DNA from: Pseudophaeobacter sp.
GTDB lineage: Bacteria > Pseudomonadota > Alphaproteobacteria > Rhodobacterales > Rhodobacteraceae
Assembly: GCA_027019165.1 (NCBI GenBank)
Contig: JALUXC010000012.1
Span: 440,773-504,772, forward strand
Length of the DNA: 64,000 bases
Direction: 5' to 3'
The position numbers and the translations under genes were made by a program. Positions 1 through 64,000 of this stretch are shown here, in pieces. A model generated the notes under the pieces. The model was not told the DNA's origin. It did no database searches and was given only the letters and a program-made list of their open reading frames with translations. Within the stretch, counting starts at the first letter, position 1. The number at the start of each line of letters is the position of its first letter.

Positions 1-714
1 GGCGGCGATTTCGGGCACTTCGTCTGTGACGATATACTGGTGCTCCATCGGGTGCAGCGGAAAATAGACACCGGCCATGGCGCCAACCTCGCGCGCCCAG
101 AGGCCGCCAGCGTTGACCACGTGCTCTGCGTGAATGGTGCCTTTCTCGGTGACCACATCCCAGGTGCCATCGGCGCGCTGGTTGGTCTCGACGACCTTGC
201 AGTGGGTTTCGATGGTGGCCCCGCCCATGCGCGCGGCCTTCGCATAGGCATGGGTTGTACCCGAAGGGTCAAGGTGGCCGTCCAAAGGATCGTAAAGCGC
301 ACCGAGGATGCCGTCGGTATTGGTGATCTCCGAGAGTTTTTTAACCTCTTCGGGGCCGATGATGTCGGTCTCCAGCCCCATGAAACGATGCTTGGCCCGT
401 TCGGCCTTCAGCATGTCAAAGCGTTCCTTGTTATCGGCCAGGGTGATGCCGCCCACATGGTGCAGCCCGCAGGACATGCCGGTGATCTCTTCCAGCTCAC
501 GGTAGAGTTTGATCGTATAGCCCTGCAGCGCCGCCATATTGGTATCGCCATTGAGCGTATGAAAGCCGCCCGCCGCGTGCCATGTGGAACCCGAGGTCAG
601 TTCTGAACGTTCGATCAGCATCACATCGGACCAGCCCAGCTTGGTCAGGTGATAAAGGACCGAACAGCCGACGACTCCGCCGCCGATGACCGCGACGCGG
701 GTTGTGGTTTTCAT
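1..714 (-). CDS. GcvT-family FAD-dependent oxidoreductase (dimethylglycine/sarcosine dehydrogenase-like), truncated by window edge
   Basis: Read manually, not in ORF track: ATG at 714, MKTTTRVAVIGGGVVGCSVLYHLTKLGWSDVMLIERSELTSGSTWHAAG. Contains the GxGxxG dinucleotide motif and the family GSTWHAAG motif; frame stays open to base 1. Confidence 0.88.
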   Translation of the reverse strand, partial: MKTTTRVAVIGGGVVGCSVLYHLTKLGWSDVMLIERSELTSGSTWHAAGGFHTLNGDTNMAALQGYTIKLYRELEEITGMSCGLHHVGGITLADNKERFDMLKAERAKHRFMGLETDIIGPEEVKKLSEITNTDGILGALYDPLDGHLDPSGTTHAYAKAARMGGATIETHCKVVETNQRADGTWDVVTEKGTIHAEHVVNAGGLWAREVGAMAGVYFPLHPMEHQYIVTDEVPEIAA

Positions 715-776
715 GACTTTACTCCCTGGCGAGTGGCGTTTTGCTTATTCTGGACAGAAGTGAACAGTAATCCAGT

Positions 777-800
777 GAAAAAGCGACACTCTGTGTCGCT
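777..800 (-). terminator. Hairpin AGCGACAC-TCT-GTGTCGCT with U-tract on minus strand; terminator of the transporter gene or a TF operator
   Basis: Perfect 8-bp inverted repeat at 782-789/793-800, followed by TTTTT on the minus strand; between the 826 stop and the 714 start. Confidence 0.5.
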
Positions 801-825
801 GACTGGCACATGAGGGCCGACGTGG

Positions 826-2448
826 TCAGTCTTCGGTCCGGAACCTGCTGCTTTGCACGATCAGGATGGCAAGCAGGGGCGCCAGCAGGGTCAGCACCGT
901 GACCGTGATCAGCAAAGGCCCCAGTTGAGTGTAATCGGCTGCGGTGACAATCGCGCCAGTGTCATCCTTGACCTCACGCGTGACCACAAAGATCTGGTTG
1001 AGGTACTTGGTGCCAAGGCTTGAGGCGGAGAGCGCCAGATTGGTGAAAGAGGCCATCACCGCAAAGAAAGTCGCCTTGAGGTTTGAAGGCGCGTTGCGGG
1101 CAATCCACGCTAGCATCGGGATCATCGAGACCTGCCCAAGGGGCGATTCAACCGCCGTGTCCACCAGCGCGATGAACCGGGCATTCACAACCCCATTGGT
1201 CATGGCCGAGGTCCATTCATGCACGCCATAGTAAAGGGCCAGATTGGGCAGGCTGAGGATGGCTTCGCTGATGGTCAGGAAGATCACGATCCAGGTGATC
1301 GTGTTCTTGGCCATCATGGGGCGCAGAACGATCATTCCCACCAGTGTCAGGAGGGAGGCGATCAGCGACAGCACCGACAGGAACTGGGGATCAAAGCCCA
1401 AGACATCGATTTCAAACCAGGTGGTGCCGGGGCCGCTCAGCGGCTTGGCACGGTACACAAAGATGATGATCGCGGTTCCGATCAGGGCGCGGGCCTGAGC
1501 CGGGGTTAGCACCGCGATCAGCTGACGCATCAGGAACAGGACAATGGCCATGGATCCGGCAAAGATGATCTCCTGCCCATAGGCAAGATCGCCGAGGCCA
1601 ACGCTCAGCGACAGGGCCACAAATGCGCCGCCGCCGATGAAATACCACCAGTTGACATCTACTGGATCGCGCGGCGGATCCAGCCGCGCCATGACCTCTG
1701 CCACCGACAGCCCGTTGCCACGCAGATGCGCTGTCTTACGCAGGCGCTGCACCAAAGCCAGTGCGACACCGGAGAGTGACAAAACAGGCACCAGGAGCGC
1801 CAGCTCATAGACATGGGCATAAAGCGCGCCTTTTTCGGCCTGAGGCAGAGCCTCGGCCCCTTCGAAGAGAACGACATTGAGGGCCGCTGCCGCGCTGGAG
1901 CCCGCGATCAGCGCGATGCGCCCAAAGGTCTGCATGGTGGTGTGCAGGGCGCGGGTTTCCTCTTCCGGCAAAGCCGCGCCATCCTCGTCTCGCTGCGGCA
2001 CGGCTTCGACCGACATGGCATCGGCCACCACATCCTGCAGAACAAAACCGCAAGGGGCGAGGATGATCGATGTCACGTACCAGGCATTGACCGGCATGAT
2101 GGCTTGCATGGCGTCCGGCATAGTCAGCAGGGCCACAATGACGGCATAGCTCGTGGCCATCAGGGCTGCGCCGAGGAGGATCAGAAGATATTTCCAGCGC
2201 CAGATCAGATCGACCAGGTGCCCGATCGGCATTTTCAGCGCCCAGGGGATGCCGACCCAAAAGCTGAGCCCTGCCAGAAAGGCGGCGGGCAGATCAAGGT
2301 ATTCCTTGACGTAGAAGGCCCCGGCGACCGAGGTGATCCCTTGCGCGCCATAGGCAAAGTAGATCAACAGCGGAGGCAGAAATGACCAGCGCAACTGGCG
2401 AGACAAATCAACGAAGATGCTGTCGATCCAACGCCAGGCGCGTGTCAT
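826..2448 (-). CDS. Folate-biopterin transporter (BT1/FBT)-like MFS membrane protein
   Basis: 540 aa with about 12 hydrophobic segments; PWALKMPIGHLVD and QDVVADAMSVE resemble FBT-family motifs. Confidence 0.7.
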   Translation of the reverse strand: MTRAWRWIDSIFVDLSRQLRWSFLPPLLIYFAYGAQGITSVAGAFYVKEYLDLPAAFLAGLSFWVGIPWALKMPIGHLVDLIWRWKYLLILLGAALMATSYAVIVALLTMPDAMQAIMPVNAWYVTSIILAPCGFVLQDVVADAMSVEAVPQRDEDGAALPEEETRALHTTMQTFGRIALIAGSSAAAALNVVLFEGAEALPQAEKGALYAHVYELALLVPVLSLSGVALALVQRLRKTAHLRGNGLSVAEVMARLDPPRDPVDVNWWYFIGGGAFVALSLSVGLGDLAYGQEIIFAGSMAIVLFLMRQLIAVLTPAQARALIGTAIIIFVYRAKPLSGPGTTWFEIDVLGFDPQFLSVLSLIASLLTLVGMIVLRPMMAKNTITWIVIFLTISEAILSLPNLALYYGVHEWTSAMTNGVVNARFIALVDTAVESPLGQVSMIPMLAWIARNAPSNLKATFFAVMASFTNLALSASSLGTKYLNQIFVVTREVKDDTGAIVTAADYTQLGPLLITVTVLTLLAPLLAILIVQSSRFRTED

Positions 2449-2492
2449 ATGCGTACCTCTCTCCTGTCTCTGCCGGTTTTTGTGGTCCGTAT

Positions 2493-3803
2493 TTATGTCA
2501 GCGGGCGAATTTTGAGACCTGTGACGCGGTTGCCTTCGCGGGCAGTGACTTCGAACCGGAACCCGTGGAAGGAAAACACCTGGCCCACGGTGGGGATCAT
2601 CTGGGCTTCGTGGATAACGAGGCCCGCAATGGTGTTCGCCTCGTCATCGGGCAGGTTCCATTCGGTTGCGCGGTTGAGGTCACGGATGGTGGTCGCACCA
2701 TCCACCATGAAATGCCCGTCCTGAGTTTTCTTGGCCGGTGACTGCTCGGCAGGGTCGAATTCGTCCGTGATCTCGCCCACGATTTCCTCAAGGATGTCCT
2801 CAAGCGTGATCAGCCCCTGCAAGGCTCCGTATTCATCCACCACCAGGGCAAAATGGCTGCGCATGCGCAGGAACTGGCGCATCTGTTCGTCCAGCGTGTT
2901 TGTTTCCGGCACAAAGTAGGGTGGTTTCGCGACCGAAGTGATTTGAAAATTGCGCAAGGCCGCGGCGTCGCCGTCAGGTCCGCCGATCTGAGCATACATG
3001 TCGCGCAACAGATCCTTGGCGTGGACCACGCCGACGATGTTTTCCGGCTCATCCTTGAAGACGGGCAGGCGCGTGTGAGGGGAGGTCAGGCATTGCTCCA
3101 GAATGGCCTCGGGATCGGCGTTGGCGTCAATCATCTCGATATGGGAGCGGTGCAGCATGATCTCTTCTACAAAGCGGTCGGACAGATCCAGCGCGCCCAG
3201 GATGCGGTCGCGGTCTTCCTTTTCCACGACGCCTTCGGAGTGGCCGAGGTGCAGGGCGCCGGCGATCTCTTCGCGCACGGCCATGATGTGGCTGTCAGGG
3301 TCAATCCGTACGCCAAAGACGCGCAGAACGGTGCGCACAAGCAGGCGCACAGCGCCCACGACGGGGGCCAATACGGTCACCAGAAAGCCGATCGCGGGGG
3401 CCACGGCAGAGGCCGCCTTTTCCGCATTCGATATTGCATATGTCTTGGGCAGGACCTCGGCAAAGATCAGCACCAGCAGCGTCATCACCAAGGTTGCCAG
3501 CGCCACCCCGCTTTCGCCAAAAGCCCGCGTGAACAAGGCGGTCGCAAGCGAGGTTGCAAGAATGTTCACAAGGTTATTGCCCAGCAACACCGAGCCGATC
3601 AGCCGCTCGCTGTCTTCGGTCACGGCAAGGGCACGCTGTGCCCCGCGCGAGCCCTTGTCTGCCTGGCTGCGCAGCTTTCCGCGCGAGGCAGCTGTCAGCG
3701 CGGTTTCGGAGCCCGAAAAGAACCCCGACAGAACGAGCAAGAGCACAATCGATCCGGCCGTGAACCAAAAGGCACTGTCCAGGGTTGCAAGTTCGGTTTC
3801 CAT
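2493..3803 (-). CDS. HlyC/CorC (CNNM-CBS-CorC) family transporter
   Basis: FFSGSETA motif, CNNM membrane domain, CBS pair (VVDEYGALQGLITLEDILEEIVGEI), C-terminal CorC domain. Confidence 0.92.
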   Translation of the reverse strand: METELATLDSAFWFTAGSIVLLLVLSGFFSGSETALTAASRGKLRSQADKGSRGAQRALAVTEDSERLIGSVLLGNNLVNILATSLATALFTRAFGESGVALATLVMTLLVLIFAEVLPKTYAISNAEKAASAVAPAIGFLVTVLAPVVGAVRLLVRTVLRVFGVRIDPDSHIMAVREEIAGALHLGHSEGVVEKEDRDRILGALDLSDRFVEEIMLHRSHIEMIDANADPEAILEQCLTSPHTRLPVFKDEPENIVGVVHAKDLLRDMYAQIGGPDGDAAALRNFQITSVAKPPYFVPETNTLDEQMRQFLRMRSHFALVVDEYGALQGLITLEDILEEIVGEITDEFDPAEQSPAKKTQDGHFMVDGATTIRDLNRATEWNLPDDEANTIAGLVIHEAQMIPTVGQVFSFHGFRFEVTAREGNRVTGLKIRPLT

Positions 3804-3898
3804 GTCAGGTTCCGTTTTTCAAAGGGTTTTCCCGGTTATGGGGTCCACAGGGGTTCGGTTCAAGGGGGCAGGCTGCGGTCATCGACATGCAGGCCTGG

Positions 3899-4861
3899 CT
3901 AGTCCCGGTCAGGGCGCGATTTTGGACGCGATAGCGGGTGATGTTCCAGCACCAGTTCGCTCAGACGCGCATCTAGAACATGGGTGTAGATCTCAGTTGT
4001 GGCGATGTCGGCATGTCCGAGCAAAGCCTGTATCGCCCGAAGGTCAGCGCCATTGGCCAATAGATGCGTTGCAAAGGCATGGCGCAGGGTGTGGGGCGTC
4101 ACCTTGTCTGGTGAAACACCGCCGCTTGCCGCGAACTCTTTGATCAGCAGAAAGAATCTCTGCCGGGTGAGGTGCCCGGCCTTTCCGCGCGAGGGAAACA
4201 GAAACCGGGAAGGGGGGTGACCCTTTGCTTCGCGCTCGGCCTCTTCTGCATCGCGCGTGGTGAGCCAGGCGGCCAGAGCCTCGCGGGCTGGCGGGGACAG
4301 GGGGACCATGCGCTCCTTGCCGCCTTTCCCCATGACCAATAGCATACGCGGATCGCCGCGGGCCGCAGAAACGGGCAGCGAGACCAGCTCGCTCACCCGC
4401 ATGCCTGTGGCATAGAGCAGCTCCATCAGGCAGCTGTTTCGCAGCCTCTCCATCTGGGTGCGGCCACTGGCCCGGGCTGCATCCAGCAGCCGGTCCACTT
4501 CGATCACCTCAAGTGTTTTTGGCAATGCCTTGCGGCGCCCCGGCCCCTTGATCTGGATCGCCGGATTGTCTGTGCGCCAGCCTTCCTCAAATGCAAAACG
4601 ATACAACTGGCGGATGGCCGACAGGCGGCGCGCCCGTGTTGCCCGCGACAGCCCTTCAGCATCGCAGGCCACAAGGTAAGCTTCGATCTGCTCCTGGACC
4701 ACGGCAGCAAAATCGGTGCCTTGCCGCGTAGCCCATCCGGCAAAGTCCCTTAAATCGCGTCCATAGGCTAGGAGTGTATTGCGCGTCGCGCCCAGGTCTG
4801 CCGCCTGCGCATCCAAAAAGGTCGCAATCCAAAGGTGATCATCCTTTGGCGCGCCCGTCAT
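3899..4861 (-). CDS. xerD: Tyrosine recombinase XerD
   Basis: LLYATGMRVSEL, GKGGKER, HTLRHAFATHLL, LLGHADIATTEIYTH carry the catalytic R-K-H-R-H-Y set. Confidence 0.9.
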   Translation of the reverse strand: MTGAPKDDHLWIATFLDAQAADLGATRNTLLAYGRDLRDFAGWATRQGTDFAAVVQEQIEAYLVACDAEGLSRATRARRLSAIRQLYRFAFEEGWRTDNPAIQIKGPGRRKALPKTLEVIEVDRLLDAARASGRTQMERLRNSCLMELLYATGMRVSELVSLPVSAARGDPRMLLVMGKGGKERMVPLSPPAREALAAWLTTRDAEEAEREAKGHPPSRFLFPSRGKAGHLTRQRFFLLIKEFAASGGVSPDKVTPHTLRHAFATHLLANGADLRAIQALLGHADIATTEIYTHVLDARLSELVLEHHPLSRPKSRPDRD

Positions 4862-6417
4862 CCGCGGCGGTCCAGCAGCAAAAGCTGGAGGGATGCGCGC
4901 CGCGCCGTATCTTCCAGCCCCATGGCGCGGAAGGACATCAAAGCCCCTGTGAGATCGCCAAGATTGCCATCTGCTCCGCGCGCAAACAGGGCCATGCTGT
5001 GCAGGATTGCCTCGCCAAGCTGCCCGTTATCCAGGTGGCGACGCACGGAAAGGGGCAGATCCGCCTGGCCAGCAAAACCGGCCGCTATGCTGCGGGCGAG
5101 TTCTGACGGGGGTGTTGCCTCTTGAGGACGCCCCTGTGCCAGAGCGGCAAGGAACAGATCTTCGGCACTCTGCGACGGAGGTCTGCGGGCCGCAAGCTCG
5201 TAGGTGGGGGCCAAGAGGCGAATGCGCCAAGACAGTTCCTCGGCCTCGTCCGGAAGCTGCATGCGCGCCAGATCGTCGGCAAACAGATCGGCAAAGGCAA
5301 CCTCTGTTCGGGCGGCCGTGGCTGCCTGCCATGCCGAGGTCAGTGCCTCGGACACCCTCTCTGGATCAGCAGGCGGGCGTCCTTCAAGCGCGTTGCCATG
5401 CAGCGCCAGTTCAAACGCCTGCAGGGCGTCGACCCGGTCCCATATCCCGCCCGATGCCGCGGGGCTGCGCTCGGTGAACAGGCCCAACAGCTGGTTCGGG
5501 TTGAGCGCGCCGATGCGCGTCAGCCGTTCGGCGGCCTCAAGCTGAGCTTTCCAGCCGGCAATGTCGCGCAGATCCGCGGCCGCATAGGGGCGCGGCAGCG
5601 GCGCTGTCGGCAAGCGCTCTCCGATCGTTTCAAACAGCCGGAAGGTCAGCGGGTCGAGTGTTTCGGGAGCAGGAAGCGGCGGCGCGCCCTCAAAAATGTC
5701 GGGGTTCAGGAAACGGTCCAAAAGCGCGAGGCGGTCAGAAGGCAACAGACCCAAGGCATGAGCCGATTCAAGCATAAGGGCTGCCGTTGGCCAATCCCCG
5801 CGCCGAGCGGCGCAAAAGATCCGCGCGCCGTAGTCCGGTGCCAGGTAGGGGGCTGCAGTCAGGGCAGCGCAGGCGCGATCCTCATCTCCGGTCAACAAGG
5901 TGGCATCGAACCAACGGGCAAATCGACCGCTGGAGGTTGTCGGCCCGGCTTGCTCCGCCAAGGCCTGAGCTGGATCAATCGCTCCCAATGAGATGAGACG
6001 GTCCAGCCGGGCAAGGAGTATCGCATCATCGCCAGAGGGCAGCGGCCGACTCTCCGACAAAAGAAGCGTGAACAGCAGCGATTGCATCGCCGGGCTGTTG
6101 CGCACCGGAACCTCTCGGATCAAACGCGCGATGTCCTTCGGATCGCTGCTGCGCCAGAGATCGACTGGCAGCCCGGTTGCCGAGGGCGCGACAAGGCCGA
6201 TGGGCGGCAAGAGCGCCTCGAGCGGGGTAACCGTGATTTCGGGGCGCGCCGCGCTTCCGGTGACTGCAGGTTCCATCAGGACTGTCTCGGGAATATCCTG
6301 AACAGTCGGCTGACCAAGCCAGTCGATGACAGTCAAAGGCTCTTCGGCCTGTGCAGCGCCAAAGAGCACCACGGCATGGAAGGCGGTCAGTGTCAGAATG
6401 GACGGCCTAGTCGGCAT
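4858..6417 (-). CDS. Hypothetical exported alpha-helical protein
   Basis: 519 aa with signal-peptide-like N-terminus ending AQA; stop overlaps the xerD start (ATGA). Confidence 0.75.
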   Translation of the reverse strand: MPTRPSILTLTAFHAVVLFGAAQAEEPLTVIDWLGQPTVQDIPETVLMEPAVTGSAARPEITVTPLEALLPPIGLVAPSATGLPVDLWRSSDPKDIARLIREVPVRNSPAMQSLLFTLLLSESRPLPSGDDAILLARLDRLISLGAIDPAQALAEQAGPTTSSGRFARWFDATLLTGDEDRACAALTAAPYLAPDYGARIFCAARRGDWPTAALMLESAHALGLLPSDRLALLDRFLNPDIFEGAPPLPAPETLDPLTFRLFETIGERLPTAPLPRPYAAADLRDIAGWKAQLEAAERLTRIGALNPNQLLGLFTERSPAASGGIWDRVDALQAFELALHGNALEGRPPADPERVSEALTSAWQAATAARTEVAFADLFADDLARMQLPDEAEELSWRIRLLAPTYELAARRPPSQSAEDLFLAALAQGRPQEATPPSELARSIAAGFAGQADLPLSVRRHLDNGQLGEAILHSMALFARGADGNLGDLTGALMSFRAMGLEDTARRASLQLLLLDRRG

Positions 6418-6556
6418 TCAAAACCACCGGTTTGCGGACCTCTTCGGTTGGGGCGCTGAAATCGGCGCCGAACCAAGGGCCGATATAGGCGTATCCCACC
6501 AGCCCGATCCCAGCCAGGATCACGATGTAAAACAAGTATTTGATCAAGCGCGCCAT
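6407..6556 (-). CDS. Small single-TM hypothetical protein (49 aa)
   Basis: Read manually: MARLIKYLFYIVILAGIGLVGYAYIGPWFGADFSAPTEEVRKPVVLNAD*. GGGA upstream of ATG; stop overlaps the start of the next gene. Confidence 0.72.
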   Translation of the reverse strand: MARLIKYLFYIVILAGIGLVGYAYIGPWFGADFSAPTEEVRKPVVLNAD

Positions 6557-6637
6557 GACGTCCCTGCTGCCTGCTTCTTTGTGTTTTGTTCAAGTTATAT
6601 ATGGCCTTTTTTGCAATATCACGTCATTCACTGAAGA

Positions 6638-7228
6638 ATGAGCGAAAAAGAGCGAACAGACGAAACCGTGATATCTCAGGCCGTGCCGATCCGGTTGAAG
6701 AAGACTGTTGTCATGGTCGGCATGATGGGCGCCGGAAAAACTGCTGTAGGGCGGGCCTTGGCCGCGCGCCTTGGCGTGCCCTTTCTGGACAGTGATCATG
6801 AAATTGAAGCCGCTGCCAATATGTCGATTCCCGAGATCTTTGCCCGCGATGGTGAACCCTTTTTTCGATTGAAGGAGCGGCAGGTCATTTCCCGTTTGCT
6901 GGAGGAAGAGCGCGGGATTTTGTCGACCGGTGGGGGCGCCTTTTTGGCAAAGGAAAATCGGGATTTGATCTCGAAAGGGGGCGTTTCGGTCTGGCTGCAG
7001 GCGGATCTTGAGGTGCTGTGGAACCGGGTGCGCCACCGTGATACCCGCCCGCTGCTGCGCACGCCCGATCCCAAGGGGACATTGCGCGGCCTGTATGAGG
7101 CGCGGGTGCCGCTCTACGCAAAGGCTGATCTGACGGTGACATCGGACGGGCATGCCTCGATTGAAGAAATGGTCGACCGGGTCCTTGAAGCGCTGAAAAC
7201 CCGCCCTGACGTATTGGAATGGAACTAG
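6638..7228 (+). CDS. aroK: Shikimate kinase
   Basis: GMMGAGKT P-loop, DSDHEIE, STGGG, RPLL motifs. Confidence 0.96.
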   Translation: MSEKERTDETVISQAVPIRLKKTVVMVGMMGAGKTAVGRALAARLGVPFLDSDHEIEAAANMSIPEIFARDGEPFFRLKERQVISRLLEEERGILSTGGGAFLAKENRDLISKGGVSVWLQADLEVLWNRVRHRDTRPLLRTPDPKGTLRGLYEARVPLYAKADLTVTSDGHASIEEMVDRVLEALKTRPDVLEWN

Positions 7229-8347
7229 ATGGAACGCATCGTACATGTGCCCCTTGGGGAGCGCGCCTATGACGTGGTGATTGGTCCCGGCCTGTTGCAG
7301 GAGGCCGGCCAGCGGATCAAACCTCTGTTGAAGCGCCCGCGCGTGGCGGTTTTGACGGATGAGACGGTTGCCGGACTGCACCTTGACGCTCTGCGCGCAG
7401 GCCTGGCCCGGGAAGGGATCGAAATGGATGCCCTGGCGTTGCCACCGGGCGAAAGCACCAAGGGATGGCCTCAGTTTACCCGCGCGGTCGAGTGGCTTTT
7501 GGACAAGCGGATCGAACGTTCTGACATCGTGGTTGCCTTTGGGGGTGGGGTCGTCGGAGACCTTGCGGGTTTTGCCGCCGCCGTTCTGCGCCGCGGCGTA
7601 CGCTTCGTGCAGATCCCCACTTCGCTGCTGGCACAGGTGGACAGTTCGGTCGGAGGCAAAACAGGCATCAATGCGCCGCAGGGCAAGAACCTGATCGGCG
7701 CCTTTCATCAGCCCTCGCTGGTGCTGGCCGATACCGAGGTGCTGGGCACTTTGACCGCGCGGGATTTCCTGGCCGGCTATGGCGAGGTGGTGAAATACGG
7801 TCTGCTGGGGGATGCCGCCTTCTTTGATTGGCTCGAAGAACAGGGGCCAAAGCTGGCTGCGGGTGACATGGGCGCACGGGTGGAGGCGGTCGGGCGCTCT
7901 GTGCAGATGAAGGCCGATATCGTGGTCCGGGATGAAACCGAGCAGGGAGATCGCGCGCTCTTGAACCTTGGCCACACCTTTTGCCATGCCTTCGAGGCGG
8001 CGACAGGCTATTCGGAACGGCTGTTGCATGGTGAAGGGGTCGCGATCGGCTGCGCGATGGCGTTCGAGCTTTCGGCCCGGCTGGGTCTGTGCAGTCAGGA
8101 AGACCCGAGCCGGGTGCGTGCGCATCTGAAGGAAATGGGCATGAAGGCAGATCTTGCCGATATCCCTGGGGACCTGCCGGATGCCGGGGCGCTGCTGGAC
8201 CTCATGGCGCAGGACAAGAAAGTTGTAGATGGGCAGCTGCGTTTCATTCTTGCACGCGGCATCGGCTCGGCTTTTGTCACTGCGGAGGTTCCGCGCGATG
8301 CAGTCCTTTCTGTGCTGAAAGATGCACTGGCCCTGCGCGACACCTAA
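7229..8347 (+). CDS. aroB: 3-dehydroquinate synthase
   Basis: GGGVVGDLAGF, QVDSSVGGKTGIN, LNLGHTFCHA, LHGEGVAIG motifs. Confidence 0.97.
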   Translation: MERIVHVPLGERAYDVVIGPGLLQEAGQRIKPLLKRPRVAVLTDETVAGLHLDALRAGLAREGIEMDALALPPGESTKGWPQFTRAVEWLLDKRIERSDIVVAFGGGVVGDLAGFAAAVLRRGVRFVQIPTSLLAQVDSSVGGKTGINAPQGKNLIGAFHQPSLVLADTEVLGTLTARDFLAGYGEVVKYGLLGDAAFFDWLEEQGPKLAAGDMGARVEAVGRSVQMKADIVVRDETEQGDRALLNLGHTFCHAFEAATGYSERLLHGEGVAIGCAMAFELSARLGLCSQEDPSRVRAHLKEMGMKADLADIPGDLPDAGALLDLMAQDKKVVDGQLRFILARGIGSAFVTAEVPRDAVLSVLKDALALRDT

Positions 8348-8374
8348 GGCAGACGTCCCGAAAAGGGGCGCAGA

Positions 8375-9454
8375 TCAGCGCCCCTGGACCACCATCAACT
8401 CCCCAATGTTCTCTGCGGTGACATAGCCGGCTATTGTGCCTGTCTTTGTGGTCACAACAACGGCGGGCGCGCCGGCGTGCAGGCTGTCCAAAATGGCATC
8501 TAGACCTGCGGACAGTGGAACGGTTGGAATGTCGGTCTGCATGATCGCAGAGACTTGTGTGAAGCGGGGCTGGTCGGCGGCGAGCGCAGAAAACAGTGCA
8601 CTTCGGGTGAGAAAACCTAAAGGGTGGCCAGAGGGATCCAGGACCGGAAATTCGTGCTGTGTGGTGCGGATCACGGCGGCCGAGGCCGTTTCCAGTGTAT
8701 CATCCGGCTTGAGAGGCTCAAAACGGGTGATCATGGCATCGCGCGCAAGAAACTGCCGGGACAGATCCCGCATGGCAACATCCTGGTTTTCCGCATTGGC
8801 CGCGATAAAGACAAATCCAGCAACCAAAACGAGGATTGGATTGCCCGACGTTAGGCCAAGGTAGGCCAGACCGATGGCACAGATTTGCCCCGCAAGCGCG
8901 GCGACTCGTGTGGCAAGAACCCGATCCATCTTTAGGCACAAGGCCGCGCGCAAGACCCGTCCGCCGTCCATCGGGAAGGCCGGAATGAGGTTAAAGATGG
9001 CAAGGATCAGGTTCACCGCAGCCAGGCGTCCAAGGAAAGTCCAGATCGAAAACTGCTGTCCGGGGTCGGTCAGGCTTTCCAAAGTCCATTGCCCCGCGCC
9101 GATCACCACCAGAAATCCCCAAATCGCGACATTCACAGCTGGGCCAGCCAAGGCTACTGCGATTTCATGCCAGGGGTTGGTCGGCATGCGTTCAAGCCGG
9201 GCCAGCCCGCCAATCGGCAGCAGGGTAATGTCCGGGGTCGCAATCCCATAGCGCCGTGCCATCAGAGTATGACCAAATTCATGTGCCAGAACGCAGGCAA
9301 ACAGGGCGACAACGAAGCCTGTGTTCTCGATCGCGCCGGCAAGCCCGCTTTCGGAGTAGGCAGACAGGGCGATCCAGCCAAGCAACAGGAAGAAGGTGAC
9401 ATGAACCCTCACATCCGAACCCAGGAGCCGACCAAGAGAGAAAGACCATGTCAT
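8375..9454 (-). CDS. Site-2 (M50) zinc metalloprotease with CBS domains
   Basis: HEFGH zinc motif, NLIPAFPMDGG (NxxPxxxxDG), multiple TM segments, C-terminal CBS pair. Confidence 0.9.
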   Translation of the reverse strand: MTWSFSLGRLLGSDVRVHVTFFLLLGWIALSAYSESGLAGAIENTGFVVALFACVLAHEFGHTLMARRYGIATPDITLLPIGGLARLERMPTNPWHEIAVALAGPAVNVAIWGFLVVIGAGQWTLESLTDPGQQFSIWTFLGRLAAVNLILAIFNLIPAFPMDGGRVLRAALCLKMDRVLATRVAALAGQICAIGLAYLGLTSGNPILVLVAGFVFIAANAENQDVAMRDLSRQFLARDAMITRFEPLKPDDTLETASAAVIRTTQHEFPVLDPSGHPLGFLTRSALFSALAADQPRFTQVSAIMQTDIPTVPLSAGLDAILDSLHAGAPAVVVTTKTGTIAGYVTAENIGELMVVQGR

Positions 9455-9552
9455 GATTGTCGTTCCTTGAATTCGAAATTTGCCTGCTTGTTTGGAAAGA
9501 GGCCATTGATGTCTCAGGTATTACGCGAAATACGGCGGACCCGGAACACAAG

Positions 9553-9581
9553 AAACCCGCACGCGGCATCGGTGCGGGTTT
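9553..9581. terminator. Inverted repeat, probable terminator of the VPLPA-CTERM gene
   Basis: AAACCCGCAC-N9-GTGCGGGTTT, about 70 bp downstream of the 9652 stop. Confidence 0.55.
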
Positions 9582-9651
9582 GAATTCGTCGGTTGGCGAT
9601 ATTGCGCGGCAGGCCAAATGGGAAAAAGTAGTAGCCTGAGATCTTGCCAGG

Positions 9652-10359
9652 TCAGCTCTTGCGGCGACGGCGTACAGCTGCCGTGCCAAGCAGGCCTGTC
9701 AGCAACAGAAGCCCGCCCGCTGGAAGCGGTACAGCTGCCATCGTTGCAAACTCCAGGGAGACAGAGTTGATCCGGTAGGATTCATTCTTGTTGTTGCCGT
9801 AAAGCGCAAAGCCAAGCACCCCATCTGTGTTCAGCGTTGACGTCAGGGGTACATTGCTGACGCTATAGCTCCCATTGGTGTACGAAAGGGTCGCGGGACC
9901 GCCGCCATCCGCAACGGTGAACGTCGCCGAGATCTGATTGGTAAACCCAATGTGGCTTTGGTGCAAAGTCAGGTCGTTGGCTGCACCGTTCAGCAGGTAT
10001 AAGGAGCCGCTCGCGTTGTCCGCCTGCATGGCACCGACAATACCGGACCCATCGGTGAAGCCGAATGCAAGATCGCTGTCGTTGGTGAGGGCGTCATAGT
10101 TGATCGTCACCGAAAAGGTCATGTCACCGCGCGAACCGGGACTAAGGGTGTAGAGTTCTGCCAGCGTTGCGTAGTGGGATGTCATACCGTATGTGACCGA
10201 GTTGCCCGACACGCTTTGCGTTGCACTGCCGCCAAGGGTGGCCGCGGCTGCAAACTCAGCACCGGTAAATGTCTGTGAGTACAAGGTGGCCGCCTGCGCG
10301 CACATCGGCATCACAAGGGCTACCGTAAGGGCCGAAACTGTAGAGGTCAGGCGGGTCAT
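9652..10359 (-). CDS. VPLPA-CTERM (PEP-CTERM variant) sorting-signal surface protein
   Basis: Signal peptide ending AQA; Ser/Thr/Gly-rich body; C-terminus VPLPAGGLLLLTGLLGTAAVRRRRKS. Start placed at ATG 10359 after GGAG. Confidence 0.9.
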   Translation of the reverse strand: MTRLTSTVSALTVALVMPMCAQAATLYSQTFTGAEFAAAATLGGSATQSVSGNSVTYGMTSHYATLAELYTLSPGSRGDMTFSVTINYDALTNDSDLAFGFTDGSGIVGAMQADNASGSLYLLNGAANDLTLHQSHIGFTNQISATFTVADGGGPATLSYTNGSYSVSNVPLTSTLNTDGVLGFALYGNNKNESYRINSVSLEFATMAAVPLPAGGLLLLTGLLGTAAVRRRRKS

Positions 10360-10510
10360 GCAAATCTCCCAGAGGTTACTCAAGTTTTATTCAATAGAAT
10401 TGTCGGCGTTTTGCGCAAGCTCAATTTCGGATAAGGTTAACGCCCCTTAAGGATAGTGGGGATGTCTTTGACGTTTCTCAATCTCCTCTGTTCTCGTTCG
10501 GGGAAGTCCA

Positions 10511-10533
10511 AAAAACTGGCTGACACGAGCCAG
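10511..10533 (-). terminator. Intrinsic terminator of ssb
   Basis: CTGGCT-N6-AGCCAG stem followed by a T-run on the minus strand, about 35 bp after the ssb stop. Confidence 0.55.
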
Positions 10534-10567
10534 CCCTTTGGTGATTTTGATAGCGGTTGGACGGGAA

Positions 10568-11095
10568 TTAGAAGGGGATCTCGTCGTCATCGATATTGTG
10601 CGACGGGCCGCCTTGTCCACCGCCGCCGAATCCGCCGCCACCCTGCGGGCCGCTGTCGTATCCACTGTCGTAGCCGCCGCCGCCATAGCTGCCGCCACTT
10701 CCACCGCCATAGCCGCCACCACTTTGACCGCCGCCACCTTCGCCGCGACCATCAAGCATGGTCAGGGTCGAGCCAAAGCCTTGCAGCACAACTTCGGTCG
10801 AATAGCGGTCTTGGCCATTCTGATCCTGCCATTTGCGGGTTTGCAGCTGGCCCTCGATGTAGACCTTTGAACCTTTGCGCAGATACTGCTCGCACACGCG
10901 AACCAGTCCTTCGTTGAAGACAGCAACGCTGTGCCATTCGGTTTTTTCGCGGCGCTCGCCGGTGTTGCGGTCTTTCCATGTTTCGGAGGTTGCGATGCGT
11001 AGGTTGCACACCTTACCACCGTTCTGAAAGGTCCGCACCTCGGGGTCGCGACCCAGGTTGCCGATGAGGATCACTTTGTTGACTGAGCCGGCCAT
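10568..11095 (-). CDS. ssb: Single-stranded DNA-binding protein
   Basis: [21 protein letters not shown]-fold, Gly-rich linker, DDDEIPF tail. Confidence 0.98.
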
Positions 11096-11349
11096 TTGGT
11101 CCTGTCCTTGTTCTTATCAGTTTTTGTTTGAGTGCACGGCAGGGCCAGAGCGAATCTGGCGTTGCGGCGCTTTGGCGACACCCTACAGGCCCCCAGCCTG
11201 CGATGAAAGCAAGCATCTTTTTCGTGGCTATCCGGCTTTGGCCAGCGTTGATCTGCCGATATCAACCGGGCGGTTTCAATTTGGGGCAAAGTGGGTATAG
11301 TCCAGCGCCAGATAAGGTATAGGCGATTAGGCAAGTGTTAGGAGCACGC

Positions 11350-12012
11350 ATGTTCATCGAGGACACGACTAGAGAGAGTCCCGAGGATCTGGCCGAACCA
11401 AAGGGCCACCGCAAGGGGTGTGCAACAGCCACTGCGGCCATGCTGGGTGCTGTCTTGTCCGTCCTGTCTTTGGGGCAGGGAGCCAGCGCGGATATGTTTT
11501 CTACCAAAAATCAGCGCAGTCTTTTTTCTGCCCACACCAAGGTGCTCGATGGGCGTGCGGCAAAACAATATCAGAACTCAGCGCGTCTCAAGCCGCCGTC
11601 CGCCTATGGAACCGAAGCGGCAGGTAATCTGCTATACACCGGCAAGTATCGAGGAAAGTTCCTGCCCATCGCCCGGGCTGCTGCGCGCAAACATGGCGTT
11701 CCAGAGGATCTATTCCTGCGGCTGGTGCAACAAGAGAGCAACTGGAACCCGCAGGCAAAGTCGCACAAAGGGGCGCTGGGGCTCGCGCAGTTGATGCCCC
11801 AGACGGCAAAGTCGCTTGGTGTTGATCCGAGTGATCCAGTGGAAAACCTCGAGGGCGGAGCGCGCTATCTGGCACGGCAATTCCGCAAGTTCGGATCCTG
11901 GCGTTTGGCGCTGGCGGCCTATAATGCGGGCCCGGAAGCGGTTGAAAAGCACGGGGGCGTGCCGCCCTACAAGGAGACCCAGGCTTACGTATTGAAAATC
12001 TGGGGCAGCTGA
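11350..12012 (+). CDS. Lytic transglycosylase (SLT domain)
   Basis: [37 protein letters not shown] motifs; start placed at ATG 11350 after AGGAG (uncertain). Confidence 0.9.
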
Positions 12013-12082
12013 TTTTGGTCTTGAACCGCATCGGCCGCCGCGCATGATCTGCGATGGCCGGTTCACACATTCTACATAATGG

Positions 12083-12098
12083 TAAATGCCGCGTTAAC
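12083..12098. promoter_or_regulatory. CtrA-like site, 1 mismatch
   Basis: TAAA-TGCCGCG-TTAAC upstream of the 12167 gene. Confidence 0.3.
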
Positions 12099-12166
12099 TT
12101 CGATTCTTGGCCACGATCTTGCCTGAATTGGAGCTGAAAACCGCGTCAGTTTCAGGAGGAATTGCC

Positions 12167-12541
12167 GTGACAGCCCATAGATTTGATGACCGCCTTGATC
12201 GCCTGCAGTGGACACCATCCGCCGTCCCATCGCGTGAAATCGTCGATAGCGTTCTGGGAGCGCGTCACAATCAGCGCACGCGGAGCGTGGCTGCGACCTT
12301 GGCTGGTGCAATTCTGGGGATCTTGATTGGTTTTGGTCTTGTTGGCATGTCCTTTCAGCAATCCCCATGGGGGCCTGGAAGCGGGACAACCGGGCTGATT
12401 TTTGGCTCGCTCTCGTTGCTTGGGCTTTTGCTATCGGTATGCCTTGCGGGTTTTGCGGCCTTTCACAGCAGCAAAAGGCCGCGTTTGATGCAGTTTTCTT
12501 CGATGAATTTGTTGATGATTGTCGTCTTGCTGCTGAGCTAG
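12167..12541 (+). CDS. Hypothetical membrane protein (about 3 TM, 124 aa)
   Basis: In frame with track ORF 12107; GTG at 12167 follows AGGAGGA; three hydrophobic stretches. Confidence 0.65.
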   Translation: MTAHRFDDRLDRLQWTPSAVPSREIVDSVLGARHNQRTRSVAATLAGAILGILIGFGLVGMSFQQSPWGPGSGTTGLIFGSLSLLGLLLSVCLAGFAAFHSSKRPRLMQFSSMNLLMIVVLLLS

Positions 12542-12664
12542 GGGACCGAGGGCGATCCAATCGCTCCTTTTAGTCGATCTTTATTGTCGGGAATTGCGCT
12601 CGATCAATGTCTGGCCTAAGGATCTGAGGGACGGTCCAGGAAATAGCCCAGATTCGAGAGCCCC

Positions 12665-13849
12665 GTGATGCCTTCTCCGATACGAATTCTTGCAGCGCGA
12701 CCTGTGGTTGCACTCACCTTTCTATGCTCTGGTCTGGGAGGGCATCTCGCCCATGGCAGCGACGCGGCACCAGCGGTGTTTTCGACGCTCGAAGAGCTGG
12801 GGGAGGCGCTGTTTCACGATCCGAACCTGTCTGCAAACCGCACCCAGTCCTGCGCAAGCTGCCATGACCCGGAATATGGGTTTGCGGATCCGCGCCGGTC
12901 AGCCGATGGCGCCTTTTCCTTGGGCGATGATGGGAGGTCGCTGGGAGATCGCAATGCGCCGACAGCCTCTTACGCTGCCTTTACACCGCCCTTTCATCAG
13001 CGTGAGGACGGCACTTGGGTAGGGGGCATGTTCTGGGACGGGCGCGCTGCGGGTCTTGAGGAACAGGCGGGAGGGCCTCCTCTCAATCCGATTGAAATGG
13101 GGATGGCCAGCAAGGGACAGGCTGTCTTGCGCCTGAAAGAGAGCCCGGAGTACATCACTGCGTTTCAGGCGCATTTCGGGCCCTCTGTGCTGGAAAGCGC
13201 GGATAGCGGTTATGAGGCGATGACCAAGGCGATTGCCGCCTTTGAACGCAGCAGCGCCTTTTCGCCCTTTGACAGCAAATACGACCGCTTTCTGCGCGGC
13301 GAGGTCGAGCTTTCCAAAGAAGAAGAGCTTGGACGGGTTCTGTTTTTTTCTGAGCAGTTTACCAACTGCAACCAGTGTCACCAGCTGAAACGCAGTGCGA
13401 TTGATCAGGAAGAGACCTTTACCGACTACAGCTACCACAACATCGGGGTGCCGGAGAATGTGCTGGGGCGGGCCGAGAACGGCGTTGCCCTCGGTACCCT
13501 TGATGAGGGGCTATTGGCGAACCCGGCGGTGTCGGATCCGGAGGCCAGAGGCAAATTCAAAACCCCAACCTTGCGCAATGTGGCGGTCACAGGCCCCTAT
13601 ATGCACAACGGTGTCTTTCAGGATCTGCGTACGGTCATTGCCTTCTACAACCGCTACAACAGCAAATCGGAGGCTGCCCAGATCAACCCGGAAACCGGCG
13701 AACCCTGGGGAGATACCCCTGTGCCAGAAACGCTCTCCCAGACCGAACTGACCCACGGTCCGGCGCTGGATGACCGTCGTATCGATGCGCTTGTGGCCTT
13801 CCTGAAAACGCTGACGGATCAGCGGTATGAGGCCTACCTGGAGCCATAG
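12665..13849 (+). CDS. Diheme cytochrome c peroxidase superfamily, MauG-like
   Basis: CASCH (12851-12865) and CNQCH (13367-13381); FWDGRA, PTLRNVAVTGPYMHNGVF, FYNRY, INPETGEPWG, VAFLKTLTD; signal-peptide-like N-terminus. Confidence 0.9.
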   Translation: MMPSPIRILAARPVVALTFLCSGLGGHLAHGSDAAPAVFSTLEELGEALFHDPNLSANRTQSCASCHDPEYGFADPRRSADGAFSLGDDGRSLGDRNAPTASYAAFTPPFHQREDGTWVGGMFWDGRAAGLEEQAGGPPLNPIEMGMASKGQAVLRLKESPEYITAFQAHFGPSVLESADSGYEAMTKAIAAFERSSAFSPFDSKYDRFLRGEVELSKEEELGRVLFFSEQFTNCNQCHQLKRSAIDQEETFTDYSYHNIGVPENVLGRAENGVALGTLDEGLLANPAVSDPEARGKFKTPTLRNVAVTGPYMHNGVFQDLRTVIAFYNRYNSKSEAAQINPETGEPWGDTPVPETLSQTELTHGPALDDRRIDALVAFLKTLTDQRYEAYLEP

Positions 13850-13926
13850 CGGCCAATTTGAAAGCGACACAAAGAGTGGCCAAAGGGGTCTGCGCGCTGG
13901 CCATTTGGCGGGATGCAGTCCCAGTG

Positions 13927-16014
13927 TCACTCGGCGGCGATTTTGATCACCGGGGTCATTCGCTCCTGAACCTCATCGCTCAGATGGCATTTGATTTGGT
14001 GTCCGGCCTCCAATTGCCGCACCGGCGGGACCTCGCTTTCGCACAGGCCTCCGGGGACTTCGGATTTCCAGCGGCAACGGGTCTGGAAGGGGCAGCCGGG
14101 GGGCGGGTTCATGGCCGAAGGGATGTCGCCCTCCAGCACGATATGCTCTTTTTCGACCGAGGTATCGGCAATGGGCACCGCGCTGAGCAGCGCTTCGGTA
14201 TAGGGGTGATAGGGTGGTGAGAAAACCTGATTGGTATCGCCGAGTTCCACCACATGGCCGAGGTACATCACCATCACCCGGTCGGAGAGGTAACGCACGA
14301 TCGACAGATCATGGCTGATGAACAAGAGGGTCGTCTTCTCGTTGCGCTGGATCTCCATCAACAGATCGGTGACCGCCGCCTGCACCGAGACATCCAGCGC
14401 CGAGACCGGCTCATCCGCCACCACGATGCGTGCACCACCCGCAAAGGCGCGGGCGATGCCCACCCTCTGTTTCTGCCCGCCCGAAAGCTGCCGCGGCATG
14501 CGGTCGGCAAAGGCGCGCGGAAGTTTTACCAGGTCCAACAGCTCCAGCATGCGGGCCTTACGCTCGGCGTCGCTGTCACCGATACCAAAGATCTCTAGCG
14601 CGCGGGTGATCTGCCGCCCCACAGTCATCGAGGGGTTCAGCGTGTCAAAGGGGTTCTGGAACACCATCTGCACGTCGGAGATGGTCTTGGTGTCGCGCGC
14701 CTCGATGGGGGTCTGTTCGATGTTCTGATTGTCGAGCAGGATTTCGCCATCGGTCGCGGTTTCCAGCCCCATCAGCACCTTGGCAAAGGTGGATTTGCCG
14801 CAGCCGGATTCCCCCACGATGGCCAGCGTTTCGGATTCGCGGGCCTCGAACGACAGGGTCTCGTTGGCCTTGACCACCTTCTTGGCGCCGCCGCCGAACA
14901 GGGCGTTGGAAGCGACCTCATAGTATTTCTTCAGCTGGTCCATTTTCAGAACCACCTTGCCGGGGGCGGTCTTTTCCTTCTGCTCCCCCACGGTGATCGG
15001 CGCGTTCCAGTCGATCTCCTGGAACTTCAGGCAGCGGGTGGCGTGGCGGTCATTGCCGGGCACATCAGCCATGGCGATATCGCCTGCATCGCAGCGCCCC
15101 GCCTCGAAATAATCGCAGCGCGGGCCAAAGTTACAGCCAGGCGGTCGTTCATGGGGCAGGGGGAAGTTGCCGGGGATCGCCACCAGGGGACGTGCGTTCT
15201 TGTCAGCGCCGGGCAGCGGGATCGAGCGGAACAGCGCCTGCGTATAGGGGTGCTGCATCTCGTCAAAGACGTCCTCGATACTGCCGCGCTCTACCGCCTC
15301 GCCCGAGTACATCACGCACAGCCGGTCACAGGTCTCCAAGACAAGGCCAAGGTTGTGCGAGATGAACAGCATGGAGGTGCCGTATTTCTTGCCCAGATCC
15401 TTGACCAGTTCCACGACGGCGGCTTCCACCGTCACATCCAGCGCTGTAGTCGGCTCATCAAGGATCAGAAGAGCCGGTTTCGACATCAGCGCCATGGCGA
15501 TCACGATCCGCTGCTGCTGGCCGCCCGACAGCTGATGCGGATAGCTGTTCAGCATGCGTTCGGGGTCGGGCAGGCGCACATCGGTCACCACCTCAAGCGC
15601 TCGTTGATAGGCTTCATCCTCGCTGACGCCCTCGTGGATCATCGGCACTTCCATCAGCTGCTTGCCGATCTTCATCGCCGGGTTAAGGCTCGCCATCGGC
15701 TCTTGGTAGATCATCGCGATCTCATTGCCGCGAATGTCGCGCAGCTCCTCGACACTCATCTCGCCCAGGTCGCGGCCTTTGAACTTGATCGACCCGCCCA
15801 CGATGCGGCCGTTCTTGCCCAGATCCTGCATCACCCCAAGGGCAACGGTGGATTTGCCGCAGCCGCTCTCGCCGACGAGGCCGACCGCCTCGCCGGGCAT
15901 GACGGAGACGGAGAAATCCATCACCGCAGGGATTTCGCGCAGCCGCGTGAAGAAGGAGATCGACAGGCGGTCGATTTCCAGGATGGGGCCGTCGGTGTGC
16001 TCTAATTTGCTCAT
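13927..16014 (-). CDS. Fused double ABC ATPase (DppD/DppF-type)
   Basis: Two GESGCGKS Walker A motifs, two LSGGQ signatures, two oligopeptide-type Cys-rich tails. Confidence 0.95.
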   Translation of the reverse strand: MSKLEHTDGPILEIDRLSISFFTRLREIPAVMDFSVSVMPGEAVGLVGESGCGKSTVALGVMQDLGKNGRIVGGSIKFKGRDLGEMSVEELRDIRGNEIAMIYQEPMASLNPAMKIGKQLMEVPMIHEGVSEDEAYQRALEVVTDVRLPDPERMLNSYPHQLSGGQQQRIVIAMALMSKPALLILDEPTTALDVTVEAAVVELVKDLGKKYGTSMLFISHNLGLVLETCDRLCVMYSGEAVERGSIEDVFDEMQHPYTQALFRSIPLPGADKNARPLVAIPGNFPLPHERPPGCNFGPRCDYFEAGRCDAGDIAMADVPGNDRHATRCLKFQEIDWNAPITVGEQKEKTAPGKVVLKMDQLKKYYEVASNALFGGGAKKVVKANETLSFEARESETLAIVGESGCGKSTFAKVLMGLETATDGEILLDNQNIEQTPIEARDTKTISDVQMVFQNPFDTLNPSMTVGRQITRALEIFGIGDSDAERKARMLELLDLVKLPRAFADRMPRQLSGGQKQRVGIARAFAGGARIVVADEPVSALDVSVQAAVTDLLMEIQRNEKTTLLFISHDLSIVRYLSDRVMVMYLGHVVELGDTNQVFSPPYHPYTEALLSAVPIADTSVEKEHIVLEGDIPSAMNPPPGCPFQTRCRWKSEVPGGLCESEVPPVRQLEAGHQIKCHLSDEVQERMTPVIKIAAE

Positions 16015-16018
16015 GTCA

Positions 16019-17455
16019 TCAATCCCTCAGGCTTTCTTCACGCAGACCATCCGCCAAAAGGTTCAGCCCCAGAACGAGGCTCAGAAGGGCAATGGCGGGC
16101 GGCAGGGCGGGGTGCAGGTAGACCGACAAAAGCTTGCGCCCCTCGTTGATGGTCGACCCCCAGTCGGGGCTTTCGGGCGGCAGGCCAAGGCCGAAAAAGC
16201 CCAAAGTTCCCAAAAGGATGGTGGTGTAGCCGATGCGCAGGCAGAAATCGACAATCAGCGGCCCGCGCGCGTTGGGCAGGACCTCCCAGAGCATGATGTA
16301 CCAGGGGCGTTCGCCACGGGTCTGGGCGGCTGCGACATAGTCCCGTGTCTTGATGTCCATGGTCAGGCCCCGCACGATGCGGAACACGGTGGGGGAGTTG
16401 ACGAAGACCACCGAGACAAAGACCACCAAGATCCCGCCGGGCACGTCAAAGAAATCAAGTGGCCAGAAGTCGATCTTGGACCCCGCCGCGTTGATCAGCG
16501 ACATGTACATCAGGAACAGCGGCACCAGAACCACGGCAAGGATGATCAGGTTCTTCTGCGGCTGGGTGCGATAGCGCGCGTTCAGCAGGACGCCAAAGAA
16601 GACCATCGGAAATGCAAAAAGCACCACCGCCATATATTGCGGCAGGCCGGTTGCTACGATTTCGGGTGTTACCAGCAGGTAGAACAACAGGATCACCGGG
16701 AAAGCCAGGATCAGGTTGGCAAGGAAGGACAGGAAGGTGTCGAGCTTGCCGCCATAGTATCCTGCGGGCAGGCCAAGTGTGATGCCGACCATGAAGGCGA
16801 AGATTGTGGCAAGAGGCGCGATCTTCACCACCTCCCAGGCGCCTTTGACCATGCGGCTGAAGACATCGCGGGCCAGGTTGTCTCCACCCAGCAGATACCA
16901 GGCAAAATCGCCGTCCTCGGCGCCGCGCAGGGGGGTGCCGGGGGCCTTGTTCTTCATGCCAGAGGCCTGCGCCAGTGAGTCATGGGTGACGATCATGTCA
17001 AAGGCGCCGAAGATGCCGGTGAAGACCCAGAACATCACAAGACCGAAGCCGATCATGCCGATGGGGCTGTCGAACAGCTTCCCGTAAAGACCAAGGCGGC
17101 GTTTGAAGCTGATCGAGAGGGTGAACAGCAGGATCAGGGCGATCCAGACTGGCAGCATCCGCTGCGAGATCGCGCCGATGATGCCCGCGCCCGTGCCCAT
17201 GACGAGGCCAAGCACGACATAGGCCAAAAGGATCACGGCCGAAGCCAAGAAGGTGATGCGCACGGCGAGGGCGGCCAGCCCTTGCGGCCCGGCCGATAGG
17301 CTCAGCGTGCCGCCCTCGTTGGTGATGGCGCGATTCTCCGGCGTCACCGCGCCGATGACGATCCAAAGAAGGATCGAAATGGCCAGAAGTCCCAAAGCCG
17401 CAAACAAAAGCGGGTTGAGAAAGGCGATCGATCCGGTCCAGCTGAGGGGGTCCAT
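16019..17455 (-). CDS. ABC permease (DppC-like) with extra TM segments
   Basis: RDYVAAAQTRGE EAA-like loop, EVLPNARGP; 478 aa, longer than typical DppC. Confidence 0.9.
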   Translation of the reverse strand: MDPLSWTGSIAFLNPLLFAALGLLAISILLWIVIGAVTPENRAITNEGGTLSLSAGPQGLAALAVRITFLASAVILLAYVVLGLVMGTGAGIIGAISQRMLPVWIALILLFTLSISFKRRLGLYGKLFDSPIGMIGFGLVMFWVFTGIFGAFDMIVTHDSLAQASGMKNKAPGTPLRGAEDGDFAWYLLGGDNLARDVFSRMVKGAWEVVKIAPLATIFAFMVGITLGLPAGYYGGKLDTFLSFLANLILAFPVILLFYLLVTPEIVATGLPQYMAVVLFAFPMVFFGVLLNARYRTQPQKNLIILAVVLVPLFLMYMSLINAAGSKIDFWPLDFFDVPGGILVVFVSVVFVNSPTVFRIVRGLTMDIKTRDYVAAAQTRGERPWYIMLWEVLPNARGPLIVDFCLRIGYTTILLGTLGFFGLGLPPESPDWGSTINEGRKLLSVYLHPALPPAIALLSLVLGLNLLADGLREESLRD

Positions 17456-17470
17456 TGTCTTTCTCCGTCT

Positions 17471-18517
17471 TCAGGAAATGCGAATGCGCGGGTTGAGGTA
17501 GACATAGCCGATGTCTGAAATCAGCTGCGTGATCAGCACCACGAGGACGGAGACGACAGAGACCCCCAAGAGGAGCTCGATGTCGTTGTTGCCCGCCGCC
17601 TGCACCAGCGTCCAGCCAAAGCCCTTGTAGTTGAACAGGGTCTCGACGATCACCACGCCGTTCAAGAGCCAGGGGAACTGCAGCATGATCACCGTAAAGG
17701 GCGCGATCAGCGCGTTGCGCAGGGCGTGTTTCATCACGATGTTCGGAAAGCTTACCCCTTTCAATCGCGCGGTACGGATATACTGCGCCGTCATCACCTC
17801 CGTCATCGAGGCGCGGGTCATCCGCGCGATATAGCCCATGCCGTAAAGGGCGATGGTCAACACCGGCAGCAGGAAGTTTTCAATGTTCGGGCTTTCCATT
17901 GCGCTCGTCGCGGTGCCCTTGAACCATTTGAGGCCCACCGCAGATGAGGAAAAGATCGCGATGAACAAGACGCCCGAAACATATTCGGGCGTCGCCGTGG
18001 TGGTGATGGCAAAGGTCGAGAGCGTCCTGTCGGTGGCCGAGCCTTCCTTCATCCCCGCAAGAACGCCAAGGATCAGCGCCGATGGCACCATGACCACCAT
18101 CACCCAGAACATCAGGGTGCCGGTCAGCGACAGGCGCGTTGCGACAATGGAACTCACCTCATCCTTGAACACGGTGGAATAGCCCCAGTACCCTTGCAGG
18201 ATACCGCAGAACCGAGGCGCCTCGGCAGGATCCATGCCCGGCGTGATGCAGCGCCCGGTGATGGTGCCATCATCTGCCACATGCTGATAGGAGGGCGCAA
18301 GGCCGACCCATTCAAGGTATTTCTTGGGGGTGGATTGCAGGTAGCCGCCCTTTTCCAGCCAGCTGGCAACAGCCTCATCCGACATGCGGAAGTTGCCTTG
18401 CGTCTTCGCCAGTTTTTCAAGGTTCGGATAGAGATTCGTCATGAAGAACACGACGAATGTCAGACACAGAGCGGTCAGGATCATGACCCCGACACGTCTG
18501 AGGATAAACAGTCCCAT
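17471..18517 (-). CDS. ABC permease (DppB-like)
   Basis: YIRTARLKG, KHALRNAL, VIVETLFNYKGFG motifs. Confidence 0.92.
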   Translation of the reverse strand: MGLFILRRVGVMILTALCLTFVVFFMTNLYPNLEKLAKTQGNFRMSDEAVASWLEKGGYLQSTPKKYLEWVGLAPSYQHVADDGTITGRCITPGMDPAEAPRFCGILQGYWGYSTVFKDEVSSIVATRLSLTGTLMFWVMVVMVPSALILGVLAGMKEGSATDRTLSTFAITTTATPEYVSGVLFIAIFSSSAVGLKWFKGTATSAMESPNIENFLLPVLTIALYGMGYIARMTRASMTEVMTAQYIRTARLKGVSFPNIVMKHALRNALIAPFTVIMLQFPWLLNGVVIVETLFNYKGFGWTLVQAAGNNDIELLLGVSVVSVLVVLITQLISDIGYVYLNPRIRIS

Positions 18518-18614
18518 GGATGCCCCCGTTGGTGGCTGTGCGCCCGGTACGTTGCCGGTGCGCTTTTTCTAGGGCGCGCCTGCGCCCGATCTTTGGCTGT
18601 GGTTCGGGTCCTGC

Positions 18615-18646
18615 AAAAACGGGCCGCGCTTTTGAAGCGCGGCCCG
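18615..18646 (-). terminator. Strong hairpin between the SBP and permease genes
   Basis: CGGGCCGCGCTT/AAGCGCGGCCCG 12-bp stem followed by TTTTT on the minus strand. Confidence 0.7.
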
Positions 18647-18657
18647 GTCGTGTCAAA

Positions 18658-20328
18658 TCAGGCCTTGAGCGCCCATTTGTAGAGTTGCGGCAGGTCCGCG
18701 ATATGCTTGTCCACACCGACCAGATTGTCGCGGTGGTGACGAATGGCGGTGCGCCAGTAAGGCTGGATGGTGACGCCTTCGTCGATCATGATGGCCTGCA
18801 GCTTGCCCATGACCGCGCGGCGCTTGTCCGCATCAGCGATCGAGTTGGCCTCCGCCAGAAGCGCGTCAAACTCCGCATTGGCAAAGCCGCTTTCGTTCCA
18901 GGCCTCGCCCGAGCGATACGCCAGGGCCAGAACCTGCGTGCCCAGCGGGCGGTGGTTCCAGTTGGTCGAGGAGAAGGGATACTTCGCCCAGTCGTTCCAG
19001 AAGGTCGAGCCCGGCAAAATGGTCCGCTTGACGTTGATGCCCGCATCGCGCAGCTGAGCCGCCACCGCATCGGTGGTGTTGCGGCGCCAGTCGTCGTCGA
19101 TGGAGAGCAGCTCATGCTCGTAGTCGCCCATGCCGGCCTCATCCATCAGGGCTTTGGCCTTGGCCGGGTCATAGGGAATGCGCATGACGCTCGGGTCATG
19201 TTCGGGGTGCATCGGGCCCACATGGTAGTTGTCGGCTGGAATGCCATAGCCCGACATGCCGAGCTCGAGGCACACATTGTTGTCCACCGCCATGGCCAGC
19301 GCCTGCCGCACGCGCTTGTCCGCGTAGGGTTTCATGCCGTTTACTTCGGCCTGCTGGTTGGGGCGGATCACGATGGTAAAGCCCGAAGGGATTTCCGAGC
19401 GGGTCAGGCCAAGACCGTCAAAGATATCGACGTATTCGCCCACCGATTCCCAGTTCATGTCGATTTCTTCGGCCTCGAAGGCAGCCAGGAAGGCGGCCGG
19501 GTCCGTGCCGTAGTCGATGAACTCGATCCGGTCGAGATGGCCGCCCTTGCCTGCGGCATAGCCCCACCAGTCGTGGCCTTCATTTCGCACCAAGACGCCC
19601 TTGACGCCCACTTCCATGCTTTCAGGCAGCATGTAGCCGGTGCCGATGGGGTTATCCAGCATGGTGGCGGCATCGTGGCTGGCATGGGTGATCGCCGCCG
19701 GATAGTCGGCCATGCCCGGAATGATTGTGATGTCGGGCGTGTTGGTTTTCAGCACGACCGTATGGCTGTCCACCACGGTGATCGCGCCCTCGGCCGCTTT
19801 GCCGGTGGCCTCATCAATCAGGGAGGCCATGCGCCCGGCCATAGAGTTGCCTTCGACACTCTTGTCACACCAACCGGCGATATTGCGCGCCACGTCCTCG
19901 GCGGTGAAATCATCGCCGTTGTTCCACTTGACGCCCTTGCGCACATTCAGCGTGTATTCGGTGGCGTCGTCATTGGCGCTCCAGCTTTCCAGCAGCATCG
20001 GTGCAAAAGAGCCGTCACTGTTGTATTCGACCAGATATTCCAGCCAGCCAGCGGTGAAGGTGGCGATCTGCGTCCAGTCAAAGGTGCGCGGATCTTTCAG
20101 AGCACGCACTTCCATCTGCATGCGCAGGGTGCCGCCCTTCTGTGCATGAGCCGCGGCTTGCGCCGGGGCGGATAGGCCGATCAGCCCATAGGCTGCCGCA
20201 GCACTTACACCCAAGGCCGTTGAACGGGCCAGAAACTCGCGCCGGCTCAGTTTGCCCTGATTGACTTCCTCAGCATGCATCTTTGCCGCCCAATGGATCG
20301 ACGCTGCTTTGGTGGTTTCATTCTTCAT
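18658..20328 (-). CDS. Family-5 (DppA-like) solute-binding protein with Tat signal
   Basis: SRREFL twin-arginine motif, AxA cleavage site, [10 protein letters not shown]-like motif, [13 protein letters not shown]. Confidence 0.92.
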
Positions 20329-20498
20329 GTGGATCTCCCTTTGGCACCGGCAGGGTCTTTGGCGCCCTGTTTCGCGTGGCGATTGTTTGGCCCATTGGCT
20401 GGCCGCTAAGGTGCATTCATTGAATTTCGCCGTCTCACAGGCCCATTCGGCCTGATTAGCCGCAGCGCGTCAATGCATAGATTCGGCGGATTGGGGTC

Positions 20499-20528
20499 AA
20501 AAAGCGACCTTTTCTGCGTCGCTTTCAA
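20499..20528. promoter_or_regulatory. Inverted repeat AAAGCGAC-N9-GTCGCTTT (operator, or terminator of the AraC gene)
   Basis: Perfect 8-bp inverted repeat at 20501-20508/20518-20525, about 170 bp upstream of the SBP start. Confidence 0.45.
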
Positions 20529-20658
20529 GCTTTGGCTCAATGTGAGACACGGCGGGCACGCATAACTGGGCAGATGTGCCCAGTGCTGGTTGTGATGTGA
20601 CATTCCGTGCTGAGCGAAAAGGAATCACTTACAACGAGCAGGGCGGGATACGGATGAA

Positions 20659-21480
20659 TTATTGAGTGATGGCGGACAGCCGGGCTTTCTTGCGCAGGCT
20701 GCTTGGGGTTTCGCCGGTATGCTGCGTTATGAACCGGGTGAAGTAGGCTGCGCTTCCAAATCCAAGGCGGCCTGCAATTTCGCGCATGGGCAGGTCGCTG
20801 GATACCAGCAGGGTGCGCGCTGCATGCAATTGCCTTTCTGTCAGGATCGCAGCTGCCGTTTTCCCGGTTTCGGCCTTGCAGACGCGCGTCAAATGGGTCG
20901 GTGTGACCTGAAGGGCCGCAGCATAGTCCGCCATGTTGGCGTGTTCGTTGAAACTTTCTGCGACACGTCGGCAATAGGCTTGCGACAAGCGGCGCGCGGC
21001 GCTTGGCTTGGTCGGCGGCAATGGCCCTGACGGGATTTGGCGGCGCAGATGAATGCTGATCAGATCCGAGTAAGATTGAATTGCGCGTCTCCACAAAGCC
21101 GGGTGCGTGCTTTGCTCGTGGGCGATTTCTTCAAGCAGGCTGTTCAGACGTGCCTGATCGCGGGCGTCAGTGACTTTCAGGTGCAGAGGGGCAGGCGGCA
21201 TCGACACCGGCGCGCTGGAGGGCACAATCAGGACTTGTCCCAAGCATTGCCGCCCGAAAGCTGCCGACCAAAGATGACCTGCGGGAAAGAAAAGGGCATT
21301 GTGGGTCCCAAAGCCTTTTTGGTGGCCATCCATAAGACAACGTCCCTGGCCGCGAGTGATCCAGACGAGAACGTGTTCCTTGCGATCATGGGCCAATTCG
21401 GTTTGCCACGGACCGTCAGGCGTCAGACGGGAAAGAGGTGAAACGCACAGGTCTTCGGTTGGTTTCGGATCGAATGGCAT
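20659..21480 (-). CDS. AraC-family transcriptional regulator (cupin + HTH)
   Basis: C-terminal IAGRLGFGSAAYFTRFI...GETPS AraC signature. Confidence 0.92.
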   Translation of the reverse strand: MPFDPKPTEDLCVSPLSRLTPDGPWQTELAHDRKEHVLVWITRGQGRCLMDGHQKGFGTHNALFFPAGHLWSAAFGRQCLGQVLIVPSSAPVSMPPAPLHLKVTDARDQARLNSLLEEIAHEQSTHPALWRRAIQSYSDLISIHLRRQIPSGPLPPTKPSAARRLSQAYCRRVAESFNEHANMADYAAALQVTPTHLTRVCKAETGKTAAAILTERQLHAARTLLVSSDLPMREIAGRLGFGSAAYFTRFITQHTGETPSSLRKKARLSAITQ

Positions 21481-21614
21481 CGTTGTTCATCTATTCTCTA
21501 AAAATTGAATATTAGTGTCCACGAAAATACGATTCTTGCAAGTCAACGCTGCTACTCCTGAAATACAGGCGCTTCGCGAAGCATTTACGGTTGCAGAATT
21601 TGAAAAAATGAAAG

Positions 21615-22484
21615 CTACAGGTCGCTGTCGGGCTGGACCTGATACCAGGCCGACATCCTTGCGCGGAACCAGGTTCGTTGCCGTTTGGCAAAGCGGCGGG
21701 TTGCGATGGCTGCTTTTTCTTCGGCCTCTTCAAGTGTGGTTTGCCCAGTGACGTAGCTCATCAGCTCAGGCACGCCAATCGCCTTGCAAGAGGGCAGCGC
21801 CGGGTCGTAGCGATCCCGCATGGCGTCAATCTCTTCCAGAGCGCCCAAGGTCAGCATCTGTCTGAACCTCTTGCGAATGCGAGCTTCAAGCCAGTCTTTG
21901 GAGCTGTTGAGAACAATTGCGGTGCTGTTGCCCAGCGGCAAAGCAGGGGGCGGGGTGTCGTCTTGCCAGTCCGCCAGAGGGCGGCCAGTCGCCGTCAGAA
22001 CCTCCCAGGCGCGCTGCACGCGCGCTCGGTTCTGCAGGTCAATGCGCGCTGCCGTCCTTTCATCCAACTGCGCCAGAAGCTCCTCAAGCGACAGCCGGTC
22101 CCCTTCTGCACGCACATCAGCGGGCGTTGCCGGGATTTCTGCCATACCTTCGGTCAAAGCACTGAAATACAGACCGGTTCCGCCAACAATGATGGGGCGC
22201 TCCGGGCCTGACAGCAGGGGGACCACCTCCCGCAGCCAGTGGCCAGCAGAGTAGGTCGCGTCATAGGGAACGTGGCCGTAAAGGCGGTGCGGAGCGCGCG
22301 CTTCCTCCTCTGGCGACGGGCGCGCCGTGACCAACCGCCAGCAGCCAAAGACCTGGCTGGCGTCGGCGTTGACGATCACACCGCCTTGTGTTTGCGCAAT
22401 TCTTAGCGCCAAAGCGGATTTTCCAGAGGCGGTGGGTCCGGCGATCAGGACGGGCTTGTCCGGGTCGATGTCAGGAAGTGTCAT
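21615..22484 (-). CDS. miaA: tRNA dimethylallyltransferase
   Basis: [36 protein letters not shown]; start placed at ATG 22484. Confidence 0.95.
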
Positions 22485-22617
22485 ATCTGGGTGGACCTTT
22501 GCGTGACCGAAATTGGCGGCTTTGGGGCGCAAAAAGGCGCCTGGCCTGCATTGATCCCGGCGCCGATTTGCTCCATTTTGCCGCGCAAAGTAACCCCGTC
22601 ATATTCCGGAGCGCAAC

Positions 22618-23364
22618 ATGCCCCAAGAAAACAACACACCGGCCGCCCCGTCGGCCGCCGCCTATAAACGTGTCATGCTCAAGATCTCCGGTGAGGCCCT
22701 GATGGGGGATCAAGGATTTGGTCTGCACCCGCCGACAGTCCAGCGAGTCGCGCAGGAAGTCAAATCCGTGCACGACATGGGTGTCGAAATCTGCATGGTT
22801 ATTGGAGGCGGCAACATCTTTCGCGGGCTCTCTGGTGCGGCACAGGGTATGGAGCGCACAACAGCGGACTACATGGGAATGCTTGCCACGGTTATGAACG
22901 CCCTTGGTATGCAGGCCGCTCTTGAAGGGTTGGGAGTCTATACGCGGGTGATCTCGGCCATTCCGATGGATCAGGTCTGTGAGCCTTACATCCGCCGCCG
23001 TGCCGTGCGCCACCTTGAGAAGAAGCGGGTTTGCATCTTTGCGGCCGGTACTGGCAACCCTTATTTCACCACTGATACAGCCGCGACACTTCGGGCCAAC
23101 GAAATGGGCTGCGAAGCGATCTTCAAGGGTACGAAAGTGGACGGCGTCTACGACAAAGACCCGGTCAAGTTTGACGATGCCAAACGATATGACACCGTTA
23201 GCTACGACGATGTGCTGGCCAAACGCCTTGGGGTGATGGACGCTTCGGCGATTGCACTGGCGCGAGATAACAGCCTCCCGATCATCGTCTTTTCGCTCGA
23301 TGAGCCAGGCGGATTCAGGGGGATTCTGGCCGGTGAGGGCACCTACACCAAGGTCCAGGGCTGA
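22618..23364 (+). CDS. pyrH: UMP kinase
   Basis: [30 protein letters not shown] motifs. Confidence 0.98.
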
Positions 23365-23523
23365 CGATCAAATACAAGCGTGAGGCAATGGGCTGCCCTG
23401 AGGGGCAGTTCGGCGGGCCTGTCGCCCCCAAGGGCGAGCATCGCCGCCAAGATTGCTATACAATCACGCGCCAATCGCTTAAGAGCTGTGTAAAGACCGC
23501 CTCAAGTCAGGGGAGAGAGCAGA

Positions 23524-24087
23524 ATGTCTGATGATTTTGAATTGGATACCGACGATCTGAAACGCCGCATGGACGGCGCAATGGCTAACCTGCGCACGGA
23601 GTTTGCCTCACTTCGCACCGGGCGCGGCTCGGCCTCGATGCTGGATCCGGTGATGGTGGATGCCTATGGATCAATGACGCCGATCAACCAGGTGGGAACG
23701 GTCAACGTTCCCGAGCCGCGCATGGTCACCATCAATGTCTGGGACAAATCCTTGGTGGGCAAGGTGGAAAAGGCGATCCGGGAATCCGGGTTGGGGATCA
23801 ACCCGCAGCTCAACGGTACCATCATCATGCTGCCGATCCCCGAGTTGAACGAAGAGCGCCGCCGCGAGCTGAGCAAGGTTGCCGGCCAATATGCAGAGCA
23901 CGCCCGCGTTTCAATCCGCAACGTCCGCCGCGACGGCATGGACCAGATCAAGAAGGCAAAAGCAGACGGCATGTCCGAGGATGATCAAAAGTTCTGGGAA
24001 AGCGAAGTTCAGGATCTGACCGACAAGATGATCAAGGCGGTCGACGAGGCGCTGGACACCAAGCAAGCTGAAATCATGCAGGTCTGA
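23524..24087 (+). CDS. frr: Ribosome recycling factor
   Basis: [32 protein letters not shown] motifs. Confidence 0.98.
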
Positions 24088-24096
24088 TCCGAAAGA

Positions 24097-24855
24097 ATGG
24101 TCGAACTGACAGACACGGCGCTCCAGATTGATGCCCCGCTGGCGGGCATCCCTCAAGGTCCTTGCCACGTTGCCATCATCATGGATGGCAATGGCAGGTG
24201 GGCTCAATCAAGGGGACGTCCGCGGCTTTTTGGCCATCACGCCGGTGCCAAACGTGTGCGAGAGATCGTCGAATGCTGCCCAACTCTTGGCATCAAGTAT
24301 CTGACGATCTTTGCCTTCTCGACCGAAAACTGGAAGCGCACACAGGTAGAGGTCGCCGGCCTCATGAGCCTGTTTCGCCGTTACATCTCCAAGGAGATGA
24401 AAGCGCTTGCAGCCAAGAATGTGCGAGTGCGGTTCATCGGTGACAGGGTGCGCCTGGATGCCAAGCTGATCCTGCTGATGGACCAGTTGGAGGAAGAAAC
24501 AAAGCATAACGACGGCACCCACCTTACGATTGCTTTGAACTACGGAGGGCGGGATGAGGTCGCCCGCGCCACCAAGCGTTTGGCGCAGGATGTTGCGGCG
24601 GGCAAGTTGTCCCCGGATGATGTGGATGAGGAAACTCTGCCCAAGTACCTTGATACACATGTTCTGCCAGATCCCGACCTTGTCATCCGAACCAGCGGCG
24701 AGGCGCGGATTTCCAATTTCCTTCTGTGGCAGTCGGCCTATTCCGAGTATGAGTTTATCGACACGCTTTGGCCGGATTTTTCAGCTGAAGAACTGAGCAG
24801 GCTTTGCCACGATTACGGGGCGCGTGATCGCCGCTTTGGAGCGGTCAAGACATGA
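24097..24855 (+). CDS. uppS: Undecaprenyl diphosphate synthase
   Basis: HVAIIMDGNGRWA, FSTENWKR, PDLVIRTSGEARISNFLLWQ motifs. Confidence 0.97.
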   Translation: MVELTDTALQIDAPLAGIPQGPCHVAIIMDGNGRWAQSRGRPRLFGHHAGAKRVREIVECCPTLGIKYLTIFAFSTENWKRTQVEVAGLMSLFRRYISKEMKALAAKNVRVRFIGDRVRLDAKLILLMDQLEEETKHNDGTHLTIALNYGGRDEVARATKRLAQDVAAGKLSPDDVDEETLPKYLDTHVLPDPDLVIRTSGEARISNFLLWQSAYSEYEFIDTLWPDFSAEELSRLCHDYGARDRRFGAVKT

Positions 24856-25622
24856 GCGCGGGACGTTGGTCTGATCTGATGCCCCGGATCCTGTCCGCGG
24901 TGGTGATGGTTGCGGTTGCTGCGGTTGAGATCTGGCTGGGTGGGGTCTGGTTTGCAGTGCTTATCGCGCTTGCCTGTGGCGGTATGATCTGGGAGCTGGT
25001 GCGCATGATGGCGCCCGAGCAAAAAGGGCAGGCTTTTCAGCTGGGTGTCATGACCTCTGTGGCGGTTTTGGGAGCAACCCTGCTTCCGACGATCTGGGCT
25101 ATGCCGCTTCTGGTTGCGCCGGTCCTGTCTGGGGTCTTCCAGATGCCCGCCGCATCTCGTGTACGGTTCGGCCTTTTTGGCCTCTGGATTGTCTGTGCGG
25201 GTTTTGCCTTTGTGTGGCTTCGCAATGAGATGGGTGTCCTTTGGCTCTTGTGGCTGATTGGTGTTGTGGTTGTGACAGATATCGCAGGGTATTTTGCGGG
25301 CAAGATCATTGGCGGCCCGAAACTCTGGCCGCGTATCAGCCCCAAGAAGACCTGGTCTGGCAGCTCAGCAGGTTGGCTGGCCGCAGCCTGTGCTGGCTTC
25401 GCTTTTGCCGAGGCATCGGGACTTGGGCTTTGGGCCGTTGTGCTGTCGGTCGTTATCTCGATGGCGAGCCAGGCTGGGGATATTGCGGAAAGTGCCTTGA
25501 AGCGGCAGATGGGCGTCAAGGATTCCAGCGCGCTCATCCCGGGGCACGGCGGATTGCTGGACCGGTTTGACGGCATGCTTGGCGCCGCTGCAGCTTTCCT
25601 GATTTTCGTGATGTATTTCTGA
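24852..25622 (+). CDS. cdsA: Phosphatidate cytidylyltransferase
   Basis: SPKKTWSG, GDIAESALKRQMGVKDSSALIPGHGGLLDRFD motifs. Confidence 0.96.
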   Translation: MSAGRWSDLMPRILSAVVMVAVAAVEIWLGGVWFAVLIALACGGMIWELVRMMAPEQKGQAFQLGVMTSVAVLGATLLPTIWAMPLLVAPVLSGVFQMPAASRVRFGLFGLWIVCAGFAFVWLRNEMGVLWLLWLIGVVVVTDIAGYFAGKIIGGPKLWPRISPKKTWSGSSAGWLAAACAGFAFAEASGLGLWAVVLSVVISMASQAGDIAESALKRQMGVKDSSALIPGHGGLLDRFDGMLGAAAAFLIFVMYF

Positions 25623-25642
25623 AAGCCTTGAAAGGCAGGACG

Positions 25643-26812
25643 ATGCGCAAGATCTCTATCTTTGGAGCCACAGGCTCGATCGGTCAGAATACGATCGACC
25701 TGATCCGGCGTTCGCCTCAGGCCTTTGATGTCGTGGCTTTGACCGGCGGAGCGAATATCGGGCAACTGGCGAGTGATGCGAAGACGCTCAAGGCAGATCT
25801 CGCTGTGACAGCTTTTGAGGACCGGCTTGAAGACCTTCGCGCCGCGCTGGAGGGCAGCGGCGTTGAGGCTGCGGCGGGGCAGGAGGCATTGACCGAAGCC
25901 GCATCTCGCCCCGCAGACTGGGTGATGTCCGCTATTGTGGGTGCTGCTGGTCTCGCGCCGGGATTGAAGGCATTGGAGCAGGGGGCGACGCTTGCCCTTG
26001 CCAACAAAGAATCCCTTGTTTGCGCCGGTGAACTGTTGATGCGGACGGCCCTGAAGCATGGCGCGCGGCTCTTGCCGGTGGACAGCGAACACTCCGCTAT
26101 CTTCCAGGGACTTGTCGGAGAAGACATCTCGGCGGTGGAGCGGATCATCATCACGGCTTCCGGGGGAGCGTTCCGGGATTGGCCGCTTGAAGACCTTGCA
26201 CGCGCAACCCTTGAAGAGGCGTCGTCCCATCCGAACTGGGACATGGGCCAAAGGATTACGATCGACAGTGCCTCCATGTTCAACAAGGCGCTGGAAGTGA
26301 TAGAAGTAAAAGAGTTCTTCGGTGTGGCGCCTGATCAGATCGAAGTTCTCGTTCACCCTGAGTCGATGGTGCATGCCCTTGTTGGGTTCAAGGATGGCGC
26401 GCTGATGGCCCATCTTGGCGCACCCGACATGCGCCACGCAATTGGATATGCGCTCAATTGGCCCGAGCGAAAGGATCTGCCGGTCGACAGGCTCGATCTG
26501 GCGGAGATTGGCCAGCTGAACTTTCGCAAGCCCGACCCGGCGCGCTATCCCGCCTTGGGCCAGGCATACGATGTAATGGAACGCGGCGGCCTGATGGGGG
26601 CGGCGTTCAATGGCGCCAAGGAACAAGCGCTGGATCTGTTCATCGAGGGGCGCATCGGCTTCACCGATATGGCGGAGATCACCGCGACCGTCTTGGACCG
26701 CTTGGAGGCACAAAGTGGCCTCATTGATTCCGCAATGACCCTTGATAACGTCACCGAAACGGACCATCTCGCCCGGCAAGAGGCAATTCGTGCCGCGGCG
26801 GAACGTCAATAA
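25643..26812 (+). CDS. dxr: 1-deoxy-D-xylulose-5-phosphate reductoisomerase
   Basis: GATGSIG, LANKESLV, PVDSEH, HPNWDMGQRITIDSA motifs. Confidence 0.97.
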   Translation: MRKISIFGATGSIGQNTIDLIRRSPQAFDVVALTGGANIGQLASDAKTLKADLAVTAFEDRLEDLRAALEGSGVEAAAGQEALTEAASRPADWVMSAIVGAAGLAPGLKALEQGATLALANKESLVCAGELLMRTALKHGARLLPVDSEHSAIFQGLVGEDISAVERIIITASGGAFRDWPLEDLARATLEEASSHPNWDMGQRITIDSASMFNKALEVIEVKEFFGVAPDQIEVLVHPESMVHALVGFKDGALMAHLGAPDMRHAIGYALNWPERKDLPVDRLDLAEIGQLNFRKPDPARYPALGQAYDVMERGGLMGAAFNGAKEQALDLFIEGRIGFTDMAEITATVLDRLEAQSGLIDSAMTLDNVTETDHLARQEAIRAAAERQ

Positions 26813-26821
26813 GGTAAGAAC

Positions 26822-28171
26822 TTGGATATCGTATCTCTTCTCCCGCAGTTTGGCGGTTTTCTCTATGTGGTTGCCAGTTTTGTGGTGGCGCTTTCGGTGA
26901 TTGTGGCCGTGCATGAGTATGGTCACTACATCGTCGGTCGTTGGTCGGGTATCTACCCCGAGGTGTTTTCTCTGGGCTTTGGTCCGGTGATATGGAGCCG
27001 CGTCGACAAGCGGGGCACACGCTGGCAGGTCGCCTTGTTGCCCTTTGGAGGGTATGTAAAATTCCTCGGCGATGCAGATGCGGCTTCGGGGAAAGATGTA
27101 GATGCGATGGAGGCTGCTGCGCGCGATCCTGAGGATTTGCGCAAGACCATGCATGGTGCGCCTCTCTGGGCGCGCAGCGCGACTGTTGCGGCGGGACCGG
27201 TCTTTAATTTCGTGATGTCCGCAGTCATTTTCTCTGCTTTGGCCCTGACGCAGGGGAGTTTGCGCGACCCTCTGACCGTTGGAGAGTTGTTGCCTTTACC
27301 CGGAGTAGAGAATGGCCTTCGCGTTGGGGATGAGTTGATCTCTGTTGAAGATGTTGCCGTCCCGCAGGAGGGCAACGGGACGGAATGGACGATGTTCCGC
27401 GAAGCGCTGCCTTTGGTGCAGCCCATGCAATATGAGGTGCGCCGAGACGGAGCCGTCGTCCTTGTCGATGGACCGTTCCTATCGCCGCCTTACGTACGCG
27501 GTGTTGCCCCGCGTAGCGCCGCCGCAGATGCCGGGCTGGAGCCGGGCGATGTCATAACCTCTGTTGATGGCCAGCAGATTTTTGCCTTCGATCAGCTGAA
27601 GGATGCTGTGGAAACGGGGCAAGGAAAAGAACTGGCCCTTTCGGTCTGGCGCGAAGGAGAGGCGCTTGACCTGACACTTGCTCCGCGCCGCACGGATGAA
27701 CCGCAGGCCGACGGGAGTTTTGCGACGCATTGGCGGATCGGTGTGATAGGCGGGCAGGCCTTTGAGCCTGCAACCGATGCGGCGGGGCTGGGCGAATCGC
27801 TGGCGGCCGGTGTGTCTCAGGTCTGGGCTGTGATCGATATGTCGATTTCAGGCCTGACCCATATGATTACCGGTGCGATCAGTACCTGTAACCTGTCGGG
27901 ACCGATTGGCATTGCGGAAACCTCTGGGGCTATGGCGAGCCAGGGTCTTGATAGCTTCATACGGTTCATCGCGGTTCTGTCTACGGCGGTTGGTCTTTTG
28001 AACCTGTTTCCGGTACCGGCGCTTGATGGTGGGCATCTGGTGTTCTACGCCTATGAAGCGGTGTCCGGTCGTCCGCCAAGCGATGCGGTGATGCGGATTT
28101 TGATGACGCTTGGTATTGCGGTCATTCTTTCCCTGATGCTGTTTGCCTTGGGGAATGACATTTTCTGTTAA
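26822..28171 (+). CDS. rseP: RIP metalloprotease RseP
   Basis: HEYGH, PDZ domain, NLFPVPALDGG; TTG start. Confidence 0.95.
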   Translation: MDIVSLLPQFGGFLYVVASFVVALSVIVAVHEYGHYIVGRWSGIYPEVFSLGFGPVIWSRVDKRGTRWQVALLPFGGYVKFLGDADAASGKDVDAMEAAARDPEDLRKTMHGAPLWARSATVAAGPVFNFVMSAVIFSALALTQGSLRDPLTVGELLPLPGVENGLRVGDELISVEDVAVPQEGNGTEWTMFREALPLVQPMQYEVRRDGAVVLVDGPFLSPPYVRGVAPRSAAADAGLEPGDVITSVDGQQIFAFDQLKDAVETGQGKELALSVWREGEALDLTLAPRRTDEPQADGSFATHWRIGVIGGQAFEPATDAAGLGESLAAGVSQVWAVIDMSISGLTHMITGAISTCNLSGPIGIAETSGAMASQGLDSFIRFIAVLSTAVGLLNLFPVPALDGGHLVFYAYEAVSGRPPSDAVMRILMTLGIAVILSLMLFALGNDIFC

Positions 28172-28182
28172 ATCCTAGGTAA
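28168..28182. promoter_or_regulatory. CtrA-like site, 1 mismatch
   Basis: TTAA-ATCCTAG-GTAA overlapping the rseP stop, upstream of the small ORF. Confidence 0.35.
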
Positions 28183-28308
28183 TGATTTGGCCGGTCCTGC
28201 GTCTTCGCCAAACTGTGGCCATATTCGATATCTACCCATCATCCAGGTGCGGGTTCTGTGAGCATAGAACCCTTCCTTGGTTTCTGGACTGAAACGGAGA
28301 TGGAAGAG

Positions 28309-28434
28309 ATGGATCGGGTGATGAGAATGGAGCGGGGGCTTTGGCTCTTGATCAGCCTAAACTGGGACCGGCTTCTGTCGGTTGTCGCCGTATTCATCAG
28401 CCTGAGCGCAGGGGCGTGGCTCGCGTCTCTTTGA
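28309..28434 (+). CDS. Small single-TM hypothetical protein (41 aa; alternative starts 28300, 28321, 28327)
   Basis: Read manually: MDRVMRMERGLWLLISLNWDRLLSVVAVFISLSAGAWLASL*; GGAG 9 nt upstream of ATG 28309. Confidence 0.6.
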   Translation: MDRVMRMERGLWLLISLNWDRLLSVVAVFISLSAGAWLASL

Positions 28435-28563
28435 CCCCAGAAAGAACGATCGCCCCTCTCTCCATGTGTTTCGCCGCAAACGTGTGGTGCAAACTTTGGG
28501 CATCTTCGTGCCAGCATGCGCGTTGTTGGTTTTGACAACGGACTCCAAACCCGATACGCACGA

Positions 28564-28578
28564 TTAAAAGCTGCTTAA
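28564..28578. promoter_or_regulatory. Perfect CtrA box upstream of bamA
   Basis: TTAA-AAGCTGC-TTAA. Confidence 0.55.
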
Positions 28579-28596
28579 AAAATCGGGTTATGACTG

Positions 28597-31008
28597 ATGG
28601 TTCGGGGGAAACTCGCAGGTACATCCTGCGGCGTGCGTGCCAAACGCACCAACATTTTGTATAGAAGCGTTTCGGCGGCGGTGTTTGCTGCCACTGTTGG
28701 AGCTACGTTCTCACCACTTGCCGCGCAGGCACAAAGCTACCGTTTCAACGCGGTGCAGGTTGAGGGCAACCAGCGTATCCAGACGAACACGATTGTTGCC
28801 TATGCAGGGCTCGAACGTGGAAAATCTGTCAGCGCAGGGCAATTGAACGACGCCTATCAGCGCATTCTGGCCAGCGGTGTATTTGAAACCGTTGAACTGG
28901 TTCCCAGCGGCAATACTCTGGTCATCAAAGTGACCGAGTTCCCGACGATCAACCGCATCAATTTCGAGGGTAACCGGCGGATCAAGGATGACAAGCTCGC
29001 CGAGCTGATCGAGTCATCGCCGCGCCGTGTTTTCAGCGCAGCCCAAGCGGAACGTGATGCCGAAACGATCGCTGCCGCCTATGGGGCGCAGGGCCGCCTT
29101 GCCTCTCGCGTGACCCCACGGCTCATTCGCCGCAGCGACAATCGTGTCGATCTGGTTTTCGAGATCGTGGAAGGTGATACCATTGAAGTGGAGCGGGTAT
29201 CCTTTGTGGGCAACAAAGCCTACTCCGACCGGCGTTTGCGCAGGGTCCTGGAGACCAAACAGGCCGGTTTGCTGCGTACCTTCATCAACAAGGATACGCT
29301 CATCGAAGATCGCTTGCAGTTCGACCGGCAGGTATTGAGGGATTTCTACCTGTCTCGCGGATACGTCGATTTCAACATCAACAGCACCAATGCCGAAGTC
29401 ACCCGGGAACGTGATGCGGTCTATCTGGTTGTTGACGTTACCGAAGGGCAGCAGTTCAAATTCGGAGAAATTTCGGTCACAAGCGAGATCGCCGAGGCTG
29501 ATGCAGATTTCTACTTCTCGTCTCTAAGGGTCAAGCCGGGCGTTGTGTATTCACCTCTGTTGGTGGAGCGCGCGATTGAAACGCTGGAAACCCTCGCTGT
29601 TCGCCAAGGTGTTGATTTCTTGCGGGTTGAACCGCGTGTCACACGGAATGATCGCGATCTTACTCTGGACGTGGAGTTTGCCTTGGTCCGGGGTCCGCGG
29701 ATCTTCGTGGAACGGATTGATATTGAGGGCAACACCACCACGCTTGACCGGGTGATCCGTCAGAGATTCAAAACTGTTGAAGGAGATCCCTTCAATCCGC
29801 GTGAAATCCGGGAATCCGCTGAGCGGATCCGTGCTCTGGGCTTCTTTGCCACGTCAGATGTGGAAGTGCGCGAGGGCAGCAGCGATGATCAGGTGATCGT
29901 TGATGTTGATGTCGAGGAAAAACCGACTGGTTCTCTTAGCCTTGGCGGTGCTTATTCGGTAAACGACGGTTTTGGTGTTAACCTTGGATTGTCTGAGAAC
30001 AATTTCCTTGGCCGTGGACAGCGTTTGTCTTTCTCAATCGCGACCGCGCAAGAATCTGAAGAATACGTTCTGGGTTTTTCTGAGCCGCATCTTCTGGGGC
30101 GGGATTTGAAGTTTGACTTGGACCTAGGGGTTTCGGAAACCGATTCCAGCTTTGCCGAATATGACACGTCTCGGGCGTTTTTCCGTCCTGCTCTCACATT
30201 CAACTTGCGGGAAGACACGTCTTTGCAAGTGCGCTACGAGTGGTCAAAGAGCGAAATGATCAGTCGGCCAGATGGCGTAGTCTCTGGTACGTCTTATCCC
30301 GTCGCTGGACCGGTTGTCAGGAGTGAGATCAACCAAGGCGAAAAATCCACCAGTTTGATTGGTCTGACATACACCTATGACAGCAGGATTTTGGGGCTCG
30401 ACCCAAACCGTGGGTTCGTGGTGCAGGTCAGTGCAGACTATGCCGGCTTGGGCGGTGACAATGAATATCTGCGCTCAACTGCGAAAGTTGTGGCTCAGCG
30501 GACAATCCTGAACGAAGAGGTAACCCTGCGAGCGACATTGGAGACAGGGTCGCTGCATTGGATGGGGAATGACAACAGCCGTTCCATCGACCGTTTTGTC
30601 CTGTCACCGAGTATCATGCGAGGGTTTGAGCCGGGCGGCATCGGCCCGAGAGACACGTCACCGCGTCCGGGCGGCGTTGGTGGCTCGTACAACGACTTCC
30701 TTGGCGGCAATCTCTACGCGGTCGCCCGGTTTGATGCTGAATTCCCGCTTGGCCTGCCGGAAGAACTCGGGCTGCGTGGGGGGCTGTTCTACGATGTCGG
30801 TAATCTTTGGGGCTTGCAGGACGTGAACACAGCCGCTGCAGGTGGAAACATTCAGGGGCGCAACGGCTCCTTCCGCCATGTGATTGGCTTCTCCGTCTTG
30901 TGGACTACAGCCTTTGGGCCCTTGCGTTTCAATTTCTCGAACGCGATCAAGAAGGAAGACTACGACCAGGAACAGAGCTTTGATCTGACACTGCAAGCGC
31001 GCTTCTGA
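28597..31008 (+). CDS. bamA: Outer membrane protein assembly factor BamA
   Basis: POTRA repeats (VEGNQRI, IEGNTTTLDRVIR), MRGFEPGGIGPR, SVLWTTAFGPLRFNF, terminal Phe; exact start uncertain. Confidence 0.96.
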   Translation: MVRGKLAGTSCGVRAKRTNILYRSVSAAVFAATVGATFSPLAAQAQSYRFNAVQVEGNQRIQTNTIVAYAGLERGKSVSAGQLNDAYQRILASGVFETVELVPSGNTLVIKVTEFPTINRINFEGNRRIKDDKLAELIESSPRRVFSAAQAERDAETIAAAYGAQGRLASRVTPRLIRRSDNRVDLVFEIVEGDTIEVERVSFVGNKAYSDRRLRRVLETKQAGLLRTFINKDTLIEDRLQFDRQVLRDFYLSRGYVDFNINSTNAEVTRERDAVYLVVDVTEGQQFKFGEISVTSEIAEADADFYFSSLRVKPGVVYSPLLVERAIETLETLAVRQGVDFLRVEPRVTRNDRDLTLDVEFALVRGPRIFVERIDIEGNTTTLDRVIRQRFKTVEGDPFNPREIRESAERIRALGFFATSDVEVREGSSDDQVIVDVDVEEKPTGSLSLGGAYSVNDGFGVNLGLSENNFLGRGQRLSFSIATAQESEEYVLGFSEPHLLGRDLKFDLDLGVSETDSSFAEYDTSRAFFRPALTFNLREDTSLQVRYEWSKSEMISRPDGVVSGTSYPVAGPVVRSEINQGEKSTSLIGLTYTYDSRILGLDPNRGFVVQVSADYAGLGGDNEYLRSTAKVVAQRTILNEEVTLRATLETGSLHWMGNDNSRSIDRFVLSPSIMRGFEPGGIGPRDTSPRPGGVGGSYNDFLGGNLYAVARFDAEFPLGLPEELGLRGGLFYDVGNLWGLQDVNTAAAGGNIQGRNGSFRHVIGFSVLWTTAFGPLRFNFSNAIKKEDYDQEQSFDLTLQARF

Positions 31009-31098
31009 TTGCCCGTGCCAAACTGCGTCGGGACAGGTGCGCACAGCGTCAAAGCCGGGAGCTTCAAGGCGGCCTTCCGTGGTCAGAAAGGACAGCTG

Positions 31099-31722
31099 AT
31101 GGCCTGGACCGGGCGCCTCATTCTTGCTGTTGCAATGGTGCTGGTCATAAACCATGGCTCTGCTATTGCGCAGAGTGATGAAACTCAGTCTGCCGTTCCC
31201 TTTGAACCACTTAGGATTCCTGGCGGTCAACTCGGAACCCCGCTCAGCGGGGTTCTGACCATTCAGCCTGAACGCTTGTTTGCGGAGAGCGCATTCGGCA
31301 AACGGATTACCCAGGAACTGGAAGCTGAAGGTGCAGTCCTAACCGCTGAGAACCGCCGGGTTGAGGCAGAGCTCAGAGCCGAGGAACTAGAACTGACCGA
31401 GCGCCGTTCTTCAATGGAGCCAGAGGCCTTCCGGGCTTTGGCTGATGCCTTTGACGAAAAGGTCCAGGAAACCCGCCGCACGCAAGTTCAGAAGCTGAGA
31501 GAAATCAATCAGATGCGAGAGAATGCGCGGCGAGAGTTTTTCGCGGCATCGCTGCCTGTGCTGCAAGGCATTCTCCTTGACAGCGGAGCTGGTGCCATTC
31601 TGGACCATGCATCTGTATTTCTCAGTGCAGAATCCGCCGATGTGACGGAGCTTGCGATTTCTCGGATCGATGCTGTTCTGGGGGACGGGGCGAGTTTGGA
31701 AGATGCCCCAACCGATCAATGA
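31099..31722 (+). CDS. skp: OmpH/Skp periplasmic chaperone
   Basis: Coiled-coil profile, [12 protein letters not shown] tail, position between bamA and fabZ; ATG 31099 after GAAAGGA. Confidence 0.8.
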
Positions 31723-31808
31723 CGGCCACAAGCATTAGGGCCTCTCGCTTGCCCAAAGCGGCCAGGATTGCTAGGGACGCGCAACGCAAAACAAACGGGA
31801 CAAAAGCC

Positions 31809-32273
31809 ATGACAGCCGACCTCAAGAGCGCTGATATTCACCTGATCCAGCGGATCCTGCCGCACCGCTACCCGTTTTTGCTCGTGGATAAGGTCGTCGA
31901 CATAGATGGCTATGCTTCGGCGCGCGGCATCAAGAACGTCACCATGAACGAGCCGCATTTCCAAGGGCATTTCCCCGGAACCCCAATCATGCCCGGTGTG
32001 ACCATCGTTGAGGCCATGGCGCAGACCGCAGGCGTAATGCTTGGCGTTGGGATGGACATGGTGGATACGGATCTTCTGATCTACTTCATGAACATCGACA
32101 AGTGTAAATTCCGCCGCAAGGTGATCCCCGGCGATGTCCTTGAGATGAACGTCGAGACACTGCGCGGCAAAAAGGGCGGCAAGATCTTCAAATTCAAAGG
32201 TGTTGCCACGGTCGATGGGGAAACCGCAGCCGAAGCGGAATTCTCAGCCATGGTCGACATTCAGAAGGACTGA
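31809..32273 (+). CDS. fabZ: 3-hydroxyacyl-ACP dehydratase
   Basis: [26 protein letters not shown] motifs. Confidence 0.97.
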
Positions 32274-32278
32274 TCCAG

Positions 32279-33064
32279 ATGAGCCTGATCCATCCATCTG
32301 CGGTGATCGAAGAGGGCGCTACGATTGGAGAGGGCTGCGAGATTGGTCCGTTCTGCATCGTCGGCGCCGGGGTAACTCTTGGGAACCGGGTGGTTCTGAA
32401 ATCCCATGTGGTGGTTACGGGCGATACCGAAATTGGAGAGGATACGACGGTATTTTCTTTTGCCGTGATCGGCGAGGTCCCGCAGGATCTGAAATTCAAA
32501 GGTGAGAAAAGCCGAACCGTGATCGGCAAGCGCAATCGCATTCGGGAACATGTGACGGTAAATGCCGGCACCGAAGGAGGAGGAGGTATCACGCGGATTG
32601 GCGATGACGGGCTGTTCATGGCTGGCTGCCACATTGCCCATGACGCCCAGATTGGGGATCGCGTGATCGTGGTGAACTCTGCAGCGGTTGCCGGGCATTG
32701 CGTGCTCGAGGACGACGTGATCATTGGTGGTCTTTCCGGTATTCACCAATGGGTCCGGATCGGACGTGGCGCCATCATTGGCGCTGTTACCATGGTCACC
32801 AATGATGTGATCCCCTACGGTTTGGTGCAGGCCCCGCGTGGTGAGCTGGACGGGCTCAATCTAGTGGGGCTAAAGCGCCGGGGCGTCTCTCGGTCCGACA
32901 TTACCGCGTTGCGGGCGGCTTTTCACATGCTGGCCCAGGGGGAGGGCACATTTCAGGAACGCGCCCGGCGCTTGGGCGAGGAAACCGACAGCGCCTATGT
33001 GGAAGAGATCGTGGCCTTTATCACCGGGGCAAGCGACCGCTCCTTTCTGACGCCCGGAGGCTAG
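32279..33064 (+). CDS. lpxA: UDP-GlcNAc acyltransferase
   Basis: Hexapeptide repeats, PQDLKFKGE, HIAHD, GIHQW motifs. Confidence 0.97.
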   Translation: MSLIHPSAVIEEGATIGEGCEIGPFCIVGAGVTLGNRVVLKSHVVVTGDTEIGEDTTVFSFAVIGEVPQDLKFKGEKSRTVIGKRNRIREHVTVNAGTEGGGGITRIGDDGLFMAGCHIAHDAQIGDRVIVVNSAAVAGHCVLEDDVIIGGLSGIHQWVRIGRGAIIGAVTMVTNDVIPYGLVQAPRGELDGLNLVGLKRRGVSRSDITALRAAFHMLAQGEGTFQERARRLGEETDSAYVEEIVAFITGASDRSFLTPGG

Positions 33065-33067
33065 CGC

Positions 33068-33859
33068 ATGATTGCACTGATCGCGGGGCAGGGCGCTTTG
33101 CCCGCCGAAATCTGCAAACGCCTGCCAGAACGGCCCTTGGTATGTGCGATGATGGGATCAGAACCGGATGCGCTGGAGGCGGAGATTACTTTTCGCCTCG
33201 AACAGTTCGGCAGCTTTCTGGAGCGTCTGAGATCAGCCGGGGTGCAGGAAATTTGCCTTGCCGGGGCAGTGACCCGTCCGGCCATCGATCCTTCGGCCAT
33301 TGATGCGGCGACCCTGCCGATGGTTCCGGTTCTGCAAGGGGCCTTGGCTGCGGGCGATGACGGGGCGTTGCGGGCCGTCATGCAATTGATCGAATCTGCC
33401 GGCTTTTCTGTCCGTGCCGCGCATGAGGTCGCGCCAGATTTGTTGATGGCGCCCGGAGTGCCGAGCCGCGTTCAGCCGGGGGAACTGGACAAGGCCGACG
33501 CCACGCGCGGCGCCGAGGTGGTCGCCGCCATGAGCGCTGCAGATATTGGCCAGTCCTGCGCGGTGCGTGGGCGTCAGGCGATCGCGATTGAGACCATCTT
33601 TGGCACCGACTGGATGTTGGACACGCTGATCCGCCGCCCGGACGGGCAGGGCGGCGTCATGGTCAAGGCCCCGAAACTCGGCCAGGACCGGCGCGCCGAT
33701 CTGCCCACGATTGGCCCCTCAACGGTCAAAAAGGCCGCCGCTGCGGGGCTTTCGGGTATCGTGCTTGAGGCAGGCGGCGTGATCGTCCTTGATCAGGAAG
33801 AGGTGATCGCAGCCTGTGACGATCTGGGCCTCTTCCTGTGGCTGCGGGACGGGGCATGA
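33068..33859 (+). CDS. lpxI: UDP-2,3-diacylglucosamine pyrophosphatase LpxI
   Basis: LIAGQGALP, DIGQSCAV, GTDWML, KAPKLGQDRRADLPTIG motifs; between lpxA and lpxB. Confidence 0.92.
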   Translation: MIALIAGQGALPAEICKRLPERPLVCAMMGSEPDALEAEITFRLEQFGSFLERLRSAGVQEICLAGAVTRPAIDPSAIDAATLPMVPVLQGALAAGDDGALRAVMQLIESAGFSVRAAHEVAPDLLMAPGVPSRVQPGELDKADATRGAEVVAAMSAADIGQSCAVRGRQAIAIETIFGTDWMLDTLIRRPDGQGGVMVKAPKLGQDRRADLPTIGPSTVKKAAAAGLSGIVLEAGGVIVLDQEEVIAACDDLGLFLWLRDGA

Positions 33860-35016
33860 GCCTGAGGGTTTTCATCCTGGCGGGTGAGCCTTCGGGCGAC
33901 CGGCTGGGGGCAGCCCTGATGGAGGGGTTCAAGTCCCTTTCCCCTGGTGTGACGTTCGAAGGGATCGGCGGTACGCTCATGACCGCTCAGGGGCTTTCGT
34001 CCCGGTTTCCCATGTCCGAACTGTCGGTGATGGGCCTCGCCGAGGTGCTGCCAAAATACCGGCATCTCAAACGTCGCATCCGCGAAACCGCCGACGCAGT
34101 TGTGGAGATGCAACCGGATGTGCTGATCACCATCGACAGCCCGGATTTCTCTTTGCGTGTCGCGCGGCTGGTCAAAGAGCAAAGCCAGATCCGTACCGTA
34201 CATTATGTGGCGCCTTCAGTCTGGGCTTGGCGGCCTGGACGTGCGCAGAAGATGGCGACATGCATCGATCACGTCTTGGCCCTGCTGCCGTTTGAACCGC
34301 CTTATATGCAGGCTGCGGGCATGGAGTGCGATTTTGTGGGTCACCCCGTGGTCGGTGAACCACCTGCGACAGCCGAAGAGATATCGGCGCTTCGGGCAGA
34401 GTTGGGCCTTAGGGATGCACCGGTGGTCGTCGCTTTGCCGGGATCGCGACGGTCTGAGGTGACGCGGCTTGCGCCGGTGTTTGGGGCCGCTTTGACCGAT
34501 TTTGTCAGCGCGCATCCCGAATATCGCATTCTGGTTCCTACGGCTGCTCCCGTTGCCGATTTGGTGCGCGAAGAGATGCGGACTTGGCCCAGTGACACGA
34601 TCCTTTTGGATCCCAGAGGGTTGGAACCTTCCGTCGCCGAAGCCCGCAAACGCGCGGCCTTTGCCGCCGCGGATCTGGCGCTTGCAGCCTCAGGCACGGT
34701 TTCTCTGGAACTCGCGGCGGCGCGCACGCCCATGGTGATCGCCTACAAGTTCCAATGGCTGACCTGGCAGATCATGAAGCGCATGGCGCTGATCGATACG
34801 GTCACATTGGTCAATCTGGTCAGCGACACCCGCGTCGTTCCCGAATGCCTCGGCCCAGACTGCACACCGTCGCGGATTGCAAGCGCTTTGGGCGATGTGC
34901 GCAGTCACGCCGAAGCGCAGGCGGCTGCTATGGCGCTGACAATGGAGCGTCTGGGCGAGGGCGGCGAGGCGCCCGGTCTGCGCGCCGCCCGTGCGGTGCT
35001 GGCGCGGCTTCAGTAA
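33856..35016 (+). CDS. lpxB: Lipid-A-disaccharide synthase
   Basis: [33 protein letters not shown] motifs. Confidence 0.96.
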
Positions 35017-36155
35017 CCGCGCCAGATCCAGCCGCCGCCAAAAATGCGACTACTGTTCGTGTCATAAAAAACGCAGGCCTGACCGGGGGAGACGCCTTCT
35101 TCCGGGGTCAGTAGCTCCACCTCGGCCGTCGTATCCGACAGCGGACGGATGATGGCCTCACGCGGGGGGCGGGTTGAACGGACCTTGACCGCGACATGCC
35201 ATTCTTTCTGGCTGGTAAAGGACGCATCGCCCAGCCAGTTGATCTCCCGCACCGGGATTGTCCGTGTGGCGAGCATCTCTTTCGGGCCGACGACCACCTG
35301 TTTCTTTTCCACATCAAGCCGCACCACATAGAGCGGCTCGCTGAGGCCGCCGATGCCGAGACCGCGCCGCTGGCCGATGGTGTAGTGAATCACCCCGGTG
35401 TGTTGTCCCAGAACACGGCCGTCCGCATGAACAATCTCACCGGGATCCGCAGCGCCCGGGCGCAGTTTCTCGATCACGCTCGCATAGTTGCCATCGGGCA
35501 CAAAGCAGATGTCCTGGCTGTCGGGTTTATCCGCCACCGCCAGACCATACTGTGCGGCCATTTCGCGGGTCGCGTCCTTGGAGGGAAGGTGGCCAAGCGG
35601 AAAGCGCAGGAAATCGAGCTGTTCCGGCGTTGTTGAGAAAAGGAAATAGCTCTGGTCGCGGTTCGCATCCTCGGCGCAATGCAGCTCTGCTCCGTTCGGC
35701 CCCATCTTGCGCTGGATGTAATGCCCGGTGGCCATGCAGTCGGCCTCCAGATCCTTGGCGGTTTCCAGAAGATCCTTGAACTTTACCCGCTCATTGCAGC
35801 GGATGCAGGGCACCGGTGTTGCCCCGGCAAGATAGCTGTCGGCAAATTCATCGATAACGGCATCCTTAAAAATGTTTTCATAATCTAGGACATAGTGGGG
35901 AAATCCGCGTTCCTCGGCGACCCGCCGCGCATCGTGGATATCGATCCCGGCGCAGCAGGCGCCTTTTTTGGCAAGCGCGGCACCGTGGTCATAGAGCTGA
36001 AGCGTCACGCCCACGACATCATAGCCCTGATCGGCAAGATATGCAGCCACGACAGAGCTATCCACACCGCCCGACATGGCCACAACCACCCGCGTTTCAG
36101 AGGGCGGTTTGGCAAAGCCAAGCGAGTTCAGCGGTGCATTCGTATCCAGCGCCAT
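35010..36155 (-). CDS. mnmA: tRNA 2-thiouridylase
   Basis: [36 protein letters not shown] motifs. Confidence 0.97.
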
Positions 36156-36302
36156 GGGGCGACTCCTCAGATCAAGGAAAAGGCCTTGCAGAATATAGGA
36201 AAATGCTAACGATCCTCAAGGGCGTGGTTCACGTGCCGTTAAGGACAATCGGCCAAATCTGCTTGTGCTCTTAAATACGCAAATCCGCACAAGGATAAAG
36301 TG

Positions 36303-36581
36303 ATGTTCTTGAAGAAAGTTGATGGACCGCGCGCTGTGACCCTGCCGGATGGTACGGTTATGACGCGAGCGGACCTTCCGCCAAAGACAACCAAGCGCTG
36401 GGTGGCCTCACGCAAGGCTTCCGTGGTGCGGGGGGTGCTTTACGGTCTGATTCCCCAAAGCGAAGCCCTGCGCACCTATGGTCTGAGTGAAGAAGAGTTC
36501 CGCAGCTGGGTTGCTGCGGTGGCAGATCATGGCGAAGAAGCCCTGAAAACCACCCAATTGAAGAAGTTTCGTAAGCCTTAG
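36303..36581 (+). CDS. sciP: CtrA inhibitor SciP (DUF1153)
   Basis: ADLPPKTTKRWVASRKASVV, YGLSEEEF motifs; directly upstream of ctrA. Confidence 0.92.
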   Translation: MFLKKVDGPRAVTLPDGTVMTRADLPPKTTKRWVASRKASVVRGVLYGLIPQSEALRTYGLSEEEFRSWVAAVADHGEEALKTTQLKKFRKP

Positions 36582-36679
36582 TGCGCCCGCCTATCCTTTT
36601 GATCCTCCTCCCCTTTGAACGCATCTTGTGGTAGTATGTGTTAACCAGGTTGCTTTGTAGTTGAGATTTAACGATTATG

Positions 36680-36695
36680 GTAACGGGCCATTAAC
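36680..36695. promoter_or_regulatory. CtrA autoregulatory site plus half-sites
   Basis: GTAA-CGGGCCA-TTAAC; further TTAAC half-sites at 36641, 36668 and 36711. Confidence 0.65.
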
Positions 36696-36755
36696 TATTT
36701 TCCAGCAAGGTTAACGCGACCTGAGGGAAACAGGATACAGGCGGAGAAAATAAAC

Positions 36756-37481
36756 ATGCGCATTCTTCTTGTCGAAGATGATCCAACCACTGCGAAAAGC
36801 ATTGAGCTGATGCTCACCCACGCGAACCTGAACGTCTATACGACGGATCTGGGCGAAGAGGGCATCGATCTTGCAAAACTTTACGACTATGATCTGATTT
36901 TGCTGGATCTGGGTCTTCCTGACATGAATGGGCACGAGGTTCTGCGCCAGTTGCGCATGGCGCGTATTGAAACGCCAATCCTCATCCTGTCCGGTGCGGA
37001 CGACACAGACAACAAGATCAAAGGCTTTGGCTTTGGTGCCGATGACTACCTGACCAAGCCCTTCCACCGTGAAGAGCTGGTTGCACGTATCCACGCGATC
37101 ATTCGGCGCTCCAAAGGCCACTCCCAGTCCATCATCAAAACCGGCAAGATCTCGGTCAACCTGGACGCCAAAACGGTCGAGGTCGAGGGCAAGGCTGTGC
37201 ATCTGACGGGCAAAGAATACCAGATGCTTGAGCTTCTGAGCCTGCGTAAGGGGACCACCCTGACCAAAGAGATGTTCCTGAACCACCTTTATGGCGGCAT
37301 GGATGAGCCCGAACTGAAAATCATCGACGTCTTCATCTGCAAGCTGAGAAAGAAACTCAGTACTGCGACCGGTGGAGAGAATTATATCGAGACCGTCTGG
37401 GGGCGCGGCTATGTTCTGCGTGACCCGCAAGACGACCAGCTCGGCAATGGCACCGAACAGCGCCTCGCGGTTGGCGCCTGA
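36756..37481 (+). CDS. ctrA: Response regulator CtrA
   Basis: [65 protein letters not shown]. Confidence 0.98.
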
Positions 37482-37556
37482 TCCCAGAAATCATAGCCTG
37501 CCGGGGTGCCTGCTGGGGCATGCTTTCCTCGGTGGGTGCGACATCTCAACAGATCG

Positions 37557-37580
37557 AAAACCCGCTGCGGCGGGTTTTTT
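37557..37580 (+). terminator. Intrinsic terminator after ctrA
   Basis: AAAACCCGC-TGCG-GCGGGTTTTTT. Confidence 0.8.
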
Positions 37581-37612
37581 CGTGTTCAGTGCCCGGCGTC
37601 AATCTGCCCTGA

Positions 37613-42009
<4,397 letters not shown>

Positions 42010-42038
42010 CGCATTTTCGGTTTTGTGCTAACGATGAT

Positions 42039-42111
42039 GTTCCAAGAAGTTCGCAAATGTTCTCAAAAAGTTCTTTACTTAACCCGGTGTTCATGAGAAC
42101 AAAGGAGCAAC
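42039..42111. promoter_or_regulatory. LexA (SOS) operator array, alphaproteobacterial GTTC-N7-GTTC type
   Basis: GTTC at 42039, 42049, 42059, 42070 (42059-42073 is perfect GTTC-TCAAAAA-GTTC), GTTC at 42089, and GAAC-AAAGGAG-CAAC at 42097-42111. Confidence 0.7.
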
Positions 42112-42155
42112 AAAAGCGCAGTCAAAGCGCAAAGACCTGACTTGGAGGACGACAG

Positions 42156-42278
42156 ATGATCGCACAGCTGAAATCAACGCTGCAGAATGCTCAATCCACC
42201 CTTCTGCAAGATGCCATTGGCGCTGGCGCATTGATGGTCATGCTCGTGGCAGCGCTCCACATTCCAGGGCTGTTCTGA
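42156..42278 (+). CDS. Small hydrophobic protein (40 aa), putatively SOS-regulated
   Basis: Read manually: MIAQLKSTLQNAQSTLLQDAIGAGALMVMLVAALHIPGLF*; GGAGG 7 nt upstream of ATG. Confidence 0.8.
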   Translation: MIAQLKSTLQNAQSTLLQDAIGAGALMVMLVAALHIPGLF

Positions 42279-42429
42279 CCCGCAGATTTCCCTGCCTTGG
42301 CTCTTTATGGTGGCTGTGCTTGCATCCTGTCCCGAAATGATGAGGGGAACACCTGCCTGTACCGAGATCCCTTCCGGCGCATCCCGATTGCCGGAAAGCC
42401 AGTCACGTCCCGCATAGAGAGCTTTTGTT

Positions 42430-42468
42430 GCCGCCGCCATCTGCCCGGATGTGCGGCGGCCTTTTTTT
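42430..42468 (+). terminator. Intrinsic terminator about 150 nt after the small ORF
   Basis: GCCGCCGC/GCGGCGGC stem with inner CATC/GATG, followed by T7. Confidence 0.8.
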
Positions 42469-42486
42469 GGCGGTCCGGCGTTGGGA

Positions 42487-43902
42487 CTAGCTGGTAAAGG
42501 CCATCCGCAAACCACCCCAGTGACGCCCGTTCACAGTGATCGGCGCTGAAAGATCTTTCATCATCACAAATTGACCGCCCCCCATGTCGCGCCGGTAGAC
42601 CTGCATCAGGAAGGGGCCGGTATTGCGTCCAGCCTTTAGGCCAACGCGATCATCAAAAATCCTGCGATTGCGGCAGTTGGCCATGTTCCAATCCGGGTCT
42701 GGGCCCTGGGGATGGGAAAATTTCTTATTGTGCGTCGGCAGATAGCCGTTCACATCGACCGCAGCTGAGAAGACAACCCGCGGATCGAGGTCCAGCGCGC
42801 TTTCCAAAAGAGGCGGTAAGACGCTATCGGTGAATTTCGTGAATCCGGTCATCACCTGCTGCGGATTCGTGTTCGGGATCGGCACATACGTCCGGTCAAA
42901 AAGCGCAGCCTCGGTGATCTGTCCGCTCTCAAGGCCTTTTTGGAACAGGTCGGCGATATTAGCGGCCATGTCCGTGACAAAGGCGATGAACTTCTTGTCG
43001 GCGGATTGCCCGCCGAGCGCGATTGTTCCCTGCACAAGCCGTTCGGAGGAGGCAACAAGCTTTTCAACCCGATCATGGGCGTTGTGAATACCAGTCGTGG
43101 TTTCCTCAACCGAGGTCTTGATCCGGTTGATATTGGGAAAGCAGGCCTCCATGGCATCGCGCACGGTTGTGGCGTCGCTCAAAATGCGGGTCGTGCCGGT
43201 GCTGACATGCTGAGTGTCTTTCTCAATTCCGAGCAAGGAGGCATCGGTATCCCGGGCCTGATCCAAAATGCGGCTTGCCGATTGTGAGATCGTCTCGGTT
43301 TCCTGGTCCAGGTCCTTGATCCAGGCGTAAAGAGTTTCGATGTTCCGGCTGATTTCACTTGCAGCAACGGTGGTGCGTTTGGACAGATCGTTGATCGCTT
43401 CGGCGACAACGGCAAAACCGCGCCCTGCATCGCCGGCGCGTCCCGCTTCGATCTTTGCGTTGATCGCTAGGATGTTCACCTGGGCGGCAATGGCGGAAAT
43501 TTTTTCGTTGTCCTTGCGCATTGCGTCAACCGTATCGGCGACGGCCTCTGTACGGTTGTTGAGGTCCTGCACCCATTCGGCAACCTCTTGTCCGTGGCCG
43601 CTGCTTTCGCGGACCAATGTGACTGAGTTTTGAACGGAGGCAAGGGTCTGCTGCGCGGATTTGGTCACCGCGTCTACGGTTTCCATCACCTGGGCGTTTG
43701 CATTGACAACGCGTTCGGCGCCGCGATCAAGCTGTTTGAGGTCGTCCAGCTGGGTTTTCGACTTGCATTCGATCGCGTCCAAAAATCCGGCGATATCCAC
43801 GATTTCAAAGCCGAGCTGGGAGGAGATTTCAGCCAACTCATTCATGTCTGCATCGGCACCAAGGGGTGCTGACGGCTGAGGCGCACTATTCAACTTCTGC
43901 AT
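42487..43902 (-). CDS. Soluble methyl-accepting chemotaxis protein with C-terminal sensor-like domain
   Basis: Hairpin-tip motif [27 protein letters not shown]; no TM segment; about 170-aa globular C-terminal domain. Confidence 0.9.
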
Positions 43903-43948
43903 TCTGGCTCCGCCTACACAAGATCGTAAACGGATACCGCAGTTGCGG

Positions 43949-43987
43949 TGAATTTTGCGTTAAGCGCAGTTTTCTTTTGCGTTAAGC
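43949..43987. promoter_or_regulatory. 13-bp direct repeat containing a CtrA-like site upstream of the chemoreceptor
   Basis: TTTTGCGTTAAGC at 43953 and 43975; TGAA-TTTTGCG-TTAA at 43949-43963. Confidence 0.4.
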
Positions 43988-44412
43988 TGCATTGCCTCAA
44001 GCGTCGCATCAAGAGCCAACATGATTGAGGCATGGCGATTTTTGAACTCCCGCGCGGGCAGCAGAACTTCCAATTCTTGAAAAGGAGGGGGCGGAGGAGT
44101 GGCGCCTTCTGTCAGCATCGCCTTAAGAGCGTCGCGTGCGGTTTGAACCTCATCCAAAGTGCATCCGACGATGTTCTCGCCCACCACCGAAGCGGCGGCC
44201 TGTCCCAAGGCGCAGGCTTTCACATCCTGACCGAACGCCGCAATCTTTCCATCCGCAATGTTGAGGTCCACGGTCACGGTTGAGCCACACAAAGGAGAGC
44301 GTTTCTTTACGGTAACATCCGGCGCGTCCAGTCGCTCCAGGTGCGGAATATCTGCCGCCAGCGCAAGAATGCGCGAAGAATAGAGCTTGATCAGATCGGT
44401 TTCACTGGACAT
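43960..44412 (-). CDS. NifU/IscU-N-like Fe-S scaffold family protein
   Basis: SPLCGSTVTV, DVKACALGQAAAS, RHASIML; start placed at ATG 44412. Confidence 0.85.
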   Translation of the reverse strand: MSSETDLIKLYSSRILALAADIPHLERLDAPDVTVKKRSPLCGSTVTVDLNIADGKIAAFGQDVKACALGQAAASVVGENIVGCTLDEVQTARDALKAMLTEGATPPPPPFQELEVLLPAREFKNRHASIMLALDATLEAMQLNAKENCA

Positions 44413-44488
44413 GACGGCCTCGGGGTTTCCCTTGGGGTGACTTCCCAATACATAGGCAGCAACGCCTCAGATGCAAAAGGTTTTTGCC

Positions 44489-44863
44489 ATGACTGCCAGT
44501 ACACTTTCCTTTGATCCGCAAGGCCTGCGCTATGACAACAAAGGTTTGATCCCTTGCATCGCGCAGGACCATGACAGCGGCGAGGTGCTCATGATGGCGT
44601 GGATGAACGCAGATAGCGTCGCGCGCACGCTTGAGACCGGCAAGGTCACCTACTGGTCGCGGTCGCGCCAGTCGTTCTGGATCAAGGGGGAAAGCTCAGG
44701 TCACGTGCAAGAGCTTGTGGATCTGAGGCTCGACTGCGATCGCGACTGTCTGCTGGCCGTCGTGCGCCAGACGGGACCAGCGTGCCATACCAACCGGCGC
44801 AGTTGCTTTTACACGGCCGTCCGTGACGGCGAAGAGGTCGAACTGATGAAGCCCATGGTATAG
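44489..44863 (+). CDS. hisI: Phosphoribosyl-AMP cyclohydrolase
   Basis: YWSRSR, KGESSGH, DCDRDCLL, ACHTNRRSCFY motifs. Confidence 0.96.
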   Translation: MTASTLSFDPQGLRYDNKGLIPCIAQDHDSGEVLMMAWMNADSVARTLETGKVTYWSRSRQSFWIKGESSGHVQELVDLRLDCDRDCLLAVVRQTGPACHTNRRSCFYTAVRDGEEVELMKPMV

Positions 44864-44869
44864 GGGCCC

Positions 44870-45712
44870 TCAGGTCAGACCAACCATGCGGCGAATATCC
44901 TGTGGCGTTGCCCCTTCACTGCGGTATTTTGAAATTGCTCGGGCGTCGTCCCGTTTTGCCAGCCGTTTGCCCGCATCATCCCGGATCAGCCGGTGGTGGT
45001 GGTAGACGGGGACTGGCTGCTCGAGCAACCTCAGCAACATAACCTGAAGCGGTGTGAAATCGAAAAGATCCTCTCCGCGCACAACATGGGTGATGCCCTG
45101 ATGCACGTCGTCAAGCGCGGAGGCCAGGAAATAGGCGATGATCTCTTCGCCTTTGCGTGACAAGACCACATCGCCGATGTCCTGCAAGGCCTTGTCCGCA
45201 TCAATGGCATGTTGGCCTTTGTAGGTTTCACCTGTTTCTTGGAATGCAACGGTGCGGCCCTGGAGTTGCGCCAGAGCGCGGTCCATATGCAGGCGCAGCG
45301 CGTCACCCGCTTTGCGGCTGGCCATGCTGCGCTGCTTGCAGGTACCGGGATACACATCGTGGCTGACGCCTTCCTGCGGGGCAGACACTGCGGCGCGGAT
45401 GTCGGCGCGGCTGCAGGAGCAGGGATAGAGCAGCCCCATGGCCTCGAACCGATCAAGGTAGGCGTCATACTGCGTGAGGTGCTCTGACTGACGCAGGATT
45501 GGGCCGTCCCAGGTCAGTCCCAGCCAAGTGAGGTCTTCGACTATCGCTGCGTCCCATTCCGGCTTGGCGCGCTGCAGGTCGGTGTCTTCCATGCGCAAGA
45601 GGAATTCACCGCCAGCGGCGCGGGCCATGTCATGGGCAATGATCGCGGAATAGGCATGGCCCAGATGCAACGGTCCTGTGGGCGAGGGCGCAAAGCGTGT
45701 GCGAAAGGTCAT
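44870..45712 (-). CDS. gluQ: Glutamyl-Q tRNA(Asp) synthetase
   Basis: [32 protein letters not shown]; catalytic domain only, no anticodon-binding domain. Confidence 0.9.
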   Translation of the reverse strand: MTFRTRFAPSPTGPLHLGHAYSAIIAHDMARAAGGEFLLRMEDTDLQRAKPEWDAAIVEDLTWLGLTWDGPILRQSEHLTQYDAYLDRFEAMGLLYPCSCSRADIRAAVSAPQEGVSHDVYPGTCKQRSMASRKAGDALRLHMDRALAQLQGRTVAFQETGETYKGQHAIDADKALQDIGDVVLSRKGEEIIAYFLASALDDVHQGITHVVRGEDLFDFTPLQVMLLRLLEQPVPVYHHHRLIRDDAGKRLAKRDDARAISKYRSEGATPQDIRRMVGLT

Positions 45713-45727
45713 TGCACCCCTCAAGCT

Positions 45728-47071
45728 TTAGGAAAACTGGCCCAGCCAGTCGGTCCAGGCGGCTTTGGCCCGGTCGGTATAGGCTTTGTAACGGTCCTTG
45801 CGGCTCCGCCGCCCGCCTTTGAGCCCATCCACCGGGCGGAACAGACCAAAGTTCACATTCATCGGCTGAAAGGTCTTGGCCTCGGCGCCGCCGGTGATGT
45901 GATGGATCAGCGCGCCCATGGCGCTGTCTTGTGGCACCTCCGACAGGTCCCTCCCCAAGATCTCGGCTGCGGCCATGCGGCCTGCCAGCAGACCCATGGC
46001 GGCGCTCTCCACATAGCCTTCAACCCCGGTGATCTGCCCGGCAAAGCGGATATGGGGTTTGGATTTCAGACGCATCTGGCCGTCCAGAAGTGTCGGAGAG
46101 TTCAGGAAGGTATTGCGGTGAATGCCGCCGAGGCGGGCAAAGCTGGCGTTTTCAAGCCCCGGAATCATCCGGAACACCTCGGTCTGGGCGCCGTACTTCA
46201 TCTTGGTCTGGAAGCCGACGATATTGAACAGCGTTCCCAGCGCATTGTCGCGGCGCAACTGCACAACCGCATGAGCCTTGACGTCGGGTTGGTGCGGGTT
46301 GGTCAGGCCCACGGGCTTCATCGGCCCATGGCGCAGGGTCTCGCGGCCACGTTCGGCCATCACTTCGATCGGCAGGCAGCCATCGAAGTAGCCTGCGGTC
46401 TCACCCTCGTGGAATTCGGTCTTGTCTGCTGCCAAGAGCGCGTCGATGAAGGCTTCGTACTGCTGCTTGTCCATCGGGCAGTTGAGGTAGGCTGTGCGCT
46501 CCTCCTCGGTCTCACCCTTGTCATAGCGCGACTGCATCCAGGCCTTGGACATATCGATGCTTTCGGCATAGACGATGGGTGCGATGGCATCAAAAAAGGC
46601 CAGCGCTTCGGCCCCGGTTTCCGCCTGAATCGCTTGACCCAGAGACGGAGAGGTCAGCGGTCCGGTGGCAAAGATCCAGTGCCCGTCCATTGGCAAATCG
46701 GTGATTTCCTCATAGGAAACAGTGACATTCGTGTGGCTTTTCAGCTTGGCCGTGATGGTTTCGGCAAAGGGATCCCGGTCAACGGCCAATGCGCCGCCTG
46801 CGGGCAGGCGATGGGCATCGGCGGTTGTCATGATCAGGCCATTTGCGGCGCGCATTTCCCAGTGCAACAGCCCAACGGCGTTCTGCTCATCATCATCGGA
46901 CCGGAAGGAGTTGGAGCAGACCATCTCCCCAAGGTTGCCGGTCTGATGGGCAAAGGTTTCGACCTTGGGGCGCATTTCATGGAGCACCACCTTCACGCCC
47001 ATGTTTGCGGCCTGCCAGGCGGCTTCGGACCCGGCCATGCCGCCGCCAACGATATGCAATTCTTGTGTCAT
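45728..47071 (-). CDS. trmFO: Folate/FAD-dependent tRNA m5U54 methyltransferase
   Basis: [50 protein letters not shown] motifs. Confidence 0.96.
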
Positions 47072-47406
47072 GAGGTGCCACATAGGGCAGGCGTGGCCCG
47101 TGCGCAATAAGACATACGCGGGCTGCAATAGCCGCAGCCTGTCAGAAAGCGATGCATGCGCTCTGGCTGCAATCAGATTCGCATGTTGGACGGGGGGGAT
47201 TTTGGGGTCGCTGCGGCGGGAATGTCAGCCGGGGAGAGAGACCCGGATCGGAGGGACCTTCCGACGCAGCGACCCAAAATTGTGACCGGCTTGTGACCGG
47301 TGCCCAATCTTTGCCATGATCCTGCCTTTTTTGAAAGACCGGATATGGAAACAATATCCGGTCAATCGTAAACAAAGACTGAACTTGTCTTAAATTTTCG
47401 GAAAAT

Positions 47407-48195
47407 TCAGGTCTTTTCCCAATTCGGCGGGCGCTTTTCGATAAAGGCGGCCAGCCCTTCGATGGTGTCGCGGTGCATCAGGTTCTCGACGATCACATCG
47501 CTTGTGTAGGCATAGGCTTCCTCAATCGGCATTTCGAGCTGGCGATAGTAGGCTTCCTTGCCAATCTTCACCGCTGAGCCGAGCTTGCCTGCGATGGTGG
47601 TCGCCAGTTTCAGGGTTTCGGCCTCCAGATCTTCGCCGGGTACGGCCCGATTGATCAGGCCAAGCTCGGCTGCGCGCGGGGCTGACATGAATTCGCCAGT
47701 GGTCAGCAGTTCAAAGGCGTGTTTGCGCGGGACATTGCGGGACAGGGCCACCATGGGGGTAGAGCAGAAGAGCCCGATGTTGACACCGTTCACTCCAAAC
47801 CGCGTGTCATCCGCCGCAATGGCAAGATCGCAGGAGGCGACAAGCTGGCAACCCGCCGCCGTTGCTATTCCGTGCACTTGCGCGATCACCGGTTGGGGCA
47901 GGCGCTGCAGGCCCAGCATGACCGAGGTGCAGCGGGCAAAAAGATCCTGAAAATTGGCCTTGCCCCCATCCGCAGCCTCACGCCCCGCTGTCATCTGGCG
48001 GATGTCATGGCCTGCGCAAAAGGCTTTGCCCACGCCAGACAGCACGACCGCCTTGATACTGCTGTCCCCTCGCAGCGCATCAATCTGCTGCTGCAGGGCC
48101 GCCAGCATCTCATCCGAGAGCGCATTCAACCGCTCGGGGGCGTTCATGCGCAGATGCGCGATACCATCCGCGTCGCGACGTTCCAGAATTGTCAT
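47407..48195 (-). CDS. Enoyl-CoA hydratase/isomerase family protein
   Basis: AFCAGHD, ATAAGCQLVASCDL, GVNIGLFCSTP motifs. Confidence 0.92.
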   Translation of the reverse strand: MTILERRDADGIAHLRMNAPERLNALSDEMLAALQQQIDALRGDSSIKAVVLSGVGKAFCAGHDIRQMTAGREAADGGKANFQDLFARCTSVMLGLQRLPQPVIAQVHGIATAAGCQLVASCDLAIAADDTRFGVNGVNIGLFCSTPMVALSRNVPRKHAFELLTTGEFMSAPRAAELGLINRAVPGEDLEAETLKLATTIAGKLGSAVKIGKEAYYRQLEMPIEEAYAYTSDVIVENLMHRDTIEGLAAFIEKRPPNWEKT

Positions 48196-48253
48196 CTTGT
48201 ACTCCTGACCCTCTTTGGGGCAACTCTAGGCGGGACAAGGGAGAAGGAAAAGC

Positions 48254-48676
48254 ATGCGATTGGCTTTTGATGCGGCGGGTTTGTCCGCCTATATGGGGGA
48301 AATCTTTCCGCAGGTTGCGGATGATTTTGCGGTGGAGGAGTTGACCGAGGCCGGGATCACCATGCGCCTGCTGGTGGCAGAGCGTCATCTGCGACCGGGG
48401 GGAACCGTCTCGGGCCCGTCCATGTTCGCGCTGGCGGATGTCACGGTTTATGGGCTGGTGCTGTCGCGGCTGGGGCGCAAGGCGTTGGCCGTCACCACCA
48501 ATTGCTCGCTCGATTTCATGCGCAAGCCCGAAGCCGGGGTCGATCTGATTGCCAAGGGCACCTTGTTGAAACTGGGCCGTGCGCTGGCGGTGGGGGATGT
48601 TCATATGTTCTCGGCCGGGTCGGACAAGATGGTGGCGCGTTCCACCATGACCTATTCGATACCGCCCGAGAAGTAG
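48254..48676 (+). CDS. PaaI-family hotdog thioesterase
   Basis: HLRPGGTVSGPSMFALAD, LDFMRKP motifs. Confidence 0.9.
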   Translation: MRLAFDAAGLSAYMGEIFPQVADDFAVEELTEAGITMRLLVAERHLRPGGTVSGPSMFALADVTVYGLVLSRLGRKALAVTTNCSLDFMRKPEAGVDLIAKGTLLKLGRALAVGDVHMFSAGSDKMVARSTMTYSIPPEK

Positions 48677-48679
48677 TGG

Positions 48680-49570
48680 TTACCGGGCCGTTGCCAAGGG
48701 TTGACCAACCTTAACAAGGGTTTCCAAGCCCTTGGCACTATTGGCAACCAGATCATCTGAAAAACGGATCTTGCCGGGTTCGAAGACAACGACGACGGTG
48801 GAGCCTCCGAACTTGAAATAGCCCTTCTCCTGCATCTTGGTGACGGCGCCGCTGGTGGTGGTGTTGACGATGGAGCCGACACCAAAGGCGCCCACTTCGA
48901 CGAAACACATCGTGCCCGCGGCTTCGGTCTCGATCAGGGTCAGGCAGCGCTTGTTGTCGCCAAAGACATCTGGTCCGGCGCCGAGGGCAATCGGGTTCAC
49001 CGAATGCAGGGCACCGGGGATATCAAGGCTGTCCACGATCCGGCCAGCGGTTGGGAAATGGTAGCGGTGGTAATCTGCAGGGCACAGCCGAACAATGGCC
49101 AGCGCGCCGCCCAGGAACCGCTCATACTGGCCGGGCAGCATGGAGCGGATCGACATCGGATGGCCCTTTACGGGCACAAATTGATCCTCGTCCAGCTCGG
49201 GAAATACCAGAACACGCCCATCGGCGGGAGAGACAATTTGGCTGGGATCCTCATCATAAGGGCGGGCTTCAGGCTTTAGATGGCGGATGAAGAAATCATT
49301 GAAACATGTAAAACTTTCAACAGGATCACGTGCTTCATGCATGTCGATGGATAGTTCTTTGACGACCGAAGTGACCTTGCCTTTCGAAAGTGGTGAGTCA
49401 AACCAGGCACCGAACAGGCGACTGAGGAATGTAGAGCGAAACAATGTGCGCTCCAACAGGCTTGACCCGGAATCCTGATAGGCCCAACGGATCCATTTCT
49501 CTCCCAGGATCACCTCATCAAAGGTCTCCCCCGTTGTGCGGTCGACCACCTGGATCGGCTTCTGTGTCAT
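48680..49570 (-). CDS. psd: Phosphatidylserine decarboxylase proenzyme, GGST type
   Basis: FNDFFIRHL, SPADG, RLCPADYHRYHFP, HSVNP, EVGAFGVGSI, KGYFKFGGST (48797-48811). Start placed at ATG 49570; the longer track ORF overlaps the endolysin. Confidence 0.9.
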   Translation of the reverse strand: MTQKPIQVVDRTTGETFDEVILGEKWIRWAYQDSGSSLLERTLFRSTFLSRLFGAWFDSPLSKGKVTSVVKELSIDMHEARDPVESFTCFNDFFIRHLKPEARPYDEDPSQIVSPADGRVLVFPELDEDQFVPVKGHPMSIRSMLPGQYERFLGGALAIVRLCPADYHRYHFPTAGRIVDSLDIPGALHSVNPIALGAGPDVFGDNKRCLTLIETEAAGTMCFVEVGAFGVGSIVNTTTSGAVTKMQEKGYFKFGGSTVVVVFEPGKIRFSDDLVANSAKGLETLVKVGQPLATAR

Positions 49571-49729
49571 GTCGTTGCCTTGGCCTGTTTTGATGACGCG
49601 AATTAGCAGATGTTGGGCGTCAGAAACAAGGCAAGGCAGTCGTGTTGCCGGTGGACGGTGCGGTGAAGAAAGTCTTGGTGAACGGTTCTTTGTCACTCTG
49701 CAGGCCCACAAAGAATGGCGGGCGTACCC

Positions 49730-50341
49730 ATGAAAGTCAGAGACATCGCCGAGGATATTCTGCGCCGTGAGGGCGGCTATGTGAATGATCCAGACGATCC
49801 CGGCGGCGCGACCAACCATGGTGTAACCATTCACACCCTGCAGCGCCTTGGGCTTGATTTGACCGGTGATGGTCGGGTGGACATTCAGGATGTCAGGGCG
49901 TTGAGCCGGGAGCAGGCAATCGACATTTTTGTCAAAGAGTACTTTGAGCGCCCGGGGTTGAGCCGATTGCCTGACGCTCTGCAGGCCAGTGTTTTCGACA
50001 TGTATGTCAATGCAGGCAGCAACGCGGTTCGTATCCTGCAGCGTCTGCTGGTGCAGATGGGGTATGATGTGGCAGTGGATGGGGTGATGGGGCCACAAAC
50101 GGCAACGGCGGCCCATCGGGCTTCCAGGGTTGATGCGGCAAGCCTACGGGATGCCTACGGAATTGCCCGGCGCAGCTATTACTTTGACCTGGCCGACCGT
50201 CGTCCTGCCAGCCGCAAGTTCGCCCGCACACGCGCGGGCAACAAAGGCGGCTGGATCCGCCGGGCCGAAGAATTCATCTCGAAGCAGTACCACATGGATG
50301 CAGCCACGTTTCGGGCCAGGGTGGCCACATGGGGAGGGTAG
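49730..50341 (+). CDS. GH108 N-acetylmuramidase with PG-binding domain (GTA-type endolysin)
   Basis: REGGYVNDPDDPGGATNHGVT, FDMYVNAG, VDGVMGPQT, KGGWIRRAE motifs. Confidence 0.9.
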   Translation: MKVRDIAEDILRREGGYVNDPDDPGGATNHGVTIHTLQRLGLDLTGDGRVDIQDVRALSREQAIDIFVKEYFERPGLSRLPDALQASVFDMYVNAGSNAVRILQRLLVQMGYDVAVDGVMGPQTATAAHRASRVDAASLRDAYGIARRSYYFDLADRRPASRKFARTRAGNKGGWIRRAEEFISKQYHMDAATFRARVATWGG

Positions 50342-50345
50342 TCTG

Positions 50346-50903
50346 ATGCTCAAGGCGCTGTTCAACTCGCTCTTTGGTCATGATCGCAATGTGTTGCGTG
50401 ACACGGTTGAAGTCTTTCGGGAAAACACCGAGGCCGGCGCGGAGCGCGCGCATCTGAATCGCAAAGCGGCTTTGGAGCAATTCGCGGCTGAGTTTGTTAT
50501 GAACGACCGCAGCGCCTTTGACCGCGCAATTGACGGACTCAATCGGCTTCCACGTCCCATGCTGGCCTTTGCCACCTTGATGCTGCTGGCCTCGGCCATG
50601 GTGGATCCGGTCTGGTTTTCAAAACGCATGGAGGGACTTCTTCTGGTTCCTGAGCCATTATGGTGGCTGTTGGGCGTGATCGTGTCCTTCTACTTTGGCG
50701 CAAGGCACCAGGCCAAAAGCCAGGAATTTCAGCGCAGTCTGTCACGGATGTTGGCTAGTGCGCCGCAGATTTTGCCTGCCGTTGGGGGAGAGGCAGAGGT
50801 CGCCCTTCCAGGGCGCCCGGAAGTCAAACGCCTTGCCGAGGCTGAGAATGCGGCTCTTCTGGCCTGGCGCGAAAGTGAGCAGCAAGGAAGCGCATCGGGT
50901 TGA
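50346..50903 (+). CDS. GTA-type 3-TM holin family protein
   Basis: FDRAIDGLNRLPRP, VPEPLWWLLGVIVSFYFGAR; starts 4 nt after the endolysin stop. Confidence 0.85.
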   Translation: MLKALFNSLFGHDRNVLRDTVEVFRENTEAGAERAHLNRKAALEQFAAEFVMNDRSAFDRAIDGLNRLPRPMLAFATLMLLASAMVDPVWFSKRMEGLLLVPEPLWWLLGVIVSFYFGARHQAKSQEFQRSLSRMLASAPQILPAVGGEAEVALPGRPEVKRLAEAENAALLAWRESEQQGSASG

Positions 50904-50981
50904 TCACAAAATCGTAGGCTGCGGCGGCTGGACGCGCCGAATGCCATTGGCGCGCTTCGGGTGAGGGACTATAACCTCGGC

Positions 50982-52946
50982 ATGATTACTGAACTCGGTC
51001 ACTTCGCCCTCATCCTCGCCTTCATGGTGGCTATCGTGCAGATGGTCGTGCCCATGGTGGGCGCCCATAAACGCTGGCCCGGCTGGATGGCCGTCGCCGA
51101 ACCGGCTGCGCAGGCGCAGTTTTTCTTCACGGCTTTCTCCTTTGCAGCGCTGGTCTGGGCCTTTGTGACCTCTGACTTTTCGCTGCGCCTTGTGACGCTG
51201 AACAGCCATTCGGCCAAGCCGATGCTCTACAAGATTTCGGGCACCTGGGGAAATCACGAAGGCTCCATGCTGCTGTGGGTGCTGATCGTGAGCCTTTTTG
51301 GCGCCTTGGCCTCGGTCTTTGGGGGTGGATTGCCGCAAACGCTCAAGGCGCGTGTTCTGGCTGTGCAGGCGGCCATAGGTGTGGCGTTTTTCGCCTTTAT
51401 CCTGTTCACATCCAATCCGTTCCTACGGCTTGCGGTGCCGCCCTTTGATGGGCAGGATCTGAACCCGCTGTTGCAGGATCCGGGTCTCGCATTCCATCCG
51501 CCGTTTCTCTACCTTGGCTATGTGGGGCTTTCGATGGCCTTTTCCTTTGCCGTGGCGGCGCTGATTGAAGGGCGGATTGACGCAGCTTGGGGGCGCTGGG
51601 TGCGGCCCTGGACGCTGGCGGCCTGGATTTTCCTGACCATTGGCATCGCTCTGGGGTCCTGGTGGGCCTATTACGAACTGGGTTGGGGCGGGTTCTGGTT
51701 CTGGGATCCGGTCGAGAATGCCTCTTTCATGCCCTGGCTCTTGGCGGCTGCGCTGTTGCATTCGGCCATCGTGGTGGAAAAGCGGGAGGCGCTGAAAAGC
51801 TGGACGATCCTGCTGGCCATTCTGGCCTTTGGCTTTTCGCTGATCGGGACTTTCATCGTGCGCTCGGGCCTTCTGACCTCGGTCCACGCCTTTGCGAATG
51901 ATCCCGAACGTGGCGTGTTCATCCTGATCATCCTGGCGTTTTTCACTGGCGGTGCTCTGACACTCTTTGCGGCCCGGGCGCAGGAGATGCAGGCCAAGGG
52001 TGTCTTTGGGGTCGTCAGCCGCGAAGGCGCGCTGGTTGCCAATAATGTGCTTTTGGCAGTTAGCTGCTTTGTGGTGTTCTTTGGGACGCTCTGGCCGGTG
52101 GTGGCCGAGATGGCCTTTGACCGCAAGCTGAGCGTTGGCCCGCCCTTCTTCAACGCGGCCTTCACACCGTTCATGGTGATCCTCGGGGCGATCCTGCCGA
52201 TCGGGGCCATGATGCCTTGGAAACGGGGGCGGATTGGGCAGACGATTTGGTATCTGCGGTATGTTCTGGTGCTCTCGCTTGCCCTTGCCGTGCTGGCCTG
52301 GGCCATGCAAACGGGACGCTCGGCGCTTGGGCCGGTCGGTCTTTTCCTGGGCGCTTGGATGGTCTTTGGGGCTGCGGCCGATCTGTGGTCACGGACCGGA
52401 CAGGGCGGGCGTGCGGCGCGGCTTTTGCGTCTGCCCCGCGCAGACTGGGGCAAGGCAGTGGCGCATGCCGGTCTTGGCGTAACCATATTCGCCATCGCGG
52501 GTCTCACAGCCTGGGAAGAAGAAGACATCCGCGTGGCCCAGATTGGCACGCCTTTCACGGTTGGGTCTTATGAACTGGTGCTGGATTCGGTGGAGCGGGC
52601 GCGAGGCCCGAACTATTTCACCACGATGGGCACGGTCAGTGTCTTCCGCAGCGGGGAAGAAGTTGCGGTACTGCACCCGGAAAAACGCGATTATCCGGTC
52701 GCCAAAATGCCCACAACCGAGGCCGCGATCGATTACCAGTTGCTGCGCGATATCTATGTGGTGATCGGCGATCAGCAGGATGATGGCGGCTGGACTGTGC
52801 GCACCTACATCAAACCTCTGGCCAACTGGATCTGGGGTGGCTGTATCATGATGGCCCTTGGCGGCTTCCTCAGCCTCAGCGATAGGCGCTTCCGTGTGGC
52901 TGCTGGCGCGCGCAAGACCACGGGTGCAAAGGTGCCTGCAGAATGA
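50982..52946 (+). CDS. ccmF: Cytochrome c heme lyase CcmF
   Basis: WGNHEGS, HPPFLYLGY, GSWWAYYELGWGGFWFWDPVENAS motifs. Confidence 0.98.
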   Translation: MITELGHFALILAFMVAIVQMVVPMVGAHKRWPGWMAVAEPAAQAQFFFTAFSFAALVWAFVTSDFSLRLVTLNSHSAKPMLYKISGTWGNHEGSMLLWVLIVSLFGALASVFGGGLPQTLKARVLAVQAAIGVAFFAFILFTSNPFLRLAVPPFDGQDLNPLLQDPGLAFHPPFLYLGYVGLSMAFSFAVAALIEGRIDAAWGRWVRPWTLAAWIFLTIGIALGSWWAYYELGWGGFWFWDPVENASFMPWLLAAALLHSAIVVEKREALKSWTILLAILAFGFSLIGTFIVRSGLLTSVHAFANDPERGVFILIILAFFTGGALTLFAARAQEMQAKGVFGVVSREGALVANNVLLAVSCFVVFFGTLWPVVAEMAFDRKLSVGPPFFNAAFTPFMVILGAILPIGAMMPWKRGRIGQTIWYLRYVLVLSLALAVLAWAMQTGRSALGPVGLFLGAWMVFGAAADLWSRTGQGGRAARLLRLPRADWGKAVAHAGLGVTIFAIAGLTAWEEEDIRVAQIGTPFTVGSYELVLDSVERARGPNYFTTMGTVSVFRSGEEVAVLHPEKRDYPVAKMPTTEAAIDYQLLRDIYVVIGDQQDDGGWTVRTYIKPLANWIWGGCIMMALGGFLSLSDRRFRVAAGARKTTGAKVPAE

Positions 52947-53428
52947 TGGGACACTCAATTCTCAAACGGTTGGCCGCTGTGGTCGCGGTGTCGATGACCT
53001 GCCTTGTCCCGAGCGCTTCCTTTGCTGTTCAGCCGGACGAGGTGCTGCCTGACCCGGTGCTGGAAGAGCGGGCGCGAGAGCTGTCCAAGGATCTGCGCTG
53101 CCTGGTCTGTCGGAATGAGAATATCGACGAATCCAACGCCGACCTGGCCCGCGACCTGCGCCTGCTGGTGCGGGAGCGGCTGGTTGCCGGAGACAGCGAT
53201 ACCGAGGTGATCGACTTTGTCGTGGACCGCTATGGAGAGTACGTTCTTCTGCGCCCGACAACCGGCGGTGCCAATTGGCTGCTTTGGGCGGCGGGCCCCT
53301 TGATGCTATTGGCTGCGCTTGGCCTGGCAACAGGATATTTGCGCGGGCGCGCGCGTGCACCGCGTACTGCCGAGGCTGGCCTTAGCAAGGAAGAACAAGC
53401 ACGTCTCAAACAAATCATGGATGAGTGA
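52943..53428 (+). CDS. ccmH: Cytochrome c biogenesis protein CcmH
   Basis: LRCLVCRNENIDESNA, RYGEYVLLRP motifs. Confidence 0.94.
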   Translation: MMGHSILKRLAAVVAVSMTCLVPSASFAVQPDEVLPDPVLEERARELSKDLRCLVCRNENIDESNADLARDLRLLVRERLVAGDSDTEVIDFVVDRYGEYVLLRPTTGGANWLLWAAGPLMLLAALGLATGYLRGRARAPRTAEAGLSKEEQARLKQIMDE

Positions 53429-53540
53429 CGCCGGGTCCGGCTTTTCCCGATCTTCGCTTTGCGTCACCATGCGGAAACTCCATTGCGCGCGCCCAATGAA
53501 CGGACCCGCGTGCCCCGATACTGACAGGCGAGGCCCTCCG

Positions 53541-54317
53541 ATGGACTACAAAGACATCCTTTATTCACTTGATGACGGTTTGGCGATTGTGACGCTCAAT
53601 CGCCCCTCCAAGATGAACGCGCTGACCGGCCAGATGCGGGCCGAGATAACCCATGCCTTGAAACAGGCAGCAGGTGAGGCGCGGGCCGTGGTCCTAACCG
53701 GCGCGGGCGGGGCCTTCTGCTCTGGGCAGGACCTGAGCGATGCCTCGGGTTCCGGTAGCCTGGATCTGGAACGCACCCTGCGCGATGAGTACACGCCCAT
53801 GCTGGAGGCATTGTATGACTGCCCGGTGCCGACCATGGCTGCGGTCAACGGTCCGGTAGCAGGGGCCGGGGCAAACCTTGCTCTGGCGGCGGACGTGGTG
53901 ATTGCATGTGAAAGCGCCTATTTCCTGCAGGCCTTTGCCCGGATTGGACTTATGCCTGACGCAGGCGGTACCTGGTTCCTGCCGCGCCAGATGGGGCTCG
54001 CCAAGGCGATGGGGGCCGCCCTGTTTGCGGACAAGATTTCGGCCAAACAGGCCAGCGATTGGGGCATGATCTGGGAAGCGGTCCCGGACACCGAATTCGA
54101 CGCCCATTGGCGCGCCCGTGCCGCCTATCTGGCAAATGGCCCGACCAAAGCCTTTGGCGCAATCAAGACAGCCATCCGCAGCAGCTATGAGAACAGCTTG
54201 CCGGAGCAACTCTCCTCCGAAGCCCATCTTCAGGGCGAGTGCGGCAAAACACGCGATTTCCTGGAAGGGGTTACCGCCTTCATGGAAAAACGGCCCGCGA
54301 AATTCGAAGGGCGCTAA
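53541..54317 (+). CDS. Enoyl-CoA hydratase/isomerase (PaaG-like)
   Basis: AFCSGQDL, VAGAGANLALAAD, RIGLMPDAGG; start placed at ATG 53541. Confidence 0.9.
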   Translation: MDYKDILYSLDDGLAIVTLNRPSKMNALTGQMRAEITHALKQAAGEARAVVLTGAGGAFCSGQDLSDASGSGSLDLERTLRDEYTPMLEALYDCPVPTMAAVNGPVAGAGANLALAADVVIACESAYFLQAFARIGLMPDAGGTWFLPRQMGLAKAMGAALFADKISAKQASDWGMIWEAVPDTEFDAHWRARAAYLANGPTKAFGAIKTAIRSSYENSLPEQLSSEAHLQGECGKTRDFLEGVTAFMEKRPAKFEGR

Positions 54318-54348
54318 AGACTCCTTCCAATCGAATTGGGCAAAAAAG

Positions 54349-54381
54349 CAGGCCCTGGCCGGGTCTTTCCGCCAGGGCCTG
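54349..54381 (-). terminator. Terminator hairpin between the convergent hydratase and RTX genes
   Basis: CAGGCCCTGGC/GCCAGGGCCTG 11-bp stem with an adjacent A-run (U-tract on minus). Confidence 0.7.
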
Positions 54382-54410
54382 AACTCTTTTGATCAGGATG
54401 ACCAAAAGGC

Positions 54411-55271
54411 TCAGATAATCGGTATGCCGCCATCGGCAAGAAGGCGGATGTCTCGGGACGGGTCGAATTGGCCATCCTGGTTGAGAACACGCAGAACCTC
54501 TATCCCATCCGCAAATACAATGGCATCGCTGCCGCCCGCGTCGTTGGCGCGGTCAACAACTGTGAGCTCTGGAGCAGGGCCGTCATTCGGATCGTACCCA
54601 TAGACAATCTGGTCTTCGCCTTGCTCAAAGTCGGTGATGGTCGCAGCTTCGGTCGTCTCAAGCCAATGACCTGTAAACAGATCGTCTGCGCCGCTGCCGC
54701 CGGTGACTGTATCCCCACGACCAAACAGCAAGGTATCGTCACCGTCGCCACCATCTACCACGTCCGCTTCGGTATCGCTATCGGCGAGAATTGTGCCAAA
54801 AACCGGGTGGACTTCAAAGAAGCTGCTCCACAGAACATCATCGCCAGCGCCGCCGTCGATGGTATCCCTGTCCAGGCCGTCAATGATAATGTCATTGCCA
54901 TTTCCACCAAAGATTGCATCGTTGCCTTCGCTACCGGTCATCTGATCGTCTCCGTTTCCGCCAGACACCAGATCGTTACCCAGACCACCTTGCAGAGAAT
55001 CGTTCCCGCCATCGCCGAAAATTCGATCGTTGCCAGCAAACCCACGGATGTCATCGTTGCCACCACGCCCGGCCAGCGACTCAGCGGAATCCGTACCAAT
55101 CAGCGTTTCACTTGCTCCGGTTCCCTCGATCAGATTGCCCGGAGGGGTGGTCTCACCGGGCTCAGGCGGCGTTGGCTCTTCCTCTGTTGATGCAATTTCA
55201 TCGTCGTCGGATGAATCGATCAAAAGCCCCGCCAAAAGGCCAAATGACAGGAGTGCGGCGATAGCAATCAT
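54411..55271 (-). CDS. Membrane-anchored RTX/hemolysin-type Ca2+-binding repeat protein
   Basis: Hydrophobic N-terminus, acidic/Pro linker, GGxGxDxL-type nonapeptides (GRGGNDDI, GDGGNDSL, GGLGNDLV, GGNGDDQM), TDFEQGEDQI. Confidence 0.85.
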   Translation of the reverse strand: MIAIAALLSFGLLAGLLIDSSDDDEIASTEEEPTPPEPGETTPPGNLIEGTGASETLIGTDSAESLAGRGGNDDIRGFAGNDRIFGDGGNDSLQGGLGNDLVSGGNGDDQMTGSEGNDAIFGGNGNDIIIDGLDRDTIDGGAGDDVLWSSFFEVHPVFGTILADSDTEADVVDGGDGDDTLLFGRGDTVTGGSGADDLFTGHWLETTEAATITDFEQGEDQIVYGYDPNDGPAPELTVVDRANDAGGSDAIVFADGIEVLRVLNQDGQFDPSRDIRLLADGGIPII

Positions 55272-55298
55272 GGGGGTCGTCCTGAAATAAAATGCAAC

Positions 55299-55313
55299 TT
55301 AACGGAAAATTAA
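55299..55313. promoter_or_regulatory. Perfect CtrA box upstream of the RTX gene
   Basis: TTAA-CGGAAAA-TTAA, 28-42 bp upstream of ATG 55271; extra TTAAC half-site near 55340. Confidence 0.6.
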
Positions 55314-55465
55314 TAGGAGTACCCGGTGGAGTCAAAGTCTTAACAAAAACAAAATGCTGTCATCGTATCCGAATGAGAAACTATTCTTTAGCCAGCAGCG
55401 AATGGAAGCCACAACCACGTCGAAAGAACGCAGTGTCGTTTTTGAAACGGCCTGATCTTTGCAAA

Positions 55466-55500
55466 TAAAAGGGCCCCGCCGACAGATGTACGGCGGGGCC
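55466..55500 (-). terminator. Intrinsic terminator of gltA
   Basis: GGCCCCGCCG-N9-CGGCGGGGCC with U-rich tail on the minus strand. Confidence 0.75.
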
Positions 55501-55526
55501 AGATATCATGCCAAATCCGAAATGGT

Positions 55527-56822
55527 TCAGCGGTTTTCGATGTCGACGTAGTCGCGTGCGGTCTCGCCAAGGTACAGCTGACGGGGACGACCAATCTTGT
55601 TCTGTGGATCTGCGATCATTTCTTTCCACTGCGAAATCCAGCCAACGGTGCGTGACAGCGCAAAGATTGGCGTGAACATCGAGGTCGGGAAGCCCATCGC
55701 CTCGAGAATGATGCCCGAATAGAAGTCGACGTTCGGGAACAGTTTCTTCTCGATGAAGTATGGGTCGTTGAGCGCGGTCTGCTCCAGCTCTTTTGCAACC
55801 TGGAGGAGTGGGTTGTCCTCGACGCCGAGCAGTTCCAGAACCTCGTCGGCCGATTGCTTTAGAACCTTGGCGCGCGGGTCGGTGTTTTTATAGACGCGAT
55901 GGCCAAAGCCCATCAGGCGGAACGGATCGTTCTTGTCCTTGGCGCGGGCCAGGAACTCGGGGATGCGATCGACAGTGCCGATCTCTTTCAGCATCTCCAG
56001 GCAGGCCTGGTTGGCGCCGCCATGGGCCGGTCCCCAGAGACAGGCGATACCTGCCGCGATGCAGGCAAAGGGGTTGGCGCCCGAAGAGGAGGCCAGACGC
56101 ACGGTCGAGGTAGAAGCGTTCTGCTCGTGGTCGGCATGCAGGATAAAGATGCGGTCCATGGCGCGGGCCAGGATCGGATCAACATGGTATTCTTCGGCCG
56201 GAACCGAGAAGCACATGTGCAGGAAGTTCGCCGCGTAATCCAGATCGTTGCGCGGATAAACGAAGGGCTGGCCGATGGAATACTTATAGGCCATCGCGGC
56301 AATGGTCGGCAGTTTTGCGATCAGGCGGATCGCGGCCACTTCACGCTGCCAGGGATCGTTGATGTCGGTGGAGTCGTGATAGAAGGCCGACATGGCACCA
56401 ACGACACCCACCAGGGTTGCCATTGGGTGCGCATCGCGGCGGAAGCCCCGGAAGAAGTTGTGCATCTGCTCGTGCACCATGGTGTGACGGGTCACACGGG
56501 TTTCAAAGTCTTCCAGTTGAGTTGCGGTTGGCAGCTCACCGTAAAGCAGCAGATAGCAGACCTCTAGATGATGTGACTGGGAGGCCAGTTGGTCGATCGG
56601 GTAACCACGGTGCAACAGCTCGCCTTTGCCACCGTCGATGAAGGTGATGGTGCTGTCGCAGCTTGCGGTCGATGTGAAGCCCGGATCATAGGTGAAGACG
56701 CCGGCCTGAGCATAAAGCTTGCGGATATCCAGAACATCTGGCCCGGCCGTCGGAGAAAAAATGGGAAGCTCGTAGGTTTCGCCATTCAGGCTGAGCTGGG
56801 CTGTCTTGTTTGAATCGGTCAT
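55527..56822 (-). CDS. gltA: Type II citrate synthase
   Basis: [43 protein letters not shown] motifs. Confidence 0.98.
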
Positions 56823-56847
56823 AGATGTCCCTTCCTGTTACAGGCGC

Positions 56848-56869
56848 AAAAACCCGGATTTCATCCGGG
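56848..56869 (-). terminator. Terminator after gltX
   Basis: CCCGGAT-TTC-ATCCGGG followed by TTTTT on the minus strand. Confidence 0.6.
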
Positions 56870-56952
56870 CTTTGGGCAGGCAGCACCCGCGCGAGGCATC
56901 GCGCAGGTGAGGTCGTATCGGAACAGGCTTACCCAAGGGTTAAGGACTGGGA

Positions 56953-58353
56953 TCAGCCTGCTGCGTCGGTCAATCGGGCCACTGTCTCGTCACGGCCCAG
57001 AATAAGCATCATATCGAACACCGAAGGCGTTACCGCGCGGCCTGCAAGGGCTGCCCTGAGCGGGCCTGCCAGCTTTCCGAACTTGGTATCCTGTGCTTCC
57101 GCAAATGCGTTGAGAAGCGCCTCCAGATCGTCACGCGTCCAGCTAGCACTTTGCAACTGCGGCGTCAATTCTTTCAGTATACCGTCGGATACAGATGCAA
57201 GCGCCTTTGCGGCCTTCGCATCTGGTTCGATCGGCCGTGAAGTCAGAATAAAATGCGCCTTCTCAAGGAGTTCGGGGAAAGTCTTGGCTCGGTCCTTGAG
57301 GCAGTACATTGCGCGCTCAAGATCATTTGACTGTGCGTCAGTCAACGCAGGTTCATTTGCCGCAGCGAGATAGGCATTGATTTCCTGCCGCAATGCGGCG
57401 TCATCGCTAACGGCGATATGCTGGCCGCACAAGCTTTCGAGTTTCTTGGTGTCAAAGCGCGCAGGGCTTTTTCCGATTCCATCAAGGTCAAACCATTCGC
57501 GCGCCTGTTCGTCGGAAAAGAACTCGTCGTCGCCGTGACTCCAGCCCAGACGGGCGAGATAGTTGCGCATGCCCGCTGCCGGATAGCCCATGGCCTGATA
57601 CTCCTGCGCGCCAAGGGCGCCGTGGCGTTTGGACAGTTTCTTGCCGTCAGGGCCGTGGATCAGCGGTATATGCGCCCAGACGGGAACATCCCATCCCATG
57701 GCCTGATAGATCATCATCTGGCGGGCTGCGTTGTTGAGATGGTCGTCGCCCCGGATCACATGGGTCACGCCCATATCGTGATCGTCTACGACCACGGCCA
57801 GCATATAGACCGGCGTTCCATCAGAGCGCAGCAGAATCATGTCGTCCAGCTGGTCGTTGCGGATCGTTACATCGCCCTGAACTTCATCTTTGATGACTGT
57901 CGTGCCATCCTGGGGTGCTTTGATGCGCACAACGTATGGCGCGTCCGGGTGGCTGGCTGGATCCGCATCGCGCCAGGGCGAGCGATAGAGCGTTGACTTG
58001 CCCTCGGCGCGCGCCGCGTCGCGAAACTCGGCAATTTCGTCCTGTGTGGCAAAGCACTTGTAGGCTTTGCCTTCGGTCAGCAGTTGCTGTGCGACCTCTG
58101 CGTGGCGGTCTGCGCGGGCAAACTGGCTGATGACGTCCCCGTCGTGATCAAGTCCGAGCCACTCGAGCCCCTGCAAAATGGCTGCGGTCGCTTCGGGGGT
58201 TGAGCGTTCGCGGTCAGTATCTTCAATGCGCAGCAGGAATTTTCCACCTCGCCCACGCGCATAAAGCCAGTTGAACAGCGCGGTGCGTGCGCCGCCGATG
58301 TGCAAAAAGCCGGTGGGCGAAGGGGCGAAACGGGTGACGACCGGAGTGGACAT
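56953..58353 (-). CDS. gltX: Glutamate--tRNA ligase
   Basis: [36 protein letters not shown], anticodon-binding domain (LRAALAG). Confidence 0.97.
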
Positions 58354-58432
58354 AGGTGTGATTTACCTTTTGGAAACCATAAGAGGCGTAGCGTTTGAGC
58401 CTGTCTACCCACCCGAAGGGTCAGGAGCAAGC

Positions 58433-60556
58433 ATGGGAATGATGCGTATCCTGGACCAGCTGCTACAGGTTCAAAGGGGACATCTGCTGGCCTGGGGGCC
58501 GGTGTTTCTGGGGCTTGGAATAGGGGTCTATTTCGCACTGCCGGTCGAACCGGGCAGGGCTGCCTATGGCGGGGCAATCTTGCTGGGCGGAGCAGCGACC
58601 ATTGTCGCGGTGCAACCCCACAGTCTTGGGCTCTTGGCCCGCGCCCTGGTGATCACAACGCTTGGCTTCCTGGTTGCCGGTTTGCGAAGCCATCAGCTTG
58701 AGGCTCCTGTCCTGAGCTTTCGATACTATGGCCCCGTGGAGGGGCGGCTGGTTGACGTCGATCGGTCAGGCCGGGATCTGATGCGCCTGACCCTAGAAGA
58801 GGTCCGCCTGCGTAGTGTGCTTCTGGAAAAAACGCCGAAACGTGTTCGTATTTCAGTGGTGTCAGAGAGCAACCTGCCAGAGATCGGCACGCGGCTCGCA
58901 ACAACCGCCCATCTGATGCCACCACAAGGACCGGCCGAGCCGGGTGGTTTCGATTTTCGCCGTCACGCATGGTTCAAGCAGATCGGCGCCAGCGGATATA
59001 CGCGGGTTCCGGTTCTGACAATGGAGGCGCCTTCAGGCAACGGCACGGTTGCCCAACTGCGCGAGGACATCACAAGGTATCTTCACCGCCGCCTGCCCGG
59101 GGAGGTCGGAGCCATTGCCGCAGCCATAACAACCGGAGATCGCAGTGGTGTCAGTCAGGCGACCCTGCAGGATCTGCGGGCCAGCAATCTTGCCCATCTT
59201 CTTGCAATTTCTGGGCTTCATATGGGGTTGGTGGCAGGGTTTGTCTTTGGTGCCTTTAGGCTCGGCCTGTGTCTTGTGCCTGCTGTGGCCCTTAGAGTGA
59301 ACACGAAAAAAGTTGCCGCAGCGGTCGCACTGCTCGCGGCCTCAGGGTATTTGGCGTTGTCGGGCGGCAATGTGGCAACCGAGCGTGCGTTCATTATGGT
59401 TGCCGTTATGTTTGTTGCAGTCCTGATAAACCGCCGGGCGATTTCCTTGCGGGCCGTGGCCGTGGCGGCGATCATCGTGCTTCTGCGCCGTCCTGAAACG
59501 CTGCTAAGCGCGGGCTTCCAGATGAGTTTTGCTGCAACTGCGGCTTTGGTTGGTGTGTTTTCCTGGTTTCAAGAGCAAAGGTTTCCCTTGGGGCCACGGT
59601 GGCTGCGTCCGATCACGGCACTGGTCCTGTCCTCGCTGGTGGCGGGGTTGGCCACCGCCCCGTTTGGGGCGGCGCATTTCAACACTCTGGCTCATTACGG
59701 ATTGCCAGCCAATCTCTTGGCCGTGCCGGTTATGAGTTTGATTGTTGTCCCGTCCGCAGTTCTGTCGCTTGCCCTGGAGCCTTTTGGCGCCGAAGCGATT
59801 GCCCTGTCGGCGCTGGAAGCTGGATTGCGATGGATCCTGGCTGTTGCCGCCTTCATTGCCGAATTACCGGGGGCGCAGGGCGCCGTGAAAAAGCCCAGCA
59901 GTGTTGTGCTGCCCTTGATCACGCTGGGAGGCCTTTTTGTTCTGCTTTGGCAGGGCCGGTTCCGTGTGTTGGGGGTGGTTCCGGTTTTGGTGGCCTTCGG
60001 TCTCTGGGGCCAGAGCCCGCGTCCGTTTGTGCTGGTTGCGTCAAACGGAGGTTTGGTCGGCTTAATGACGCCTGAGGGGCGCGCTTTGTCCCGTGCCTCA
60101 GGGCAAGGTTTTGCAGCGCGTGTTTGGTTGGAGAACGATGGTGACAGGACCAACCAGTCACAGGCGTTTGACAGATGGCAGGGGCACTTGCATAACGCCG
60201 TGAACGGTAAGAATGCCCCTGAGATTCCTGTTTCTGATCTCGGCAGTTATCGCCTCTTTCATGTCGTTGGGCAGCGGTCTGCCGACGGTCTTAGCCTCTG
60301 CGAGGCCCGGGAAATCTATGTTGCGACCGTGGACATAAACTTGGGTGGCGAGTGTCTTGTGTTTGGCCCACGGCAGTTTCGAAACACGGGGAGCCTTGGC
60401 ATAGATGCCAACGGTACGATTACCACAGCCATGCAAGTGGCTGGTCTGCGTCTGTGGACACGTCCCCACAGCGCGGCGGTCAAGAGCGAAGGTCAATACC
60501 TAGAGCGCCATTCCAGATGGGCGCAAAGCCTGCAAAGCTTTGCCCCAAAGAACTAG
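58433..60556 (+). CDS. comEC: ComEC/Rec2 DNA-uptake channel
   Basis: DUF4131/OB region, HLLAISGLHMG, GNVATERA, GFQMSF; ATG 58433 after AGGAG. Confidence 0.93.
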   Translation: MGMMRILDQLLQVQRGHLLAWGPVFLGLGIGVYFALPVEPGRAAYGGAILLGGAATIVAVQPHSLGLLARALVITTLGFLVAGLRSHQLEAPVLSFRYYGPVEGRLVDVDRSGRDLMRLTLEEVRLRSVLLEKTPKRVRISVVSESNLPEIGTRLATTAHLMPPQGPAEPGGFDFRRHAWFKQIGASGYTRVPVLTMEAPSGNGTVAQLREDITRYLHRRLPGEVGAIAAAITTGDRSGVSQATLQDLRASNLAHLLAISGLHMGLVAGFVFGAFRLGLCLVPAVALRVNTKKVAAAVALLAASGYLALSGGNVATERAFIMVAVMFVAVLINRRAISLRAVAVAAIIVLLRRPETLLSAGFQMSFAATAALVGVFSWFQEQRFPLGPRWLRPITALVLSSLVAGLATAPFGAAHFNTLAHYGLPANLLAVPVMSLIVVPSAVLSLALEPFGAEAIALSALEAGLRWILAVAAFIAELPGAQGAVKKPSSVVLPLITLGGLFVLLWQGRFRVLGVVPVLVAFGLWGQSPRPFVLVASNGGLVGLMTPEGRALSRASGQGFAARVWLENDGDRTNQSQAFDRWQGHLHNAVNGKNAPEIPVSDLGSYRLFHVVGQRSADGLSLCEAREIYVATVDINLGGECLVFGPRQFRNTGSLGIDANGTITTAMQVAGLRLWTRPHSAAVKSEGQYLERHSRWAQSLQSFAPKN

Positions 60557-60659
60557 CCATCGTTGTGGGGTGTACGTACCGCCGTCCCCCATGGTGCAGT
60601 TGTAGATGAGTGATCACAAAAAGCCGGGGCATCTCAGGAGAAAGCCCGCCTCCACGCTG

Positions 60660-61364
60660 TCAGTAGCTTCGGATCAGCCCGACCAGCCGGCCTTGGACTT
60701 TGACCTGGTCAGCCGGATAGCTGCGGGTCTTGTAGGCAGGATTCGCAGCTTCGAGTTCGATGGTGTTGTTCCGCCGGAATATTTTTTTCAAAGTCGCCTC
60801 ATGGCCTTCGACCAGGGCGACAACAATGTCGCCATCATCTGCCGTGTCGGTTTCACGGATGACTACGATGTCGCCATCGTTGATACCGGCGTTGATCATG
60901 GAGTCCCCGCGAACTTCCAACGCGTAATGTGCACCATTGGAACTCAACATGGAGCTTGGCACGCTGATCCTGTTGGAGACCTGGCTGATCGCTTCGATAG
61001 GGACACCGGCAGCAATACGCCCCATGACGGGCAGATCCATTGCGGTGACAACGGATGGGGCGCTCAGGTCTTCCCCTTTGGAGGCGCCATCAACTCCGGA
61101 TTGCCCGCCTGCAATGACCCTTGGCTCAAACGCGTTGCCTCCACCGATGGAGTCAGGCAAGCGCAAGATCTCAATGGCACGGGCACGATGGGCAAGACGG
61201 CGGATGAAACCACGTTCTTCCAAGGCCGTAATCAGCCTGTGAATGCCAGACTTGGACCTCAGGTCCAGTGCGATCTTCATCTCGTCAAAGCTGGGCGGCA
61301 CGCCGTCTTTCTGCATGCGGGCGTGAATGAACTCCAATAGATCCAATTGCTTTTTCGTCAGCAT
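60660..61364 (-). CDS. lexA: SOS repressor LexA
   Basis: [36 protein letters not shown] catalytic Ser/Lys dyad. Confidence 0.98.
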
Positions 61365-61381
61365 GTCCGTCCCTTTGCGCC

Positions 61382-61412
61382 GTTCTATTATTGATTTGTT
61401 CTACTCCTGTTC
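61382..61412. promoter_or_regulatory. LexA autoregulatory boxes
   Basis: Perfect GTTC-TACTCCT-GTTC at 61398-61412 and degenerate GTTC-TATTATT-GATT at 61382-61396, upstream of lexA ATG 61364. Confidence 0.8.
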
Positions 61413-61490
61413 ACGATTTGTGTCAACTCAGCCCCGTGTTGCAGGGGCAGTTTTTGCACAGTCTTCATGAATGAGGCGTCGGTAAGAGGC

Positions 61491-62666
61491 TCACAGCCGC
61501 AAATAGTGAACGGTGTCTCCGATCGAACGGATCTTGTCGTGTGGGGGGCGGACGAGGAGGACATCTGCCTGAGCCAAGACTGACAATAGAGAGCTATCCT
61601 GGCGGTCAAATGGTTGGATTTGCCCATCCTGCTTGAGGACCGCGCGCATGTAGTGTTCCCGTGGACCATTCGGTCCAAGAGGCGTCGCAAGCGGCGCGCT
61701 CAACAGGGCCGGTTGAATATGTGCCTCTCCAAGCATCTTTTTGATCATTGGTGCCAAGAAGATATGGCCGCAGACCATTGCGGAGACCGGGTTCCCGGGC
61801 AGCCCCACCATGGCGGCCCTTCCCATGCGGCCCGCCATCAGAGGTTTGCCGGGGCGCATGGCTACCTTGTAAAAGGATCGCTCCATGCCGAGGCTCTCGG
61901 CGACGTCTGCGACCAGATCGTGGTCTCCGACAGAGGCGCCGCCGATCGTCACCACCAGATCGACACCTTCGGTCAGTGAAAAGGCGGTTTTCAGTGAACC
62001 GAGCGTGTCGTTGGCAATGGGCAGAATGCGGACATGTGCCCCAAGTCCTTCAAGCAGCGCCTTGAGGCCAAAGGTGTTGGAGGCGATGATCTGATCCGGT
62101 CCTGGAGTGCTGCCCGGCATCACGAGTTCATCGCCGGTCGAAATCAGGGCGATCTCGGGCCTGCGTGTAACCGGAACTTCGGCAATATTCATTGCGGCGA
62201 GGAGGGCGATGTCCGAGGGGCTGAGGCGGCATGGAGCAGACACGGTTTCCCCATCAAAGAAATCGCCACCGCGGGGGCGAATATTGTCCCCGTCTCCGGG
62301 CTCGCCGGTAATCGTGATCAGGTCGCCTTTGCGGGTCACATCTTCCTGTATGACAACGAAACCGGCGCCCTCCGGGATCGGGGCACCGGTGAAGATGCGC
62401 ACAGCCTGGCCGGCGCCGACCACCCCATCAAAGCGATGACCGGCGGCCGCTTCGCCAATCACCTTGAACATTGCATGCAACTCGACCTCGGCGCCTTTTA
62501 CGGCATATCCATCCATGGCAGAGGCGGAAAAGGGCGGCTGATCGCGTCGGGCAGTGACATCACGGGCCAGGACGCGGCTGGAGGCCTTGGCCAGGGGAAC
62601 CATCTCGGCCTCAAGCGGTGAGACAAGATTCAAAAGATGCGAAAGCGCGTCACTGACTGAGATCAT
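61491..62666 (-). CDS. moeA: Molybdopterin molybdotransferase
   Basis: SAMDGYA, RIFTGAPIP, STGDEL, GGASVGDHD, GLPGNPVS motifs. Confidence 0.96.
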   Translation of the reverse strand: MISVSDALSHLLNLVSPLEAEMVPLAKASSRVLARDVTARRDQPPFSASAMDGYAVKGAEVELHAMFKVIGEAAAGHRFDGVVGAGQAVRIFTGAPIPEGAGFVVIQEDVTRKGDLITITGEPGDGDNIRPRGGDFFDGETVSAPCRLSPSDIALLAAMNIAEVPVTRRPEIALISTGDELVMPGSTPGPDQIIASNTFGLKALLEGLGAHVRILPIANDTLGSLKTAFSLTEGVDLVVTIGGASVGDHDLVADVAESLGMERSFYKVAMRPGKPLMAGRMGRAAMVGLPGNPVSAMVCGHIFLAPMIKKMLGEAHIQPALLSAPLATPLGPNGPREHYMRAVLKQDGQIQPFDRQDSSLLSVLAQADVLLVRPPHDKIRSIGDTVHYLRL

Positions 62667-63137
62667 TTACGCCTCGTACCGGCCTGATTTTCCGCCGTCT
62701 TTCAGCGTCACACGAATGCCGCCGATCTCCATCGCCTTATCCACGGCCTTGGCCATGTCATAAACAGTGAGCGCAGCGGTGGACACGGCGGTAAGTGCCT
62801 CCATCTCAACGCCGGTCTGCCCGGTGGTCTTGACCGTGCCCTCGATGCGGACACCCGGCAACTCAGGATCCAGGGTCAGCTCGACCGCGACCTTGGTCAC
62901 CGGCAGGGGATGACACAGGGGAATAAGCTCAGGCGTCTTCTTTGCGCCCATGATGCCGGCAAGCCGCGCAACGCTCAGAACATCGCCTTTCTTGGCGCGC
63001 CCTTCGGAAATGATTTCAAAGGTTTCGCGCGCCATCCTGATGTGGCCTTCGGCGGTGGCGATGCGCGATGTCACGGCCTTTTCGGTCACGTCGACCATAT
63101 GAGCATCGCCCTTGCCGTCAAAATGCGTCAGCGCCAT
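62667..63137 (-). CDS. moaC: Cyclic pyranopterin monophosphate synthase
   Basis: [39 protein letters not shown] motifs. Confidence 0.97.
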
Positions 63138-63949
63138 TACATTGCCCCCGGTGTCAATGGATTGGCCAATAGCTGCCGGGTGGCACCCGCGACATCCTCT
63201 TGCCGCATCAAGGCCTCGCCAATGAGGAAGGTTCGTGCGCCGTAACGGGCCATGTCAGCGAGATCCTTGGGGGTGAACAGGCCGCTTTCACAGACGATCG
63301 TGCGATCGGCAGGTACCCGGCGCGACAGGTCGCGGGTGGTGTCCAATGTGGTCTCAAATGTCTTGAGGTTGCGGTTGTTGATCCCCATCAGGGGGGATTT
63401 CAACGCGCAGGCGCGTTCCAACTCTTGGGCGTCGTGGACTTCCAGCAGGACATCCATGTCCCATCCCATGGCGCAGTCTTCCAGCTCGGCGGCCTGAGCG
63501 TCTGACACAGAGGCCATGATGATGAGGATGCAATCCGCCCCGAGCGCGCGCGCTTCGGCGACCTGATAGGGGTCATACATAAAATCCTTGCGCAGGGCGG
63601 GCAGGCTGCAGGCCTCCCGCGCTTGCGTCAAAAAGGATTTCGCGCCTTGAAAACTGGGAGTATCGGTCAGAACGGACAGACAGGTTGCGCCGCCCTGTTC
63701 ATAGGCCTGTGCAAGTGTGGCCGGATCAAAATCTTCACGGATCAATCCTTTGGAGGGGCTGGCCTTCTTGATCTCTGCAATCAGGCCGTAGCCTTGGCGG
63801 CTGGCGGCGATCAGCGCCTTGGCAAAGCCGCGCACCGGCGAGGCCTCGCGCGCGGCGGCCTCAACCTCCGCCATTGGCACGGCGACTTTGTCGGCCGCGA
63901 CTTCCTCCAGCTTGTAGGCCTTGATCTTGTCGAGCACGTTTTGGGTCAT
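63137..63949 (-). CDS. trpC: Indole-3-glycerol phosphate synthase
   Basis: [33 protein letters not shown] motifs. Confidence 0.97.
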
Positions 63950-64000
63950 TGCATAGCCTCCTGTCAGGCGGCCCAGTCTATGGGCGCTTGGCCACGGGTC

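What the first reader, a model, noticed from the sequence alone, without database searches (positions are those of the whole stretch)
42039..42278. SOS-boxed 40-aa hydrophobic peptide gene after recG: candidate SidA/TisB-like damage-response effector
Seen: ORF MIAQLKSTLQNAQSTLLQDAIGAGALMVMLVAALHIPGLF with GGAGG RBS, an amphipathic N-half and a single C-terminal TM. Upstream are four GTTC tetramers phased 10/10/11 bp apart (42039, 42049, 42059, 42070; last pair is a perfect GTTC-N7-GTTC), another GTTC (42089) and GAAC-N7-CAAC (42097). The same box type precedes lexA in this window. Established: GTTC-N7-GTTC is the alphaproteobacterial LexA operator, and tiny SOS-induced membrane peptides act as division inhibitors (Caulobacter SidA) or persistence toxins (E. 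coli TisB, DinQ). Inference: a tightly LexA-repressed, functionally uncharacterised Rhodobacterales analogue. One perfect box is expected about 1-2 times by chance per window, so the case rests on clustering and position. It may already be annotated as a hypothetical protein elsewhere.
Basis: partly seen in the sequence, partly recalled or inferred. Interest (0 to 1): 0.72.

Follow-up and report, generated by a model that had tools for sequence, protein, structure and literature searches.

The report
LexA-boxed membrane peptide plus RNA tail
Just after the DNA-repair gene recG, this marine bacterium and nearly its whole family carry a small gene unit with DNA-damage repressor (LexA-type) sites on its promoter, a 40-residue membrane helix and a conserved folded RNA tail; it is a strong but untested candidate for their unknown damage-induced membrane effector, perhaps a brake on cell division.

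Summary
The ORF 42156..42278, its GGAGG ribosome site, the GTTC tetramers at 42039/42049/42059/42070/42089 and GAAC-N7-CAAC at 42097 are all present.

The gene is real. Its codon pattern shows purifying selection. It is a single-copy, near-core gene in 332 of 401 sampled genomes of GTDB Rhodobacteraceae, and several apparent absences are diverged copies. It was found in none of 199 other alphaproteobacterial genomes. recG lies directly upstream in 79 of 80 loci.

The LexA reading is well supported in silico:
- The two boxes rank 23rd and 41st of 8.6 million genome positions under a matrix built from this genome's own SOS promoters.
- They are conserved in about 80 orthologous loci.
- They bracket a TTTACA-N17-GAACAA core promoter, an arrangement like that of recA.

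Its loops are C-rich and a near-invariant terminator follows. Covariation supports it and it matches no Rfam family.

Function is untested. My best guess is an SOS-induced membrane effector, possibly a division inhibitor, on a transcript that also yields a regulatory RNA. It is not a sequence member of SidA or TisB. Earlier notes of this scan describe the same unit in other genomes.

The parts
39919..42009 (+). recG (696 aa). It is the conserved upstream neighbour, and no terminator is evident between its stop and the unit's promoter.
   Evidence: Pfam hits DEAD, Helicase_C, RecG_wedge and RecG_dom3_C. recG lies directly upstream in 79 of 80 related loci. The sequence is shown.
42039..42073 (+). 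Distal operator array of four GTTC half-sites (42039, 42049, 42059, 42070). The last pair, 42059..42073, is a canonical alphaproteobacterial LexA box GTTC-N7-GTTC.
   Evidence: The matrix built from this genome's SOS promoters ranks it 23rd of 8.6 million positions. Across 81 orthologous loci the 4th, 3rd, 2nd and 1st GTTC are kept in 80, 78, 71 and 51.
42074..42079 (+). -35-like hexamer TTTACT. Orthologs have TTTACA in 63 of 80, and TTGACC or TTGACG in some.
   Evidence: It abuts the fourth GTTC and lies exactly 17 nt before GAACAA in 77 of 79 loci. That this is the -35 element is inferred; the transcription start was not mapped.
42097..42111 (+). Proximal inverted LexA-like box GAAC-N7-CAAC (reverse complement TTGTTG-N5-TTGTTC). 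Its first six bases, GAACAA, occupy the -10 position.
   Evidence: Ranks 41st of 8.6 million positions under the matrix. Present in 79 of 81 loci, with CAAC in 76. Near-identical to the proximal recA box GAACAAGAGGCGAACAAAGC.
42112..42155 (+). Probable 5' UTR, with the Shine-Dalgarno GGAGGA at 42144..42149.
   Evidence: The start of the UTR is inferred from the promoter geometry.
42156..42278 (+). Gene for a 40-aa protein (stop codon included). It has a polar amphipathic N-half and one C-terminal transmembrane helix. Conserved core: TLLQDAxGAxxLxVML..LHLP.
   Evidence: Codon-position entropy is 0.76/0.37/1.39. AlphaFold2 gives a single helix over residues 2-39, pLDDT 84.6. The family has 1071 clusters at 90% identity and 390 at 50%.
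42286..42422 (+). Structured 3'-UTR RNA forming a four-way junction. 5' single strand UUUCCCUGCCUUGG (42287..42300). Long closing helix P1 (42300..42316 with 42399..42422, with a conserved bulge GUCCCG at 42407..42412). Hairpins H2 (42322..42342, loop CCUGUCCC), H3 (42343..42372, loop CUGCCUGU) and H4 (42372..42396, loop GCAUCCCGAUU; UGCCUCA in most orthologs).
   Evidence: Covariance-model hits at 42286..42467 (R1, 91 bits) and 42286..42466 (R2, 78 bits). One full-length hit per locus in 60 of the 61 sources searched with R1; with R2, a hit at the expected place in 71 of 72 sources, plus one spurious reverse-strand terminator hit. 91.7% of cells are paired against 33-49% in slid controls, and 38 of 44 pairs show compensatory changes, in every helix. 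No Rfam match. Coordinates.
42430..42468 (+). Intrinsic terminator GCCGCCGCCAUCUGCCCGGAUGUGCGGCGG followed by U7. It is nearly invariant across genera.
   Evidence: 13 pairs, 98% paired, 8 of them with compensatory changes. The simple scan did not flag it.
60660..61412 (-). lexA (234 aa, 60660..61364) with its own perfect box at 61398..61412. It is the presumed repressor.

Best explanation
This is a DNA-damage-inducible transcription unit specific to Rhodobacteraceae, placed directly behind recG.

Inferred regulation. In undamaged cells LexA dimers occupy two operators. The distal direct-repeat array ends at the -35 hexamer. The proximal inverted box covers the -10 position and the start site. 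Together they bracket a weak TTTACA-N17-GAACAA promoter and shut it off. After RecA-stimulated LexA cleavage the promoter fires.

Shown or modelled parts. The transcript is about 360 nt. It carries a gene for a 40-residue protein that is modelled as one continuous helix. The polar, amphipathic N-terminal half, with the invariant TLLQDA motif, probably stays in the cytoplasm. The C-terminal 20 residues span the inner membrane.

Inferred mechanism. The most likely action is binding to a membrane protein complex. My first choice is the late divisome (FtsW/FtsI/FtsN), which would delay division until repair is done, as SidA does in Caulobacter.

The RNA tail. The same transcript ends in a conserved four-way-junction RNA with five or six C-rich single-stranded motifs and a strong terminator. 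The structure is shown; its role is inferred. It most likely stabilises the transcript or is released as a 3'-UTR-derived regulatory RNA. Because no terminator separates recG from the unit, recG read-through may supply a basal level of it.
For: Real gene:
- Third-codon-position variability far exceeds that of the first and second positions.
- 40-aa orthologs occur in 80 named loci of at least 15 genera.
- One copy in each of 332 of 401 family genomes and in 129 of 139 genera.
- Diverged copies turn up in genera the profile missed.
- Absent from 199 other alphaproteobacterial genomes.

LexA control:
- AT-rich GTTC-N7-GTTC sites in this genome sit at recA, lexA, uvrA, radA, imuA, an imuB-like gene, tag, an mmcB-like gene and a radical-SAM gene. 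The gene names are my reading of the N-terminal sequences; only lexA and recG context was checked further. The shared consensus is tTGTTC-N6-TGTTC.
- A matrix built from those sites ranks the two sites of this promoter 23rd and 41st genome-wide, 52 bp apart.
- The recA promoter has the same layout of a direct array followed by an inverted box, with a near-identical proximal box.
- tag also has a third half-site at 10-bp spacing.
- The boxes and a fixed 17-nt spacing around a variable spacer are kept in 77-80 of 81 loci, and in distant genera whose peptides are only weakly similar.

Membrane helix: AlphaFold2 gives one helix, pLDDT 84.6. Hydropathy and hydrophobic moment agree.

Housekeeping character: single copy, with synteny recG -> unit <- nifU-like gene in 77-79 of 80 loci.

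No SulA homolog in this genome.

RNA tail.
Against:
- The second half of the canonical box is AGTTC rather than the consensus TGTTC. The proximal box has CAAC instead of GAAC. The two upstream GTTC are spaced 10 bp rather than 11 bp. Two Parasedimentitalea loci lack the N7 pair altogether.
- The -10 candidate GAACAA is poor, so another sigma factor or an activator cannot be excluded.
- The phased A-tracts could contribute DNA bending rather than LexA binding.
- Nothing ties the peptide to the divisome specifically. That step rests on analogy with SidA, YneA, SosA and similar proteins.
- The peptide has no sequence relation to any known division inhibitor or toxin.
- The structural alignments came from covariance models, which biases pair counts towards the model's structure.
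Confidence: 0.4

Rival explanations
1. A type I toxin-like SOS peptide in the manner of TisB or DinQ. The induced peptide inserts into the inner membrane and lowers the proton-motive force, causing growth arrest or persistence. The long structured UTR keeps the primary transcript poorly translated or controls its decay.
For: A LexA-boxed promoter. A very small hydrophobic single-helix product. An unusually long, highly structured untranslated region on a tiny mRNA, which from my own knowledge is typical of tisB, dinQ and hok mRNAs.
Against: No Pfam hit to any family, including TisB-type toxins. Single-copy, syntenic and near-universal in one bacterial family. The polar half has an invariant motif (TLLQDA), which suggests a specific partner rather than generic membrane damage. 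Predicted full-length folds show no consistent pairing between the ribosome site and the 3' UTR: 15 of 76 pair with the 3' UTR and 54 of 76 with the ORF. No antisense RNA could be looked for.
Confidence: 0.15
2. The RNA is the main product. The unit is an SOS-induced regulatory RNA, released from the 3' UTR or acting as the whole transcript. Its repeated C-rich loops (CUGCCUG, UGUCCC, UGCCUC) either pair with G-rich ribosome-binding regions of target mRNAs or titrate an RNA-binding protein. The small ORF is then secondary, making a dual-function RNA.
For: The four-way junction and the loop motifs are at least as conserved as the peptide. Covariation is seen in every helix. The RNA is still detectable in genera where the peptide profile fails. 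Five or six copies of a similar unpaired motif recall sponge RNAs or multi-seed sRNAs (my own knowledge). There is a strong dedicated terminator.
Against: The ORF is itself under clear purifying selection, so it is not a by-product. A search for complementary sites in this genome gave chance-level counts. The only perfect 11-mer beside a start codon is at what looks like a plasmid replication-initiator gene (my reading of the sequence), which is not a conserved target. No processing or expression data exist.
Confidence: 0.17
3. An SOS-induced membrane peptide with a target other than the divisome. It might modulate a membrane protease, a transporter, a respiratory complex or a sensor kinase, or couple to RecG-related repair at the membrane.
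For: The evidence for LexA control and a membrane helix is the same as above. Many small bacterial membrane proteins act as modulators of larger membrane proteins (my own knowledge). The strict linkage to recG is unexplained by a division role.
Against: No specific partner is indicated by gene neighbourhood. The downstream neighbours are a convergent nifU-like gene and, in 19 of 80 loci, an inserted MCP-like gene.
Confidence: 0.18
4. The GTTC/GAAC elements are not LexA operators here. The promoter would be controlled by another factor that reads phased direct repeats, or simply shaped by phased A-tract bending, and the unit is not part of the SOS response.
For: The first two repeats are spaced 10 bp. 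AGTTC and CAAC deviate from the consensus. Two loci have only 10-bp spacings. Isolated GTTC-N7-GTTC matches are no commoner than chance in the genome.
Against: Two high-ranking matches lie 52 bp apart under a matrix trained only on other SOS promoters. The architecture and proximal box closely resemble recA. Half-site bases are kept while the spacer between -35 and -10 varies. The only other phased GTTC array in the genome is at the SOS gene tag.
Confidence: 0.1

Closest known systems
SidA of Caulobacter crescentus, a 29-aa SOS-induced inner-membrane division inhibitor (from my own knowledge and the papers listed, e.g. PMC4211646)
   Same: An alphaproteobacterial gene with a GTTC-type LexA box. 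A very small single-helix membrane product. Chromosomal and single-copy. Both organisms lack SulA (for this genome).
   Different: No detectable sequence relation, since the peptide hit no curated family. It is 40 aa with a conserved polar N-terminal half. It is restricted to Rhodobacteraceae. It carries a conserved structured RNA tail. Its effect on division is untested.
TisB/IstR-1 and DinQ/AgrB of Escherichia coli, LexA-controlled type I toxin peptides
   Same: A LexA-boxed promoter, a hydrophobic peptide of under 50 aa, and a small mRNA dominated by structured untranslated sequence.
   Different: No Pfam match. No antitoxin RNA has been identified. The structured part lies 3' of the ORF and forms a closed four-way junction rather than a 5' translational lock. 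Predicted pairing with the ribosome site is inconsistent.
The recA promoter of this genome. From my own knowledge, the Rhodobacter sphaeroides recA promoter also has two LexA boxes of opposite orientation (Tapias et al. 2002, cited in PMC8565304; the paper itself was not readable here).
   Same: A distal direct-repeat array followed by a proximal GAAC-N7-(G/C)AAC box. The proximal boxes are almost identical (GAACAAGAGGCGAACAAAGC against GAACAAAGGAGCAACAAAAGC).
   Different: In recA all half-sites are in one continuous 11-bp phase. Here the two operators are separated by 23 bp (42074..42096) that hold the -35-like hexamer and a variable spacer.
Dual-function RNAs and 3'-UTR-derived sRNAs, such as SgrS/SgrT, RNAIII/hld, CpxQ, and SorX and Pos19 of Rhodobacter sphaeroides (my own knowledge)
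   Same: One transcript combines a small ORF with a conserved structured RNA that has exposed, repeated C-rich motifs and its own terminator.
   Different: No processing, target or protein partner is known. The RNA matches no Rfam family. The junction-with-three-hairpins architecture is not that of the cuckoo/CcsR type I know from memory.

Membership tests
Alphaproteobacterial LexA (SOS) regulon | A GTTC-N7-GTTC direct-repeat operator in the promoter region | tested here: met
   A perfect box lies at 42059..42073. The motif definition is given in PMC8565304.
Alphaproteobacterial LexA (SOS) regulon | A match to the extended motif of bona fide SOS genes of the same genome | tested here: met
   The matrix was built from 10 sites at recA, lexA, uvrA, radA, imuA, tag and others, leaving this locus out. 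The distal box scores 18.2 (rank 23) and the proximal box 15.6 (rank 41) of 8.6 million positions. The training sites score 21-32.
Alphaproteobacterial LexA (SOS) regulon | The operator is conserved in orthologous promoters and positioned on core promoter elements | tested here: met
   Half-sites are kept in 71-80 of 81 loci. Spacing to the -35-like hexamer is fixed at 17 nt in 77 of 79 loci. The same holds in distant genera. The promoter assignment itself is inferred.
Alphaproteobacterial LexA (SOS) regulon | LexA binding, and RecA-dependent induction by DNA damage | not testable with these tools
I found no paper with data on this gene.
SidA-type SOS division inhibitors | Sequence homology to SidA | tested here: inconclusive
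   The peptide hit no Pfam family (E up to 0.1) and no NCBIfam family (E up to 10). I made no direct comparison with the SidA sequence. The family is absent from 199 non-Rhodobacteraceae alphaproteobacterial genomes.
SidA-type SOS division inhibitors | Blocks constriction through FtsW, FtsI or FtsN when induced | not testable with these tools
   This needs expression and interaction experiments.
TisB/DinQ-type type I toxins | Homology to a known toxin family (for example Pfam TisB_toxin) | tested here: not met
   Zero Pfam families at E up to 0.1.
TisB/DinQ-type type I toxins | A cognate antisense or trans-acting antitoxin RNA | not tested
   No transcript data were available.
Any described RNA family (Rfam 15) | A covariance-model match for the 3'-UTR RNA | tested here: not met
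   No hit at E up to 1 in window 41500..43000. No hit in the corresponding region of six other loci.
Conserved structured RNA (general criterion) | Helices supported by compensatory base changes across species | tested here: met
   On alignment A7 (72 rows), 91.7% of cells are paired against 33-49% when partners are slid. 38 of 44 pairs have changes on both sides. All of P1, H2, H3 and H4 covary (an earlier count is). Independent single-sequence folds give three inner hairpins in 50 of 60 sequences. Caveat: the alignment was fitted by the model.

The most novel reading that the evidence does not exclude
The unit is the missing SOS checkpoint module of the Rhodobacteraceae, and it works through two products of one LexA-controlled transcript. 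The first is a 40-aa membrane peptide of a new family that halts division at the divisome. The second is a new four-way-junction RNA released from the 3' UTR. Its repeated C-rich loops would reprogramme translation of G-rich ribosome sites, or titrate an RNA-binding protein, after DNA damage. recG read-through would provide the basal RNA level.
Probability: 0.2. Interest if true: 0.85.

Novelty: new variant of a known kind. Interest (0 to 1): 0.66.

Why it matters
From my own knowledge, alphaproteobacteria lack SulA, and the Caulobacter inhibitors SidA and DidA are not general. How the ecologically dominant marine roseobacters, Paracoccus and Rhodobacter couple DNA damage to the cell cycle is therefore open.

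This gives a concrete and easily testable candidate. It is present once in nearly every genome of the family and is annotated at best as "hypothetical". Its promoter looks as tightly LexA-guarded as that of recA.

The attached RNA is a new, covariation-supported structured RNA class that could be entered into RNA family databases. It could also give the first SOS-linked regulatory RNA in this group. Even if the division hypothesis fails, the unit adds a conserved member to the alphaproteobacterial SOS regulon and a clean example of a small-protein gene fused to a structured RNA.

Tried and rejected
2. Family look-ups for the peptide: Pfam and NCBIfam gave nothing.
3. Rfam: nothing for the region or for six orthologous loci.
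4. The simple promoter/terminator scan found nothing in 41800..42700, although a strong conserved terminator is there. I disregard the scan's negative result.
5. RNAalifold on plain MAFFT alignments recovered only the terminator or P1. The inner hairpins needed a covariance model with a hand-set structure. My ad-hoc stem-length control was only weakly discriminating: 64-80% of real stems reach 5 pairs or more, against 32-49% in shuffles.
6. Self-regulation by pairing of the 3'-UTR loops with the ribosome site: not consistent across 76 orthologs.
7. Target search by complementarity to the loop motifs: counts were at chance level. The one 11-mer beside a start codon lies at what looks like a plasmid replication-initiator gene.
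8. A second copy of the RNA in the genome: none. The RNA outside the family: only two marginal hits in 149 genomes.
9. Literature: six searches and three papers read gave no description of this gene. The 2002 R. sphaeroides recA/LexA paper could not be opened.
10. I considered and rejected that the ORF is a chance frame in an sRNA, and that the MCP-like gene downstream belongs to the unit. It is present in only 19 of 80 loci.
Full report
OBSERVATION

recG (39919..42009; RecG wedge and helicase domains) is followed 30 nt later by GTTC tetramers at 42039, 42049, 42059 and 42070, spaced 10/10/11. There is a further GTTC at 42089 and GAAC-N7-CAAC at 42097..42111. GGAGGA lies at 42144..42149. The ORF 42156..42278 encodes MIAQLKSTLQNAQSTLLQDAIGAGALMVMLVAALHIPGLF. 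lexA lies in the window on the minus strand (60660..61364), with a perfect box 34 nt upstream at 61398..61412.

A single perfect GTTC-N7-GTTC means little by itself. The window has 4 against 1.9 expected, and 12 of 100 shuffles reach 4. The genome has 120 against about 139 expected. Arrays of three or more GTTC phased at 10-11 bp occur at only two places in the 4.3-Mb genome: here and in front of a gene I read as tag, a 3-methyladenine glycosylase.

THE ORF IS A REAL GENE OF A LARGE, UNNAMED FAMILY

- A search of 5.8 billion proteins returned 40-aa relatives at 60-98% identity. They are unnamed or called "hypothetical protein". A profile found 1071 clusters at 90% identity and 390 at 50% identity.
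- There is no Pfam or NCBIfam model.
- The invariant core is T15, D19, G22, L26, V28, M29, L34 and P37, within TLLQDAxGAxxLxVML..LHLP.
- Across 70 distinct 40-codon orthologs the column entropy is 0.76, 0.37 and 1.39 at codon positions 1, 2 and 3. This is the signature of a translated gene under purifying selection.
- AlphaFold2 with the family alignment gives one helix over residues 2-39, mean pLDDT 84.6.
- The N-half is amphipathic and slightly polar. The C-half is a typical membrane span. The few positive charges lie N-terminal, so I infer an N-in, C-out orientation.

DISTRIBUTION AND CONTEXT

- Eighty named loci cover Leisingera, Phycobacter, Phaeobacter, Pseudophaeobacter, Tritonibacter, Ruegeria, Sedimentitalea, Roseovarius, Sulfitobacter, Pseudooceanicola, Cognatishimia and others.
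- In 79 of 80 loci recG is immediately upstream. In 77 a convergent nifU-like gene follows.
- The MCP-like gene at 42487..43902 in this window is a lineage-specific insertion, present in 19 of 80 loci.
- A six-frame search of 401 species genomes of the order, all in one GTDB family, found exactly one copy in 332 genomes and in 129 of 139 genera.
- None of 199 genomes from other alphaproteobacterial families had it.
- Some apparent absences are diverged copies or contig ends. Using the RNA model described below, 9 of 20 "negative" genomes gave a hit. The 8 loci that could be inspected upstream all showed a hydrophobic small ORF; 7 also showed GTTC/GAAC boxes, the upstream sequence examined for L102 being too short to show them; the ninth hit (L097) lies at a contig start.

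THE PROMOTER

The AT-rich GTTC-N7-GTTC sites of this genome lie in front of genes whose N-terminal sequences I read as recA, lexA, uvrA, radA, imuA, an imuB-like polymerase gene, tag, an mmcB-like gene and a radical-SAM gene. They share the extended consensus tTGTTC-N6-TGTTC.

I built a matrix from ten of these sites, leaving out the present locus. It ranks the distal box (42059) 23rd and the reverse complement of the proximal box (42097..42111, TTGTTGCTCCTTTGTTC) 41st among 8.6 million positions. The two lie 52 bp apart.

recA in this genome has the same plan. A direct array GTTA-N7-GTTC-N7-GGTC is followed by GAAC-N7-GAAC. Its proximal box (GAACAAGAGGCGAACAAAGC) is nearly the same string as the one here (GAACAAAGGAGCAACAAAAGC).

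Across 81 orthologous loci:
- The fourth GTTC fused to TT(T/G)AC is present in 80.
- The third GTTC, 11 bp upstream, is present in 78.
- The second is present in 71 and the first in 51.
- GAAC-N7-NAAC is present in 79, with CAAC in 76.

The roughly 15 nt between the two operators vary freely in sequence. Their length does not: exactly 17 nt separate the TTTACA-type hexamer from GAAC in 77 of 79 loci. In some distant genera the hexamer is TTGACG or TTGACA.

I therefore read TTTACA-N17-GAACAA as the core promoter. The distal LexA box abuts the -35 element. The proximal box covers the -10 element and the start site. This geometry should give tight repression. It is inference, because the start site is unmapped.

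Deviations from the LexA consensus:
- AGTTC replaces TGTTC in the second half of the canonical box.
- CAAC replaces GAAC in the proximal box.
- The two upstream half-sites are spaced 10 bp rather than 11 bp.
- Two Parasedimentitalea loci have only 10-bp spacings.
- tag shows that a third half-site at 10-bp spacing recurs at another SOS gene.

A near-invariant terminator (GCCGCCGCCAUCUGCCCGGAUGUGCGGCGG followed by a U-run, 42430..42468) lies 173-281 nt after the stop codon in 79 of the 81 loci; the other two are cut off by a contig end. The sequence between the stop and the terminator holds repeated C-rich motifs.

- A first covariance model (R1) found one full-length match directly after the ORF in 60 of the 61 sources searched; L022 gave none at E<=0.01. 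The window hit is 42286..42467 at 91 bits.
- It found no second copy in this genome. It found only two marginal hits in 149 genomes of other families.
- A second model encodes a closing helix P1, three hairpins and the terminator (R2). It aligned 72 matches from 71 of 72 sources, one of them a spurious reverse-strand terminator hit.
- On that alignment 91.7% of cells are paired, against 33-49% when the 3' partners are slid by 1-3 columns.
- 38 of 44 pairs show changes on both sides. Every helix (P1, H2, H3, H4, terminator) covaries. One P1 pair, for example, reads CG 35, UA 16, GC 15 (the earlier count is).
- The alignment was fitted by the model, which favours the structure. Independent single-sequence folds of the interior nevertheless give three hairpins in 50 of 60 sequences, with stems that differ between genera.

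The conserved nucleotides are mostly unpaired:
- the 5' single strand UUUCUGCCUG;
- the loops CCUGUCCC (H2), CUGCCUGU(CCC) (H3) and UGCCUCA (H4);
- a P1 bulge (A/G)UCCC(G/A);
- the terminator loop.

Rfam 15 has no match, either in the window or in six other loci.

MECHANISM

Shown:
- a translated-type small gene for a membrane helix;
- LexA-type operators conserved on both sides of a fixed-geometry promoter;
- a conserved four-way-junction RNA and terminator on the same strand;
- family-wide, single-copy linkage to recG.

Inferred:
- LexA represses the unit and DNA damage induces it.
- The peptide acts on a membrane partner.
- The RNA tail stabilises the message or is released as a regulatory RNA.
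- recG read-through may feed into the unit, since no terminator is apparent in 42010..42038.

Among possible peptide functions I rank a division delay first. The genome has no SulA. SOS-induced small membrane division inhibitors are the rule in groups that lack it (papers). The core-genome, single-copy pattern fits a checkpoint component. A TisB-like depolarising peptide, a different membrane target and an RNA-centred function all remain open, and I give them explicit odds in the rival explanations. I found no consistent pairing between the ribosome site and the 3' UTR. I found no above-chance complementary targets in this genome.

COMPARISON WITH KNOWN SYSTEMS

The unit works like SidA, TisB or DinQ in regulation and product size. 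It is not a sequence member of any curated family. Unlike them it carries a structured RNA module 3' of the ORF. The promoter resembles this genome's recA promoter.

I found no publication on the gene or the RNA. One comparative study states that recG of some alphaproteobacteria appears LexA-regulated (PMC3323433). Whether that reflects boxes such as these, which lie downstream of recG, I could not tell.

EARLIER NOTES OF THIS SCAN

After I had reached the reading above, a word search of earlier notes showed that other agents had described the same unit in eight other genomes. They also saw LexA boxes, a membrane peptide of about 40 aa, a folded RNA tail in most cases, and conservation across the family. 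They reached the same tentative interpretation. One note says the gene is expressed, which I could not check. These notes are not independent evidence. They do show that the feature is general, in line.

VERDICT

I class it as a new variant of a known kind, an SOS-controlled small membrane protein of a new family fused to a new structured RNA. It is of good interest because it is family-wide, unstudied and directly testable.

Noticed in passing
G000 contig C24, about 384247..384300 (outside the window): A gene I read as tag (3-methyladenine DNA glycosylase I) has the only other phased GTTC array in the genome, GTTC-N7-GTTC-N6-GTTC, directly before its ribosome site. A third half-site at 10-bp spacing therefore recurs at another SOS gene.
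   Followed up: partly
window 42487..43902 (-): A 471-aa protein with an MCP signalling domain. No hydrophobic N-terminus was apparent on reading the sequence. It sits between the unit and the nifU-like gene in only 19 of 80 related loci, so it is a lineage-specific insertion and not part of the unit.
   Followed up: partly
window 39919..39922: The ligA stop and the recG start overlap (ATGA). ligA-recG therefore looks like one operon, which the LexA-boxed unit follows without an evident terminator.
   Followed up: no
G000 contig C10 near 179454 and 158180; contig C20 near 1143 (outside the window): High-scoring LexA-type boxes also precede small genes next to what looks like a large serine recombinase gene, and a gene for an 88-aa protein. 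These are probably mobile elements whose genes are tied to the SOS response.
   Followed up: no
L049 and L050 (Parasedimentitalea), about 95-115 nt before the ORF: These two loci have three GTTC at 10/10 spacing and no N7 pair, as if one 11-bp unit had been deleted. The proximal GAAC-N7-CAAC box is intact.
   Followed up: no
L100 and L102 (two unnamed genera): The small ORF here is of a different sequence type (MKT..R..A..AIEDALGL..IC..I..GFAAT...). In L100 it sits behind the same kind of boxes; in both it precedes a weaker match to the RNA model (the L102 upstream sequence examined was too short to show boxes). This is either a diverged branch or a replacement of the peptide.
   Followed up: partly
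G000 contig C13 near 43981 (-) (outside the window): GGGACAGGCAG, the perfect complement of the H3 loop, lies 7 nt before the start codon of what looks like a plasmid replication-initiator gene. Genome-wide counts of this 11-mer are at chance level (5 against 4.5 expected).
   Followed up: partly
window 42097..42120 and orthologs: The first roughly 22 nt after the -10 position (GAGAACAAAGgnGCAACAA) are conserved far beyond the LexA half-sites. They may also serve at the RNA level as the 5' end of the transcript.
   Followed up: no
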